Below, piece by piece: positions 1 through 64,000 of a stretch of DNA of 64,000 nucleotides. Origin of the DNA: Octopus vulgaris (lineage: Eukaryota); NCBI GenBank assembly GCA_951406725.2, contig OX597819.1, forward strand, positions 128,836,001 to 128,900,000, in the 5' to 3' direction. The translations under genes were made by a program, and so were the position numbers. The first letter of the stretch is position 1; every line of letters begins with the position of its first letter. The notes beneath the pieces are model-generated. The model did no database searches. It saw nothing but the letters and a program-made list of their open reading frames with translations, and was not told the DNA's origin.

Positions 1-25
1 AATTTTACCAATTGCAAAAATAAAA

Positions 26-245
26 GCGGCGAGCTGGCAGAATCGTTATCGTGCCGAGCAAAATGCATAGCGGCATTTCGTCCGTCTTTACGTTCTAAGT
101 TCAAATTCTGCCGAGTTCGACTTTGCCTTTCATCCTTGCAGGGTCGATAAAATGAGTAAAAGTTGTGCACTGGGGTCAATGTAATTGACTAACCCTTCCC
201 GCAGAATTTGAGGCCTTGTGCCTATAGTAGAAAGGAATATTATTG
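26..245 (+). mobile_element. tRNA-derived SINE family A (Deu/Nin-like domain), variant with the alternative tail
   Basis: A-box-like GGCGAGCTGGCAGAATCGTTA, B-box AGTTCAAATTC, central GACTTTGCCTTTCATCC..GGGTCGATAAAATGAGTA, tail CCTTGTGCCTATAGTAGAAAGGA. Similar diverged copies near 6700-6890(-), 27160-27370(+), 45905-46107(-), 59522-59737(-). Confidence 0.8.
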
Positions 246-1765
246 CAGCAATAGATAAATGAATGAATAAATAAATAAATTGAAAAAATAAAAAAATTAC
301 TCATGAGTAGTACCTAAATGTAATGTGCGTCTGAGGAGTGAGTGCAGAATCTAAAGAAATTCAAGAACAGCTAAGCCATCCTCCTACTAAAACAAAATAA
401 AAGAGATTATAAATCGAAGTACGAAATTCCTGTTCGCACACAAAGATTTTCAGGAAGCTATATCGGAGAAAATTATTCTTTGATTTTGCCTAGTACCACA
501 TTAGAACTGATTGAATACAAAACGGTTTCATGATCAGAAAGTCTTTGATTATAGTTGTCTGTGATCAAAGTTATTTCCATCTGTACTTTTTATGCAGATA
601 GAGCATATCGAGGACGTTTCTAGAACCACTTCTGGCTGCTTTTTTTTTTTTTTTTTTTTTTGAGATGCGCTTCTCATGGATTTTTCATGGAAGAATACAA
701 AATGGGGTTTTCTGTTGCCTTCGTTCGACTGTTCATTTCAGTAGACACCATCATGTTATCTGTGACTATTTCTAAAAATGGGAGAAGATAAAATAAAAAC
801 GATTTGATCTCTGTACTTAAATGGTGTTTTATTCTTAGGCCACAAAATAGTGAAAATTAAAGATGATTTTACTAGAATTTGAACGCAAAGCGCAAAAGCT
901 GAAGTAGATACCGCAAAGTACATTAATAACGCTCCAATAACACTATGAATTCGTCGCCTTGCAACGGGGATAACACTAACCAATATATATTTCGCTTTTT
1001 AAACAGAAGGGTTTAATTTGAGGGAGATTTGACATCTGTTTCTCGACGGTCGAACAGTCGCGTAAAACCCCAAACTCTTATCCTGCATAAAATTCTCAGA
1101 CGTTTTACCGTTCCTAACAATCTATTGCTCTTTGTTATAGAAATATTATCCATTTCCATTAGTTTAAGAAAGTTGCTAACTTAAATATATTCCGTGTTAC
1201 CCAAATTGTGACACCGGATTTAATTACTCTCCCCAACCACCAAAAAAATGTTTTTCTGTTGCTGTTTTGTTGATATAAAATTTAAAATAAATATATACAC
1301 TAAGAAACAAAACAAGGCTATTGTAATTTTTCTTCTTATTGATAACATATATTTTTAAAATTTTCTGTTTTTTACAATGTATTTATTGTTACTACTTTTT
1401 AACTGTTGCAATACAGTTAAGAGAAGGTGGAAACATAACCGGTTCAACAAACTGTACCAAAATGCAATTTTGCAAAACAGTAGCTTTTTTTATGCGGTTG
1501 TTATTGCTGCTGACTTAATCCAGCAGCATTAAATGCTTTTCTGCAAATCGGTTCGAGGCCTAAAGCTTTTAAACATGTTTTAGTGAGAGCATTGACCCGC
1601 GTACGGCTATGGCACTTTTACAGGGTCTTCAAGATTCGGGGATCATTACTATAGGGTTGCTGTGATTTAAAGTCATGCATTAGGGCGTAGAGTTTATTCA
1701 AACCGGAGACCTGGTCTAAATACTCGGAAAAGAGAGAATTCCGCTAAAAGTATCCAGTAGCTAAA

Positions 1766-1996
1766 GGCGGCAAGCTGGTAGAAACGTTAGCACGCTGGGC
1801 GAAATGCGTAGCCGTATTTCGTCTGCCTTTACGTTCTGAGTTCAAATTCCGCCGAGGTCGACTTTGCCTTTCATCCTTTCGGGGTCGATAAATTAAGTAC
1901 TAGTTGCGCACTGGGGTCGATGTAATCGACTTAATTCGTTTGTCTGTCTTTGTTTGTCCCCTCTATGTTTAGCCCCTTGTGGGTAGTAAAGAAATA
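1766..1996 (+). mobile_element. SINE family A monomer
   Basis: Full head to tail ...GTAAAGAAATA. Target-site duplication GTATCCAGTAGCTA / GTATCCAGTGGCTA. Confidence 0.9.
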
Positions 1997-3092
1997 GGTA
2001 TCCAGTGGCTAGATGATATTTAATCGGGCGACGGATAAAGTCGCCCAAGAATTGATATTACCCCTCCGGATTGGATTCTATGCAATTAACATTAACACGA
2101 TTTAAATCACAAGACGGGGAGAACTCGAGGTTATGCCAAAAGAAATGTGTTCAAAATGCAGTACTGTGAGAACGAACCCGAGATGCGAAACGAACTTTTC
2201 ATTTCCACGACAAAATGAAGATTTTTTTGACTTCTCTTTTCATGACAAAACTATATCACTTTAAAGATAAACATTTTCTCTTCAAGTCTTTTAGTGATCC
2301 ACACTGTTGCTAAGCTTACATTTATGAGTGTGTGTGCGTGTGTGTATGCATGTGTGTGTTTGCATGTGTGTGGGTGGGTGTATTTTGTGCGAATTTGTGA
2401 ATGCGTGCGCATGGGAGTGCATTTGAATGCAAATGTGCGTGTGATATGCATGTGTGCATGGCGCACATGTACAACAGAAGTGCATGTCAGCGCGTAGAAG
2501 TGCGTGTATGTGTGAGCGTATGTACGCATGCACGCGCGTTTTGTGCGTATACATGCGGTTGTGCGTGTACATATGTGTGCGTTTCCATGCGCGCGTGTGT
2601 GTGTGTGTGTATGTATGACGCCCAAACCGTTTCCGTGTGCGACTCTGTATTAGTAACATGTACCATACTTTCGATAATTGCTTTAGGTGCCTCTGTAGCT
2701 CTGATCAAGCATAGACAGCTTCCTAGCCTTGATCCAGTGGCACAATCACAATGTGACAGAGAAGAGAGAGTGAGAGAGAGAGAGAGAGAGAGAAGGGGCG
2801 AGAGAGAAAAGGAGAGAGGGAGAGAGAGACAGAGAGAGAGAGGGAGAAAGCAAAAAAGCTGTATCAGTATCCAGCTGGTACGCATTAAAACTGAGTAAAC
2901 TGTAGAAACGTTAAAGGAAGAATCTTGTGCAACGACGCAACTTGATGCACGACCTAAGAACTGAACTCACAGATTTACGATTGACACTAAGCCACGTGCT
3001 TTTGCAAATATTTCAATAACTCAAAGGTTTAACTTGAATTTTTTGCCACGTTTTCTTGTTTTTTCAACTGACCTGTTTCAATATCTTTTCAG

Positions 3093-3253
3093 ATGCTCAT
3101 GGACATTTTTGCCCCAAGGACTGGATCTATAGACAAGATAGCAACTCCTGTTATTTGATTACTACTATGGTACGCCGTCCATGGCTGGAAGCACAGCTGG
3201 CATGTGAAGCAAACGAAGGATATTTACTAAAGATTGATGATGAAGATGAACGA
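3093..3253 (+). CDS. Multi-CTLD C-type lectin (mannose-receptor-like), exon a: start of CTLD1
   Basis: Acceptor ttttcAG (3091-92), donor CGA|GTAAGT, phase 1 to 0. Encodes (D)AHGHFCPKDWIYRQDSNSCYLITTMVRRPWLEAQLACEANEGYLLKIDDEDER, with the long-form CTLD pattern CPxxW...CY...W.EA..C...G.LL.I. No upstream signal-peptide exon identified. Confidence 0.93.
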
Positions 3254-4556
3254 GTAAGTAACATATTTGCATATTTGCATGAACACAAGTTTCATGACGA
3301 CGACGGTGAGGTGACAGAGTTGTTAGTGCGTTGAATAAAAAGGATACTTTTGCAATATACAAATTACAAAAATTCGTGGATCGTCACGACGTATAAAAAA
3401 AATCAATGCCACCTTATTGGTTAAATTTATTTTTATAACTCATTCTACCGTATTTATTTTGAGATGCTCTGTGCTTCTTTCCATTATTTTAAATATAACA
3501 AAGAATTTAGTAAAATAACTTAGTTATCATTAAGTTAATGTTAGGAACATAAATTGTGACTAAGGTTTGGTGGAAGATTTTAATTCAAAACTTATGAGAA
3601 CAAAACATTTGTACTACAGAACCAGAGCCGGTTTCAGCCGGGTTGGTAACGAAAGGGTTAGGTTCGTAAGATTTTTATAAATTTCTCTAAAAAAGTTATA
3701 ACGATTTTCGTATTTGGCATGGAATATTCCAATCTGTGAGGAAAATTTCAATAAATTCTGACAAAAGATCAAACTAAAAAAAAGCAAACAAAAAAAGACT
3801 TTTCTACGTTCTGGTTTAAATATCATGGGGATGAACTTTGCCTTTTATCTTCCGAAACAAATAATACGTGACTTCTTAGGACATTAGAGATCGGAATGAG
3901 ACGACTGAGCGCAGTTGTTTGGACGCTGGCGTTATGGCGCGGCTGACTGGACATTCAGCCTGTTTTAGTAACGGTACTGTTTGGCACTGAAGGCAAACAC
4001 GCGCACGCTCTCACACACACATCCACGCAGCGGAGGAATATATGCATACGGACAGAGTCTGAGAGACAGAAAGAGGAGGAAAAAGAGGGAGAGAGGGAGA
4101 AAGAGAGAGAGAGAAAAGGAGAGAGAGGCATTGCAATATATTAATTGTATATGATTAGCATAAGCACTTTTATGCTCCTCATACGCATAAAGAGACGTAT
4201 GCTTTAACACATAAAGAGAGGGAGGGAGAGAGAGAAGGAGAGAGAGAGAGAGGGGAAAGGGGAGAGAGGCATTGCAATATATTAATTGTATATGATTAAC
4301 ATAAGCACTTTAATGCTCCTAATTTGCATAAAGAGGAGAGAGAGAGGAGAGAGTGAGAGGGGACAGAAACATCAAAACGAGATAAACATTACATTAGGTG
4401 TCAAATAAGTCGGGGTCGAAACAGCGACGCCAGATAGGTGGGGCACAAACCGGCAGCGACGAAATACCTCATACACCTACAGATAAATCAACAGGTTGAC
4501 TAAAAAAAGGGATATCAGATATATATTCTTTTCCAAAGTATACTAAGGGCTTTAAA

Positions 4557-4953
4557 TCCTTTCTACTATAGGCACAAGTCCTGAGATTTGGTGGGAGGAG
4601 GCCTGTCGATTAGATCGACGCCATACGCAACTGGTACTTTATTTATCGACCGCGAACGGATGAAAGGCAAAGTCGACCTCGGCGGAATTTGAACTCAGAA
4701 CAGAGCGACGGGCGAAATACCTATTTCTTTATTACCCACAAGGGGCTAAACACAGAGGGGACAAACAAGGACAGACATAGGTATTAAGTCGATTACATCG
4801 ACGCCAGTGCGTAACTGGTACTTCATTTATTGACCTCGAAAGGATGAAAGGCAAAGTCGACCTCGGCGGAATTTGAACTCAGAACGGAGCGACGGGCGAA
4901 ATACCGCGAAGCATTTCGTCCAGCGCGGTAACGATTCTGCCAGCTCGCCGCCT
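4557..4953 (-). mobile_element. SINE family A dimer
   Basis: Two head-to-tail units joined at AAAGAAATA|GGTATTTCG (about 4715-4730). The second unit ends in the alternative tail. Confidence 0.88.
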
Positions 4954-5320
4954 TTAGGGTTTCAAAGGAAGTAGGTTAGTCGCAGCTGGAAACTGAAACC
5001 AATTCGTTGTTTCATGAATACGAAAACCCAAGGAAGAAACAAAGTGTTATGATGACGATGAAGCTGAATACAATGAATGGCGATGCTAGTGTTGTTGCTA
5101 GTGTTGTTGCTAGTGGTGATACGATCACATATTTATATAGAAACTTCAATAAATAAAGAATTTGCTTTTTCCTTTTTTATCTACAGGAAAAGCGTAATGA
5201 AATGTTTAACATTTAAAAAATAAAAAATAAAGAATATTTTAGTAAACAACATATATCATAGAACCTTTTTCTCTCTAAATACATGCATATTTCCACACAC
5301 GCACACACATACACACACTT

Positions 5321-5365
<45 letters not shown>

Positions 5366-5526
5366 TATTATATATATATATATATTATAGTATATACATT
5401 ACAGTATATTACATGTATTATATTATTTATATATTGTATATAATATATATTATATCTGTATTATATTTATTATATATCATATATATAGACACTCACACAC
5501 ATACATAAGTGTATGTATGTACATGC

Positions 5527-5568
<42 letters not shown>

Positions 5569-5941
5569 CATGCAGACATTGATTTTCAAAACAAAAGCAC
5601 AACTGAATTAGATTTCAAATTTTCAAGCCAAAACACAAACCAAGAAAGAGAGAGAGTGAGGAAGAAGAGAGAGAAAGATGGTGAGAGGGAGGGAGAGAAA
5701 GAAGAGAAAGTGTGGGAGACACGAGGAAGAGGAAAAGTAGAGAGGAAGAACCAGGGAGAATATTTCACTTAGATATTTAAAAGAAAAAATATAGGATTCT
5801 AGAGTTACATGTCGCAATATATTAAAGCCTTGCTTTTTCTGTTTTTAATTATTAATGTTGCTTTTTTCTCATCACACTTTTTTGTCAGTTATAAAATCGT
5901 GTGCGTGAGCATGTGCACATATACATCTATACATATAGAGA

Positions 5942-5975
<34 letters not shown>

Positions 5976-6122
5976 TACTAATAAGTATGTATCTATGTAT
6001 ATATATATATATATATATACGCACACATACATTCATACATACATAATCTAATTTATTTTGGTAGAAACCGTGTTGATTTTTAGATATGGGTTTGCAGAAG
6101 AACGTAACTTTATATATTTATA

Positions 6123-6176
<54 letters not shown>

Positions 6177-6180
6177 AATA

Positions 6181-6316
<136 letters not shown>

Positions 6317-6486
6317 ATATGTTCTACTGAAACTGGAAACGATAGTTTTCGAGACAAATAGACTCACCGAATTTTGAATAAAACAAGTGTTTTTACTTGT
6401 TTTATTTTAAATATATTGCTTTGTTTTGCTTTAGCATAGTTATATATATGATGCCAGAGGCAAATATTTAGGCTTACATATAAATC

Positions 6487-6517
<31 letters not shown>

Positions 6518-6900
6518 CTGAGATGTGTGTCCGTGTGTCTGTATGCGAATGTGCGTAGGTTTGTGCATTTTTCTGTTCAAATGTGTCGTATATATATATA
6601 CATATATTTGTGTATGTGTGTGTGCGCGTGCATGTGTGTGCATGCGTGTGTATGATAATGGAGTTCACATAAATATATCTATATATGAAACAGAAATTTT
6701 GGTTTCAAATTTTGGCACACGACCACCAATTTCTTTTTTTTTTAGGGGGGGAGGGTAAATCGATTACCTCGACCCCAGTACTCAACTGATGCTTATTTTA
6801 TTGGACCCAAAAGAATAAATGGCAAAGTCAACCTCGGTGGCATTTCAATTCTGATGTTCAAGACGAACTAAAAAAGGCTAACCATTTTGCTCATGATTCT

Positions 6901-7127
6901 TATTTCTTTATTGTCCACAAGGGGCTAAACACAGAGGGGACAAACAAGGACAGACAAACGGATTAAGTCGATTACATTGACTCCAGTGCGTAACTGGTAC
7001 TTAATTTATCGATTCCGAAGGATGAAAGGCAAAGTCGACCTTGGTGGAATTTAAACTCAGAACGTAACGTCAGACGAAATACGACTACGCATTTCGCCCG
7101 GCGTGCTAACGTTTCTGCCAGCTCGCA
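6901..7127 (-). mobile_element. SINE family A monomer
   Basis: Reverse complement of the family A sequence, adjacent to an older copy at about 6700-6890. Confidence 0.85.
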
Positions 7128-8593
7128 ACCACTATGAAGTAATGAATTAAACTAACGCATCCTGCTTCTTATACCAACCACCTTGCTGAATTAATGAAAC
7201 AGAGTAGCTTCTAAGTGATACCACATCACTAATAATTTCTCAGGAAGAACAAAGTAGACTGACTGAGCGTGCGAGTGTGTGTATGTAAGAAAGAGAGAGA
7301 GAGAGAGGAGAGAGAAAGGAAGAAGAGAGAGAGAAGGGCTGGTAGACAGACAGGCAGAGTAAGAGAAAGAGAAAAAAAGAGAATTTCTTTTTTCCCTGTC
7401 GTATCACCGATTAACACTATTTCCGTCTTCAGCGAGTATGTATATGATCTCTCGACCTGTTGGAAATAGTAACAAAATCCATCACAATTCATATACTACA
7501 GTCTTTGATGAAGAATATGTTGGACAATACTATACAAAAAGACCAATGGTCTTGAATCGAAGAGCTTTCGTTATAGGTATGTTCGATCAGAGCGGAGCTA
7601 GTAATAAGCAAGGGCAACCAACTTAAATCCAATGAATGAGAGAGGGCCTTTGGAGGCTCGCTAACCCAGCGAGAAATAGCAACCGAACGTCCCTCAGATC
7701 ACACCCTATTGATTTAAATTATGGGAAAATATACTGAAAAAAGTAGTTTTATACAAGCAATAAGACGAAAAAGACAAATCTATGCACATATGGTTTATGA
7801 AACATAATTTATCTTATATCATTAAATGGCTGGAAAATTTATTGATTTTGAAATATCAAAACAAACTATTAAATAAGCTCTTAGAATTAGCCTTCTCTTC
7901 ATGCAGTCATAAACATTGGTATCTACTTAAAATCTTTAATGACATACCATTAGGCATAACAAGAAATTCCAATTGAACAAACCTCATTTTCGCTTTAATT
8001 CTCTATTTTCTCTCTATATAGTATTTTGCGCAAAGATAGTAATAATAAATATGACCCCATTTCTATGATAAATTTATAACTCCCTACATAAAACCATCAA
8101 GGGTATAACCAATAGACATGAGAGGAAATCCCAATTGAATACACGTTTCCTTTTCTTTTTTGTTTTATTTTCTCTACAATTAGTGCTCTACGTTTTAGAA
8201 GTAATAAAGTTGTTTCATACCATAAGGTCAGGGCTTTGCCTCATTATTGCAAATTGGCTGCGAACGCGAACTCTTCCGATGATTCCACCTGCACCTTCCT
8301 GTCATACCAGCCTAGCGCAACAGAGTGCTGCTCCGCCGTTCGTAAGTACTTGGTCACCTAGCTGTTCCTGTTCAAATAGATATGCCACGAGCTACTGAGA
8401 ATCATCAATGAGGTCTATGGAACTGAATAAACGCACTTAATAATCCCTTGCTCAATGGGTCACACAATGATAAGTACCAACCCTGTTCCCCCACCAAAAA
8501 TTATTACGGAAATGTTTTGTTTCCATCCGCTTATTTATGAAAATATAAATAAATGATGAAAGGAACGTTTCATATTCAAACTCGGGACTATGA

Positions 8594-9010
8594 TACCTAT
8601 TTCTTTACTACCCACAAGGGGCTAAACACAGAGGGACAAACAAGGACAGACGAACGGATTAACTCGACTACATCGACACCAGTGCGTAACTGGTACTTAA
8701 TTTATCGACCCCGAAAGATTGAAAGGCAATGTCGACCTCGGCGGAATTTGAACTCAGAACGTAACGGCAGACGAGATACCTATTTCTTTATTGCCCACAA
8801 GGGGCTAAACATAGAGGGGACAAACAAGGACAGACATAGGTATTAAGTCGATTACATCGACCCCAGTGCGTAACTGGTACTTAATTTATCGACCCCGAAA
8901 GGATGAAAGGCAAAGTCGACCTCGGCGGAATTTGAACTCAGAACGTAACGGCAGACGAAATACCGCTAAGCATTTCGCCCGGCGTGCTAACGATTCTGCC
9001 AGCTCGCCGC
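8594..9010 (-). mobile_element. SINE family A dimer
   Basis: Two units with junction AAAGAAATA|GGTATCTCG at about 8772-8790. Confidence 0.9.
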
Positions 9011-9222
9011 GATACCGACGGTCTTAAATGAACGTCTTTTTCTCCTACTCTTTACCACCATTTTTTTTAGTGACCCCATTTTTATATTTCAGCAATTTAA
9101 ATTTTCCCCCACTTCAGACTCATTCGCTTCTTATGCTTCTTTATTTCTCTTTCTTTCTCATTCCCTCACCTCCTTTCTGCACATGCGTCCTCCATCATTG
9201 ATAATATATTCTCTTATGCAAA

Positions 9223-9811
9223 GGCGGCGTGCTGACAGAAACGTTAGCACGCCGGGTGAAATGCTTAGCGGTATTTCGTCTGCCGCTACGTTCTGAGTTC
9301 AAATTCCGCCGAGGTCGACTTTGCCTTTCGTCCTTTCGGGGTCGATAAATAAAGTATCTGTTAGGCACTGGGGTCGATGTAATCGACTTAATCCGTTTGT
9401 CTGTCCTTGTTTATCCCCTCTATGTTTAGCCCCTTGTGGGTAGTAAAGAAATAGATATTCGTCTGGCGTTATGTTCTGAGTTCAAATTCCGCTGAGGTGG
9501 ACTTTACCTTTCATCCTTTCGGGGTCGATAAATTAAGTACCAGTTACACACTGATCGATATAATCGATTTAATCCGTTTGTCTGTCCTTGTTTGTCCCTT
9601 CTGTGTTTAGCCCCTTGTGGGTAGTAAAGAAATAGGTATTTCGTCTGCCGCTACGTTCAAATTCCGTCGAGGTCGACTTTACCTTTCATCCTTTCGGGGT
9701 CGATAAATTAAGTACCGGTTACACACTGGGGTCGATGTAATCGACTTAATCCGTTCGTCTGTCCTTGTTTGTCCCTTCTGTGTTTGGCCCCTTGTGGGTA
9801 GTAAAGAAATA
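9223..9811 (+). mobile_element. SINE family A trimer
   Basis: Three units with junctions near 9453 and 9634. Target-site duplication ATATATT(C/T)TCTTATGC. Confidence 0.9.
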
Positions 9812-10247
9812 TATATTTTCTTATGCCTAAAATGCAGCCGACCCACGAACTAACAACACACACACACTTTGTGTATGTGTGACCGATTTTGTTTATATAC
9901 TTCGAGTTGCCTCTAATTCATATTTGAATTTTTTTTTCTGTGGCATGAAACGTTGCGACATGGCAAGGGATGGTCTTTAAACCATTTAGCATATAGTCAT
10001 AGCCGGCGATATAGCTTGCAGCAGGCTTGATCGGTACGCAGCATTAAAAAGTCACAACAATGACGAAATATCGATGTCTGTTGCACCGAAAAGGGCCCTG
10101 GTGTAAGTTGTCTCGCTTGTCTCTGATTTGCTTTCAGTTATTTTCAACAGGCGCATTGAGGATATATTCTCTAACGCCTAAAACGTAGCCGACCCACAAA
10201 CTAACAACACTCACTTTGTGCATGTGTGTCTGATTTTGTGTATGTAT

Positions 10248-10298
<51 letters not shown>

Positions 10299-10320
10299 TA
10301 GATAAATAGATAGATATAAG

Positions 10321-10369
<49 letters not shown>

Positions 10370-10492
10370 GATAAATAGATAGATATAAGCACATATATAT
10401 ATATATACATACATATATATATACATATATATACATATATATATACATATATATATACATTACATACATATATGTATACATACATATATATA

Positions 10493-10541
<49 letters not shown>

Positions 10542-10575
10542 GTATGTATATACATATAAATACATATATATATAT

Positions 10576-10623
<48 letters not shown>

Positions 10624-10624
10624 G

Positions 10625-10660
<36 letters not shown>

Positions 10661-11133
10661 TGTATGTATGCATGCATGCATGTGTGTGTGTATGTGTAAT
10701 TCGTAAAGAAAATATCTAATCCGGTCAGGTAAATATTTTTGAGCTAAATTAAGGAGGAAGATTTTGAAACTTTAATGAGGCAGTTGTCTTAAAGAAAATA
10801 AATATTTTACAACCAGATCGTCCAAAAAGCTTTAAGGTTCCATTGGTTAGTTTGTCTCATTAGACTGCTTACACGTGATGTATTAAAAATTCATGGAAAC
10901 GGAAATGAGGGTTATTTTGGTGAAACCAAACCTTTCGAAAATAAATCATTTAGCTCTGGTTTTAATTTCACTGAGTGGCGTCTCCTGCTAGTATCTTCTG
11001 AGATAGCCCACAACGTGACCTTAGTTTTGTGAATGAAATTTATTAGGCGGAAATTGCAGAAGTCCTGAGAAGACGGACGTGAGCGGAAACATGCAACTAC
11101 ATCCATAATACACACACGCGCGCTCGCACTTCA

Positions 11134-11221
<88 letters not shown>

Positions 11222-11538
11222 TACCTATACTTACATATAGTGATATGTTTACGCATATAAATGTATGGATGGATGGATTTATATCGGTGTAGGACAAAAA
11301 TCGGTTTGTCGAGCAAACATCCGTTTTGGTGTCCGTCGTCACTCATTGATCCCATTATATCTAGATCAACTTTCCCTCTTATTGATAAAATAAATACCAC
11401 GCGAAGTATTGGGGTCGATATGAGTAAATGAAAACCCTTAAAGAACAAATTAAATCAATAACGCGATTTCAAATGGTATTTGATTTGTTGTCTAGCCTTT
11501 TGTGAATCCTGTTCGAATAGTTTTCATTGAACAAGAAA

Positions 11539-11766
11539 GCGGCGAGCTGGCAGAAACGTTAGCACACCATGCGAAATGCGTAGCCGTATTTTGTCTGTCG
11601 TTACGTTCTGAGTTCAAATTCCACCGAGGTCGACTTTGCCTTTCATCCTTTCGGGGTCGATAAATTAAGTACCAGTTACGCACTGGGGTCTATGTAATCG
11701 ACCTATGTCTGTCCTTGTTTGTCCCCTCTGTGTTTAGCCCCTTGTGGGTAGTAAAGAAATAGGTAT
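11539..11766 (+). mobile_element. SINE family A monomer
   Basis: Full-length match ending AAAGAAATAGGTAT. Confidence 0.88.
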
Positions 11767-12193
11767 GTAATGAATGACATACCAACCTCAAATATCTTAT
11801 TTTTTATTTCTGACAATGTGTATCTAGGACATGGTTTGAGGGGAGATATAGCTGCTATTTCTAGGTGAAGCCAATTAACTTAGCTTCATATCAACCTCTT
11901 AGAAAAGATGTGACGTCACATCTTGAGTATTTTGTTTTTTACTTTCTGAAAGTTTCGAACTCCATTGTTGCAAGAGAACGTATGATCAAAAACATTCCAG
12001 TCATGAACACACCGTAAGTTAAAGCATATCTATAATTATCTTATATGATGTAATCTTCCATTTTTAGGGACAGTGGTAGCTATTTCAAGCAAGCTGAGCG
12101 ACCGCTTAGAGGTTTCCTCGTTAGCACGTTCACTAAGAGTATTATTTGAGCAAGCAATCGAATAAAACTGTATATTCACATTTATCTAGTTAG

Positions 12194-12433
12194 TGGAGGC
12201 ACATGGCCAAGTGCTTAGAGCAGCGGACTCGCGGTATAGGGATCGCGGGCCTGAATCTCAGGCCGGGTGATGTGTGTGTTTCTTGAGCGAAAACACCTAA
12301 GCTCCACGCGGCTCTGGCAGAAGGTAATGACGAACTTATGTTGACTCTTTCGCCACAACCTATACGCCAAGGAAACCGGGAAACCGGTCCTTATGAGCCA
12401 AGCGTGGCTCGAAAAGGGACAAACAACAAAACA
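12194..12433 (+). mobile_element. tRNA-derived SINE family C, internally deleted
   Basis: Same head and tail as 25697-25996 but lacks the central CCTGCGACGGACCGG segment. TSD ATTTATCTAGTT. Confidence 0.85.
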
Positions 12434-13130
12434 ATTTATCTAGTTGGAAATAACAACCATATCTCCCTCAAATCATACCGTACTCTCTTAGAAAAATATG
12501 CATTCAGTAGCATGATCATCAACAGAACTACGGTGGAGCGGGATTGGATTGCTACGGTTAGAATGCCTATGATCATTAGTCTGCTTGATCAGGGTTGACC
12601 TGGGGCTAAACAAAAACAGCACTAAAAAAATTGAAATTCTTCCAATTTGATGTTTTACCTAATGTAATGTTTCTGCAATTATGATTGTGAGAAATGATTA
12701 AGAACAGAGGATAAAATGTTTCACGGTTTCACGGTATCTCGTCAAGGATAGACAGAGTACAAGACTTAGCAAATGCTGGGCTCCAATTAGTCAATTATAA
12801 AATCCAACAGAGTTTGTACATAATTATATGTTTAATTGTTTTGTGTTCCCGGGTCATTTCTCATCGAACAGACCTATAATCAAAAGCAATGTAGTCGAGA
12901 CCATCACATTTTTATTAGTTTCAAAACGGTGTGTTGTAATTTGAGGGAGATTTGACTGTTATTTCAAGTTTTTTTTAGAACACACAAACACATGCACACA
13001 TTCACTCATACATACAAATCTGTAAAACTTTCCAAAAGTTTATCGTTTAAGTATATATGAGCATATCTAGGCATGCAACTATATGCATGAGAATACATGA
13101 ACAAGACAAAACATTCAAATCCGCACATTT

Positions 13131-13183
13131 ACATACACACACATACATACATACATACATACATACATACATACATACATACA

Positions 13184-13217
<34 letters not shown>

Positions 13218-13272
13218 CATACATACATACATACATACATACATACACACATACATACATACACACACACAC

Positions 13273-13305
<33 letters not shown>

Positions 13306-13324
13306 CATACATACATACACACAC

Positions 13325-13357
<33 letters not shown>

Positions 13358-13362
13358 TACAT

Positions 13363-13399
<37 letters not shown>

Positions 13400-13412
13400 T
13401 ACATACATACAT

Positions 13413-13447
<35 letters not shown>

Positions 13448-13448
13448 T

Positions 13449-13485
<37 letters not shown>

Positions 13486-13638
13486 TACATACATACATAC
13501 ATACATACATACATACATACATACATACATACATACATTCATACATACATACATAATGCATACATACATACATACATACATACATACATACATACATACA
13601 TACATACATACATACATAATGCATACATACATACATAC
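13131..13638. repeat. (TACA)n/(CA)n microsatellite array
   Basis: Direct reading. Similar arrays at 28185-28710, 10245-10700 ((TA)n/(TATG)n), 6126-6310, 11140-11220 and 27668-27724 ((GTA)n), among many others. Confidence 0.98.
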
Positions 13639-14119
13639 AATGATCGCTTCATTTCTGTCAAACGCAAATAAATAAATAAAATAAAAATGAAAGATCTTAG
13701 TCTTTGATATTCAATTTTTTTTTTTTTTTTGCGTTCGGGGTGAAACTACTTTGTTGTACCGTTACAATCATTAGAATCTTCAAGAAGAGAGAGAGAGAGA
13801 GAGAGAAAAAAAAGAAGAAAGAAAACGGAGAAGAGAAATAAAAATGGTTTTAAAAACTACTAGAAGTACGAGTTCGCAGAAATTGTTAATTAGAGCTAAA
13901 AAAAAAAAGGGTATAAATAAGAGGAAATACCACCGTATATCAGGTGTCTGCTTCAGAAATTATGAAATGTAACTGACGACTGTAATTGTAGCACATGTAG
14001 TGAAAAAGAAGTTAAAGATGGAAGATTTGAGTTGCCATGTTTGTAGTAATTGATAACACAGTGAATGTATTAGAACACGTATGTTTTAATACATGTTCTA
14101 ATAGAGTTGTATGTAACAG

Positions 14120-14155
<36 letters not shown>

Positions 14156-14229
14156 CACACACACACACACACACACACAACACACACACATACACACACA
14201 CACACACACAAAGGCATAGCAATTAGTTA

Positions 14230-16380
14230 ACTGGTTCTCAGGAACTAAGGTAAAAAAATAATTGACGACAGTATGTTAAATTGGATAAAATTGATGAGAG
14301 ATTTGAGGAACTGGGGGAGAAAAAAAAGAAAAGATTGGAAGATTTGTAGAAGAGGACATAACTGAAAAAAAATAAAGGAACAGAGAAGAAGGATAATATG
14401 GTTTATGAACTTGAGGATGAAGGATCCTAAGACAAGGCTAAGAAAAGTTTGACGTAGGGGCTTAGTCTTGCCAATATATGGAAGAATAAGTGGTCATTTA
14501 TGTTTTACAGAAAATTATGTATTTTATGGCGTTAGATTAGATAAGATACGGAAGAGGGAAAGGTCACACCAAGATCACTTTCTTGTCTGGTTTAAGGAGA
14601 GGATGGGGAAAGAAAAAGGAGATTTTGAGGGTAGGAAAAAGCCTCAACAATGCAAAGGATCACATTGATTGAAAAAAATGTAATTTGTTTTGCACGAGAC
14701 CTGACAAATAAATAATGAGAAAAACAACAAAATATGTGATAATAATCCGAACGAAGAAGAGCTGGAAAAATTTTGAAGGAGCCTCCTTTAGAAAACAAAT
14801 ATATCGTAAAAGAGACGATGGAGAATAATAGCGGTGTAGGTAAGCTGCTACAGAATATTAAAGAAAACGATTTAACATATAATGGACTAGCACTATGACC
14901 CGGCAACGCCAGGTCATAGTGCTAGTGCATACATATACAGCTGCGTGCATGCGCACATACACGTGAGTACTGTCCAAATCTCCGACCAATCACATACAGC
15001 TAGCTGGCATTCAATTGGCGTATCAAGTTTCAGGCATTTTGATTGAGATCTGGATAAAAAATTCACAAAAACGTCACTTCAATTGATTTTTTAATGGCTT
15101 TGCGGGGTGACCGGGCAAATGTAAAGATATGCACGACCACCCTTGGACGGTTTTGAATGACCATAGAAAGTGCGAGCCCTGTAACTGAAAAATTGTGGAT
15201 TTGTATAAAGGACACACACACACACACACAGACATTTTGCTGTTTATATATAGAGAGAGATATAGTTCGCTAAGTAACTATAAGCAGTGTACTGAATCAA
15301 GGAAGTTCAAGCGTTTGTTACTGAATGCGATAAGCAGTGTGAATAAAATTCCAGAGTTAAATTTTGGCACAAGGCCAGCAATTTCGGGGGATGGAGTAAA
15401 ACTGAACGCAAAAGATAAGATGGACGAAATACCGCAAAGCATTTTGCCCCCGGTGTGGTAAGAGTTCTGCTAGCTCGTTGTCCCATCCAGATATTATAAT
15501 ATGAACAGAAGCTTGAACGAAGGCATAGATTAATCAGTAGCTGCGAGATTAACTTAAATACATATATTACATTTAGAAATGATAGGTCATACAAACAAGT
15601 AAAAAATGTTATTTCAACTAACTTTGTAGTGAACCAATAATAGAAAAATTATGAAGAAAGTCCCGACAAAAGAACATAGTATTAACAGTTGAACTGTGTT
15701 ATAACAGAGCTACATATAGGGAAGTGAGTTACGAGAGAATAAATGGAATTATTAAAGAAGATCGTAATAGATTTACAGATATAGTCATATGAGATGATTT
15801 TAATAGAGTTCTATCGACCGGAACATTTTCAATTCAAACAACATAGCGCAAAAATGTTTTAGATGTAGTATTGGATTGCTTTGCAATATGGTACATAAAT
15901 GAGCCTACTAAAGGCTAAGTAAACTTGATTTATTTCTGAGTAAAGAACGTTTGATCATAGAAGATTTGAAAGTAAATCTTCCCTTTGTAGCTCCGATCAT
16001 AATGCGATTCAATTCGACATTCTTATTGAAATTTTGAGAAAAAATTGGAATGCGGGATATTACGGTTATTGAAATGCAGAAGAAAAAAAATATGGAATTT
16101 ATACAGACAAAATAAGATTTTAAGAGATAAAAGTGCTACTGAAAAGTGGGTGACGTTTATATAAGTGATGCAGGAAGGGATTAAAAGTTTCTTCCTATGA
16201 AAGAAGGGAAGTTGGACACAAGAAACCTATGCAATTTCGCAGGAATGCTTATGGTGCTGGTAAGAGTAATCTTTAATGAGTGAAACGCTGCCTATAAAAC
16301 AAAAATGTATCAAGATTCTACGGTTTAGACAGAGGAACCAAAATTACATGATAGGAGAAAACAGGAATGAGAAATCGCAA
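14230..16380 (+). mobile_element. Highly decayed LINE (CR1-group-like): ORF1 remnant plus AP-endonuclease remnant
   Basis: ORF1-like fragments RRRIIWFM/VYELED, VRLDK and ICFARDLT (14380-14710). APE motifs IVI*DDFN (~15781, GDFN position), YINEPT, LDLFLSK and SDHNAIQFDI (~15995), with stops and frameshifts. Interrupted by a Helitron-like element and a SINE fragment. Confidence 0.7.
14887..15260 (-). mobile_element. Non-autonomous Helitron-like element
   Basis: Minus-strand 5' TCTCTCTCTATATATAAA and 3' CTAG within a GC-containing terminal hairpin (14886-14926). Confidence 0.7.
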
Positions 16381-17111
16381 ATGTTGCAAAAACATGAAGA
16401 ATGTTTACTATTTTACGTTTATATATTTGTTTTGCAAGATTTCTGATGTGAAATCGTGTGTTGAAACAGATATTGTTGTATTTAGGAATGGTCATTTTGC
16501 CAGTTTAGCCAATAAAAACACACGCACTATATATGTGGTGTTACTTTGCTTCAGCGTTATTTACTTTTTACTTTAATCTTAATCTTATTTCGGCCAGAGT
16601 TCTTTCTTCACACTTCTGTGACCTCATCAGTGGTCCTTTGCTTTCTTCTTTCTTATTTGTGTGTCTCTCCTTACTAACGGTCAGCCATTTTGTATTTTGT
16701 ATTGTTGTTGATGTTGTCACTCGTGTTGTTGTTGTCGTCGTACATATTGAAATTCAAACGTATTTTTGTGAACGACTTTTCAATCTCGGATAGGCATTTT
16801 AGAAATACACACGATTACATCCATAGATATCTTTGTCTTCCTATTTATCAAAGTGGAACCGGTTCTGAGAGAGGGGGAGCGGGGAAATCGTTTCTAGTAC
16901 TTGACAGGTACTTTGTCATCCTCTGAAGGAGTTAAATGCAAAGAGCTGGAACAATTATCACAAGTTATTTGTCCGATGCTCGAATGATCTTACCAAACGA
17001 CTGTCTTTACTAGAGTGGAGGGTATGACAATAACAAAACAATTATAATTAAAGTATAATCACCTTTATTGTTCCTTTTAAAACTTATTTTTAACCTTTTT
17101 TTTATTTGTAG

Positions 17112-17251
17112 AACTGGATTTTAACACAGATTGGCAAAGTTCAGTCAACTGATACTCTGCGAACGAGTGAGTGGTGGCTTGGTCTAAATGACCGCAAGAA
17201 GGAACTGAAATGGGTATGGACAGATGGTACCCCTATTGCTGAAAAAGCCAT
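17112..17251 (+). CDS. C-type lectin exon b (CTLD1 middle, WLGL motif)
   Basis: Acceptor tttgtAG (17110-11), donor AT|GTAAGT, phase 0 to 2. Encodes NWILTQIGKVQSTDTLRTSEWWLGLNDRKKELKWVWTDGTPIAEKA. Absent from the ORF track. Confidence 0.93.
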
Positions 17252-17278
17252 GTAAGTTAATGTCTTATACAAATATCT

Positions 17279-17508
17279 GTTTCTTTATTACCCGCAAGGG
17301 GCTAAACACAGAGGGGACAAACAAGGACAGACAAACGGATTAAGTCGATTACATCGACCCCAGTGCGTAACTGGTACTTAATTTATCGACCCCGAAAGGA
17401 TGAAAGGCAAAGTCGACCTCGGCGGAATTTGAACTCACAACGTAGCGACGGGCGAAATACCGCGAACAACTTCGCCCGGTGTGCTAACGTTTCTGCCAGC
17501 TCGCCGCC
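17279..17508 (-). mobile_element. SINE family A monomer, 28 nt downstream of the exon b donor
   Basis: Full-length copy with 16-bp TSD TCTTATACAAATATCT. Confidence 0.92.
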
Positions 17509-18271
17509 TTATCTTATACAAATATCTCCAACATAAGACAGATGAAATAGCAATTCTCTATTTTTACTTGATCCCTATTTTCATTCATGAACTTTTCCAG
17601 ATGCATGACTGTGTAGTTAAGAAGCTCACTTTGAAACTGCGCGGTTTCGGGTTCAATCTCACTGGGTTTTCTAATATACATCACAATGGCTCAAATAGCT
17701 CTCACCAGATGACACTGATATTGTAGGCTTTTTGCGCAAGTGTCACTGCTCATGTGACGCTGAAAAATAACTTGGTGAGGAAATACCGCTACGCACAAAT
17801 GGTCAGCTGATTTTGTGTGGGCGGAAAAGTAGAGAAAGAGGTGTCCCTCCGTATAAGTGTGTCTGTCACCAGAGCGAACACAAATGAACGAGAAACTCCA
17901 AGTAATTCATTATCAAAATTATATTCTTCAATAAAATTGGTAAATCAAAATGTAAAAGAACAAACTGAAAATAAATTAAGGAGTAAAGAAAGAAGATTGG
18001 TGAAAATTAATAATATGAGCGCAAAAAGTAGAGCAACTGTAACAAGACTGAAATATTAGAAAAAGGAGTTATTTAAAAATAAAAAAATAAAAGCAAATAC
18101 AAAGTAACTGAAAAAGAACAGAATAAAAAATTCAAATAAGGAGTAAATGAAGAACAGAATGAAAGAATAGGAGTGTATTTTACTTGCTTCAGGTATTGAA
18201 TTGCGGCCAAACTGGGGCACCAATGGCCCTAGTACTTATTTTTCTTTTTTTAAGTCTGGATCTTTTAAGTC

Positions 18272-18616
18272 GGATCTTTACCTTTTGAACGGCAGATCGA
18301 GAAATTAATTTTTTGTAACTAAACACTTTCAAACTTTGGTAGAATGTGTCATATAAAACATCTTTTACTCTTAGTGTTGTTGAGAAAAGTTTATATGTTC
18401 AAAGTTATTTCGTGTTAAAGGTGTCGTATTTCGGTAATTTCAACCAATCAATGACGTGTGTTCAGCTGAATAAAATTACTGCTGTTGTTTGTCGACAACA
18501 ACTTCCGTCATATAAAACATCTTTTACTAAGAGTAAAAGAGGTTTTATACGATACGTTCTACCAGTGTCCGAAGTTTGAAAGTGTTCAGTTACAAAAAAT
18601 TAATTTCTCAATCTGC
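18272..18616. mobile_element. MITE related to the GGATC-TIR family, right TIR truncated, nested in a family B SINE
   Basis: Left end GGATCTTTACCTTTTGAACGGCAG. Inverted subterminal arms GAGAAATTAATTTTTTGTAACT...AGTTACAAAAAATTAATTTCTC. Confidence 0.7.
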
Positions 18617-18687
18617 TGGTCTCTTTTGCCGAGCCACTAAGTTACACTGGTATAAGCAAACTAACATCAGTCATCAAGTTGTGTGCA

Positions 18688-18721
<34 letters not shown>

Positions 18722-18724
18722 ACA

Positions 18725-18759
<35 letters not shown>

Positions 18760-18890
18760 GATATACGTCTGCAATGCTGAAATAATTTGTATATTAGTTT
18801 TTTACCTTTTAACCTAATAATTTTTGTCTTGTGTTTCTCGTTATCTTTATTTTATCACTCACTCAATCTCTCTATTTCTCTCTCTCTCCC

Positions 18891-18929
<39 letters not shown>

Positions 18930-19028
18930 GAGACCTACAGTCCAATAGTTTTCATGATCCCATTCGCCCTATTTTCTTTTAGCTGTCTTGAAACAGTTTC
19001 AATTGATTTTTATTCTGTTCTATTTCAG

Positions 19029-19153
19029 AGTTTGGAACGACCATGAACCAAATAACTGGGGTGGAACTGAATGGTGTGCTGAGATCTGGGGGCACGGCCT
19101 CAATGATAAATCTTGCTCTATAGTTCAAGCCTATATCTGCGAGAGGCCAAAAA
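19029..19153 (+). CDS. C-type lectin exon c (CTLD1 end, EPN motif)
   Basis: Acceptor tatttcAG, donor A|GTAAGA, phase 2 to 1. Encodes (I)VWNDHEPNNWGGTEWCAEIWGHGLNDKSCSIVQAYICERPK, with EPN, E-x-C, LND (WND position) and the closing YICE. Confidence 0.95.
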
Positions 19154-19337
19154 GTAAGACAACCTTACGCATAAATTTAAGTACAGACATTCCCAATCCA
19201 GAGTGGACGCATTCATGTTCAGAATTTCAGCTTGATTCACTAATTCTGTCAAACTCTAATCTATGTTTTTTAAGACGCGTTATATGTTTGTTTGTGTACA
19301 GATATTTATGTAAACATGTATACATACATGTATATAT

Positions 19338-19376
<39 letters not shown>

Positions 19377-19411
19377 CCAAAAAATAAGCAACAAGAATGG
19401 ATCCGGTAATT

Positions 19412-19494
19412 TAGTACAATTGTTTCATACTATAACAATTTATTAAAGCTGCAAATATTACAGCAAATATAATATGTCAAGTAATCTTCAGCTA
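19412..19494 (-). ncRNA. Hammerhead-ribozyme-like motif (type I, long stem II) in a ~260-bp element flanked by (TA)n
   Basis: Minus strand: TAG-CTGAAGA-[TTACTTGACA...TGTTATAGTAT]-GAAA-CAATTG-TA-CTA. Palindromic stem III, GUA triplet, short stem I, mismatch at the base of stem II. Confidence 0.6.
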
Positions 19495-19629
19495 ATTTCA
19501 TATAGGTTTTCCAATAATGTAAAGTTCTCAAATCAATTAGTAACATCTTAGAGAGTGTAAATATACCGATAAAGTTGTGGATATAAATTTCAGGAAACAT
19601 GGAGATGCCAGTCAGACCACGATTAAGTT

Positions 19630-19718
<89 letters not shown>

Positions 19719-20170
19719 TATATAATATATAATATTTGTGTGTGTACATATGTTTATGTAAACATGTATACATACATGTGCATATATATATACACATGCA
19801 ATTGTATTTATTATATTTGTGTGTGTGTGTGTGTAAATAGCCGTATATGTATGTAAGTGTATATCTACATATACTATGAAAGACACACACGTAGTGTGTA
19901 TACATGTATGTGTAAGTGTATATGTGTATATATAACTATTTTTATTTATGAAGCATGCATGCCAGTTAAATTCTTTTTTTGTTTGTTTTCATTACCGTTT
20001 TCGATGGCATACAAGTTCCACCAGCGTGTAAGACCTCCAACAAATTCAATTTCAGCCGGGAATATTAAAACGAATTCTTACTGTACTTAATTAAACGTTT
20101 ATTGTTTATTGAATATGTAGCGAGTAGTGTAGCAGAGGAAAAAAAACTTGATCAAGGCATGCGATGAGGG

Positions 20171-20403
20171 AATGACATCTGGAGCAAAGACAAGGAGCAC
20201 AAGAAGGATGCTGAATGGTTGCAAGAACTGAAGCAAACAGTAGTCTGTACAAAACAAGCAGAACTAGTCATTTAAGTTAGGGTAGTGAAGGAAATCAGCA
20301 AAAAGATGAGCAACTGGAAGGCCCCGGCACCAGATGAAGTTCAAGGCTACTAGATCAAAAGATTTGGTGAATGTCATGCACGAATATCTAGGCAACTCAA
20401 CAC
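20171..20403 (+). mobile_element. R4/Dong-like non-LTR retrotransposon fragment (region leading into RT), pseudogenised
   Basis: NDIWSKDKEHKKDAEWLQELKQ...KKMSNWKAPAPDEVQGY*IKRFGECHARISRQLN with two stops. The IW..H..AEWL and NWKAPGPD..Q..W.K pattern is typical of R4-clade RTs as I recall them. Confidence 0.8.
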
Positions 20404-21076
20404 TTTTCAGATGGTCGGATGTAATTTAAGCTAATTTTTGACTGCTACTTCTAGTAGATCGAATGATCTCATAGGGGCAATGCAGTTGGTTCGTTATATT
20501 ATTTTTTTAATTACTGATGTTGCTTTACCCATGGTGTTCAGTGTCTCTGTGTATAAGCTTTGTGTATATTTTGGTTTCCAATGTATCTTCCAAGAAGGGC
20601 AGAGAATTCGCAGAATCGGTAGAGCAACAGAAAAATTCCTTGAGTCAAAGATAAAATGCATTGGTTACGCCTCTTTTCAGTCTTACTTAAAAATCCTCCT
20701 TGAGACTTTGACTTTCATCCTTATGGGGTTGATGAAACAAAGTACCAGTCACGCACCGATGTCCGTCAAATCAACTATACGCTTCCAACTAAATGTGGGA
20801 CCTTGACCGAAATCATTAGATCTTCCACGTCGTCGGTGTTTGGCAAAATAGTAGCGAGTCGTATTAGATGAATTTGTTTTTCAACTTTTCGGGGGTTGTT
20901 GAAATATGGCATCGATAAAACTGGCACTACTCGCCCATCCTCGATTTTTGTTATACTGTGTCGTATAAAGAGAACTTGATGACTTCCACAATTCTCTACA
21001 CAACATGTTTATGCCATTAACAAATGATTTCTATCTAGTTGCGTTTTGTATCGCACACTAATATCTGTTGCAAACG

Positions 21077-21151
<75 letters not shown>

Positions 21152-21388
21152 TATATACACACACACATTTGCATATATACATACATTAATATATTCATAT
21201 ATATATATATATCCACATACACACACATACATAGATAAACACAGACACATATATACATATATAAAAAGTATATATATATACACATCTAAATACATAAATA
21301 CATTCGCATATATTCATACATCAATATATTCATATATATATATATATCCACATACACACACATACATAGATAAACACTCACACATTAA

Positions 21389-21419
<31 letters not shown>

Positions 21420-21446
21420 CTTACATGCTTAGTTACATACATATAA

Positions 21447-21478
<32 letters not shown>

Positions 21479-22480
21479 ATACACACATACACACACACGC
21501 ACAAACACTTTATCAGGCTGTGTGATATTAGTATGTCGCCCATAACAGTTATGATGTCTGCAACCTTCACGTCTGCATATGAATTTCTAAATTACATTAG
21601 ACCATCTTAAGTTTATTCAGTGGCTTGTAACTCGTGCTTTTGTTGCTTACGAGAAGTAATTTTTTTTTAAAGTTCCGTGTTATTGCAATATATTGTTACT
21701 GTCAGTTTATGGTTGGGTGTGTTGCAGGCTCTGTTCTCTTTGAGCTGTGTTTAGATAACGTAGTCATCTATTCTATAATCATGGTGTGTTTGGTTCATTT
21801 AATAAGATTTATGTGTAGTTTGTTTCTATTAGTCGGTTGTGACTGTTGTATTTACTGTTTTGAACTTGTTTCTTTTTTGTAATGTTGTCATAGTAATTTG
21901 TTTTCATATCTGTTTGTTTTATTCAATTAATGTCATTCTGTAAGTTATATATATATATAGCTTTTTATTTGGCGGAGGTGGATCTGAATGTTCGTTTGAG
22001 TGGAAATTTTACAACTACGAATAACTACTCTCTGGACATTCATTATCTATCTCTATGCATGTACCAGCATTTATTTGGTCTGCTTTCCGTTCGTACATTT
22101 ATATCTAATCTATGTCTAAAAATAAAATTGTGGAGTTGCCTGAATTTTTACTTACGACAGATATTAAAGTATTGAACAGAAGTTATTTTCCCGGGGTTGG
22201 TTTCTCATGTACATGTATTTATTGGGTGCCTAATCGAATGATTAACAATCTCGAGATTTAGGGTTCAAATCCACTGCGCGGTATCTTAGACAAGTGTTTT
22301 CTAGTATAATCTTGAGTTGACTAATGTCTTGTGAAAGAAGTTATGCATGCAGACGTGGCTGTGTGGTAAGAGGCTTGCTTCCCAACCACATAGATCCGGG
22401 TTCAGTCCCACTATGTGGCACTTTGGGCAAGTGTTTTCTTCTATAGCCTCGGACCAACCCCAAAGCCTTGTGAGTGGATG

Positions 22481-22892
22481 AAAGAAGTATCAAGGTTCAT
22501 CCGAGACTTGGACCACGGGCTATACGTCCCCTGCCAAATTCAAGATCACAACATACATGTACACTGCAACATAATTTCTTTTCCTCAGCGGGCCCTGCCC
22601 TATTTAACATTGTCCCGAGGGAGATCAAAGAGGAAAAGGATCCCATCAACTTCAAACAGAGTCTGGATAGATTCCTTCAAAGAATACCAGACAGGCCACC
22701 CATGGTTGGATGCAGCTCACCCAACAAGAACTCACTACTTGAACAAAACTGGATACAACTCACCCAACAAGAACTCACTACTTGAACAAAACTTGACTTA
22801 AACAGGATTCGAATAATCCTATCGGGTGGTGCTATTAAGTTAGACATGGCCTGGACCAATCTCTGGTCGAAACATATCTAAGTTTTATCTAA

Positions 22893-22897
<5 letters not shown>
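22481..22897 (+). mobile_element. 5'-truncated LINE 3' end (CR1/L2-group ORF2 C-terminus plus 3' UTR)
   Basis: HNFFSSAGPALFNIVPREIKEEKDPINFKQSLDRFLQRIPDRP fits the NFFS..N.LP..FK..LD.FL C-terminal motif. Ends in tandem (TATCTAAGTTT)2 and has an internal ~43-bp tandem duplication (22713-22793). Confidence 0.85.
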
Positions 22898-22944
<47 letters not shown>

Positions 22945-23482
22945 TATATATATATTAGAGAAAATCAACTATTATGCAATTCAAACAATGATAGACATAA
23001 AACAAATCTTAAATAATAAATAAAAAATATTTTTTTAAACAATATAACTAGATCACAAAAAGTACAAAAATGAATAAACTAGGAATACAATAGAGTATTA
23101 GGTAACAATCCGATTATGTAACCGACACTCATCAGAGGTAGCCGATATAGAACCAAATCCGATTCCATATCTGCTACCTCTGATGAGTGTAGGGTTATAT
23201 AATCAGATTCTTGCCTGATACTCCGTTGTACCCAAAATCTCGAGATTGTTAATCATTCAATTAGGCACCCAATTAATACATGTATATGAGAAACTAGCTC
23301 TGGGAAAATAAAAAAATATATTTTATTTAAGATTTGTTTTATGTCTATCATTGTTTTAATTGCATAATAGTGGTTTTTCTCTAATTTATATATTACATAT
23401 TTATATTGTGAAATTTGATTTAATACTAAATTGTATTTTTCCCTGTAAGTTTGGAGTTATACTCCCTAATATTATTATTATC

Positions 23483-23529
<47 letters not shown>

Positions 23530-23657
23530 CGCGCTCGCGCGTGTGTATGTATATGTAAGTCGTTTAAAAGTCCATAAATCAAGAAAAAAATGCACTTGTA
23601 TATCTGTCAATAGAGTGGGTATATTATCTTAAGTGTACAGTATTATATATCCATCAC

Positions 23658-23871
23658 GGCCAATCTTACCAATTGGTTTCGCACTAGGGGTAGAACGGAG
23701 TGTCAGCCAACTATCCGATTATGTAACCCTACACTCATCAGAGGTAACAGATATGGAATCGGATTTGGTTCTATATCGGCTACCTCTGATGAGTGTCGGG
23801 TTACATAATCGGATTGTTACCTAAATACTCTGTTGTATTCCTAGTGAAAAACCCACTGGTAAGATCGGCCG
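23658..23871. ncRNA. Divergent inverted pair of degenerate hammerhead motifs (Penelope pLTR-like)
   Basis: Minus 23658-23748: TACCT-CTGATGA-GTGTAGGG...CCCTAGTGC-GAAA-CCAATTGG-TA-AGATTGGCC. Plus 23777-23871: CGGCTACCT-CTGATGA...AAAA-CCCACTGG-TA-AGATCGGCCG, with a damaged core. Confidence 0.6.
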
Positions 23872-25039
23872 TAATAAATATACTGTGTAATACTGTACAC
23901 TTCGGATAACATATATATGTGTGTGTGTGTGTTTGTCCCCCACCACCGCTTGACAACCGGTGTTGTGTCTACGTTCCTGTAAATTAGCAGTTCGGCAACA
24001 GGGACCAATAGAATAAGTACCAGGCTTAAAAACAACCAAACAAAAAAGCACTGGAGTTGATTTGTTCAACTTAAACATTGTTCAAAGCGGTGCTCCAGCA
24101 TGACCGTAGTCTAGTGAGTGAAACAAGTAAAAGATATAAGATAAAAGATTCCGAAACCAGACAGAAGCTCATTAGTTCAACTCAACTTGTTATTCAAAGC
24201 TGTTTGGCTTCGTCATATATATTATTGCACTGATTCTGCTATGTTAAGTGAACAACTGCCATTTGGAAACCCGGTCACAATATTATACAGTGAATAAGTA
24301 CCTTTGATGATAGAACAAATCGAATACTAATTCGTCGAGACGAAGGTATGATCCCTCTATTCATACAATAATATCTATTCTTTGACACCTGTGAGCGAGT
24401 AATTAGCCATATTTACTCTTTTACTTGTTTCGGTAATTTGACTGCGGCCATGCTGGAGCACCGCCTTTAATCGAGCAACTCGACCCCGGGACTTATTCTT
24501 TTGTAAGCCCAGTACTTATTCTATCGGTCATATTTGTATGATCTTCAACACATTTTGACGAGTTTCGTATTTTATCATCGGTTTTCCTGTGCCTTTCGTA
24601 AAGACACTAAAACCCCTGCAAGGTAATGCATATCCTGCTGTAAAAATAGATTATCGTATTTATTGAACAGTATTTCTTTAAATCAACTCAAATATTTATG
24701 GAATTATGATAGTAAATCATTTTGATTAATAATCATTACTTTAAAAAAAAAAATAACCAAAAATATCACTGTTTCGTATCAGTAGTTATTGAGATACTTT
24801 AGCGGTCATTCAAGCATTCAAGCCACTAAACTGCATAAAAATTGTGACATCTAAATAATTTCTTAATAGCCTGGATGGAGAGGCGCAGCTTTTCATGGTA
24901 ATGATACACAGTAATTACAATCAATATATTCATTATTTTTTTCTGACCAGACTGTTTTGTTTTTATCGTTACATTCGGAATCGTTTTTATGACATGAAAT
25001 ATCGGTATCTTCATCTGTTAACTAATGGTTTCTTTACAG

Positions 25040-25136
25040 ATTATCCTTTCAAATGCGACAACGATCGGGGCTGGGAGTATTACAACGGCACATGTTATAA
25101 GTTTTTCTCAGAACCAATGAGCTGGCATAACGCCCA
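25040..25136 (+). CDS. C-type lectin exon d (start of CTLD2)
   Basis: Acceptor tctttacAG, donor CA|GTAAGT, phase 1 to 2. Encodes (N)YPFKCDNDRGWEYYNGTCYKFFSEPMSWHNA. Confidence 0.92.
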
Positions 25137-25696
25137 GTAAGTATACACGATTTTTGAAATAAATCTTTCGACTCTGTCCTTTCTCTCTCCCCCTCTCTCT
25201 CCCCCTCTCTCTCTAATACACGCACGCGCATGTGTGTATGCGTGCGCCTGTGTGTTAAAACAGAAGTGGAAAATTTTGGTACTTATTCCATGTTATATAT
25301 GTTCTTTTACCAATAGAAGTTGCATAGATATACATGTAGAAAAAACATAAATCTGTCATTAGTAATTCATCAGATAGACATGAATACCTTTGCAACTTCT
25401 ATTAGCAAAGAAATATGTAATCTGAAATAAATAATACCGAAATTTTCTTGCTTCCTGTTTTAATATGTAATTACTCTGCAATAAATATTTTCCAGTATTT
25501 AACAGTATTCTCCACTGTTTTCAACTCTCATATGGATCATAACATCTACGGATATACTTAGGAGAACTGGAATACACTGATGTACTTCATGAGGACGCAG
25601 CTTGGATTATAATCTTATCTACACACACACACATTTCTGTTTTTACACACATGTCTGTTTTTATGTACAGTTATATACGAAAAATAGTTAAACATG

Positions 25697-25996
25697 TGGG
25701 GGACATGGCCTAGTGGTTAGAGCAGCGGACTCGCGGTCGAGGGTTCGCAGGTTCGAATCTCAGACCGGGCGATGTGTGTGTTTATGAGCGAAACACCTAA
25801 GCTCCACGCGGCTCTGGCAGAAGGTAATGGCGAAACTTCTGCTGACTCTTTCGCCACAATTTTCTCTCACTCTTTCCTCCAGCATCTTGCAGCTCACCTG
25901 CGACGGACCGGCGTCCCGTCCAGGTGGGGAACCTATACGACAAGAAACCGGGAAACCGGCCCTTATGAGCCAGACATGGCTCGAGAAGGAATAAAC
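25697..25996 (+). mobile_element. tRNA-derived SINE family C (Meta-domain-like), full length
   Basis: A-box TGGCCTAGTGG, B-box GGTTCGAATCT, central CCTGCGACGGACCGGCGTCCCGTCCAGG...GAAACCGG, 17-bp TSD AAAAATAGTTAAACATG. Confidence 0.9.
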
Positions 25997-26717
25997 AAAA
26001 ATAGTTAAACATGAAATTAAAGGATGAATCAAAATCTCGGTCGTATGTTACGATGAAGAACACTGAAATCTGTTTGACGAAAAAAATATTCATTGTTATC
26101 GTAAACCAAAAAAAGTTTGCAGTCACTAAGAACGACAAACACCGAGATAGTTCGAAGCTGTTTTGGAGTCGGTATCAAAGTGGCTGCTGTCGCGTGTTTC
26201 TGCTAGTTGATCATTGTGTGTCGCTGTAGCTGCCGTCTATTGTTTTTTGTGTTGTCACAGCGCTCTGGTCAGTCAGCTTCTGGTTCTCCTTATGTGGCCA
26301 GCTTATCTGGCCAACTTCTGATTCTGTGTCCGATCTGTTGTATGTCGTCCGCCAGCACTAAATATATAGTGGTAGTCTTGCCCCCAAAAAGCGCGCCAAA
26401 AATAAAGTTGTTGTTAGATCCAGATCTATACGAAGGTGGTTAAGATTTTTTTTTATGGAGTTTGTAATATTGTAGCGAATCGAGATAGTTTTCTTGATTT
26501 TTTTTTTGCATCGGATGCAATGGTCTGGGTTCGATTGCCGAATATTCCTGCTACAAATATATCTTATGTTGTTTCATTATTACAAGGAAATGCTTGACAG
26601 CCATCGTGTTCGTTTGTTGGTAGTAAACGTCTTTTCTTAATCCAATGAAGAAACTTTCAGGTTTTTCTAATGGTCTCTTCAGGTAATATTTCGTGGTCCG
26701 TATGGGTATATTCTTGT

Positions 26718-26865
26718 GGAGGCGCATGGCTTAGCGGTTAGGGTGTTGGACTCATGGTCGTAAGATTGTGGTTTCGATCCCTGGACCGGGCGATCCGTTG
26801 TATTCTTGACCAAAACACTTCATTTCACGTTGCTTCAGCCCACTTAGCTGTAGAAATGAGCTTAA
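26718..26865 (+). mobile_element. tRNA-derived SINE head, a further family
   Basis: GGAGGCGCATGGCTTAGCGGTTAGGG...GGTTTCGATCCCTGG followed by CORE-like TCTTGACCAAAACACTTCATTTCAC. Not an intact tRNA. Confidence 0.65.
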
Positions 26866-27667
26866 CCTGAAGGCGGATGAGCTCCGCCAGGCTTTCTCGT
26901 CCTAGATACGCTGTATGGCCGTAGTGCCCCAACAAAACCAAGGGTTTAAGGGACTTGTCAATTGTCAATGGGTATATTCTTCAGGGGACAAATAGACAAT
27001 ATTATTAGACATAATTTATATGTCTAATAAATACACATATAAATGAAAACAGCCTCGTGCATTCAGAGAGTTTTCGACGATGATTCTGTGATATATTCAA
27101 GCATATTCCTAAAATATGCTTAAATATATCACAGCATCATCCCTAAAGCGGCAAGGTGGCAAGGTGGCATGACAGAATCATTAACACGCCGCGCAAAATG
27201 CTTAGCTGCCATTTTGTCAATGTTTACGTTCTGAGTTCAAATTCCGCCAAGATTGTCTTAGACTTTCATCCTTTCGGTGTCGATTAAATAAGTACCAGTT
27301 GTATACTGGGGTTGATGTAATCGACTATCCCGCTTCCCCAAAGTTTCAGGCCTTCTTTCTATACTACAAAGGATTAATTAACAAAGAGCCCGACTTGACT
27401 AACCACATCAGTGCTCACCCTAGACTTTGGCAAATCAATTTGCGTCTGGATTCCACACTTTGTCTTTTGGGATTAAGCGGAACATAAACAAGGACGAGCA
27501 GCTGGGGAATAATGAATATTGCGCTAACTTCCTCGAAGACTTCGAAAGTAATGCGAGATACCGTTTAGTGGAAGACAATTTTTTTTTTGGTTTCTATTTT
27601 TAAGATTACCATCCATCCGCCAGCTGTGAGTTAGCTGACCAAAACAGATTGCAAAGCAGTGGAAATG

Positions 27668-27724
<57 letters not shown>

Positions 27725-28079
27725 TCAGAAGAGACGGAGAGAGGGGGAGGGAAAGGGAGAGAGATGATGATGATGATGATGATGATGATAGTAACGGTGT
27801 GTTGTTCTTAGCCTCAGGCCTGCTCTAATGACGACGATGATAGCGATGATGATGATGACGACGATGACGATAATGAAGATGCTAGTGGTGGTGACGTCGT
27901 CGTCGCCGTCGTCGTGAGTGGTGCTGTAAGTGGCAGTTGTGGAGTTAGTCATGGAGAATGGCAATGGCGTTTAATGATGATCACGATGGTGGCGGTGGTG
28001 GTGGTGATGAGGAAATGATGGTGATGATGATGGAGGTGATGACGGTAGTTGTGGTGATGTGATATGAATCACATCTGGC

Positions 28080-28130
<51 letters not shown>

Positions 28131-29396
28131 AGAAGAAAAAGAAAAGAATAACTTTGTATAGATACATGCACTTATTAACGCTTACATACATATATATATA
28201 TATATATATACACATACATACATACATATATAATACATACATATATACATACACACACACATACATACAAACATATATACATACACACACACATACATAC
28301 AAACACATACATACATAAATACATACATACACACACACACACATACATACATACATACATACATACATACATACATACATACATACATACATACATACAT
28401 ACATACTTACATACATACATACACACACATACATACATACATACATACACACATACATACATACATACATACATACATACATACATACATACTTACATAC
28501 ATACATACACACACATACATACATACACACATACATACATACATACATACATACATACATACATACATACATACATACATACATACATACATACATACAT
28601 ACATACATAACATACATACATACACACACATACATACATACACACATACATACATACATACATACATACATACATACATACATACATACATACATACATA
28701 CACACATACTACTGCTGATGGGATTAATGTGATAGAGTAGAGGACTACGGTGATGTGGTGGTGGTGGTGGTGGTGGTGATGATGAGGAAGAGGAGGAGGA
28801 GGATATATATACAACTTTTTAGATGGGACCAGTATTTTAGACAGAAATGTTAGAATCGATGGAGCTGAAGCTATGAAGAAAAAATTATGTGGGGGAAGAA
28901 GAAGAAGAAGCAGTTGTAGATCTTGCTAGATTCTGTTATGATGACTTGAAGAATTGGCTAAAAACAGAACGGAAAATAAACAAATGTGTGACACATACAT
29001 TTTAATACTTACTCAAATGCAGAGAAATAAAATGTAAATAAATTTTATGTAGGAAAACATTTGGTTTTGCTACTCGTAAATTTCGAGTCATAAACCAGAT
29101 TTGACGGCGTCGAATGGGTGGCAATTTGGCTATCGTTACTATATTTCTTGAGGGAAATGCCAGAGGCTCTAAGGCGAGACGTAGCTATATGTTCACTTGA
29201 GATGTTCCCTTCGGAATTTTGTTCATGGTTTAATAGGTTCGCATCTAGTTATGTCGTTAAGAATTTAAGCCAATGATGCGCAGTTTTGTACATTGCCAAA
29301 GGTTTGGTGATCCATGGTGAGATCCATAAAACCAAGGAAGTCTCAAATTTTTTCTTTAATTAGTTTCAAATTTAAATCGATTAAAACGTATTGATT

Positions 29397-29856
29397 ATCG
29401 CTTATAATCTGCACTTTTTTCTTACTGCTTTTACAATACAGGGACACGATAGATTTAGCATAACCTAATTGAACTTTTGGTCTAAAATTGGGATATGAAA
29501 AATATAACCTTCGTCCTCTAAGGGAAAAATAATTTCGTTACTTCGACACCTAAAACGAGGTAAGAATATGTAACAATATTTAATGTATAATACATTAATT
29601 ATACATTAATTAATGTATAATTAATCCTTGCAAATATTTTTTATCCTGTTGAATGGCATAATGTGATTAAAAGTGGTCCTTGATGTTTTCCTCGTGGATT
29701 TTGTGGAGGTTGTGCATCACACATTTAGGCAACTGACAATAAGGTTAAAGTCTCCTACTCTATCGTTGATACGGTTCTGCGTCAAGAGCCAAGATACACA
29801 CACACATACACACGCACACACACACACACACATACACACACTCTCACACACACTCT

Positions 29857-29911
<55 letters not shown>

Positions 29912-30620
29912 GTAAGTAGTGAGGGCGATTGATAGAATTAGAAAGTGCTTTACAGTATTTAGTTAGGCCTCTTTATAAGTTCGAACTCAGCCGAGGCCAA
30001 CTTTGCCATTCATCCATTTGGTTTCTATAAACAAAATATTAGTGAAATACTGGTGTAGTCTACAGTAGATTTTTTTATTTTCCCTACAGAAAAAGTGGGT
30101 TCTTGTCTCAAAATGTAGGATAGTGGTACCGGGAATTGGTATGGCTCAGCACTGAGTTTCGTTAACTACCGGTGTTGTTCTCAAGCTCTAGAAATGCGCG
30201 GACCATATAATTTGTCATTCTGTAGCCTTTCTTTAGCCAGTTCTATCATTGTCGGACCAGCGTGGACTTGATATTTTTTGTCGTCGAGAACACTCCGACC
30301 TTGATCTTGCATATCGGTTTTGGCCTGAAATGTTTGGAAACAGAATAATCAACATAAATACAAAACTTCAGCACTTTCACATATTCTACCAAAGACATTT
30401 CTAGTCAAAGTATAATTAAATATAGGTCCTGCCGATCGCTTATAATCTGCACTTTTTTCTTACTGCTTTTACAATACAGGGACACGATAGATTTAGCATA
30501 ACCTAATTGTACTTTTGGTCTAAAATTGGAATAAGAAAAATATAACCTTCGTCCTCTAAGGGAAAAATAATTTCGTTACTTCGATACCTAAAACGAGGTA
30601 AGAATCTGCAACAATATTTA
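29397..30620 (+). repeat. Direct duplication of ~185 bp (29397-29582 and 30435-30620)
   Basis: Near-identical copies starting ATCGCTTATAATCTGCACTTTTTTCTTACTG and ending ...GAGGTAAGAAT..CAATATTTAA. Confidence 0.92.
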
Positions 30621-31144
30621 AAATGATAGTGATGTGAGATCTGGTCGGATTTGAATGGTGGAAGAAAGATTAGATCTGCAGTCTCTTTGTTTTGTTTTTT
30701 ATTTTTGTCCCAGCGAACGGCTTTTAACTGCATTAACAATATAATATCGTTTGTCGTGTATTCCTTCGAAGAGGAATGTACAAGAATGTATCTAAGACGA
30801 AAAACATTCAGTTTTTCTTTGGCTGGCAAATTTCAACACGGCATTGTTTGTGTATATCTGTCAAACTTTTGGCTTCCTTTTTCATTTTTATTTCTCTTCG
30901 TTTTCAACCAGTACCTACACACATACGTGTGTGCGTGCATAAACACATTTACATACACGCATATTTTTTTTATTCTTGTACTTGTTTCAGTCTTTGAACA
31001 GCAGCCATGCTGGGGTCTCGCTCCGAAGAGTTTAATCAATAAAATCGACTCCAATTCTTAGATGTTTAAAGTCTGGTATATATTCCATCGGATTCTTTCT
31101 GATGAGCTGCTACGCTAAGCTACAGAAATGCATGCAAACACACA

Positions 31145-31223
<79 letters not shown>

Positions 31224-32183
31224 ATACTAGGTGCCAAGATTTATGAGAATATCATCTGCGATAGACTAGCATCCTGTCCAGAGGAAATGTTGTCTCTCAT
31301 CCGCTTAACATTGCAAAAACCGGAACTGTGTTTTAGTTTCAGAGGTCCCGTGATGGTAAAAGATTTTTTTCTAGGTAACTATAAAGACAATGTTATGATT
31401 AAAAAAAAGATATTCTCGGCCAATCTTGAAGTCATTAAACCACTTTATTTACACGATAGACACTTTATGAATTTCTTTTTTCTTACTTTTCTTTTAATCA
31501 TATGTTAATTTGTGTCTACCAAACATCAGCTATCCACGGCAATCTCTTTGTTGTTATATGACTCTATAGCATCAGGCAAATATTTACATACTGGACCTAA
31601 TTTAAACGCTTCCAACAAAACCAATACCAGATGTGACATTCAGTACATCATTAGAAGCGTGCACAGGAAAACCTGTCTAATTTATCATTCGCTTCGTATT
31701 GTTTATTTTCTTTTCCTTGTTTTCTTTCTTTCTGTCACTAATTAATGCCAAAACGGGCTCCTATTTACCACCCTCACATGTTTTATTTTAAGGAGATATC
31801 TTGGTATTTCAGTAAAAGACAACTGTATAAAATGGTAATTTCTTTATATTTTGACATCCAGAACTCCAAATTGGACAAGGGTTCCATTGGCACACCGTAA
31901 GCTTAGCTTAAAGATAAATAGGATCTAGTAATCAGATGAGATCTTCAGAGGTGTCGCGTATAATCCTCATATATTTTAAAACTCATCAAACAAACTTGAA
32001 ATAAAAACATGAAGCATGATTACAAAAGATGCCGTTAGAATATTCTGCCCTAGATTAAAGCAAAATCTTCATTGTTGTCATTTCCAAAAGGTATGTACGC
32101 GTTGGCGTTTTGTTTAAGAAACATCAAAGACATTTAAACTTGAAAGAACGAAGAAACTTAACGCACTTATACAGACTTACATA

Positions 32184-32443
32184 GGCGCAGGAGCGGCTGT
32201 GTGGTAAGTAGCTTGTTTACCAACCACATAGTTCCGGGTTCAGTCCCACTGCGTGGCACCTTGGGCAAGTATCTTCTACTATAGCCTCGGGCCGATTAAA
32301 GCCTTGTGAGTGGATTTGGTAGACAGAAACTGAAAGAAGCCCGTCATATATATATAATATATTTTATAATATTTTACTATAAAATTGGATTTAATCCTAA
32401 ATCTGATTTTTTCCCTGTAAATTTGGATTTATTCCCTAATATT

Positions 32444-32496
<53 letters not shown>

Positions 32497-32715
32497 TGTG
32501 TGTGTCTGTGTTTGTCCCCATAGCATTGCTTGACAACGGATGCTGGTGTGTTTATGTCCCCCGTTACTTAGCGGTTCGGCAAAAGAGACCGATGGAATAA
32601 GTACTGGGCTTACAAAAGAATAAGTCCCGGGGTCGAGTTGCTCGATTAAAGGCGCTGCTCCAGCATGGCCGCAGTCAAAATGACTGAAACAAGTAAAAAG
32701 AGTAAAAAGAGTAAG
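32184..32715 (+). mobile_element. SINE family B (tRNA head, CORE-like domain, internal (TA)n(TG)n, AAAGAGT tail)
   Basis: GGCGCAGGAGCGGCTGTGTGGTAAG...ACCTTGGGCAAGT...CCAGCATGGCCGCAGTC...GAAACAAGTAAAAAGAGT. Other copies: 34965-35380(+), 44853-45205(-), 49895-50296(-), 52982-53405(+), plus many fragments. Confidence 0.9.
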
Positions 32716-34366
32716 ACTCATGAAAATGTATCTGAAATCACTTCGTAAGGAATAAGGCATGACAGCGGAAGTATTAGCACATAAGGCGTATCGTCTTCCT
32801 GAATGTTGCCAGGATATCAAGCTCGGTCTGAATCGTATAATAAAAATCCAAGATCACAAACTTAATTCACTCAAACTACAGATGGACCCTCAAAGCAGTC
32901 GTTCTACCTACTAAAAACAGCACCCTAATCTCATTCAATCTTTAAAAATGGAAGGACGTTTAAACATATTGTTCAAGATATAAAAAAAATGAATGGGCTA
33001 GTTGCAGCTAAAGTATGTTTGGTCAAGGTTGACCTTAGTTATTAAGATAAATCCATCAGAGTTGCGAAAAACGCAAAATTAAAATAAATATTATATAATA
33101 GTAATAAATTAATAATAATCTGCGTGTAGCTACCGGGATGGGCAAAGGGGCCCCTTATCAAAACCCCTCAGCTTTGCTTTGAGGATGGTGTTAATAGAGA
33201 CAGAAAATAAACATATCCGATAACGTCATTTGAGTAAGCCTTAAAAGGACGTCTGTCACGGAAGGAATGCCTTTGATCATAAATCAGCTCCTTCAGGGTT
33301 GACCAGGGATTAATAAAAATCAACACAATGTATGCATGTATGTACATATGCATGTATGTATGTGCGTGTGTATGTATGTAATTTATATATGCATTTATGC
33401 ATGTAAGTACAATTTTTCTCTTTCCTTTTGTGTGTAGGCGAAATTGGGTTGAATGGCTAAGAATTTCGTTTCGCAGTCACGAGGTCCCAAGTTTGATCTG
33501 ACTGCTTGATATCTTCGGTAAATGCCATCTACCATAGCCTGGGGTCGCACCTTGGGAGTGAAATTAGGTTGATGGAAATTGTATAGTAGCCCGTCTTATA
33601 TAGGTTGGACCTGTAATTCAAACGGTACAGCCTTGTCACAGGTAGTATTGGGCTGAATCTACGTGAAAATTATGTTGGGAGTACACATGTTTGTTGAAAG
33701 CTCAGCCATTTACACGTTGATTCAGGAGCAGATAATCCAGCTGATCGAACGGCTGAGTCCTCGTACCCGAACGGTGGAGATCCACCAGTATATATATATA
33801 TATACTAGCAGCTAAGCTCGGTTTCACCCGGTCTGTTTGGATGATGTGGCTGTGATCGTTTTCGGTTAGGCATATGTGAATGAAAATTAAGTTCAGACCA
33901 GTACATGGTAGCTAAACCTGGTAGAAATAGCAGCCAAATCTCCCTCAAAACACCCTAATGTCTTAATCCGACAATTCTGCCTATTATATAGTTTGAATGA
34001 GAAACTGTAACTAAAAATTAAGATTTAATATTTAACCCTAATCCCACAAAGATGTGAAAGAAGAAAGCGAAAGTTTTGGCAGACTGTCATCCTGTACTCC
34101 CCTTGCTGCTAGCGAAATGGTATATGTCGGCTGTGTGGGCAACTGGTTGTTTTAATGGCAGAACAAACGGGAATTTCATTAGAAAAAGTTTTAATCGATT
34201 TTCTCGATAAATATGGGGGCTAAGAAACAAAATAGAAACCACATTCCAATCTATGCACCCGTCACCACATGTGTGTCATTTTTCACGCGAATCCACCCAG
34301 CCATTTGGCTGTGAACCTCAAGACAAGAAAGAATACAACGATCGCCAATGTCCAATTTATATTATA

Positions 34367-34405
<39 letters not shown>

Positions 34406-34436
34406 GTATATGTGTATGAATATGTATGCATAAGCA

Positions 34437-34468
<32 letters not shown>

Positions 34469-35390
34469 ATTCACTCGCACACACACGCATTCTTTTTTCT
34501 TTCCTTCTTTGTTTTGATTATTTTCGTTTCTCCGTTCTTCCTCACATCTCTTCTTTTTCTCACGTTTTTCCTTGCTTCCTTCTTCCTAATGTTTATTTCT
34601 CTTATTTATTTCTTACTCCTTCCCCCTCTCCCTCTCTCTCCCTCTGTATGAGTTTTTCTCTCTCCTCCATCACACATACAGACACACTCAGATAGACAAT
34701 CTCACTTGAATTTTTAAGAAAAGAGATCTAAAGATAAACAGTTTCTCTCTCCGCAAATGCAAATAGCCAGAAACAGTGTATTTAGCTTAAAGCTAAAATG
34801 AGTTAAACAGAATTGTAAGGATGCATCTTCACAAAACTCTCACATTCAGTTTCACTACTGAGTCTGGCTAAAATCTGAAAACCAAAATGTGAACAGATTA
34901 TATTTACATTATAGTTTGTTTTTCTGTTGGCCCATGGCCCTTATTTAGAAGATATAGACTCAAGCGTGGCTTTTTGGTAAGAGATTTGCTTTCCAGCCAC
35001 ATGGTTCTGGGTTCAGCCTCACTGCGTGGCACGTTGGACAAGTGTCTTCTACAATAGACTCGGGCCGACCAAAGCCGTGTGAGTGAATTTGGTAAGCGGA
35101 AACTGAAAGAAAACCGTCGTATATATGTGTGTATATTTGTGTGTGTGTGTGTGTCTCTGTGTGTGTGTATGTGAGTGTACGTGTGCGTCCCACCAGCGGT
35201 TGACAGCCGGTGTTGGTGTATTTACGTCCCTGTAACTTAGTGGTTCGGCAGAAGAGACCAATGGAATAAACACCAGGCTTAAACAGAAAATAAGCACTGG
35301 GGTCGATTAGTACGATTAAAATTCTTCAAGGCAGTGCCCCAGCATGGCCGCAATCTAATGACTCAAACAAGTAAAAGATAAACGTACATC

Positions 35391-35526
35391 ATTTGCATTT
35401 GACGGATATTTGTCCTGATCTTGTTTGTTGATAACACAACGTTTCGGTCGATATACTCTCCAGCCTTCATCAGGTGTCCTGGAGAAATTTCGAACCTGGG
35501 TTCTCATCCCTAAGGTATTTCTCCGA

Positions 35527-35584
<58 letters not shown>

Positions 35585-35678
35585 TAGGTCACTGCCTAGA
35601 ATCGAACTTGGAATCTTGGGGTTAGTAGCCCGGGCTACTAATCCCAAGATTCCGAGTTCGATTCTAGGCAGTGACCTA

Positions 35679-35721
<43 letters not shown>

Positions 35722-35840
35722 TCGGAGAAATACCTTAGGAATGAGAACCCAGGATACCTGATGAAGGCTGGAGAGTATATCGACCGAAACACTGTGTTAA
35801 CAACAAACAAAATGAGGACAAATATCCGTCAAATGTAAAT
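35391..35840. mobile_element. 450-bp loop-less palindrome made of two head-to-head copies of a tRNA-fragment + (AAT)n + hammerhead element
   Basis: Centre GCCC|GGGC at 35631/35632. The arms match to 35391 and 35840 except for the (AAT)n length, a 17-bp deletion in the right arm and scattered substitutions. Confidence 0.92.
35433..35478 (-). ncRNA. Minimal type I hammerhead motif (left palindrome arm)
   Basis: GACAC-CTGATGA-A-GGCTG gagagtatat CGACC-GAAA-CG-TT-GTGTT, with palindromic ACGT stem III, GUU triplet and one mismatch in stem II. The mirror copy at 35753-35798(+) has a mutated stem III/cleavage site. Confidence 0.7.
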
Positions 35841-36157
35841 ATAGAACTGAAAAGATAAACGATAAAAGATAACCTGGGGACCTTATCTGAATCCGTTTAA
35901 CAAAGCAGACCTCACTAAAAGCATTTAAGATGTCAGGAGTAGTGTTAACCTGGGCAACGAACTAAGTAAACCACCTATAGGTAAATTCCTTTCCAACCGG
36001 AAAGCCAGTGTTGTGCCTGTACGTGACAACAGAGAAATCACTTTGTGATCATTTGACAAGCTAGAAGTACCAGTCTACTCTACCTCAAATTTCTTCATAC
36101 CGCACTGAAAAAAGTGAACCACTTGATATCTTCCCAGACACTGTCTAAATATATTAG

Positions 36158-36571
36158 GGATCTTTTCGGTTTGAACGGCACTTTTTTCTAGCGGTGTCAT
36201 ATGAAATTGTCACCAATAATTATAACCCTAGTATCGATCTATTGCATTTCAATCTGTTTTAGGGTTATGGGTGGGGGGAAGGGTATCTTTTTTTCTTCAG
36301 AAATGTAAATAAACCCAATCTGTTTCTTAAACGAGGGACATATTCAAACGGCACAGAATCTTTTCACCTCAATAGACGTCATTGATTGGTTGAAATTGCA
36401 GAAATTGAAGAAAAAAACAACAACAAATATCTTACAAACTATAGAATTTTCTCAATAAAGCCAAAAGAAAAAGATGTTTTATAAACACATTCTACCAGTA
36501 TACGAAGTTTTAAAGTGTTTAGTTACGTGGAAATCTTTTGTAAAAAACTGCCGTTCAAACCGAAAAGATCC
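36158..36571. mobile_element. MITE with GG-initiated TIRs and 8-bp TSD (Merlin-like)
   Basis: TIR GGATCTTTTCGGTTTGAACGGCA / TGCCGTTCAAACCGAAAAGATCC. TSD TATATTAG on both sides. Confidence 0.9.
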
Positions 36572-37200
36572 TATATTAGCGTAAAACAGCCTTTCTTGCA
36601 CAGTTTCTTTGCCATCTTTTCAATTCAAAATGCCCAGACTTTTCGTCGGATTATTTTCCATTACTGATTTTTCTAGAAAAATAAAAAGCATTATCTCTTT
36701 TCGTTAAAGTAAAATTCAGTTATTTTAAACGAGAGGCTTATTTGTATTGGATTTAATTTCTTTTAAAAATAAACTAAATTTATGCATTCAGCATCAAAAA
36801 ATTCGGCGACGAAGCATCAATTTCTGTTTTCAAATTTCCTTAGCACTACAGTTAAGAGTCTAGTCTTTTCAAATGAAAGAACTTTACTCTAGCATTCTAG
36901 TTTTTGCACGAAAGCTTTCTATATCTGTGTCCTATTTAGAACCTGTCCGTAAAAATCCTAGCACCAATTACGGTCGCACTATTGTATATTGTCTCCACTT
37001 GTTTAATATTTCATTATTAGGTGCCTTGCACGAGAGCAACCTATATCTATCTCTCGCTATAACAGATAATAGGAGATATCCAGCTGAGCTCCTGTTTTCA
37101 ACACGAATACAAATCTCCAGTATAGCTCTTTGTGACTATCTCAATATACAAGCAAAAAGGGGAAAACAACAATAAAAAACAAAATGCTATTTGTACTAAT

Positions 37201-37234
<34 letters not shown>

Positions 37235-37271
37235 GCACACGCGTGTATATATAGTTTTGTTTATTGATTAA

Positions 37272-37644
37272 CTAGCAGTATCGCCCGGCGTTGCTCGGGT
37301 TTGTAAGGGAAATAACTATAAAGCATTTTTAGAGAGTTATAACCAAAAAATGGAAAAAAAATTATGGTAAATTTTTTTTTTTAGTTAAAAAGGTCGAGTT
37401 GCGTCCCCTAGACAGTCTATGGTTTGTGTTTCTGATTCTCGACCCCATGTCGAATTTATCGATTTTTTTCAGAACTGGGGGAACTTTTCAAAATTTTCGC
37501 TGCGTTAGTTTTGAATTATGACATTGGGCTATGTGTGTGTCAAGTTTCATCAGAATCGGTTGAAAGCTGTGGTCAGGGTGAGGGTACGAGAAAACAGACA
37601 CACAGAAACACACACAGACAAACTGCCGTTTATATATAGAGAGA
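37272..37644 (-). mobile_element. Non-autonomous Helitron
   Basis: Minus strand: 5' TCTCTCTATATATAAA, 3' CCCGAGCAACGCCGGGCGATACTGCTAG, inserted between A and T. Confidence 0.85.
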
Positions 37645-38185
37645 TGATCAGGCTGGTATTTTTAGAAGAAATTTTTCCTCTTTCTTTTAAAAATATTTGC
37701 TTGTCTTGTTCTGTTCTGCTTATATTCTTTTTTTTTTTTTAATAAACATGAGAGGATGACAACAGGTTCAATAACACGATGAATACAACTTGAAAGTGAA
37801 GTCAAGGAAGAAAAAATATTGAGCAAAAAAAGAAAGAAAGAATTTTAAAAAAACGATACCCTATAATATTAAAAATAGCTGCAACATATCTTGAATACTA
37901 TGAGAAGAATAATCAAATTTTTCTCTACTTGTATAACAAGAATCTGTTATTGGTTTAAGTTACTCCTTACATTCGTGTGTGTGTGTGTGTGTGTGAGTGA
38001 ATGTATTTGTTTAAATCATGGCTGAATGCTTGAGGAGTTCACTTCGCAATTATGAGATACCGTGTTCGATCTTCTTATGCGACATTTTGGGCAATGTATT
38101 GCACTATAACCTCAAGTCTACCCAAGACCTTCTTGAGTGAAATTCAGTTGAACGAAAGTGTGTAAAAGTATGACAGGTTAATACC

Positions 38186-38416
38186 TATTTCTTTACTACA
38201 CACAAGGGGCTAAACACAGAGAGGACAAACAAGGATACACAGACGGATTAAGTCGATTATATCAACCCCAGTGCGTAACTGGTACTTAATTTATCAACCC
38301 CGAAAGGATGAAAGGTAAAGTCGACCTCGGCGGAATTTGAACTCAGAACGTAACGGCAGACGAAATACCGCTAAGCATTTCGCCCGGCGCGCTAACGTTT
38401 CTGCCAGCTCGCCGCC
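38186..38416 (-). mobile_element. SINE family A monomer
   Basis: 18-bp TSD TATGACAGGTTAATACCT. Opposite-strand partner at 38865-39085(+). Further copies at 41541-41849(-) (tail partly duplicated) and 54173-54392(+). Confidence 0.9.
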
Positions 38417-41400
38417 TTATGACAGGTTAATACCTGTGATACAAAAGACCTGCCCAGTCTTGTCCCTAACATACGCTTTGTCCCACTGTTTCTGTCCTGG
38501 GGATTATATAATGTGCTCCTATGTTTTGGGTATATTTCTGCCACGAAACAGAGCATTCTTACATAGTATGTCTACCAAACGTCATGCAGTGTATATGTGG
38601 TTAAGAAACTCACTTTGCAACCACGTGGTTTCGGGTTCAGTCCTTCTACACGACACCTTCGAGGCAATCAGGCAGCAATTACTAGCAAGCCAATCTCCCA
38701 CGAAGTGGCTCTCCTTTTGTTTCGTATTTATTTGTAAGGCAATGAAATCATGAATCATTGCTGATTTCAGAAGATTCCTTTACCGGTTGTAGTTAGTATG
38801 AATAATTATTTACTAATGGTTTGTAAAATTCATCCGTTACTCGGCTTCACATCTTGACGCTTTCTGGCAGAAACGTTAGCACGCTGGGCGAAATGCTTTG
38901 TGGTATTTCGTCCGCCGCTGCGTCCTGAGTTCAAATTCCGCCAAGTCGACTTTGCCTTTCATCCTTTCGGAGTCGATAAATAAAGTACCAATTACGCACT
39001 GGAGTCGATGTAATCGGCTTAATCCCTTTGTCTGTCCTTGTTTGTTCTCTCTATGTTTAGCCCCTAGTGGGCAATAAAGAAATAAGATACCTTTAGCAAG
39101 TCCAGGATATTTTCTGTTAGGTTGCAGCTGTGAAAATTTCAAAGTTTATATTGAAAATCTTAAAATTTGGTACATTAATGTAGTTTTTCAAGCTGAATCA
39201 CAGGAGATTTGATTGATTGATTGATTCTAGTTTCTGCTCATGAGCTGTGGCCATTTTTTTTTACAAAAGTTATAGAGGTTTAGAGTTTGATATTTTTTAC
39301 CCAATCAGAAAAAAAACAGGCTTTGGAAGCTAACATTTTGTGTGTGATATGTTTTAATATGAAACAGTAAATAAATCAACTTTTGCTTTACGCACGACAT
39401 ATGATCCCCCAGGACCCTTTTTTTATTTTTTGGAATTTTCAGAAAATTTTTGCGAATTTGTATTCAACATTCAGGAATTCATACGATTATGCAAAAACAA
39501 AATAATAATAATAATAATTTTAAAAATTGGGAGGTGCATGATTTAAGGCCTATTTGGCTGTTATTTTTAGACACATCTCTCGACCAGGATGCAGGCAGCA
39601 GAACACAGCATCGATGCACATGCTTTCACGTAGAATGTATTTGTCAACATGTACTATATCGCATACAAAAGAGTTCTCATGTTTGGCTGGTTACTATGGA
39701 AACAGGCACGAATGTGTCTAAAATTGGCTAAAATTATCCAAAATTTGCAAACTTTAAAAGCGAATAACTCTGTATTTTTCTGTTTTTAGCCAGAATCTGT
39801 AGTGAAAATGCATCCTTACAATTCTGCTTAACTCATCTTAGCTTTAAGCTAAATACCCTGTTTCTGGCTATTTGCATTTCGGTTGGGGCCTTTAGGGAAA
39901 ATATTAAGCAGCTTTCTTTAAATATAAGCTTTAAGGTTGTTTTGGCTTAGGTCTGGTTATTCCAGGCGGTGCAGATCGACATCACGAAGAAAGTGAGTTG
40001 AAAGACGTACGATCCATTGACATCGGTGATATATCTAGAAAGCTAGGAGTGTAGCTCACATCTCAGCAACGAGAGGCTTCTACGCGTGCTTTTGATTTTC
40101 AAAAATTGGTAGCTAAATCTCCTTTGAAACACTATTTTCTTTAAAAAGGTAAAGCATATAGAAATGTCCAGTCCGAAAATGATTATGCTAAAAAAAAAAT
40201 AAAAAGATCACTGGATGATCACAGCCATTGGCAAGAGGAAAGAACACTCAAAAATTTTCGTTGTTGCAATATTTTTCGGTGCTAGAGGTTAATTATAGAA
40301 ATTAATTTACTGAATAGTTTGTGAACACAATAAAGATTATAATTAAAATTAGGGTCTTCTTGAATCCATTCAGTGGCAGTGAAAAGATAAAGGAAAGGCC
40401 GTAATGTGAAACGTTTATTTCTTGAACCCAAATTCAGGATATAAATAATGGAAAGTACTAGCAGATACATTGCGCATATAATATGGTAAAATAATACAAT
40501 AGTGTGACAAAAGATTCTACGTTTGTTCGTTCGACCAACGAAGAATAGCAGCCAAATGCTTCTCCAAATTACACCCTAACATCTTAAAAAAAAAACATAT
40601 TTTAGATAATATAGTCCTCTATACACAATGCCCTCTCCAACACAGAAAAGACTGAATGATCGTGTTATAATTAATGACTTTGGTAATTGGTCTGCTCTTT
40701 CAGGGCTGATCTGGGTTTTTTTTAAACAACATCGTCCTTCGAAGTATTTTAGCTAATCAACCTTATTTTCCATTGTTTGATTAATTGAATAATATCTAGT
40801 GTTTTATGGACAAGAGAGTTTGTGCTTTATTTTCTTACCGCTGGATCCATACAATATCTCATCAGCCTGTTTACGTCTACCATATTTTTTAGATTAATTG
40901 GTCGTTTTTTGTACCCTTCTTGATGAGAAGTGGCTCATAGCTCAACCTTCTTCCATTTCTTAAGGGAGAGAAACATTGTGAGTTATCTTCTACGACCCTT
41001 TCACAGCGTTGAAGATTCTGAGATAGTGAGCTGGAAAATAAATTGACCCTTATAAATTGGCTAGCACTTTATTTATCGACCCAGAAAGATAAAATATAAG
41101 GCAAGGTCGACTTCATGAGAATTTTAACTCAATACGAGAAGACTACCGTATACCGGAACACTACTGTATAAGGTTAGTCTGACGTCCTAACTATTCTGCC
41201 GATCGACCTCCTTAGAGAACTGGTATAGACGTAGAACCTATGAGGTAATGGTGTATGTAGTTTCATCCCGGTACCTGCTGAGATCAACCCCATCTTTTCA
41301 TCTGTCCAGTAGTATAATGATAATAAACATTTTGAGTTTCATTCAGAAAACTATACTATTCTCTTAATTTAAAGATTATGTATCTTCTATCTAAGGTCCA

Positions 41401-42133
41401 AATTACTATCAATAAAAGCAATCTTTATATTCAACATAACGTGGATGTCTTGTTAGAGCGCCGAATACTGCGCAGTGATCAGCGCTCTCACAAGACATCC
41501 AAATTAAATTGGATATAAAAATTGACTTTTCGTACTAATACCTATTTCTTTACTACCCACAAGGGGCTAAACACAGAGAGGACAAACAAGGACAGACAAC
41601 AGATTAAGTCGATTATATCTATTTCTTTACTGCACACAAGGGGCTAAACACAGAGAGGACAAACAAGGACAGACAAACGGATTAAGTCGATTATATCGAC
41701 CCCAGTGCGTAACTGGTACTTATTTAATCGACCTCGAAAGGATGAAAGGTAAAGTCGACCTCGGCGGAATTTGAACTCAGAACGTAACGGCAGACGAAAT
41801 ACCGCTAAGCATTTCGCCCGACGTGCTAACGATTCTGCCAGCTCGCCGCCATTTGGTACTAATATCGTTTCGTCGCTAATAGTCACAATAAATAATGTTT
41901 AATGACATTAATTTTGCCGAACATCTATGCCACCAATTCTTAACCTGGTTAATTTAGGATTCCTGTGGGAAATTTTAAGGCTGTAGCAAGGGAATTTTTT
42001 TATTTAAGTTGAAAATTCTTTATCATTATTTGCAACATTTTTGCTAGATTTATTTTCATTAATGTTGATTGTATGAATACTAGTCTTAAATTTATATAGC
42101 GTTATGGGTCTTGTCGTGTGTGTGCGCGCGCGC

Positions 42134-42168
<35 letters not shown>

Positions 42169-42798
42169 GAAGAATTGATACGGTGAGCTGGTAAAGGAGG
42201 GAGATACACGAAAATGCTTGAAAACATTTCTCAATGTAAATCTAATTAGTTCAGTTAGTAAAAACATCCAGATAATTAATTAGATTAGCTAAACAGCCTT
42301 TTAAGCATGTATTTATATCTACAGCTGTCAGGGAATTGTAGCTGAATGGTTAGCTATCTCTTAAGATCTTGAGTTTGTTTCAGTCATCACAGCTTAGACC
42401 AGGCTGGAAACATCTCACTATTATTGTATACTGAACGGGAAAATTCTAGAGGGCCGTTCAACTTGCTAGAAATAGTAACCAAATCTCTATTTAATATCTG
42501 AAGGGCCTCCTCCCCGCTGCTCATCGTCATGTGGCGAATCAAGTTATCTTACGCTCATTTTGATTTGTTAAAACGTCAACGAAATCCAGTGAAACAGTTG
42601 CTTCATTGTTCTAATATACTTTAACTCCATCCCCATCAGTCATCTCTAACACTTTGCTTATCCCTAAAATAACCCCTTTCTCGTCTAACCCCCTTCTTTC
42701 TTTTCTTGCCTCTTCACCAAGGATAACGTCTTAGTTTACATCCGTAAATGTCAAGTAGATATTCTCAAAATTTCTCAGACCCTTCCCTACTCACAATG

Positions 42799-42830
<32 letters not shown>

Positions 42831-43706
42831 TGACTGATATATATACGCAGAAGTTCCCCTTTTTTATGCCTTCAGAGATTAAACCCCACCACATATACGC
42901 ATTTTATACCGTACGTGGGAACGTCTAATCAGTCGCTCGAACGGCTAGCAACAGGAGCCAAATTCCCTTGAATTACACCCTATCGTTTTAAAGTAAGAAG
43001 GACGCATTAGACAGTGTAATCCTAGATATACGTAGAGATGGCTTGATCAAAGCAGGAATGCTTTGTGATCATACGTCTGCTCAATCCCGTTTGACCTGGG
43101 GTTCAACAACAACAATAACAATAATCCTATTTTTATTTACTGAGACCTTCAAACATCATTTCATTGGTTTAGACATATGGAAAATCTTTCAACACAAAAG
43201 AAAACCGAATGTCAAACGTAGACACTGGCAACAATCAAAATAAATTCGAAACCCGATCCCTCGGTTCTTTGACATAAGTTATGACACAGGTTTCATTTCT
43301 GTTTTTTTTTCTTTTTCATATTTCTTTAAAGTAGCTTTCAGCTTTTTCACGTTGTTTTTTTATTTCTAATTTATGCCCGATAATATATACAAACAAATAA
43401 CATGTGATTCTGTCGGCATATTTTGTCAGAGACAAAAAATTCTTCATAAAAACTTTCTTCAAAATATACATGCATAAACACACATACTTATATCTATGCA
43501 TTCCATTTCATTCCTATACATATGTACACACTCACGTACACGCATCTCTCCATCCGTCTCTCTCTCGCTCGCTTTTGCTATTGCTGGTGAAACTGTAAAT
43601 CCTTATTTTTACTAGTAAGTACAGGTATTTTATAATTGGATGTTAAATAAATATCATACCTTATTTAACATATGATATATAATGATTTATATCTTACTGT
43701 AGGATG

Positions 43707-44132
43707 GGATCTTTTCGGTTTGAACCGCATTTTATTCTAGCTGTGTCATATGAAATTGTCACCCATAATTATGACCCTAGTATCGGTCTATTGCATTTCA
43801 ATCTAATTTAGGGTTAGGGTTAGAGTTAGGGTTAGGGGTGGGGGAAGGGTATCTTTTTTCTCTTCACAAATGTAAATAAACCCAATCTATTTCTTAAACG
43901 AGGGACATATTCATACGGCACAGAATGTTTTTTACCTCAATACACGTCACTGATTGGTTGAAATTGCAGAAATTGAAGAAAAAAAGCAAATATTTTACAA
44001 ACTATAGAATTTTCTCAATAAAGCCAAGAGAAAAAGATGTTTTATAAACATATTCTACCAGTATACGAAGTTTAACATTTTTTAGTTACCTGGAAATTAT
44101 GCTAAAAACTGCTGTTCAAACCGAAAAGATCC
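43707..44132. mobile_element. Second copy of the Merlin-like MITE, inserted in an old family A SINE
   Basis: Same TIRs, 8-bp TSD GTAGGATG, internal (TTAGGG)-like run at 43748-43777. Confidence 0.9.
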
Positions 44133-44200
44133 GTAGGATGAAATGCAAAGTTGACCTCAGTTTGTTTTGAACTCAGAACGTAAAGAAAAGGAACAATGAC

Positions 44201-45644
44201 ATAACTACAGAGGTTTACCTCCTCCTGACTTTGTTTCCTCATAACTTTCTGAAAAATGGATGTTTCAGCTGGTGTAGTTACAATTAAATCGGAATTTGCG
44301 GGGGAAAACGTTTTGCGGAGGCGAAGAGAGTGGAGTTACATATAAATCACATATTCCGATTTTGTTTCCTTATAACTTTCAGAAAGACAAGTACTTCTAA
44401 TGACATTTTCTACAAATACCTTTCAGATGGTTTCAGATTACGATTATGTTGGAATTTGATGCGAAAAACATGGAACGGGGAGATATTTTATGCACCTTGA
44501 TTGTCTTCCTCTTAATATGATTGTAGATTAATTACGTTGAAAAGCAAAATAGTTTTGGGGTCTACTCCACACTTTTCCAAAAATTCTCTGAAAGAAATCT
44601 TTGTAGAAAGCTGAGTACCATGCTAATACTAATTAGTGAGTACATGTTTGATTATTTCATAGCAGTCTTAATCTCTCGCTCTTTTAAGCATGCTCAGAGG
44701 TAACTCCTCCTCTACGTCACCATTTAATATGCTAGATATAACAGCGATCACACGTGTATATTCTAAAGCCGATAGCTTACCAAACAGCCATAAGAACAAA
44801 TTCAAATCTGATTTTTGTTTTCAAATTATGTTGGTAATTTACTCTCTATTCTTTTTACTCTTTTACTTGTTTCAGTCATTTGACTGTGGCCATGCTGGAG
44901 CACTGCCTTAAGTCGAGCAAATCGATCCCCAGGACTTATTCTTTGTAAGCCTAATACTTATTCTATCGGTCTCTTGTGCCGAACCGCTAAGTTACGGTGA
45001 CGCAAACACACCACCATCGGTTGTCAAGCAATATTGGGTGGGGGGCAAACACATACATACATACATACATATATGTATACATACGACGGGCTTCTTTCAG
45101 TTTTCGTCTAGTAAAAACACTTGCCCAAGGTGCCCCGCAGTGGGACTGAACCCCGAACCATATGGTTCGTAAGCAAGCTACTTACCACAAAGCCACTCCT
45201 GCGCCAGAGAATTTCTGGAAATTTTCATATTATTAAAAATATTTAACAAATTACGGAATGGAAAGGGTAAAACAGTCCTCAAAAATAATATTTATGAACG
45301 TAATTGTAACGAAATTATTAAAACATTTGAGAAAATAAAGTTGTGCGTGAAATATTCTCTGCTCCCATCTAAATTTATTTTCTCATTAAATTCTGATAGA
45401 GTCGTTATCTACACCACTTGAAACTTATTAGTAGAAAATTTTTTTGAAAAAAGTATCCATTTTTCAGAAAAAGTTATGAGAAAACAACTATCTGAAACTC
45501 CTTCCCTACCTCCCAGAAAACACTTTCGCAACAAATTCCGAAACAATCAAAATACATACTATGTGAAACGCAAGTGTAGAACATTTCATTATTCAGAAAG
45601 TTATGAGGAAACAAAGTCGGCAAGGGTTATACTTTTGTAGTTAC
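44201..45644. mobile_element. Old foldback/long-TIR DNA element with a SINE B insertion
   Basis: Left TAACTACA...GACTTTGTTTCCTCATAACTTTCTGAA is the reverse complement of right TTCAGAAAGTTATGAGGAAACAAAGTC...TGTAGTTA. The subterminal motif repeats at ~44360 and ~45465. Confidence 0.7.
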
Positions 45645-46185
45645 GCCGGAGCAAATAATATTCTATCTATTTGTTGTCCCATTATGATGTATAATAATGT
45701 TCTATTTGATTTGTATTATAATGTAAATATTGTTAAAAATATCGCGTTCAACGGTTTTTCTTCCGAGTAGTGGTCAAAATTGTGAGCTGCAAAGGAGAGG
45801 GTATCTTGGCGAGCCTAGGATTTAAAAATATATAATCTATAGCTTTAGAAAAAAACAACCCAACTGGCGAATGGAAAACAGTTTTTTCTCAAAATAAGAG
45901 TAATAATGATTTCAAATTTTGGCACAAGGTCAGCAATTCCGAGGAAGGGGGTAAGTCGACTGCATTGACCCCAGTACTCAACTGGTACTTATTTTATCGA
46001 CCTTAAAAAGATGAAAGGCAAAGTCAACCTCGCTGAATTTGATCTCAGAACGAGAAGACGGATGAAATGCTGCTAGGCGTTGCTAACGATTCTGCCAGCT
46101 CGCTGCCTTAATAATAAGAGTAATAATAATAATACTGTATGTATGTATGTATGTATGTATGTATGTATGTCGATGTACATGTGTG

Positions 46186-46230
<45 letters not shown>

Positions 46231-47177
46231 TCAGGAACGGCCATAATAGGCCATTCACCCACTAGAAATAACAGCCAAAGCTTCAACCGCAAATAAAAAT
46301 TAATTCCGTAAACCAGGAGAAAATTTAAAAAACATTTACCCTGTAATTTCTTATACGATGCACCGTTTCATCTGCTGATTAATGGTAAACTAACCTGATT
46401 AAATTAAATCAAGCCAATCTTCCATAGGCCCTCAGATTCTTCAGTAAGAAATAGCCCAAGTCGGAACAGATATTTTCACGAGGCATTTCCGACCTTGCCA
46501 AGGTTATATCTGACCTAAAATTTTCAAATCGTCGCACTCGCGCCAAATTTATCGGCAGCAAATAAATATAAGCCGTCGATTCCATTACGGAATTAACCAG
46601 AAAATTCATAATTAATCAATATAGGGTGGCAAAAAAAAAATATATATATAAAAATATATATAAAATTTACATCTGTTTATAAATTTATATATATATGCCT
46701 TGTATGGTTTTCTTGATTTAGCTATTTAACGTATATTACATTTCCCCCCGTTTTTGCAGAAAGTGCACCAAAATATTTTTATTTGCTGTAAAGTACACTG
46801 AGGTTAAAAAAAGAAAAACTGCCTGTAAACCGATGCTCTATGAAGGCTTTTGTAATTCTGTCATATTTGGGTAGCATGGGACTTCGTGCACTCATGACAC
46901 GTATTTACGTATATAGCAAAGTATTCCCCCAACGGGATCCAAACTAAAAGCTGAAAAAAACTCTAAAGGCATATTCTATTGCATTTATTTCGGTGTTCTC
47001 TTATTTCGGTCATCTTCACCACCCCATCATCATCACCACCATCTCGCTGGTGTGGAATTCTTTGAAGTAAAATAGATGGGACATGTAGATAATGAATTCC
47101 TTCCTTGACATTAGGATGACAATTTGTCTGGTAGATATTGGGACATAGCTTGAAACGAAGGCGGTAGACGAATTATT

Positions 47178-47487
47178 TGGTCCTGTTTCAATTCAATCAG
47201 AGCGATTTCACTTAATTTACTTTCTTAATCGTCTTGAAAAAATTATGAGATGTGATTTCGAGTTCAGTTCCACTGCGTACATTTTCTTCCTTTAGAATAA
47301 AATAAGTTGTTTTAATGTAAACGCTTTCGCTATGATCAACGCATTATAATCCTTATGGATAAAATAGAAATGCCAAGTCAAATTCCTGGTCCTGTTTCAA
47401 TTCAATCAGAGCGATTTCACTTAATTTACTTTCTTAATCGTCTTGAAAAAATTATGAGATGTGATTTCGAGTTCAGTTCCACTGCGT
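47178..47487 (+). repeat. 101-bp direct duplication (47178-47278 and 47387-47487)
   Basis: Copies from TGGTCCTGTTTCAATTC to CCACTGCGT appear identical by eye. Confidence 0.93.
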
Positions 47488-47633
47488 GGCATCTTGAGCG
47501 AGGGTCTCAGGCCGACCAAAGCCTTGTGAGCGGATTTGGTCGATAGAAACTGAAAGAAACCCGTTGTGTATATCATGATAGATCGTTAGCCACTACACAC
47601 ATTTTTTCTCTCTCCTTGTTTTTTTCTGTGTCC

Positions 47634-47669
47634 CTTTCTGTAGAAGAGCGTAGGCTCGAAACGTAAAAG
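47634..47669 (+). ncRNA. Minimal hammerhead-like motif with variant core, in a ~190-bp element (47573-47765)
   Basis: CTTT-CTGTAGA-A-GAGC gtag GCTC-GAAA-CG-TA-AAAG. A6 is replaced by U. A more degenerate copy lies at ~63073-63112. Confidence 0.6.
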
Positions 47670-48020
47670 AGTTTTTCTAATCCTGAGCGTTATACTAATA
47701 CATCTGTTTGTTTTGTACTCCACCTGTCTTCGTCTTTTGTTTTTTTTTTTCGTAAACTCACCCTATATATATATATATATATAACCTTATACTTTTTGCA
47801 GTCATTAGACCGAGGCCATGCTGGGGCACCGCCTTGAGAAATTTTAGTCAAGCTAATACATCACGATACTTATTTCCTTTTTAAGCTTGGTACTTATTCT
47901 ATCGGGTTCTTTTGCCGAAATGCTAAGACACGGAGACGTAAACAAACCAACACCACATGCGCCCATGCAAACTTCTTACCACACAACCACGCCTACGCCT
48001 ATATATATATATATATATAT

Positions 48021-48095
<75 letters not shown>

Positions 48096-49790
48096 CATGC
48101 ATAAGTACTGAAGTTGATTCGTTCGATAAAATTGCTCAAGTCGGTGCGACAGCATGGCCACAGTTTAATGACTGAAGCAAATAAAAAAATAAAAATAAAA
48201 GATAACGTCACAACGTAATTTTCTTTCCTTCAAAATTTCTATCATCACATTTCTGCAACTCGGTTTCAACTCCCGGTAATCTCTTCGAAAACAAACAGGC
48301 ATGGGTTTCCTTCTATTATAGCCTGGGGCCTTCTATTATATGTGGCCTTCTATTATAGCCTGGGCCGACCAAAGCCTTGTGAATGGATTTAGTCAACGGA
48401 AACTGAAAGACGTATATACACACGCGCGAGTGAGTGTGTGTTTGTGTTTGTTCTACGACCAGCATTTGGTAATGGTTTGTATACGCCAAGCGGTTCAGCA
48501 AAAGAGACTGCTAGAATAAGAAACTTTTCAAAAATAAGTGCCGGTGTGATTTGTTCCATAAAACTCTTCACGGCGGTGCCCCAGTATGGCCGCAATTCAA
48601 CAAATGGAACACCTAAAGGATAAAAAGAATTTAGCCTCCCGCCCTCCCATTTTTTTCGTTCATTACTTTTCAAAATTTATCTTCCCTTTTTCTCTTTTCT
48701 TTATTTCTCAATATTTCTTTCTTTTTTTACCCTTTCCTTTATATTCTTTCTGCTTCCCCTTCTTTTTTTCCAATTCTTATTTAATCTCGATCCAAAGAGG
48801 CCTCCGTTTCCTCTCCCTCCCTTCTCTTTCTCCATCCTTCAACTATATTCCCACGAAAATGGGTGTGGGGTAATGTTTTTCACTGTATGAACTAGTTTAT
48901 ACTAAAACGTCCTAATTTTCCACCTCTTCCTTATTGACCTGCACGAGTTTATGCAATATAGAATTCATGCGCTGAGTTTAAAACAACAAACTAAACACAG
49001 CCAAGCCCAAGTCCAAACCTAACCCAAAACCCAAATTAAAAACCAAACAGTCATTCAATTATTTACGTATTTGAAGTCTATGCAAATGCTAAAAATTTAT
49101 CAGGGTTGTTTCAGTGAGTTTTGACAGTGATTTTTGTTCACGTCATTTAAAATCCAATGTAATGTGATACCTCATATAATGAAGGTATTGACAGAGGGAA
49201 TTAATTTTCGGTTCCCATATTTGGACCAAATATTTCTCTTAAAAATAATTACGTTTTTCTCATTCTTTTTTTTTTTTTGTTAAACTGGTAGTGTTATTTT
49301 TGTTGTTTTTATTGTTTTTGTTGCTGCAGTCATTGCTGTTTTCTTTCTTTCTTTCTTTTTGCCTCGGGATAGGATTTGATTTTCACAGACAAACATTTTT
49401 ATTTATTTTATTTATTTTTTAAGACTAGACATGTTATTTATAAATTTCATCGAACGGATTCAAATGACATAAACTTCCTTACAGAAGATATTATGTGGGT
49501 TGCTTGCACACAACAGAAAGAACCACTTAGTTGATAGACTGGCAAGCATGGATTTACCAGATGCTGTAGCTGAACATGACCTTTGCAACACCGACACAGA
49601 CTGATGAGATTAATGCGGTTGGTGATCAAGACGGTCGGTTGGCAGGATCAGGAGAGCGTTGGTAAATACCCCGCGGGTATTTGTTTCAGCTTTTCGCGTT
49701 CAGAGTTTAAAGTAACTGTCAAGTGCTAGGACCACTTTCTCTCTGCTTGTAACATACACACACGTACCCACACACATAAATATCTGTCTG

Positions 49791-49851
<61 letters not shown>

Positions 49852-50484
49852 GTGTCTATTACGTATGTATGCATGCATGCATGTATGTATGTCTCTTACT
49901 CTTTACTCTTTTACTTGTTTCAGTCATTTGACTGCGGCCATGCTGGAGCACCGCCTTTAGTCGAGCAACTCGACCCAGGGACTTATTCTTTGTAAGCCCA
50001 GTACTTATTCTATCGGTCTCTTTTGCCGAACCGCTAAGTGACGGGGACATAAACACACCAGCATCGGTTGTAAAGCAATGCTAGGACAAACACAGATACA
50101 CAAACACACACGCACACACATATATATATATATACATATATACGACAGGCTTCTTTCAGTTTCCATCTACCAAATCCACTCACAAGGCACTGGTCGGCCC
50201 AGGGCTATAGTAGAAGACACTTGCCCAAGATGCCACGCAGTGGGACTGAACCCGGAACCATGTGGTTAGTAAGCAAGCTACTTACCACACAGCCACACAT
50301 CTTTTACTTGTTTCAGTCATTTACTGTGGACAGGCTGGGGCACCGCCTTGATGTATTTTTAATCGTATGAATCGAACCCAATCCTTTTTTTTAAGCCTGG
50401 TCCTTATTCTATCGATTTGTTTTGCCGAACCGCTTGACTACAAGGACATAAATACATCAGCACCAGTTGTCAAGGGGGTGTGGG

Positions 50485-50524
<40 letters not shown>

Positions 50525-50784
50525 ATATATTCATTCTTTTACTTGTTTCAATCACTAAATTGTGACCATGCTGGGGCACCGCCTTGAATTTTTAGTCGAA
50601 TGAATCGTCCTTAGTACTTTTTTAAGAGCTGGTACTTATTCTATCGGTGTTTTTTGCCGAACCGCTTGGTTACGGAGACACAAACACACCAGTACCGGTT
50701 GTCAAGTGGTGGTGGGGGAACAAACACAGACACAAAGACACATGGATATATATATATACATACATACACACATACATACATATA

Positions 50785-52411
50785 TCTCTTATTATAAAAG
50801 GCAGATTTTATCTGCCTCCCTTTGTCTCTTATAGAAATCTACAATATAGGATTTCTTCAATTACAATTTACCTAGCATTTTTAAGAGTAGAATGCATCGG
50901 GTCTTGCCAGGTCCACTTTTTAAAATTTCAACCCCAATTAAGCAAAATTTAGAGAAAACTCACATTGTGGTGTATGAGTCAAATGCTTTTCTTAGTGTGT
51001 GATACGGCACACGCACACGCACACACACAGTGTGCAACGAATAAAGTGAAAGTAATTCACTGTGTGTGTGTTGACAGGTAGACAATAGAATGCGATGGCG
51101 ATGGCGATGTAATATTTGTTTCTGTCTATGACGCTGATAGATACATGAGTAAAATGTATGGGAAGCTAAGAGATAAGAGTGAGTGAAAATGTTCTTGGAA
51201 GAGAGTAAATAGCGAGAGAGTGATTTGAGGAAGACTTTACATTAAATAACCGTAGTGGCTTGTCACATGAAGAGGAGTGAGAGGGTACTGGAGGAAATAG
51301 GGTGAGTGAGGAAGATGGCCCCTAGCAACCACACCTTTTAAGATAGGGATTTCTAAGGTAGCCCACGAGCATCGTCACCTCATTCTACATGTCCCTGTAA
51401 ATTTTGGAGCGAATCGGACGGGATAAAGTTATCTCTAATAAACAGAAAGATCGCCCAAAAGTGTATATAGATATTTAAATGTATTTATATATTCATCTAT
51501 ACACACATGTATGTATAATGTGCGTGTATATATTTCCATAGAGGTAACCATTCAATTCATACAAAGTTTTTTAGGACGAAAATATTTATATATAAAAGAA
51601 AGGTTGTGTGTCTGTCTACTCCGATTTAGATTCCTAACTACTCCCACATTTTGCGATGCAGTTTGACCAAAACCGGGTATCTTATAGTCGTGATTCATAT
51701 TGAGCCCTTCTGAGTATTAGCGCGCGTCTACGATGAGTCTATGATTTTACAAATAATTTACCATAATTTTTTTCCATTTTAATGCATATTTTTTTTAATA
51801 AAGGGAAGTAATTCTCAAACTTCACACCAATATGCATGCTCATATGCGACGTAATATCACATCAGCAGCATTTCCTCACACCCTCCTTGCACTTGGCGAA
51901 GGCAAAATACCAGGGGATGAAAATGGTAATATTGCCATCGATTCCATTTGTAACATTGTTAAGACGCCTTCTGATCTCAGAGATGCAGTGTTCCCAGATC
52001 TACAAGCTAATTATCAGAATATGGATTGGATTGGCAAAAAGGCTATACTGGCCCCGAGGAATAAAACTGTTCACCATATTAATGATGTCTGGGGAAGTCT
52101 ATGTATATCAGTCTATCGATACAACTTCTGACCCAGAGGACGTCATCAACTATCCAATAGAGGTACTCAATTCCTTTGAGCACCCCGGACTACCACCACA
52201 CTTTCTCAAACTTAAAGTTGGTACCCCTATAATGCTCATCAGAAATTTGGTTCCCCCAAAACAATGCAATGGCACACGTTTGATCGTTAAGTCCTTATCT
52301 CCCACCGTAAACTTATATCAATATTTGCCTGAATAATCATCATAATTCAGTGCAATCATTAACAGTACTTTCAAGCAATTCAGCCCCGAGCAACGCCGGG
52401 CAATTCTGCTA

Positions 52412-52412
<1 letters not shown>
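50785..52412 (+). mobile_element. Internally deleted, composite Helitron with a PIF1-helicase remnant
   Basis: A|TC start and 3' hairpin CCCGAGCAACGCCGGG + CTAG|T. 51830-52310 encodes, with a frameshift, LLALGEG..VFPDLQANY..AILAPRNKTV..IN and YPIEVLNS..PGLPPHFLKLKVGTPIMLIRNL..CNGTRL, which are RepHel PIF1 motifs. Confidence 0.92.
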
Positions 52413-52454
<42 letters not shown>

Positions 52455-52631
52455 ACGACGTGTTCCTTTCAATTTCCGCCAACCAAATCCGCTCACAATG
52501 CTTGGGTCGGTCCGAGGCTATAACAGAAGACACGTGGTTCAGAAGCAGGCATCTTACCCCCCACACACACACACACTTATATAGGCATATAAGTGTGTGT
52601 GTGTGTGTGGGTGTGTGTTTGCGTGTGTATA

Positions 52632-52838
52632 CAGTAATCCCTTGCGTTATCACGATTGACCGATCGCGCAATCAGTACATCGCGGATTTCTCTGGCTAAT
52701 ATATGTAAATTTATATCGCGGACTCCTCAGTATATCGCGGGTTTCTGCGGCTGATAGGTATTTATATTTTTTTAGATTTTAATTATTTCTGTGAGCGGTT
52801 TTAGAGAGTAACACCCGTGATAGTCGAGGTAATTACTC
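52632..52838. mobile_element. pogo/Tigger-like MITE
   Basis: TA|CAGTAATCCCTTGCGTTATCACG ... CGTGATAGTCGAGGTAATTACTC|TA: degenerate TIRs with TA flanks. Confidence 0.65.
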
Positions 52839-53143
52839 TATGTATATAGATAAAACAGGAGACAATATTCTTTCTGTTGCCTGTTTCATTTCTCTATTTC
52901 TTTATTTCGTTGTTCGAAAAAAAAAGTTCGTTTTCCACTCGTTTCTCATTTTTTGTTCACGTTTTTTTTTACTTACCCATAGGCACAGGAGTGGCTGTGT
53001 GGTAAGTAGCTTGCTTACCAACCACAAGGTTCCGGGTTCAGTCCCACTGCGTGGCATCTTGGTCAAGTGTCTTCTACTATAGCCTCTGGCCGACCAAATC
53101 CTTGTGAGCGGATTTGGTAGAGGGAAACTGAAAGAAGCCCGTC

Positions 53144-53190
<47 letters not shown>

Positions 53191-53938
53191 TGTGTGTGTT
53201 TGTGTTTGTCCCCCTAGCATTGCTTGACAACCGATGCTGGTGTGTTTACGTCCCCGTCACTTAGCGGTTCGGCAAAAGAGACCGATAGAATAAGTACTGG
53301 GCTTACTAAAGAATAAGTCCCGGGGTCGAGTTGCTCGATTAAAGGTGGTGCTCCAGCATGGCCGCAGTCAAATGACTGAAACAAGTAAAAGAGTAAAAGA
53401 GTAAGAATATGTATGCATGTATATATACATATGTAGGTTGGTGTAGGTCCACTTCTGTTTTATAAAATAGTAAATCAATATTCTTGTCGATTCAAAAGAC
53501 GACAACCCGTCTGCAAAGCAATAATCTTGTATACGTAAGAAACGACTGAAGGTGATCGATAAAGTGTAAAAACAAACCTAAAAGAGTGGAGGTGGTAGGG
53601 GGGTATTCTATGGGGTCATTCGACCTTCTAGAACTAGCAGCTATATTACCCTCTTATCATACACGACACTCTTTAAAAAGGACGAATACATTGGACAATG
53701 AAGTCTTAGATGTATAAAAAGTTGATATGGTCATCACTGGAGCGGCTTCGATCATAGGCCTGCTCATTTTTTGTTGACCAGGGGTTAAACATGAACTATA
53801 ACTGCAATTAATTATAACTTTATTTCAACTTTGCCTGAACTGTAATACCTAAAGGCTGTAACAAACATCATGATTAAAGCGTATTTTATTTATTTGTGAA
53901 TAATGATTTTTTTTCTATGTATTTTATTTAAACGTTAG

Positions 53939-54065
53939 ATTTACTTGTGAAATGGAAGACAGCGAACTGATAACAATTGAAGATCGCACGGTGCAGTTTC
54001 ACGTCAATGACCTAGCTATGAAGTATCTCAAGTCAGTGTGGATTGGACTTCGCTATATAGAAGAC
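53939..54065 (+). CDS. C-type lectin exon e (CTLD2, WIGL motif)
   Basis: Acceptor aacgttAG, donor GAC|GTAAGA, phase 2 to 0. Encodes (Q)FTCEMEDSELITIEDRTVQFHVNDLAMKYLKSVWIGLRYIED, continuing W.NAQ..C from exon d across a 28.8-kb intron. Confidence 0.92.
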
Positions 54066-56945
54066 GTAAGAAATTAATTTATTTATAGCTGGTTCTGAAA
54101 GCTGGGTTTTGTGAGCTCACAAGGAGTTGCAAATGTCAAGAGAGCGCTATGGGAGTGCTAGGTATTTAGAGCGGGCAGAAACGTTAGCACGCCGGGCGAA
54201 ATGCGTAGCTGTATTTCGTCTGCTGTTACGTTCTGAGTTCAAATTCCGCCGAGGTCGACTTTGCCTTTCATCCTTTCGGGGTCGATAAATTAAGTACCAG
54301 TTACCCACTGGTGTCGATGTAATCGACTTAATACCTATGTCTGTCCTTGTTTGTCCCCTCTATGTTTAGCCCCTTGTGGGTAATAAAGAAACATATATTT
54401 AGTGTTGCCCCTCAGTGCTCAAATCCCACCTTAGCTCAACTTGGGTTTCATCTAGAATTCACTTTATCTTTCTGTCCTTTTCATAGAGACGAAATAGAGG
54501 CTATATATTGAAAACGATTCAATAAAATTCACACTTTAGAACTCTACAAAACTGATTTTGTGATAATCAAAAGAAGTCAATTGAGTGGCACTCTCACTTC
54601 TTGCAGCTATGAAAAGTGTTTCTAATATTAGAGTATGTATTTTGTTTTTATTTTTGTTTTTATTCTTATAAATGTGTAGTCAGAATAAACGAAGATTACA
54701 TGTTTGAATTCGAGCCGAATGAAGGAACCTCAACACTGTTGTAAAACCTTCTGGGAACAGCTGTCAAATTTGCTCAAAAATACGTCCTTCTATCTCTAAA
54801 AAGAAGAACACATTCGACTATAAATACTCCAAAACGGTCAGGACTGACGGAAGGTCTTTAATAATAGATCAACTCTTATTAGGTCAGACCTGAGTTAAAC
54901 AACAGCAAAATGTTTTGGCTTTAAACACGATGCTGTATCAGCATAAGAAAAGAACTGGCGACCATTCGGCACCTGAATCAATTTAACTCTGTTTTTCGAA
55001 GGCGTCACTTGAGTTCCGTTGAAGCCATTAGTAACCAAGTCAAATGATGATGACAAGGGAAATAATGTGAAATTTCTCTACTTGCTGACACTCATTACAC
55101 ATATATGAGTGAGAAGTTAATTAATTAATTAGCCGTTTTATTCAATTGTTTAATTAGACATTTCAACTTCTATGCAGTGTGCAGATCTGCTGAAGGTATA
55201 ATTAAGTTACTGTGAGTGGGCAACATGCCGTTCGGACATTGTTGCGTGTCTTAATATAAATTTGAAAATAATAATTGTTCATGATGTGAATTTGATGGAT
55301 GCCAGAATTGGTAGGCCGTGGGACAAAATGTCTTGTGGCGTTATAATTACGTCCTTTTGCAAACAGCTTAATTGATGAATGTATGTATGAATGCATGTAT
55401 GTATTAATACGTGCATGCATGTACAAATGCGAGTACATATGTATGTGTTTAGTCGGCTATACCGGCATGAAAACCGATAAACCAATGCCATTGAAATAAA
55501 ATACTAGGCAGTGTTATGCAGACACTCTCAGATACTCCCTTGTCATTCTCGTTAATAGAAATACAGTGAACCAGTGATTGGTCCCCACTAGACACTTATA
55601 ATCAACAACTTTTCACAAAAAAGGAGAAAATGCGATCAAAATTAAATAAGTTTCCCCAAGATCAATTTTGTTTATTTCATCATTGCAAAATCGATAAAAT
55701 AAGTACTAAAAATAGCTCGATGGGGTATTTTGCCATTTTGCCAATATTAGAAAGCAACCATTATTGATGTTGAGCAATGTGGAGCAATTGTTACACTGAC
55801 AGTGAGTTAAGATCGCTACACACCAGTGCTACAGTTTCACTCATCGTTTGGAGCCATTTCACTTTACTTACTCCACAAGATGCTCTTGAGAAAACAATTA
55901 AGGCCTTTCATCCTGTATTTCTTTTAAAATGCTGGGTCTTTGTGCTTCGTGGAAGACGAAACATAATTTATTTATAAAAACATACTTAACAGAATTCAGA
56001 GTGAGGATTAAGAGTTGTTGCCTTGTCCCACATAAGTGCTTGTGGAGTGGATCTATGATCAAAGGCGTTACAGATATGACTATTCCCATCTTTCTTCAGA
56101 AACAGTATATCTACGACTAGATTATTCACTATATATTATCTTTTTATATGATGATATGGCGTAATTTGATAGAAATTTGGCTGCTATTTCTAGCGAGTCG
56201 ATCGACTACATAAATATTCACTCGCTTGCGCGTGCAGATTTAGTGAGATATAGCATAGTGATGTATATTAGCTTTTGTCACATATGAGAAGGATTTATAC
56301 CGAACATCGACTCAAATTTCAAGCTGTGGCGCATTCATTATTTCAATCACTAAACTATTGCAGGTAGCCTTCTCTGGATGTGCATTCTGCTTGTTCTCCA
56401 GATAGATGAATGGTGGCAATGTAAAATTAACTCACCTGTCCCAAAATTAAAATGGAATTGTTTTTTTTTGTTGTCATGACTTATTCAGAGGAGGAAAGGC
56501 AACATCTATAAGATTTTTGCACGTCCTCCAAGATTGCTGGGAAGAAGAGATGAAGTACCCGAGAGGTTGGGTCGAAATGCTTACAATAGAGTGTTTTCCG
56601 CTAAAGCCACCCAAGGACCAGGTGATGGCGTCAGATATGAAAACGGATTAGGATTATGAATTTATGTCCGTTTAATTGTTAGGGTGGTAGAAAGGATGGA
56701 TTGTGAAATTTGTTTCAGCCCTTTGAGTTCTAACTCGTTGGGTACTAGACTTCTTCCATCACCCAGTTAAACACCACCGCCAAGTCCAAGTCCATAGTTT
56801 CTTGTAGAGATCACGATATAGCAAGATTTCGGTCCTGGTCCCTGCTTCTGTTTTTTCCACCAATTTCGAAGGCCTGAATAATAAGAGATTATGAGTGCTG
56901 TGCTTCCTACTGTAAATAACCAGTAAAAAAGAAATCAACTAGTGT

Positions 56946-57266
56946 TTTTAAAATCATTTTCAATGAAATTTGGTTGCGCACGTTCACAGGTGGATGAAAA
57001 AGCTGAAAAACTAGATTAACAGTGTTTAATTTCTCTAATCCTGTCGGTTTTGGGTCTTCAATCTTCAATCTTTGTGAAATCTATCCACTTCATCCAACTC
57101 CTTCTTCTTATTTGCTGTTATCGTCAATTTCTTTGGCGATTTCGCTGAATCTAGTTTTTCAGCTTTTTCATCCACCTGTTTTTTCATCCACCAGCTTTTT
57201 CATCCACCTTTTTCATCCATCCTATGAACGTTCGCAACCAAATTTCATTGAAAACGATTTTTAAAA
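56946..57266. repeat. Long inverted repeat / foldback element
   Basis: TTTTAAAATCATTTTCAATGAAATTTGGTTGCG..GGATGAAAAAGCTGAAAAACTAGATT is mirrored at 57146-57266, with internal TTTTTCATCCACC repeats in the right arm. Confidence 0.8.
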
Positions 57267-57369
57267 TATTACAATATCATTTAGATTTTCGTTATCCATT
57301 TCATTGTTTAGACAATATTGTACATGTGTTTCAGCAGTATTATTTCTCTTACCATATTTTATATTCTAG

Positions 57370-57461
57370 GAAGACAAAGGAGCCTACGAATGGCAGTGGA
57401 CTAACGGTAAACAAGTGTCTATAAATTTTTGGAATGAAGGTCGGTTTCCATTCATTAAAGA
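57370..57461 (+). CDS. C-type lectin exon f (CTLD2)
   Basis: Acceptor tattctAG, phase 0. Encodes EDKGAYEWQWTNGKQVSINFWNEGRFPFIK. Donor GA|GTGAGT at 57462 gives the phase 2 required by exon g; the nearer donor G|GTCGGT at 57440 would be out of frame. Confidence 0.85.
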
Positions 57462-57829
57462 GTGAGTAGCATTGAATCTTTTTACTTATTGTAATTGTTG
57501 ATGGTGTTATTGATTTTGCCCCGCGTTAGCCCTGACTGCAAGGACGACTTACTTTGAAAAGCATTACAGTTCCAAGCTATTTGAAGATTTCTAGAAGTAT
57601 ACCATCTAATGTGTTACCTTTTAAATGATTTTAGCGTGCAGGTAGAGTGGGTGGGCAACCGACCTGAGCCTCTCTTATAAAATGGTTCATTTGTTTATTT
57701 AAACAGAGTAAAAAAAGAATCTGATTGAGGAAAAAATAATAAAGACGTATCGAGTGCTGATCATGTATCAGTACTTTCGTTAGAAATATTTAGATGAATT
57801 AAAGTGGTTAGTCTCAGTATCTGTCGAAT

Positions 57830-58390
57830 TGTTTGGACATAACTTGATGTTTAGGAAATCTCTTTCTAACCTGGCAAAGTAGGGAGGGGCTCCGTCTTGT
57901 TGAAAAACATTAGAAAGATCACTCCACGTCTGAAGTTGCGGCACAGCAAACTCCAGGTAAGTTTCTCCTATAACGGTGGTCCAATGCATCATAGAAGAAA
58001 AATTGTCCACTCAGCCCAGTGCTAGACATGACACACCATACCACCAGCTTTTGAGAAGTAAAGGTGGTAGCAACAGGCCTTCTGCTGCGTGGTTTGTCAA
58101 GAACAGATCCTGTCTCGAGAAACTTTCAATGGATAACATAAATTGTGCTACGCGTTGGAACAGTGTGGCGGCCATAAACCTTCTCAAACTTGCGCTGAAC
58201 TGCAGCAGGGGACTGAAAAACTTCTGGCCAGGAGGCAATTTTGCAACGCTGCTCTAATGTCAATTGACGAGTCATGGGCAAGTCATGGGCGAGCCAAAGG
58301 TGTGAAATGCTGATGATCTCACGTCTCTCCGAATGATAGCTGGAACGAAATAGAAAAAAGAAAGTGTATACTGACTTTTGAGACACTCTG
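57830..58390 (-). mobile_element. Tc1/mariner transposon relic (left TIR plus internally deleted transposase)
   Basis: TA|CAGAGTGTCTCAAAAGTC TIR. N-terminal HTH MTRQLTLEQRCKI..SPAAVQRKF..PTRSTIYVIH*KFLETGSVLDKPRSRRP and catalytic fragment GETYLEFAVPQL..FQQDGAPPYFA. Confidence 0.88.
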
Positions 58391-58409
58391 TATATATATA
58401 TATATATAT

Positions 58410-58667
58410 GTAGCCTGTAGAGGGAATCCTTCATCGAGGAACGGTGCTTACCATACGTTGATAAGAGGCAATGACCTCGAAACCGGTCCGTATGTAGTAT
58501 TCGTATCTTCGAGGGAGGATGATCTCCCTTTACAGGCTAACAAGGACACCGATATGGTGTCGGTCCTTCTGGTGACGTCGATGATCGACTGGGGCTAAAA
58601 GCATCAGTAACACCCCCACCACCCCGCCCTGTCCCTAGCCACATTCAGTTGGCTGATCCTCCTTACG

Positions 58668-58668
<1 letters not shown>
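58410..58668 (+). mobile_element. ~260-bp structured non-coding element inserted in (TA)n, carrying the hammerhead (retrozyme or Penelope-pLTR-like)
   Basis: Flanked by (TA)n on both sides and GC-richer than its surroundings. Long hairpin 58411-58539 with further small hairpins downstream. Confidence 0.7.
58452..58494 (+). ncRNA. Minimal type I hammerhead ribozyme with U3-A8 variant core
   Basis: CATACG (58452-57), TTGATAA, GAGG caatga CCTC, GAAA, CCGG, TC, CGTATG (58489-94). Perfect stems I and II, palindromic ACCGGT stem III, GUC triplet with predicted cleavage after 58488. Confidence 0.82.
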
Positions 58669-58724
<56 letters not shown>

Positions 58725-58727
<3 letters not shown>

Positions 58728-59100
58728 ATGTTTGTTGCCGCTTTGATATGGCTGTTCTATGCAAAGCAATGTTACACATTTTAACCCCAGGAAAACATCA
58801 TTTCCAACTGGTTAACGACACAACCTGTGTCTTTTATATTGCGAGTAAGTGAGCAAACCACTCCCCGTCAAGCGTAACAAGACCAGCAGACCAGCTGGTT
58901 TCTGGGTGTGTTCTCGTCCTCAGTACTGAAAGCCTACCTGCTGGAGATGGCAGCTATCCGTTTCTACTCGCGATATATAAACAAAGAAGCGACAATCAGC
59001 CGCTGATCTCACAACAAGCTAATGTAGCTGGTTTCCTGGGGTTAAAATGTAGTAACATTGTTCTGCAAGGAAGAACCATGTGAAAGTGACAACAAATGTG
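58725..59100. repeat. Diverged inverted-repeat element (MITE-like)
   Basis: CAATGTTACACATTTTAACCCCAGGAAA is mirrored by TTTCCTGGGGTTAAAATGTAGTAACATTG, with weaker pairing extending outward. Confidence 0.7.
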
Positions 59101-59141
59101 GCCAACATACTATAATTTTTCTTTTGTTTTTTGCTTTCTTT

Positions 59142-59179
<38 letters not shown>

Positions 59180-59220
<41 letters not shown>

Positions 59221-59392
59221 GTTTAACGTCCGTTCTCCATGCTAGCATGGGTTGGACGGTTCGACCGGGGATCTGGGAAGCCAGAAGGCTGCACCAGGCT
59301 CCGGTCTTATCTGGCGATGTTTCTACAGCTGGATGCCCTTCCTAACGCCAACCACTCCGTGAGTGTAGTGGGTGCTTTTTACGTGCCACCTG
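59180..59392 (-). mobile_element. 3' portion of a SINE or non-autonomous retroposon with a V-domain-like motif and (ATG)n tail
   Basis: Minus strand GGTTGGCGTTAGGAAGGGCATCCAGCTGTAGAAAC ... GGACGTTAAACGATGATGATG. Short tandem tails of this kind are typical of RTE-mobilised elements. Confidence 0.7.
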
Positions 59393-61064
59393 CACGTAAT
59401 GTATATATACATATACACACATAAAATAGACTTTAATTGAAATAAAATTTCTCCAAAATTAAACATATCTAATATAATAAATGTGAATGACAGTGTATCA
59501 CACTTTTTCAACTTTAATACATCCTTTCTACTGGAAGCACAAGGCCTCATATTTTGGTGGAAGGGATTAAGTCGATTACATCAAATCCCAGTACGTAACT
59601 GGTACTAATCTTATTGACTCCTGAAAGGATGAAGGGCAAAGTCGACCTCGGCGGAATTTGAACTCAGAACGTAACAGTAGACGAAATACTGCTAAACATT
59701 TCGCCCGGCGTGCTAACGATTACGCCAGCTCGCCGCCTTACTACAATAATTTTTATAATCTAAAAGGCCAACTCTGTGAGTAAATTAAAAACATTCTGGG
59801 CTGAATCCGGACCTGCAATCCTGAAAATTTTGGATTCCTATGTTTTCGTCTCTGCGACTGTTTTCGGCGATTTTTTTACATGATTTTTTTTGCGACAAAC
59901 ATGGTCATCATTGATTGGGATATAGAAGAAACAGCTGCAACCAATTCTCCAAAACAAGTCAGAGATCTTCCCATTCGGGGTCAGCTGCTTAAAAGCTATA
60001 TACTAGTTTAAAAGACGGCCTATCGGACGGTTTTTAAGTTAATAACAAATAAATGTGTCAGTAGGTCAAATGGACGGCAAACACCTGCGTTCTGTTATTT
60101 CACGCACAAGCCAATTAGTTGGTGGGATTCATTGTGCGTCGGACAAAAATATGTTGAAGTATTTGTTCAGGCATTTTAGGTTCTAAGTTCAAATCCCACA
60201 TGTAAAGCACATGTAAAGTCTATTTAATCAACTTAACCCTCTCCTAAATTTGTGACCTTGTACCTACTTATGTTACCTATTATTCGGAATGTGTATTGGC
60301 TGAATCATTTGAGAGTCAGAAAAAAAAAATACCTTAGGATATATTTTCTGGTTCTTTATGTTTTGAATTCAAATTTTGCCGCTCAACTTCGACTTTCATA
60401 CTTTGGGATTCAATAAGATATATTCACAATCACTCCAGAGGTCGGTGTGATTTCTGGCATTGTTCCAATATTAAAAGCTACCATTTCTCTAACCTAAAGT
60501 CAATCGATGACAGAATCTACTCAGGGACGAAAATAATATCTTGTGGCATTTAGTTACTTCACTTTACGTTCAGAGTTCAATTCAACCACTGAATTTTTAA
60601 AAGATCTTCCAGATTTTTATTGTCTTCTGAATCTTGATCATTCATAGCACATTGGATGTAGAACTCCATTTTCTTCCGAAAATCTTAATTCAATCATACT
60701 TGAACCAGGTAAGTTGGTATATATTTTTCTGAGATGGTAAAAAATAAGTTTCCGACGAATGATGATGGCAACTGATTATTGCCATCACCACTCTCCAAAT
60801 CTGTTTCCTTCAGCCAAAATTAGAAAGAATTATTTCACTACATAAGACCAAAATGTAACAGTCTTTCTTCGAAAATCCTTCTGCTACAGGACTGAAATCC
60901 CGTCTCATTGTATTCCTTCATATGCTTCTGTTTTCTCTTTCGTTATTGTAAAGCTTACATCAAACAAATCTCTACGTCACTTGAATGAATATTTACAGTT
61001 TCAGAATATTCAAGAACTGCTTTATTTTTTCTTCATTTTTTCTCTCATTATTATAAATATACAG

Positions 61065-61177
61065 ACAAGTGAAGAACAACACCTGTGCCTTTGCCGACCC
61101 ATATATTAAGACTGTCAACATATGGTTGTCAGGAGAGTGTCACTCACTGAAGCCATTCATGTGCCAGAAGAAAACGG
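61065..61177 (+). CDS. C-type lectin exon g (end of CTLD2)
   Basis: Acceptor atatacAG after a pyrimidine tract, donor G|GTAGGT, phase 2 to 1. Encodes (E)QVKNNTCAFADPYIKTVNIWLSGECHSLKPFMCQKKT. The gene continues downstream. Confidence 0.9.
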
Positions 61178-61350
61178 GTAGGTGTGTTTACATTACACCA
61201 GGGAAGACATGAAAACGATAAACAAAATTATGCACATTTTTATTAGTATCAGTATATACAAATAAGTTATACATTAGCATATCTGCAATATAATATCAAT
61301 TATATTGCAGATATGCTATAGTAGTATATAACAGTATATATATATATATA

Positions 61351-61746
61351 TCTTTATATATAAAAGTGAAGTTGTGTGTCTGTCCCCTTCGATTTAGATT
61401 CCTAACTACTCCCACATTTTGCGGGGCAGTTTAACCAAAACCGGGTATCTTATAGTCGTGATTCATATCGAGCCCTTCTGGGTATTAGCGCGCGTCTACG
61501 ATGAGTCTACGATTTAAAAAAAATTTACCATCATTTTTTTCCATTTTAATGCATTTTTCGCTATTATATAAGGGAAGTAACTCTCTAAAAATGTCTACGA
61601 TGAGTCAACGATTTTAAAAAAAATTTACCATAATTTTTTTTCCATTTTTAATGCATTTATTTGCTATTTTTTGGCTATAACTCTCTAAAAATGCTTATAT
61701 AGTTATTTCCCTTACAAACCCGATCAACGCCGGGCGATACTGCTAG
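61351..61746 (+). mobile_element. Non-autonomous Helitron
   Basis: A|TCTTTATATATAAAA ... CCCGATCAACGCCGGGCGATACTGCTAG|T. The 5' half matches 51585-51820 and the 3' end matches the 37272 element. Confidence 0.88.
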
Positions 61747-62111
61747 TATATATATATATATATAAATATATCATAAGAAATACTCAGTAATATGGTGTTA
61801 TATAGCGAGGGGTTGGCGTTCACGCGTTCTACAAAATGTTTAATAGTTTTTTTATTATTTTTATTTTTTAGCTCTTTACGTCCTCTGCTCAAATCCCACA
61901 GAGGTAACCTTGCTTTTCATCCTTTCGGGCGGATAAGATAAATTATCAGTCTCATGCCGAATTATTTTCCATGGGCCAAAATTTAAAACCATTATATTAT
62001 ACTATATAATATATATGATATACATGCATACAGATACGTATAAAAGTGATATATATATATATAGATAGATAGATATATATTAATAAAAGGGAATCACCCC
62101 CCCCCCCCCCC

Positions 62112-62148
<37 letters not shown>

Positions 62149-62348
62149 AGGGCAAGCAACAGGTTGCTTAGCCACACACCGAAAAATTAGAAATAGCAGT
62201 CAAAGACCGCTTATTTCTATTTTCTACAAATATAACTCCACATACAACATATACATACAATGGTTATATTTCCATACCGAAATCTACCCGGAAATAATTG
62301 TTGGTTTTTTAAAATTAATAATTATTTACCCTTATATTATTAATAATG

Positions 62349-62419
<71 letters not shown>

Positions 62420-62961
62420 CACATGTGTATATGTATTACGGTATAGACCAGGCTATTGAATGTTATTATACACTGCTGGTTACAATGCGCTCTGGCATTG
62501 TTTTAACTTTCGAATGATTCCACCCCGCTGGTGCCACTCTTTCTTCGAGTGCTAAACTGTTATCTTATCAAATCTTTCGCGTTCTGATTTTATTCTTAAG
62601 ACCCTTTGTTAAGGAAACGTTCTGACAAATTAAGGCTATCTAAACACATTCTTCCGTTTTCTCTCGCCCAGTATCTGAGGCTCCACAAAATGTAACGTGT
62701 GCTACTATCCTTCAGCTTCAAGTCTTAGCAACACATTCTCACATACAGACAGACGCGCGTGCGCACATACACACACACACACACATGCACTATGTGTTTG
62801 TGTGTGTGTGTGCCTGCGCGAGTGTGTGTAGGTGCAAGCTTGGCTATGTCGTAACGACATACCTCAAAGTTCAGTCCCACTGCAAAGCTCCTTGGGCAAC
62901 TGTCTTCTACTATAGGCTCGGGCCTTGTGAGTGGATTTGGTACTTGAAAAACAGAAAGAAG

Positions 62962-63009
<48 letters not shown>

Positions 63010-63358
63010 ATGCTTGACCACTAAATCCACAAGTTTGTTTTTCATTCTCTCTCTCTGTTTATTTTCTCTTATTCATTTCAGTTGAACAGCATAGGCCCGA
63101 AACGTAAAGGACTTTTCAATTTTCTCAAGCGTCAAACTAATACACCTGCTTGTTGTTCATACACCTACCGAAAGATTATGTCTGGGGTTCCTCACAGATG
63201 GCGTCACTGAACAAACATAAAATTTTCTCACCTATTTACCATAAGAAAGATAACTGCAGTGATTTAGCCTTTTGGCAGTTGAAATATGTCACAAACCTTT
63301 TAACTCATCTAAATTTTTCACATGTGCGCGCGCGCGTGTGTATATATAGCTAGCTAGC

Positions 63359-63427
<69 letters not shown>

Positions 63428-64000
63428 GGAGAGAGAGAGAGAGAGAGGAGAGAGATTGAGACAGAAAGAGAGAAGGAGAGAAATTGGTGTAATATAGATA
63501 ACACACCGGTGTGCTCAAATGGACGTGAAGTTAAACTCCAACTTCTCCAGGGCCAGCACCTCGGCAAAGATGGTGACTATTACAGCAATCCTTATTGAGA
63601 TATTTTCCTCTGCTTCTTCTGAACCCCTGATCCCCTCTCTTTCCTTAAATATATATACAAATTATTGAGGAAGCGGTCGTATTGTTTCTAATGTGTTTGA
63701 TTTTGAGTTAGATTCAGATTTTCTGCAGTATATCATCTGATACTGAGAGATGGCCTTCAATGCTGCGGGTTTGTCTCAGCTCACAATAGTCACATACAGT
63801 TTCTAAAGAGAAATATAAAGGAATAGTTTACCAAAGTTACTCCAAGCACATTTAAATTCAGCTCAACACTTTTAAAATATAAACAATCATTATTTCTCTA
63901 TTTCTGCAACGATTTAAGTTCGCGCAGATCCAGTCATATGAAAATAGTATCACCATTTTCCTATTATAACAGCTTGTTAAGAGTTAAATGCCTTGGTAAC

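Follow-up and report, generated by a model that had tools for sequence, protein, structure and literature searches.

The window, by which we mean the whole 64-kb stretch of octopus DNA that was analyzed, carries exons of a lectin gene on the plus strand, which were followed with tblastn from position 3047 to beyond the window end. The exon at 53931 to 54065 matched protein P0001 (labeled C-type mannose receptor 2-like, Octopus sinensis) at 96%, and two further exons of this gene enclose a short element that contains a hammerhead ribozyme motif (Table 1). The element is thus intronic and sense to the lectin pre-mRNA, as proposed in an earlier note on this DNA, and nothing points to a host function of this position. 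The two (TA)n tracts described in that note are both present, but they are the insertion target and lie outside the element.

Several other repeats were seen in the same region. A broken remnant (57780 to 58390, minus strand; weak DUF4817 match, E value of 0.003), which from its transposase-like motifs we take to be Tc1/mariner-like, lies directly to the left of the element, and a MITE-like element of ~370 nt (58731 to 59096) with 68-nt inverted ends at 82% lies directly to the right of (TA)28; one microsatellite is common to these three mobile elements. The host gene has a 28.8-kb intron (25137 to 53931) between the exons matching P0001 residues 165 to 197 and 198 to 239. A Pif1 helicase 2B-domain fragment (51812 to 52333, plus strand; E value of 7e-15), likely a Helitron remnant, is also intronic, and an interspersed repeat that is very common in octopus is present as tandem units (183 to 184 nt and 77 nt) at positions 8592 to 9817 and 41538 to 41697.

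Table 1. Position of the element, its ribozyme motif, and its surroundings in the window
Feature	Position	Strand	Remark
Upstream exon, C-type mannose receptor 2-like gene	57370-57462	+	31/31 residues identical to P0001
Left (TA)n target tract	58391-58409		Last 7 bases (TATATAT) match element sequence at the truncation point (microhomology)
5'-truncated family A copy, U3-A8 subfamily	58410-58668	+	259 of ~360 nt
Long hairpin extending helix I through internal loop	58411-58539	+	Inner part covaries across families A, B, and D
Type I hammerhead motif	58452-58494	+	Helix I, 58452-58457/58489-58494; helix II, 58465-58468/58475-58478; 6-nt loop
Core 5' strand TTGATAA	58458-58464	+	U3 is 58458 and A8 is 58463, replacing C3-G8
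GAAA	58479-58482	+	
Self-complementary ACCGGT (A15.1, CCGG, U16.1)	58482-58487	+	Cofolding prediction
CCGG	58483-58486	+	
U16.1	58487	+	
C17	58488	+	
Predicted cleavage site	58488	+	3' of C17, GUC triplet; from hammerhead numbering
Hairpin GACACC/GGTGTC	58545-58561	+	97.6% of cells paired, one pair changed on both sides
Hairpin AGCCA/TGGCT	58637-58654	+	Immediately internal to the first 3' end; 95% paired, compensatory changes absent
Right (TA)28 target tract	58669-58724		
Downstream exon, same gene	61066-61180	+	Ends approximate

The letters, helices, and core of the hammerhead motif were confirmed at the position given for it. When both strands of the window were scanned with a relaxed type I hammerhead descriptor, the only match was the one at 58458 on the plus strand; a stricter descriptor returned the same single match and a total of one match in 200 resampled 64-kb windows. 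The fold of 58405 to 58675 had a z score of -4.2, which was equaled by none of 200 shuffles, and the pairs of helices I and II had probabilities of 0.79 to 1.0 in the ensemble fold. Rfam gave no hammerhead match, either for the whole window at the gathering threshold or for 58300 to 58800 at E values of ≤10, and returned only (TA)n-driven noise. The core reads (Y3)UGAN(R8)A...GAAA...UH in a three-helix junction with helix I open, and its 3-8 pair is a Watson-Crick U3-A8 pair. As to a possible tertiary contact between loops 1 and 2, an internal loop adjoins helix I, and the first C and last A of loop 2 are constant across the subfamilies of families A and B (see below). Published work distinguishes two relevant architectures: canonical metazoan type I hammerheads have a 6-bp helix I, a 4-bp helix II, and a palindromic loop of 2 to 4 nt on a short helix III and are active as dimers, whereas the minimal hammerhead (min-HHR) of Penelope-like elements (PLEs) has a helix II of 7 to 8 bp, a helix I of 4 to 5 bp, and an unpaired base 5' of helix II (Cervera and de la Pena 2014, PMC4209133). 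The earlier note spoke of minimal hammerheads, as typical of PLEs and metazoan retrozymes. With a helix I of 6 bp, a helix II of 4 bp, and no unpaired base 5' of helix II, the motif in the window has, as read from its sequence, the canonical metazoan type I architecture and not that of the PLE minimal type. Helix III of the monomer is predicted to be too short, and pairing between two copies is predicted in its place: ACCGGU self-pairs at -8.3 kcal/mol, and the two-copy cofold forms an intermolecular helix III, in agreement with the suggestion that the palindrome suits dimers.

The 259-nt window copy was used to search the 2.8-Gb assembly, in which the window lies on C6. There were 1,598 first-look candidates, and the full-length matches among the 40 that were scored were 92 to 98% identical. 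The sequence thus belongs to a multicopy family, here called family A, and the expected tandem arrays were found, with up to five same-strand units. However, the unit is not the ~260-nt element originally described. The arrays have a period of 360 nt, in which an AT-rich linker of ~100 nt joins the 3' end of one unit to the 5' end of the next, and the window copy is short by ~100 nt. Copies occur singly, in tandem, or as head-to-head pairs with one arm 5' truncated. Among 156 family A copies, 31 continue into a following unit and the other 125 terminate, 79 of them at unit position 250 to 264, 42 at 295 to 309, and 4 elsewhere; the family therefore has two 3' ends ~43 nt apart. TA-rich DNA follows directly after 95 of the 125 ends. 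Insertions of PLEs are described with the same kinds of features, namely partial tandems, an inverted truncated copy, a 30- to 40-bp tail often at one end only, and a bias for (TA)n (Craig et al. 2021, PMC8557442), and in an anole PLE the tail corresponds to the sequence separating two internal reverse transcription (RT) start sites (Frangieh et al. 2024, PMC11167929). Family A is a noncoding, tandem-forming retrozyme, with a unit inside the range of ~150 to 450 nt and a type I hammerhead in each unit, and it shows the marks of mobilization by a PLE: 5' truncation, tandem and inverted arms, an optional tail at one end, and a microsatellite target. The reverse transcriptase and GIY-YIG ORF of an autonomous PLE is absent from it, one unit joining the next directly.

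Contigs of two sequencing runs guessed to be RNA contain the unit together with the head-to-tail joint; genomic tandems and circles would both give such a joint, and it was given no weight in either direction. Contigs of runs X1, X18, and X19 (labeled organisms A, C, and D) contain the unit (L063:1480), core position 8 being A as well as G, so that related elements occur under more than one species label.

The window copy stops at the commoner of the two family 3' ends, without the ~43-nt tail, and differs from the nearest copy (L002) at 4 of 259 sites (98.5% identity), none of them in the ribozyme. Two or more consecutive hammerhead units, the condition under which a locus is called active by Li, Clavereau, and Pollet (2026 preprint, 10.64898/2026.07.22.740005), occur at other loci of the family; the window has a single truncated unit. 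Since it retains one ribozyme and 72% of the unit, this copy would give rise to neither a monomer nor a circle, and it is likely to have been dead on arrival as a 5'-truncated insertion. The idea of a ribozyme-bearing mobile family that may form circles thus holds as far as the multicopy mobile family goes, but a circle would not be expected from the truncated monomer on which the idea was based.

The conservation of the structure was examined across families A, B, and D in 21 hand-picked rows and 35 named pairs. Family B (L031 to L050) has a unit of ~355 nt, is 70% identical to family A, and has U3-A8 and a GAGA/TCTC helix II; in its helix I, some copies show a C·U mismatch, and in others an added G restores pairing. 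Family D (L189 to L217) is older and larger (2,427 candidates; unit of ~355 nt) and has the tail region common to families A and B. Its core is C3-G8 in 14 of the 17 motifs read, its palindrome, CCCGGG, is longer than that of family A, and, as aligned here, its helix II has a C·A mismatch at the base. Overall, the named pairs were paired in 95.1% of cases, compared with 87.1% after shuffling (0 of 500 shuffles, in a test that is inflated by the relatedness of the rows) and 29 to 47% with slid partners. Two-sided changes were seen for ten pairs, distributed over helices I and II, the extension, and one hairpin farther downstream, although by number alone these pairs did not exceed what shuffling gave (87 of 500). 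Helices I and II were 95% and 94% paired, with two-sided changes present. The covarying stems anticipated from the single copy are therefore found across its relatives, with some corrections. The outer hairpin off stem I holds in family A but is out of register across families, and of the hairpins proposed farther downstream, GACACC/GGTGTC and AGCCA/TGGCT are conserved (Table 1), whereas GTCGA/TCGAC is private to the window copy, as it depends on A58588, which is C in the nearest copy and in the other aligned family A rows (one T).

The state of the 3-8 pair was counted from exact matches in one pattern frame: 277 with U3 and A8 or G8, 30 with C3 and A8, and 102 with C3 or U3 and G8, with none for the reversed-pattern controls. 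Among the 100 of the 102 C/U3-G8 matches that were listed, 98 were C-G and 2 were U·G, and the other two were taken as C-G. This gives 407 exact-motif copies, of which 275 are U-A, 100 C-G, 30 C·A, and 2 U·G, the U·G copies being lone decayed members of other classes. A Watson-Crick pair is present in 375 of the 407 copies and absent in 32, in a count that selects for intact motifs. The compensatory nature of U3-A8 in the window, as claimed from one copy, is therefore backed by real covariation, but the pair is not always kept, the 30 C3·A8 copies being the exception.

These mismatched copies form a subfamily of their own. One common loop 2 is present in 24 of the 30 C·A matches and in no G8 copy among the matches listed. 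The subfamily has 27 copies, which are spread over 18 loci and many contigs and have their own breakpoints and (TA)n flanks, although two of the loci (L178 and L179) share breakpoints and are of doubtful independence. Flank matches between the loci are short (≤225 nt), as expected of dispersed repeats. At the inverted C·A loci, the two arms almost always differ in their ends, at ~262 in one and ~301 to 307 in the other. A private diagnostic base is found in 93% of the C·A copies, and the median distance of these copies to the majority sequence of their class is 1 base in ~205, compared with 6 for the class of the window copy. The mismatch state C3·A8 itself has spread, as a young subfamily that was inserted at these 18 loci, with the reservation for L178 and L179. 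The latter two, 160 kb apart on C16, are inverted C·A insertions with both internal breakpoints identical but the tail carried by different arms, a pattern that two rounds of copying from a single inverted master, with the RT start sites exchanged, would give.

A tree was built from 59 rows with positions 3 and 8 masked, flanks trimmed, and family B as the outgroup, using a single row from each locus, at most 7 or 12 from each class, and no minor loop variants. The C·A and C-G rows formed a 100/100 clade within U-A, and the C-G rows formed a 96/94 clade nested in a starlike set of C·A rows, with a bootstrap that was not fully settled (0.978); an earlier tree with truncated flanks left in, which had split C-G into two groups, is superseded by this one. 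The seven labels require six changes on the masked tree, the fewest possible. The simplest reading, from the topology of the tree, is that the 3-8 pair in family A went from U-A to C·A and then to C-G. Because C7-G8 is a CpG, A8 could also be a reversion from G8; such a reversion in an unsampled master would cost one extra change and is disfavored by parsimony. The three backgrounds are ~90 to 96% alike. Mixed-subfamily insertions were seen at 2 of 43 multiunit loci, one of them clear; an initial count of 14 of 45 loci, taken as subfamily template switching and hence as evidence of heterodimers, had been inflated by truncated flanks and was withdrawn. L186 was likewise dropped as a locus mixing C·A and C-G, both of its units being on C-G-type backgrounds.

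Related ribozymes give some idea of how well each core state would cut. In the anole PLE hammerhead, C3G and G8C each abolish activity and leave insertion in vitro unaffected (PMC11167929); from its broken 3-8 pair, C3·A8 is presumably crippled likewise. U3-A8 has been found in ~1,300 PLE-related motifs of Schistosoma (PMC4209133), and natural U3-A8 hammerheads with cited activity in vitro have been described (Perreault et al. 2011, PMC3088659), while in a type III hammerhead construct rescue was obtained by the G3-C8 swap only (Roberts et al. 2023, PMC9901934). The activity of U3-A8 thus appears to depend on context and may be weak in family A.

The proposed connection with Penelope agrees with the tandem and inverted arms, the two 3' ends, and the (TA)n target, but no Penelope ORF was linked to the unit at the loci read. 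In 6 kb upstream of 20 family B loci, no PLE frame joined to the unit was seen among frames of at least 150 amino acids, and a comparison with the pLTRs of two autonomous PLE families gave no significant match beyond GAAACCGGT. One of the two, a Hydra-type PLE, was rejected as the parent. A fragment of it lies 400 nt upstream of a family B copy in L042, the unit having been inserted into the Hydra-type element, and L081 is the same host continuing without the insert; moreover, the Hydra-type element has a CTGATGAG hammerhead of its own. Its assignment to the Hydra clade, made in part from its motifs, is presumptive. This PLE (L071 to L100) had 16,272 candidates and ends in (TA)n, and a hammerhead-like motif with a canonical core was seen in it that has an unusually long helix II (~55 nt; L096:2190-2290).

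The second PLE had 15,798 candidates, with many near-identical copies and open frames of 776 to 847 amino acids, and has reverse transcriptase, CX4CxxC linker, and GIY-YIG domains, the GIY-YIG domain being seen on a related fragment; by the description in PMC8557442, it is Neptune-type. It also has an upstream ORF and a microsatellite-rich 3' region of >1.5 kb (L248 to L251 and L256 to L285; e.g., G000:C13:52243000-52250000). Its terminal repeat contains a hammerhead-like motif (434 exact copies) with U3-A8, in 100 of 100 among the matches listed, and with GAAA-CCGG-T as in family A, together with an irregular helix II base and U17. The 3' ends that abut (TA)n are again two, at 18 and 13 of 31, ~45 nt apart. 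As a sequence parent of family A this element was rejected, with homology of ≤9 nt; its tail aligned with that of family A no better than chance (210 of 500 shuffles), and there was no cross-pairing between the helix I strands of the two. The Neptune-type PLE is nevertheless the best candidate driver, on grounds of youth, target, and end geometry and not of shared sequence. A (TA)n-targeting Naiad is recorded for this species, in an account in which Naiad has long been inactive in cephalopods (PMC8557442).

We are fairly confident that family A is a nonautonomous retrozyme that was inserted by target-primed reverse transcription of the PLE type, the enzyme being a putative one. Tandem arrays would first be transcribed, and two hammerheads are predicted to pair through ACCGGU and to cut after C17, releasing 360-nt monomers that may be circularized. 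A PLE enzyme would then nick (TA)n and start RT internally at either of two sites separated by ~43 nt, in keeping with the observed ends and target. An early stop or a strand switch would produce the truncated, tandem, and inverted insertions that were found. In the window, copying would have halted at the TATATAT microhomology, leaving a copy with a single ribozyme that would not release a unit-length RNA. How far the cutting step matters is a separate question. The natural series of cores, which includes a spreading C3·A8, suggests that cutting may not be needed for every jump. The ribozyme is probably useful over time without being required in every round, although for this last point the odds against rescue in trans are closer to even. 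A bolder reading, which we hold with rather less than even confidence, is that U3-A8 was replaced by C3-G8 by way of a C3·A8 master that reached at least 18 new sites. The retrozyme RNA would be mobilized by PLE enzymes either uncut or cut in trans by sister subfamilies through helix III heterodimers, with the Neptune-type PLE, which has the same CCGG, as the helper. Cleavage would then be a long-term advantage, through monomers, circles, and longer arrays, and not a requirement.

A stricter model, in which every round needs cleavage and circularization and C3·A8 spread through trans cutting by C-G or U-A RNAs in helix III heterodimers or through residual activity, seems to us rather unlikely. 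The pairing potential is there, since the helix I strands of all family A subfamilies cross-pair at -4 to -5 kcal/mol and the CCGG palindrome is common to them; in addition, only 32 copies have lost the Watson-Crick 3-8 pair, and mussel retrozymes of similar size form circles (PMC7229834). However, insertions of mixed subfamily are rare, and insertion by the anole PLE in vitro is independent of cleavage (PMC11167929). Array sizes point in both directions. Among the matches listed, and after exclusion of 16 family B rows, 1 U·G row (of 100 listed), and 3 of the 30 C·A rows, whose loops are of the U-A type, arrays of at least three units occur at 5 of 59 C-G loci, 0 of 65 U-A loci, and 1 of 20 C·A loci (C-G versus U-A, P = 0.02, one of three post hoc tests), a weak hint that the canonical core may give longer arrays. 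Arrays of at least two units, on the other hand, show no difference in the same matches (12 of 59 C-G loci versus 10 of 65 U-A loci, P = 0.49; 2 of 20 for C·A), and a C·A trimer is present at L164.

At the other extreme, the hammerhead fold might be kept for protein binding or folding, with no relevant cutting rate in any subfamily. Taken together, U3-A8 and C3·A8 account for 305 of the 407 copies, the candidate driver likewise has U3-A8 with its irregular helix II base and U17, the minimal hammerheads of PLEs are poor cutters in vitro (PMC4209133), and no reads ended at the cut site of the anole element (PMC11167929). We find this reading improbable all the same, given that the catalytic letters UGA, A9, GAAA, and UC are kept across families ~70% alike, that Watson-Crick 3-8 pairs predominate both in family A and among the family D motifs, and that U3-A8 is reported to be active in vitro (PMC3088659). 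It is very improbable that the copies are mere truncated 3' ends (pLTRs) of an autonomous PLE and not a self-standing nonautonomous family. The insertion signature of such ends is identical, and a Hydra-type fragment does precede the copy at L042, but what precedes the hammerhead is the 3' end of another 360-nt unit, repeated as many as five times, none of the 20 family B loci gave a PLE frame joined to the unit within the 6 kb searched, L081 shows the L042 host without the insert, and each of the two PLE families compared ends differently from the unit. Finally, we give hardly any credence to a domesticated ribozyme that regulates the lectin pre-mRNA in the manner of the conserved RECK intron hammerhead, for although the motif is sense, intronic, and intact and intronic hammerheads exist in amniotes, the copy is young, being 98.5% identical to dispersed copies, is a lone monomer without a stable helix III, and belongs to a kind of element of which ~42 to 44% of the Xenopus copies are intronic anyway (Li et al. 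preprint).

Returning to family A as a PLE-mobilized retrozyme, the element is of a known kind: U3-A8 hammerheads and mollusc retrozymes of 350 to 390 nt have already been published. Like the non-long-terminal-repeat retrozymes of animals, it has a noncoding, structured tandem unit (170 to 400 nt in those elements) with one type I hammerhead per unit, exists mostly as monomers and short arrays, and shares its genome with autonomous PLEs. The retrozymes of Mytilus galloprovincialis (350 to 390 nt) cleave and form circles, with PLEs named as likely drivers (Cervera and de la Pena 2020, PMC7229834), whereas the octopus family is known here from sequence. It further differs from mussel-type retrozymes in its majority U3-A8 core and amplified C3·A8 subfamily and in its two 3' ends, inverted arms, and (TA)n target, and no pLTR homology to a resident PLE was found in it among the two PLE families compared. 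In vertebrates, PLE drive is supported by the preprint of Li et al., in which one of nine Xenopus retrozyme dimers was cleaved and eight were not. Covariation at 3-8 that escapes CUGANGA descriptors is shared with the min-HHR variant of the Schistosoma Cercyon-PLE (PMC4209133) and with the variants of Perreault et al. (PMC3088659); in contrast to these, the octopus U3-A8 sits on the canonical 6-bp/4-bp scaffold in a retrozyme, where a single family includes dated subfamilies for the mismatch as well as for each end state. With the PLEs Neptune, Hydra, Naiad, and Poseidon (PMC8557442) and the anole element PAc (PMC11167929), family A has in common tandem and inverted 5'-truncated insertions, AT or (TA)n targets, and a hammerhead upstream of the RT starts, as well as a tail at one end, of ~43 nt compared with 30 to 40 nt in PLEs. 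Unlike PLEs, it is without an ORF, and its units repeat directly head to tail. In the literature covered, neither a retrozyme from octopus nor an amplified subfamily with C3·A8 was found; outside this coverage are Lunse et al. 2017, Przybilski and Hammann 2007, a file of PMC4209133, and the PMC7229834 supplement, any of which may bear on both points. Within the coverage, the amplified C3·A8 subfamily is apparently new.

The window copy itself is an ordinary insertion, dead in all likelihood, and its value lies in the subfamily series to which it leads. The role of hammerheads in PLEs and animal retrozymes is debated, one model needing both cleavage and circles, while the sole PLE reconstituted so far inserts equally well with a dead ribozyme (PMC11167929). 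Family A offers clear genomic evidence that an enzyme of the PLE type, itself putative, copies a retrozyme with a canonical hammerhead in an invertebrate. Additionally, natural U-A, C·A, and C-G alleles with their insertion records are present together with a young, intact PLE in one genome, which makes a direct experiment possible.
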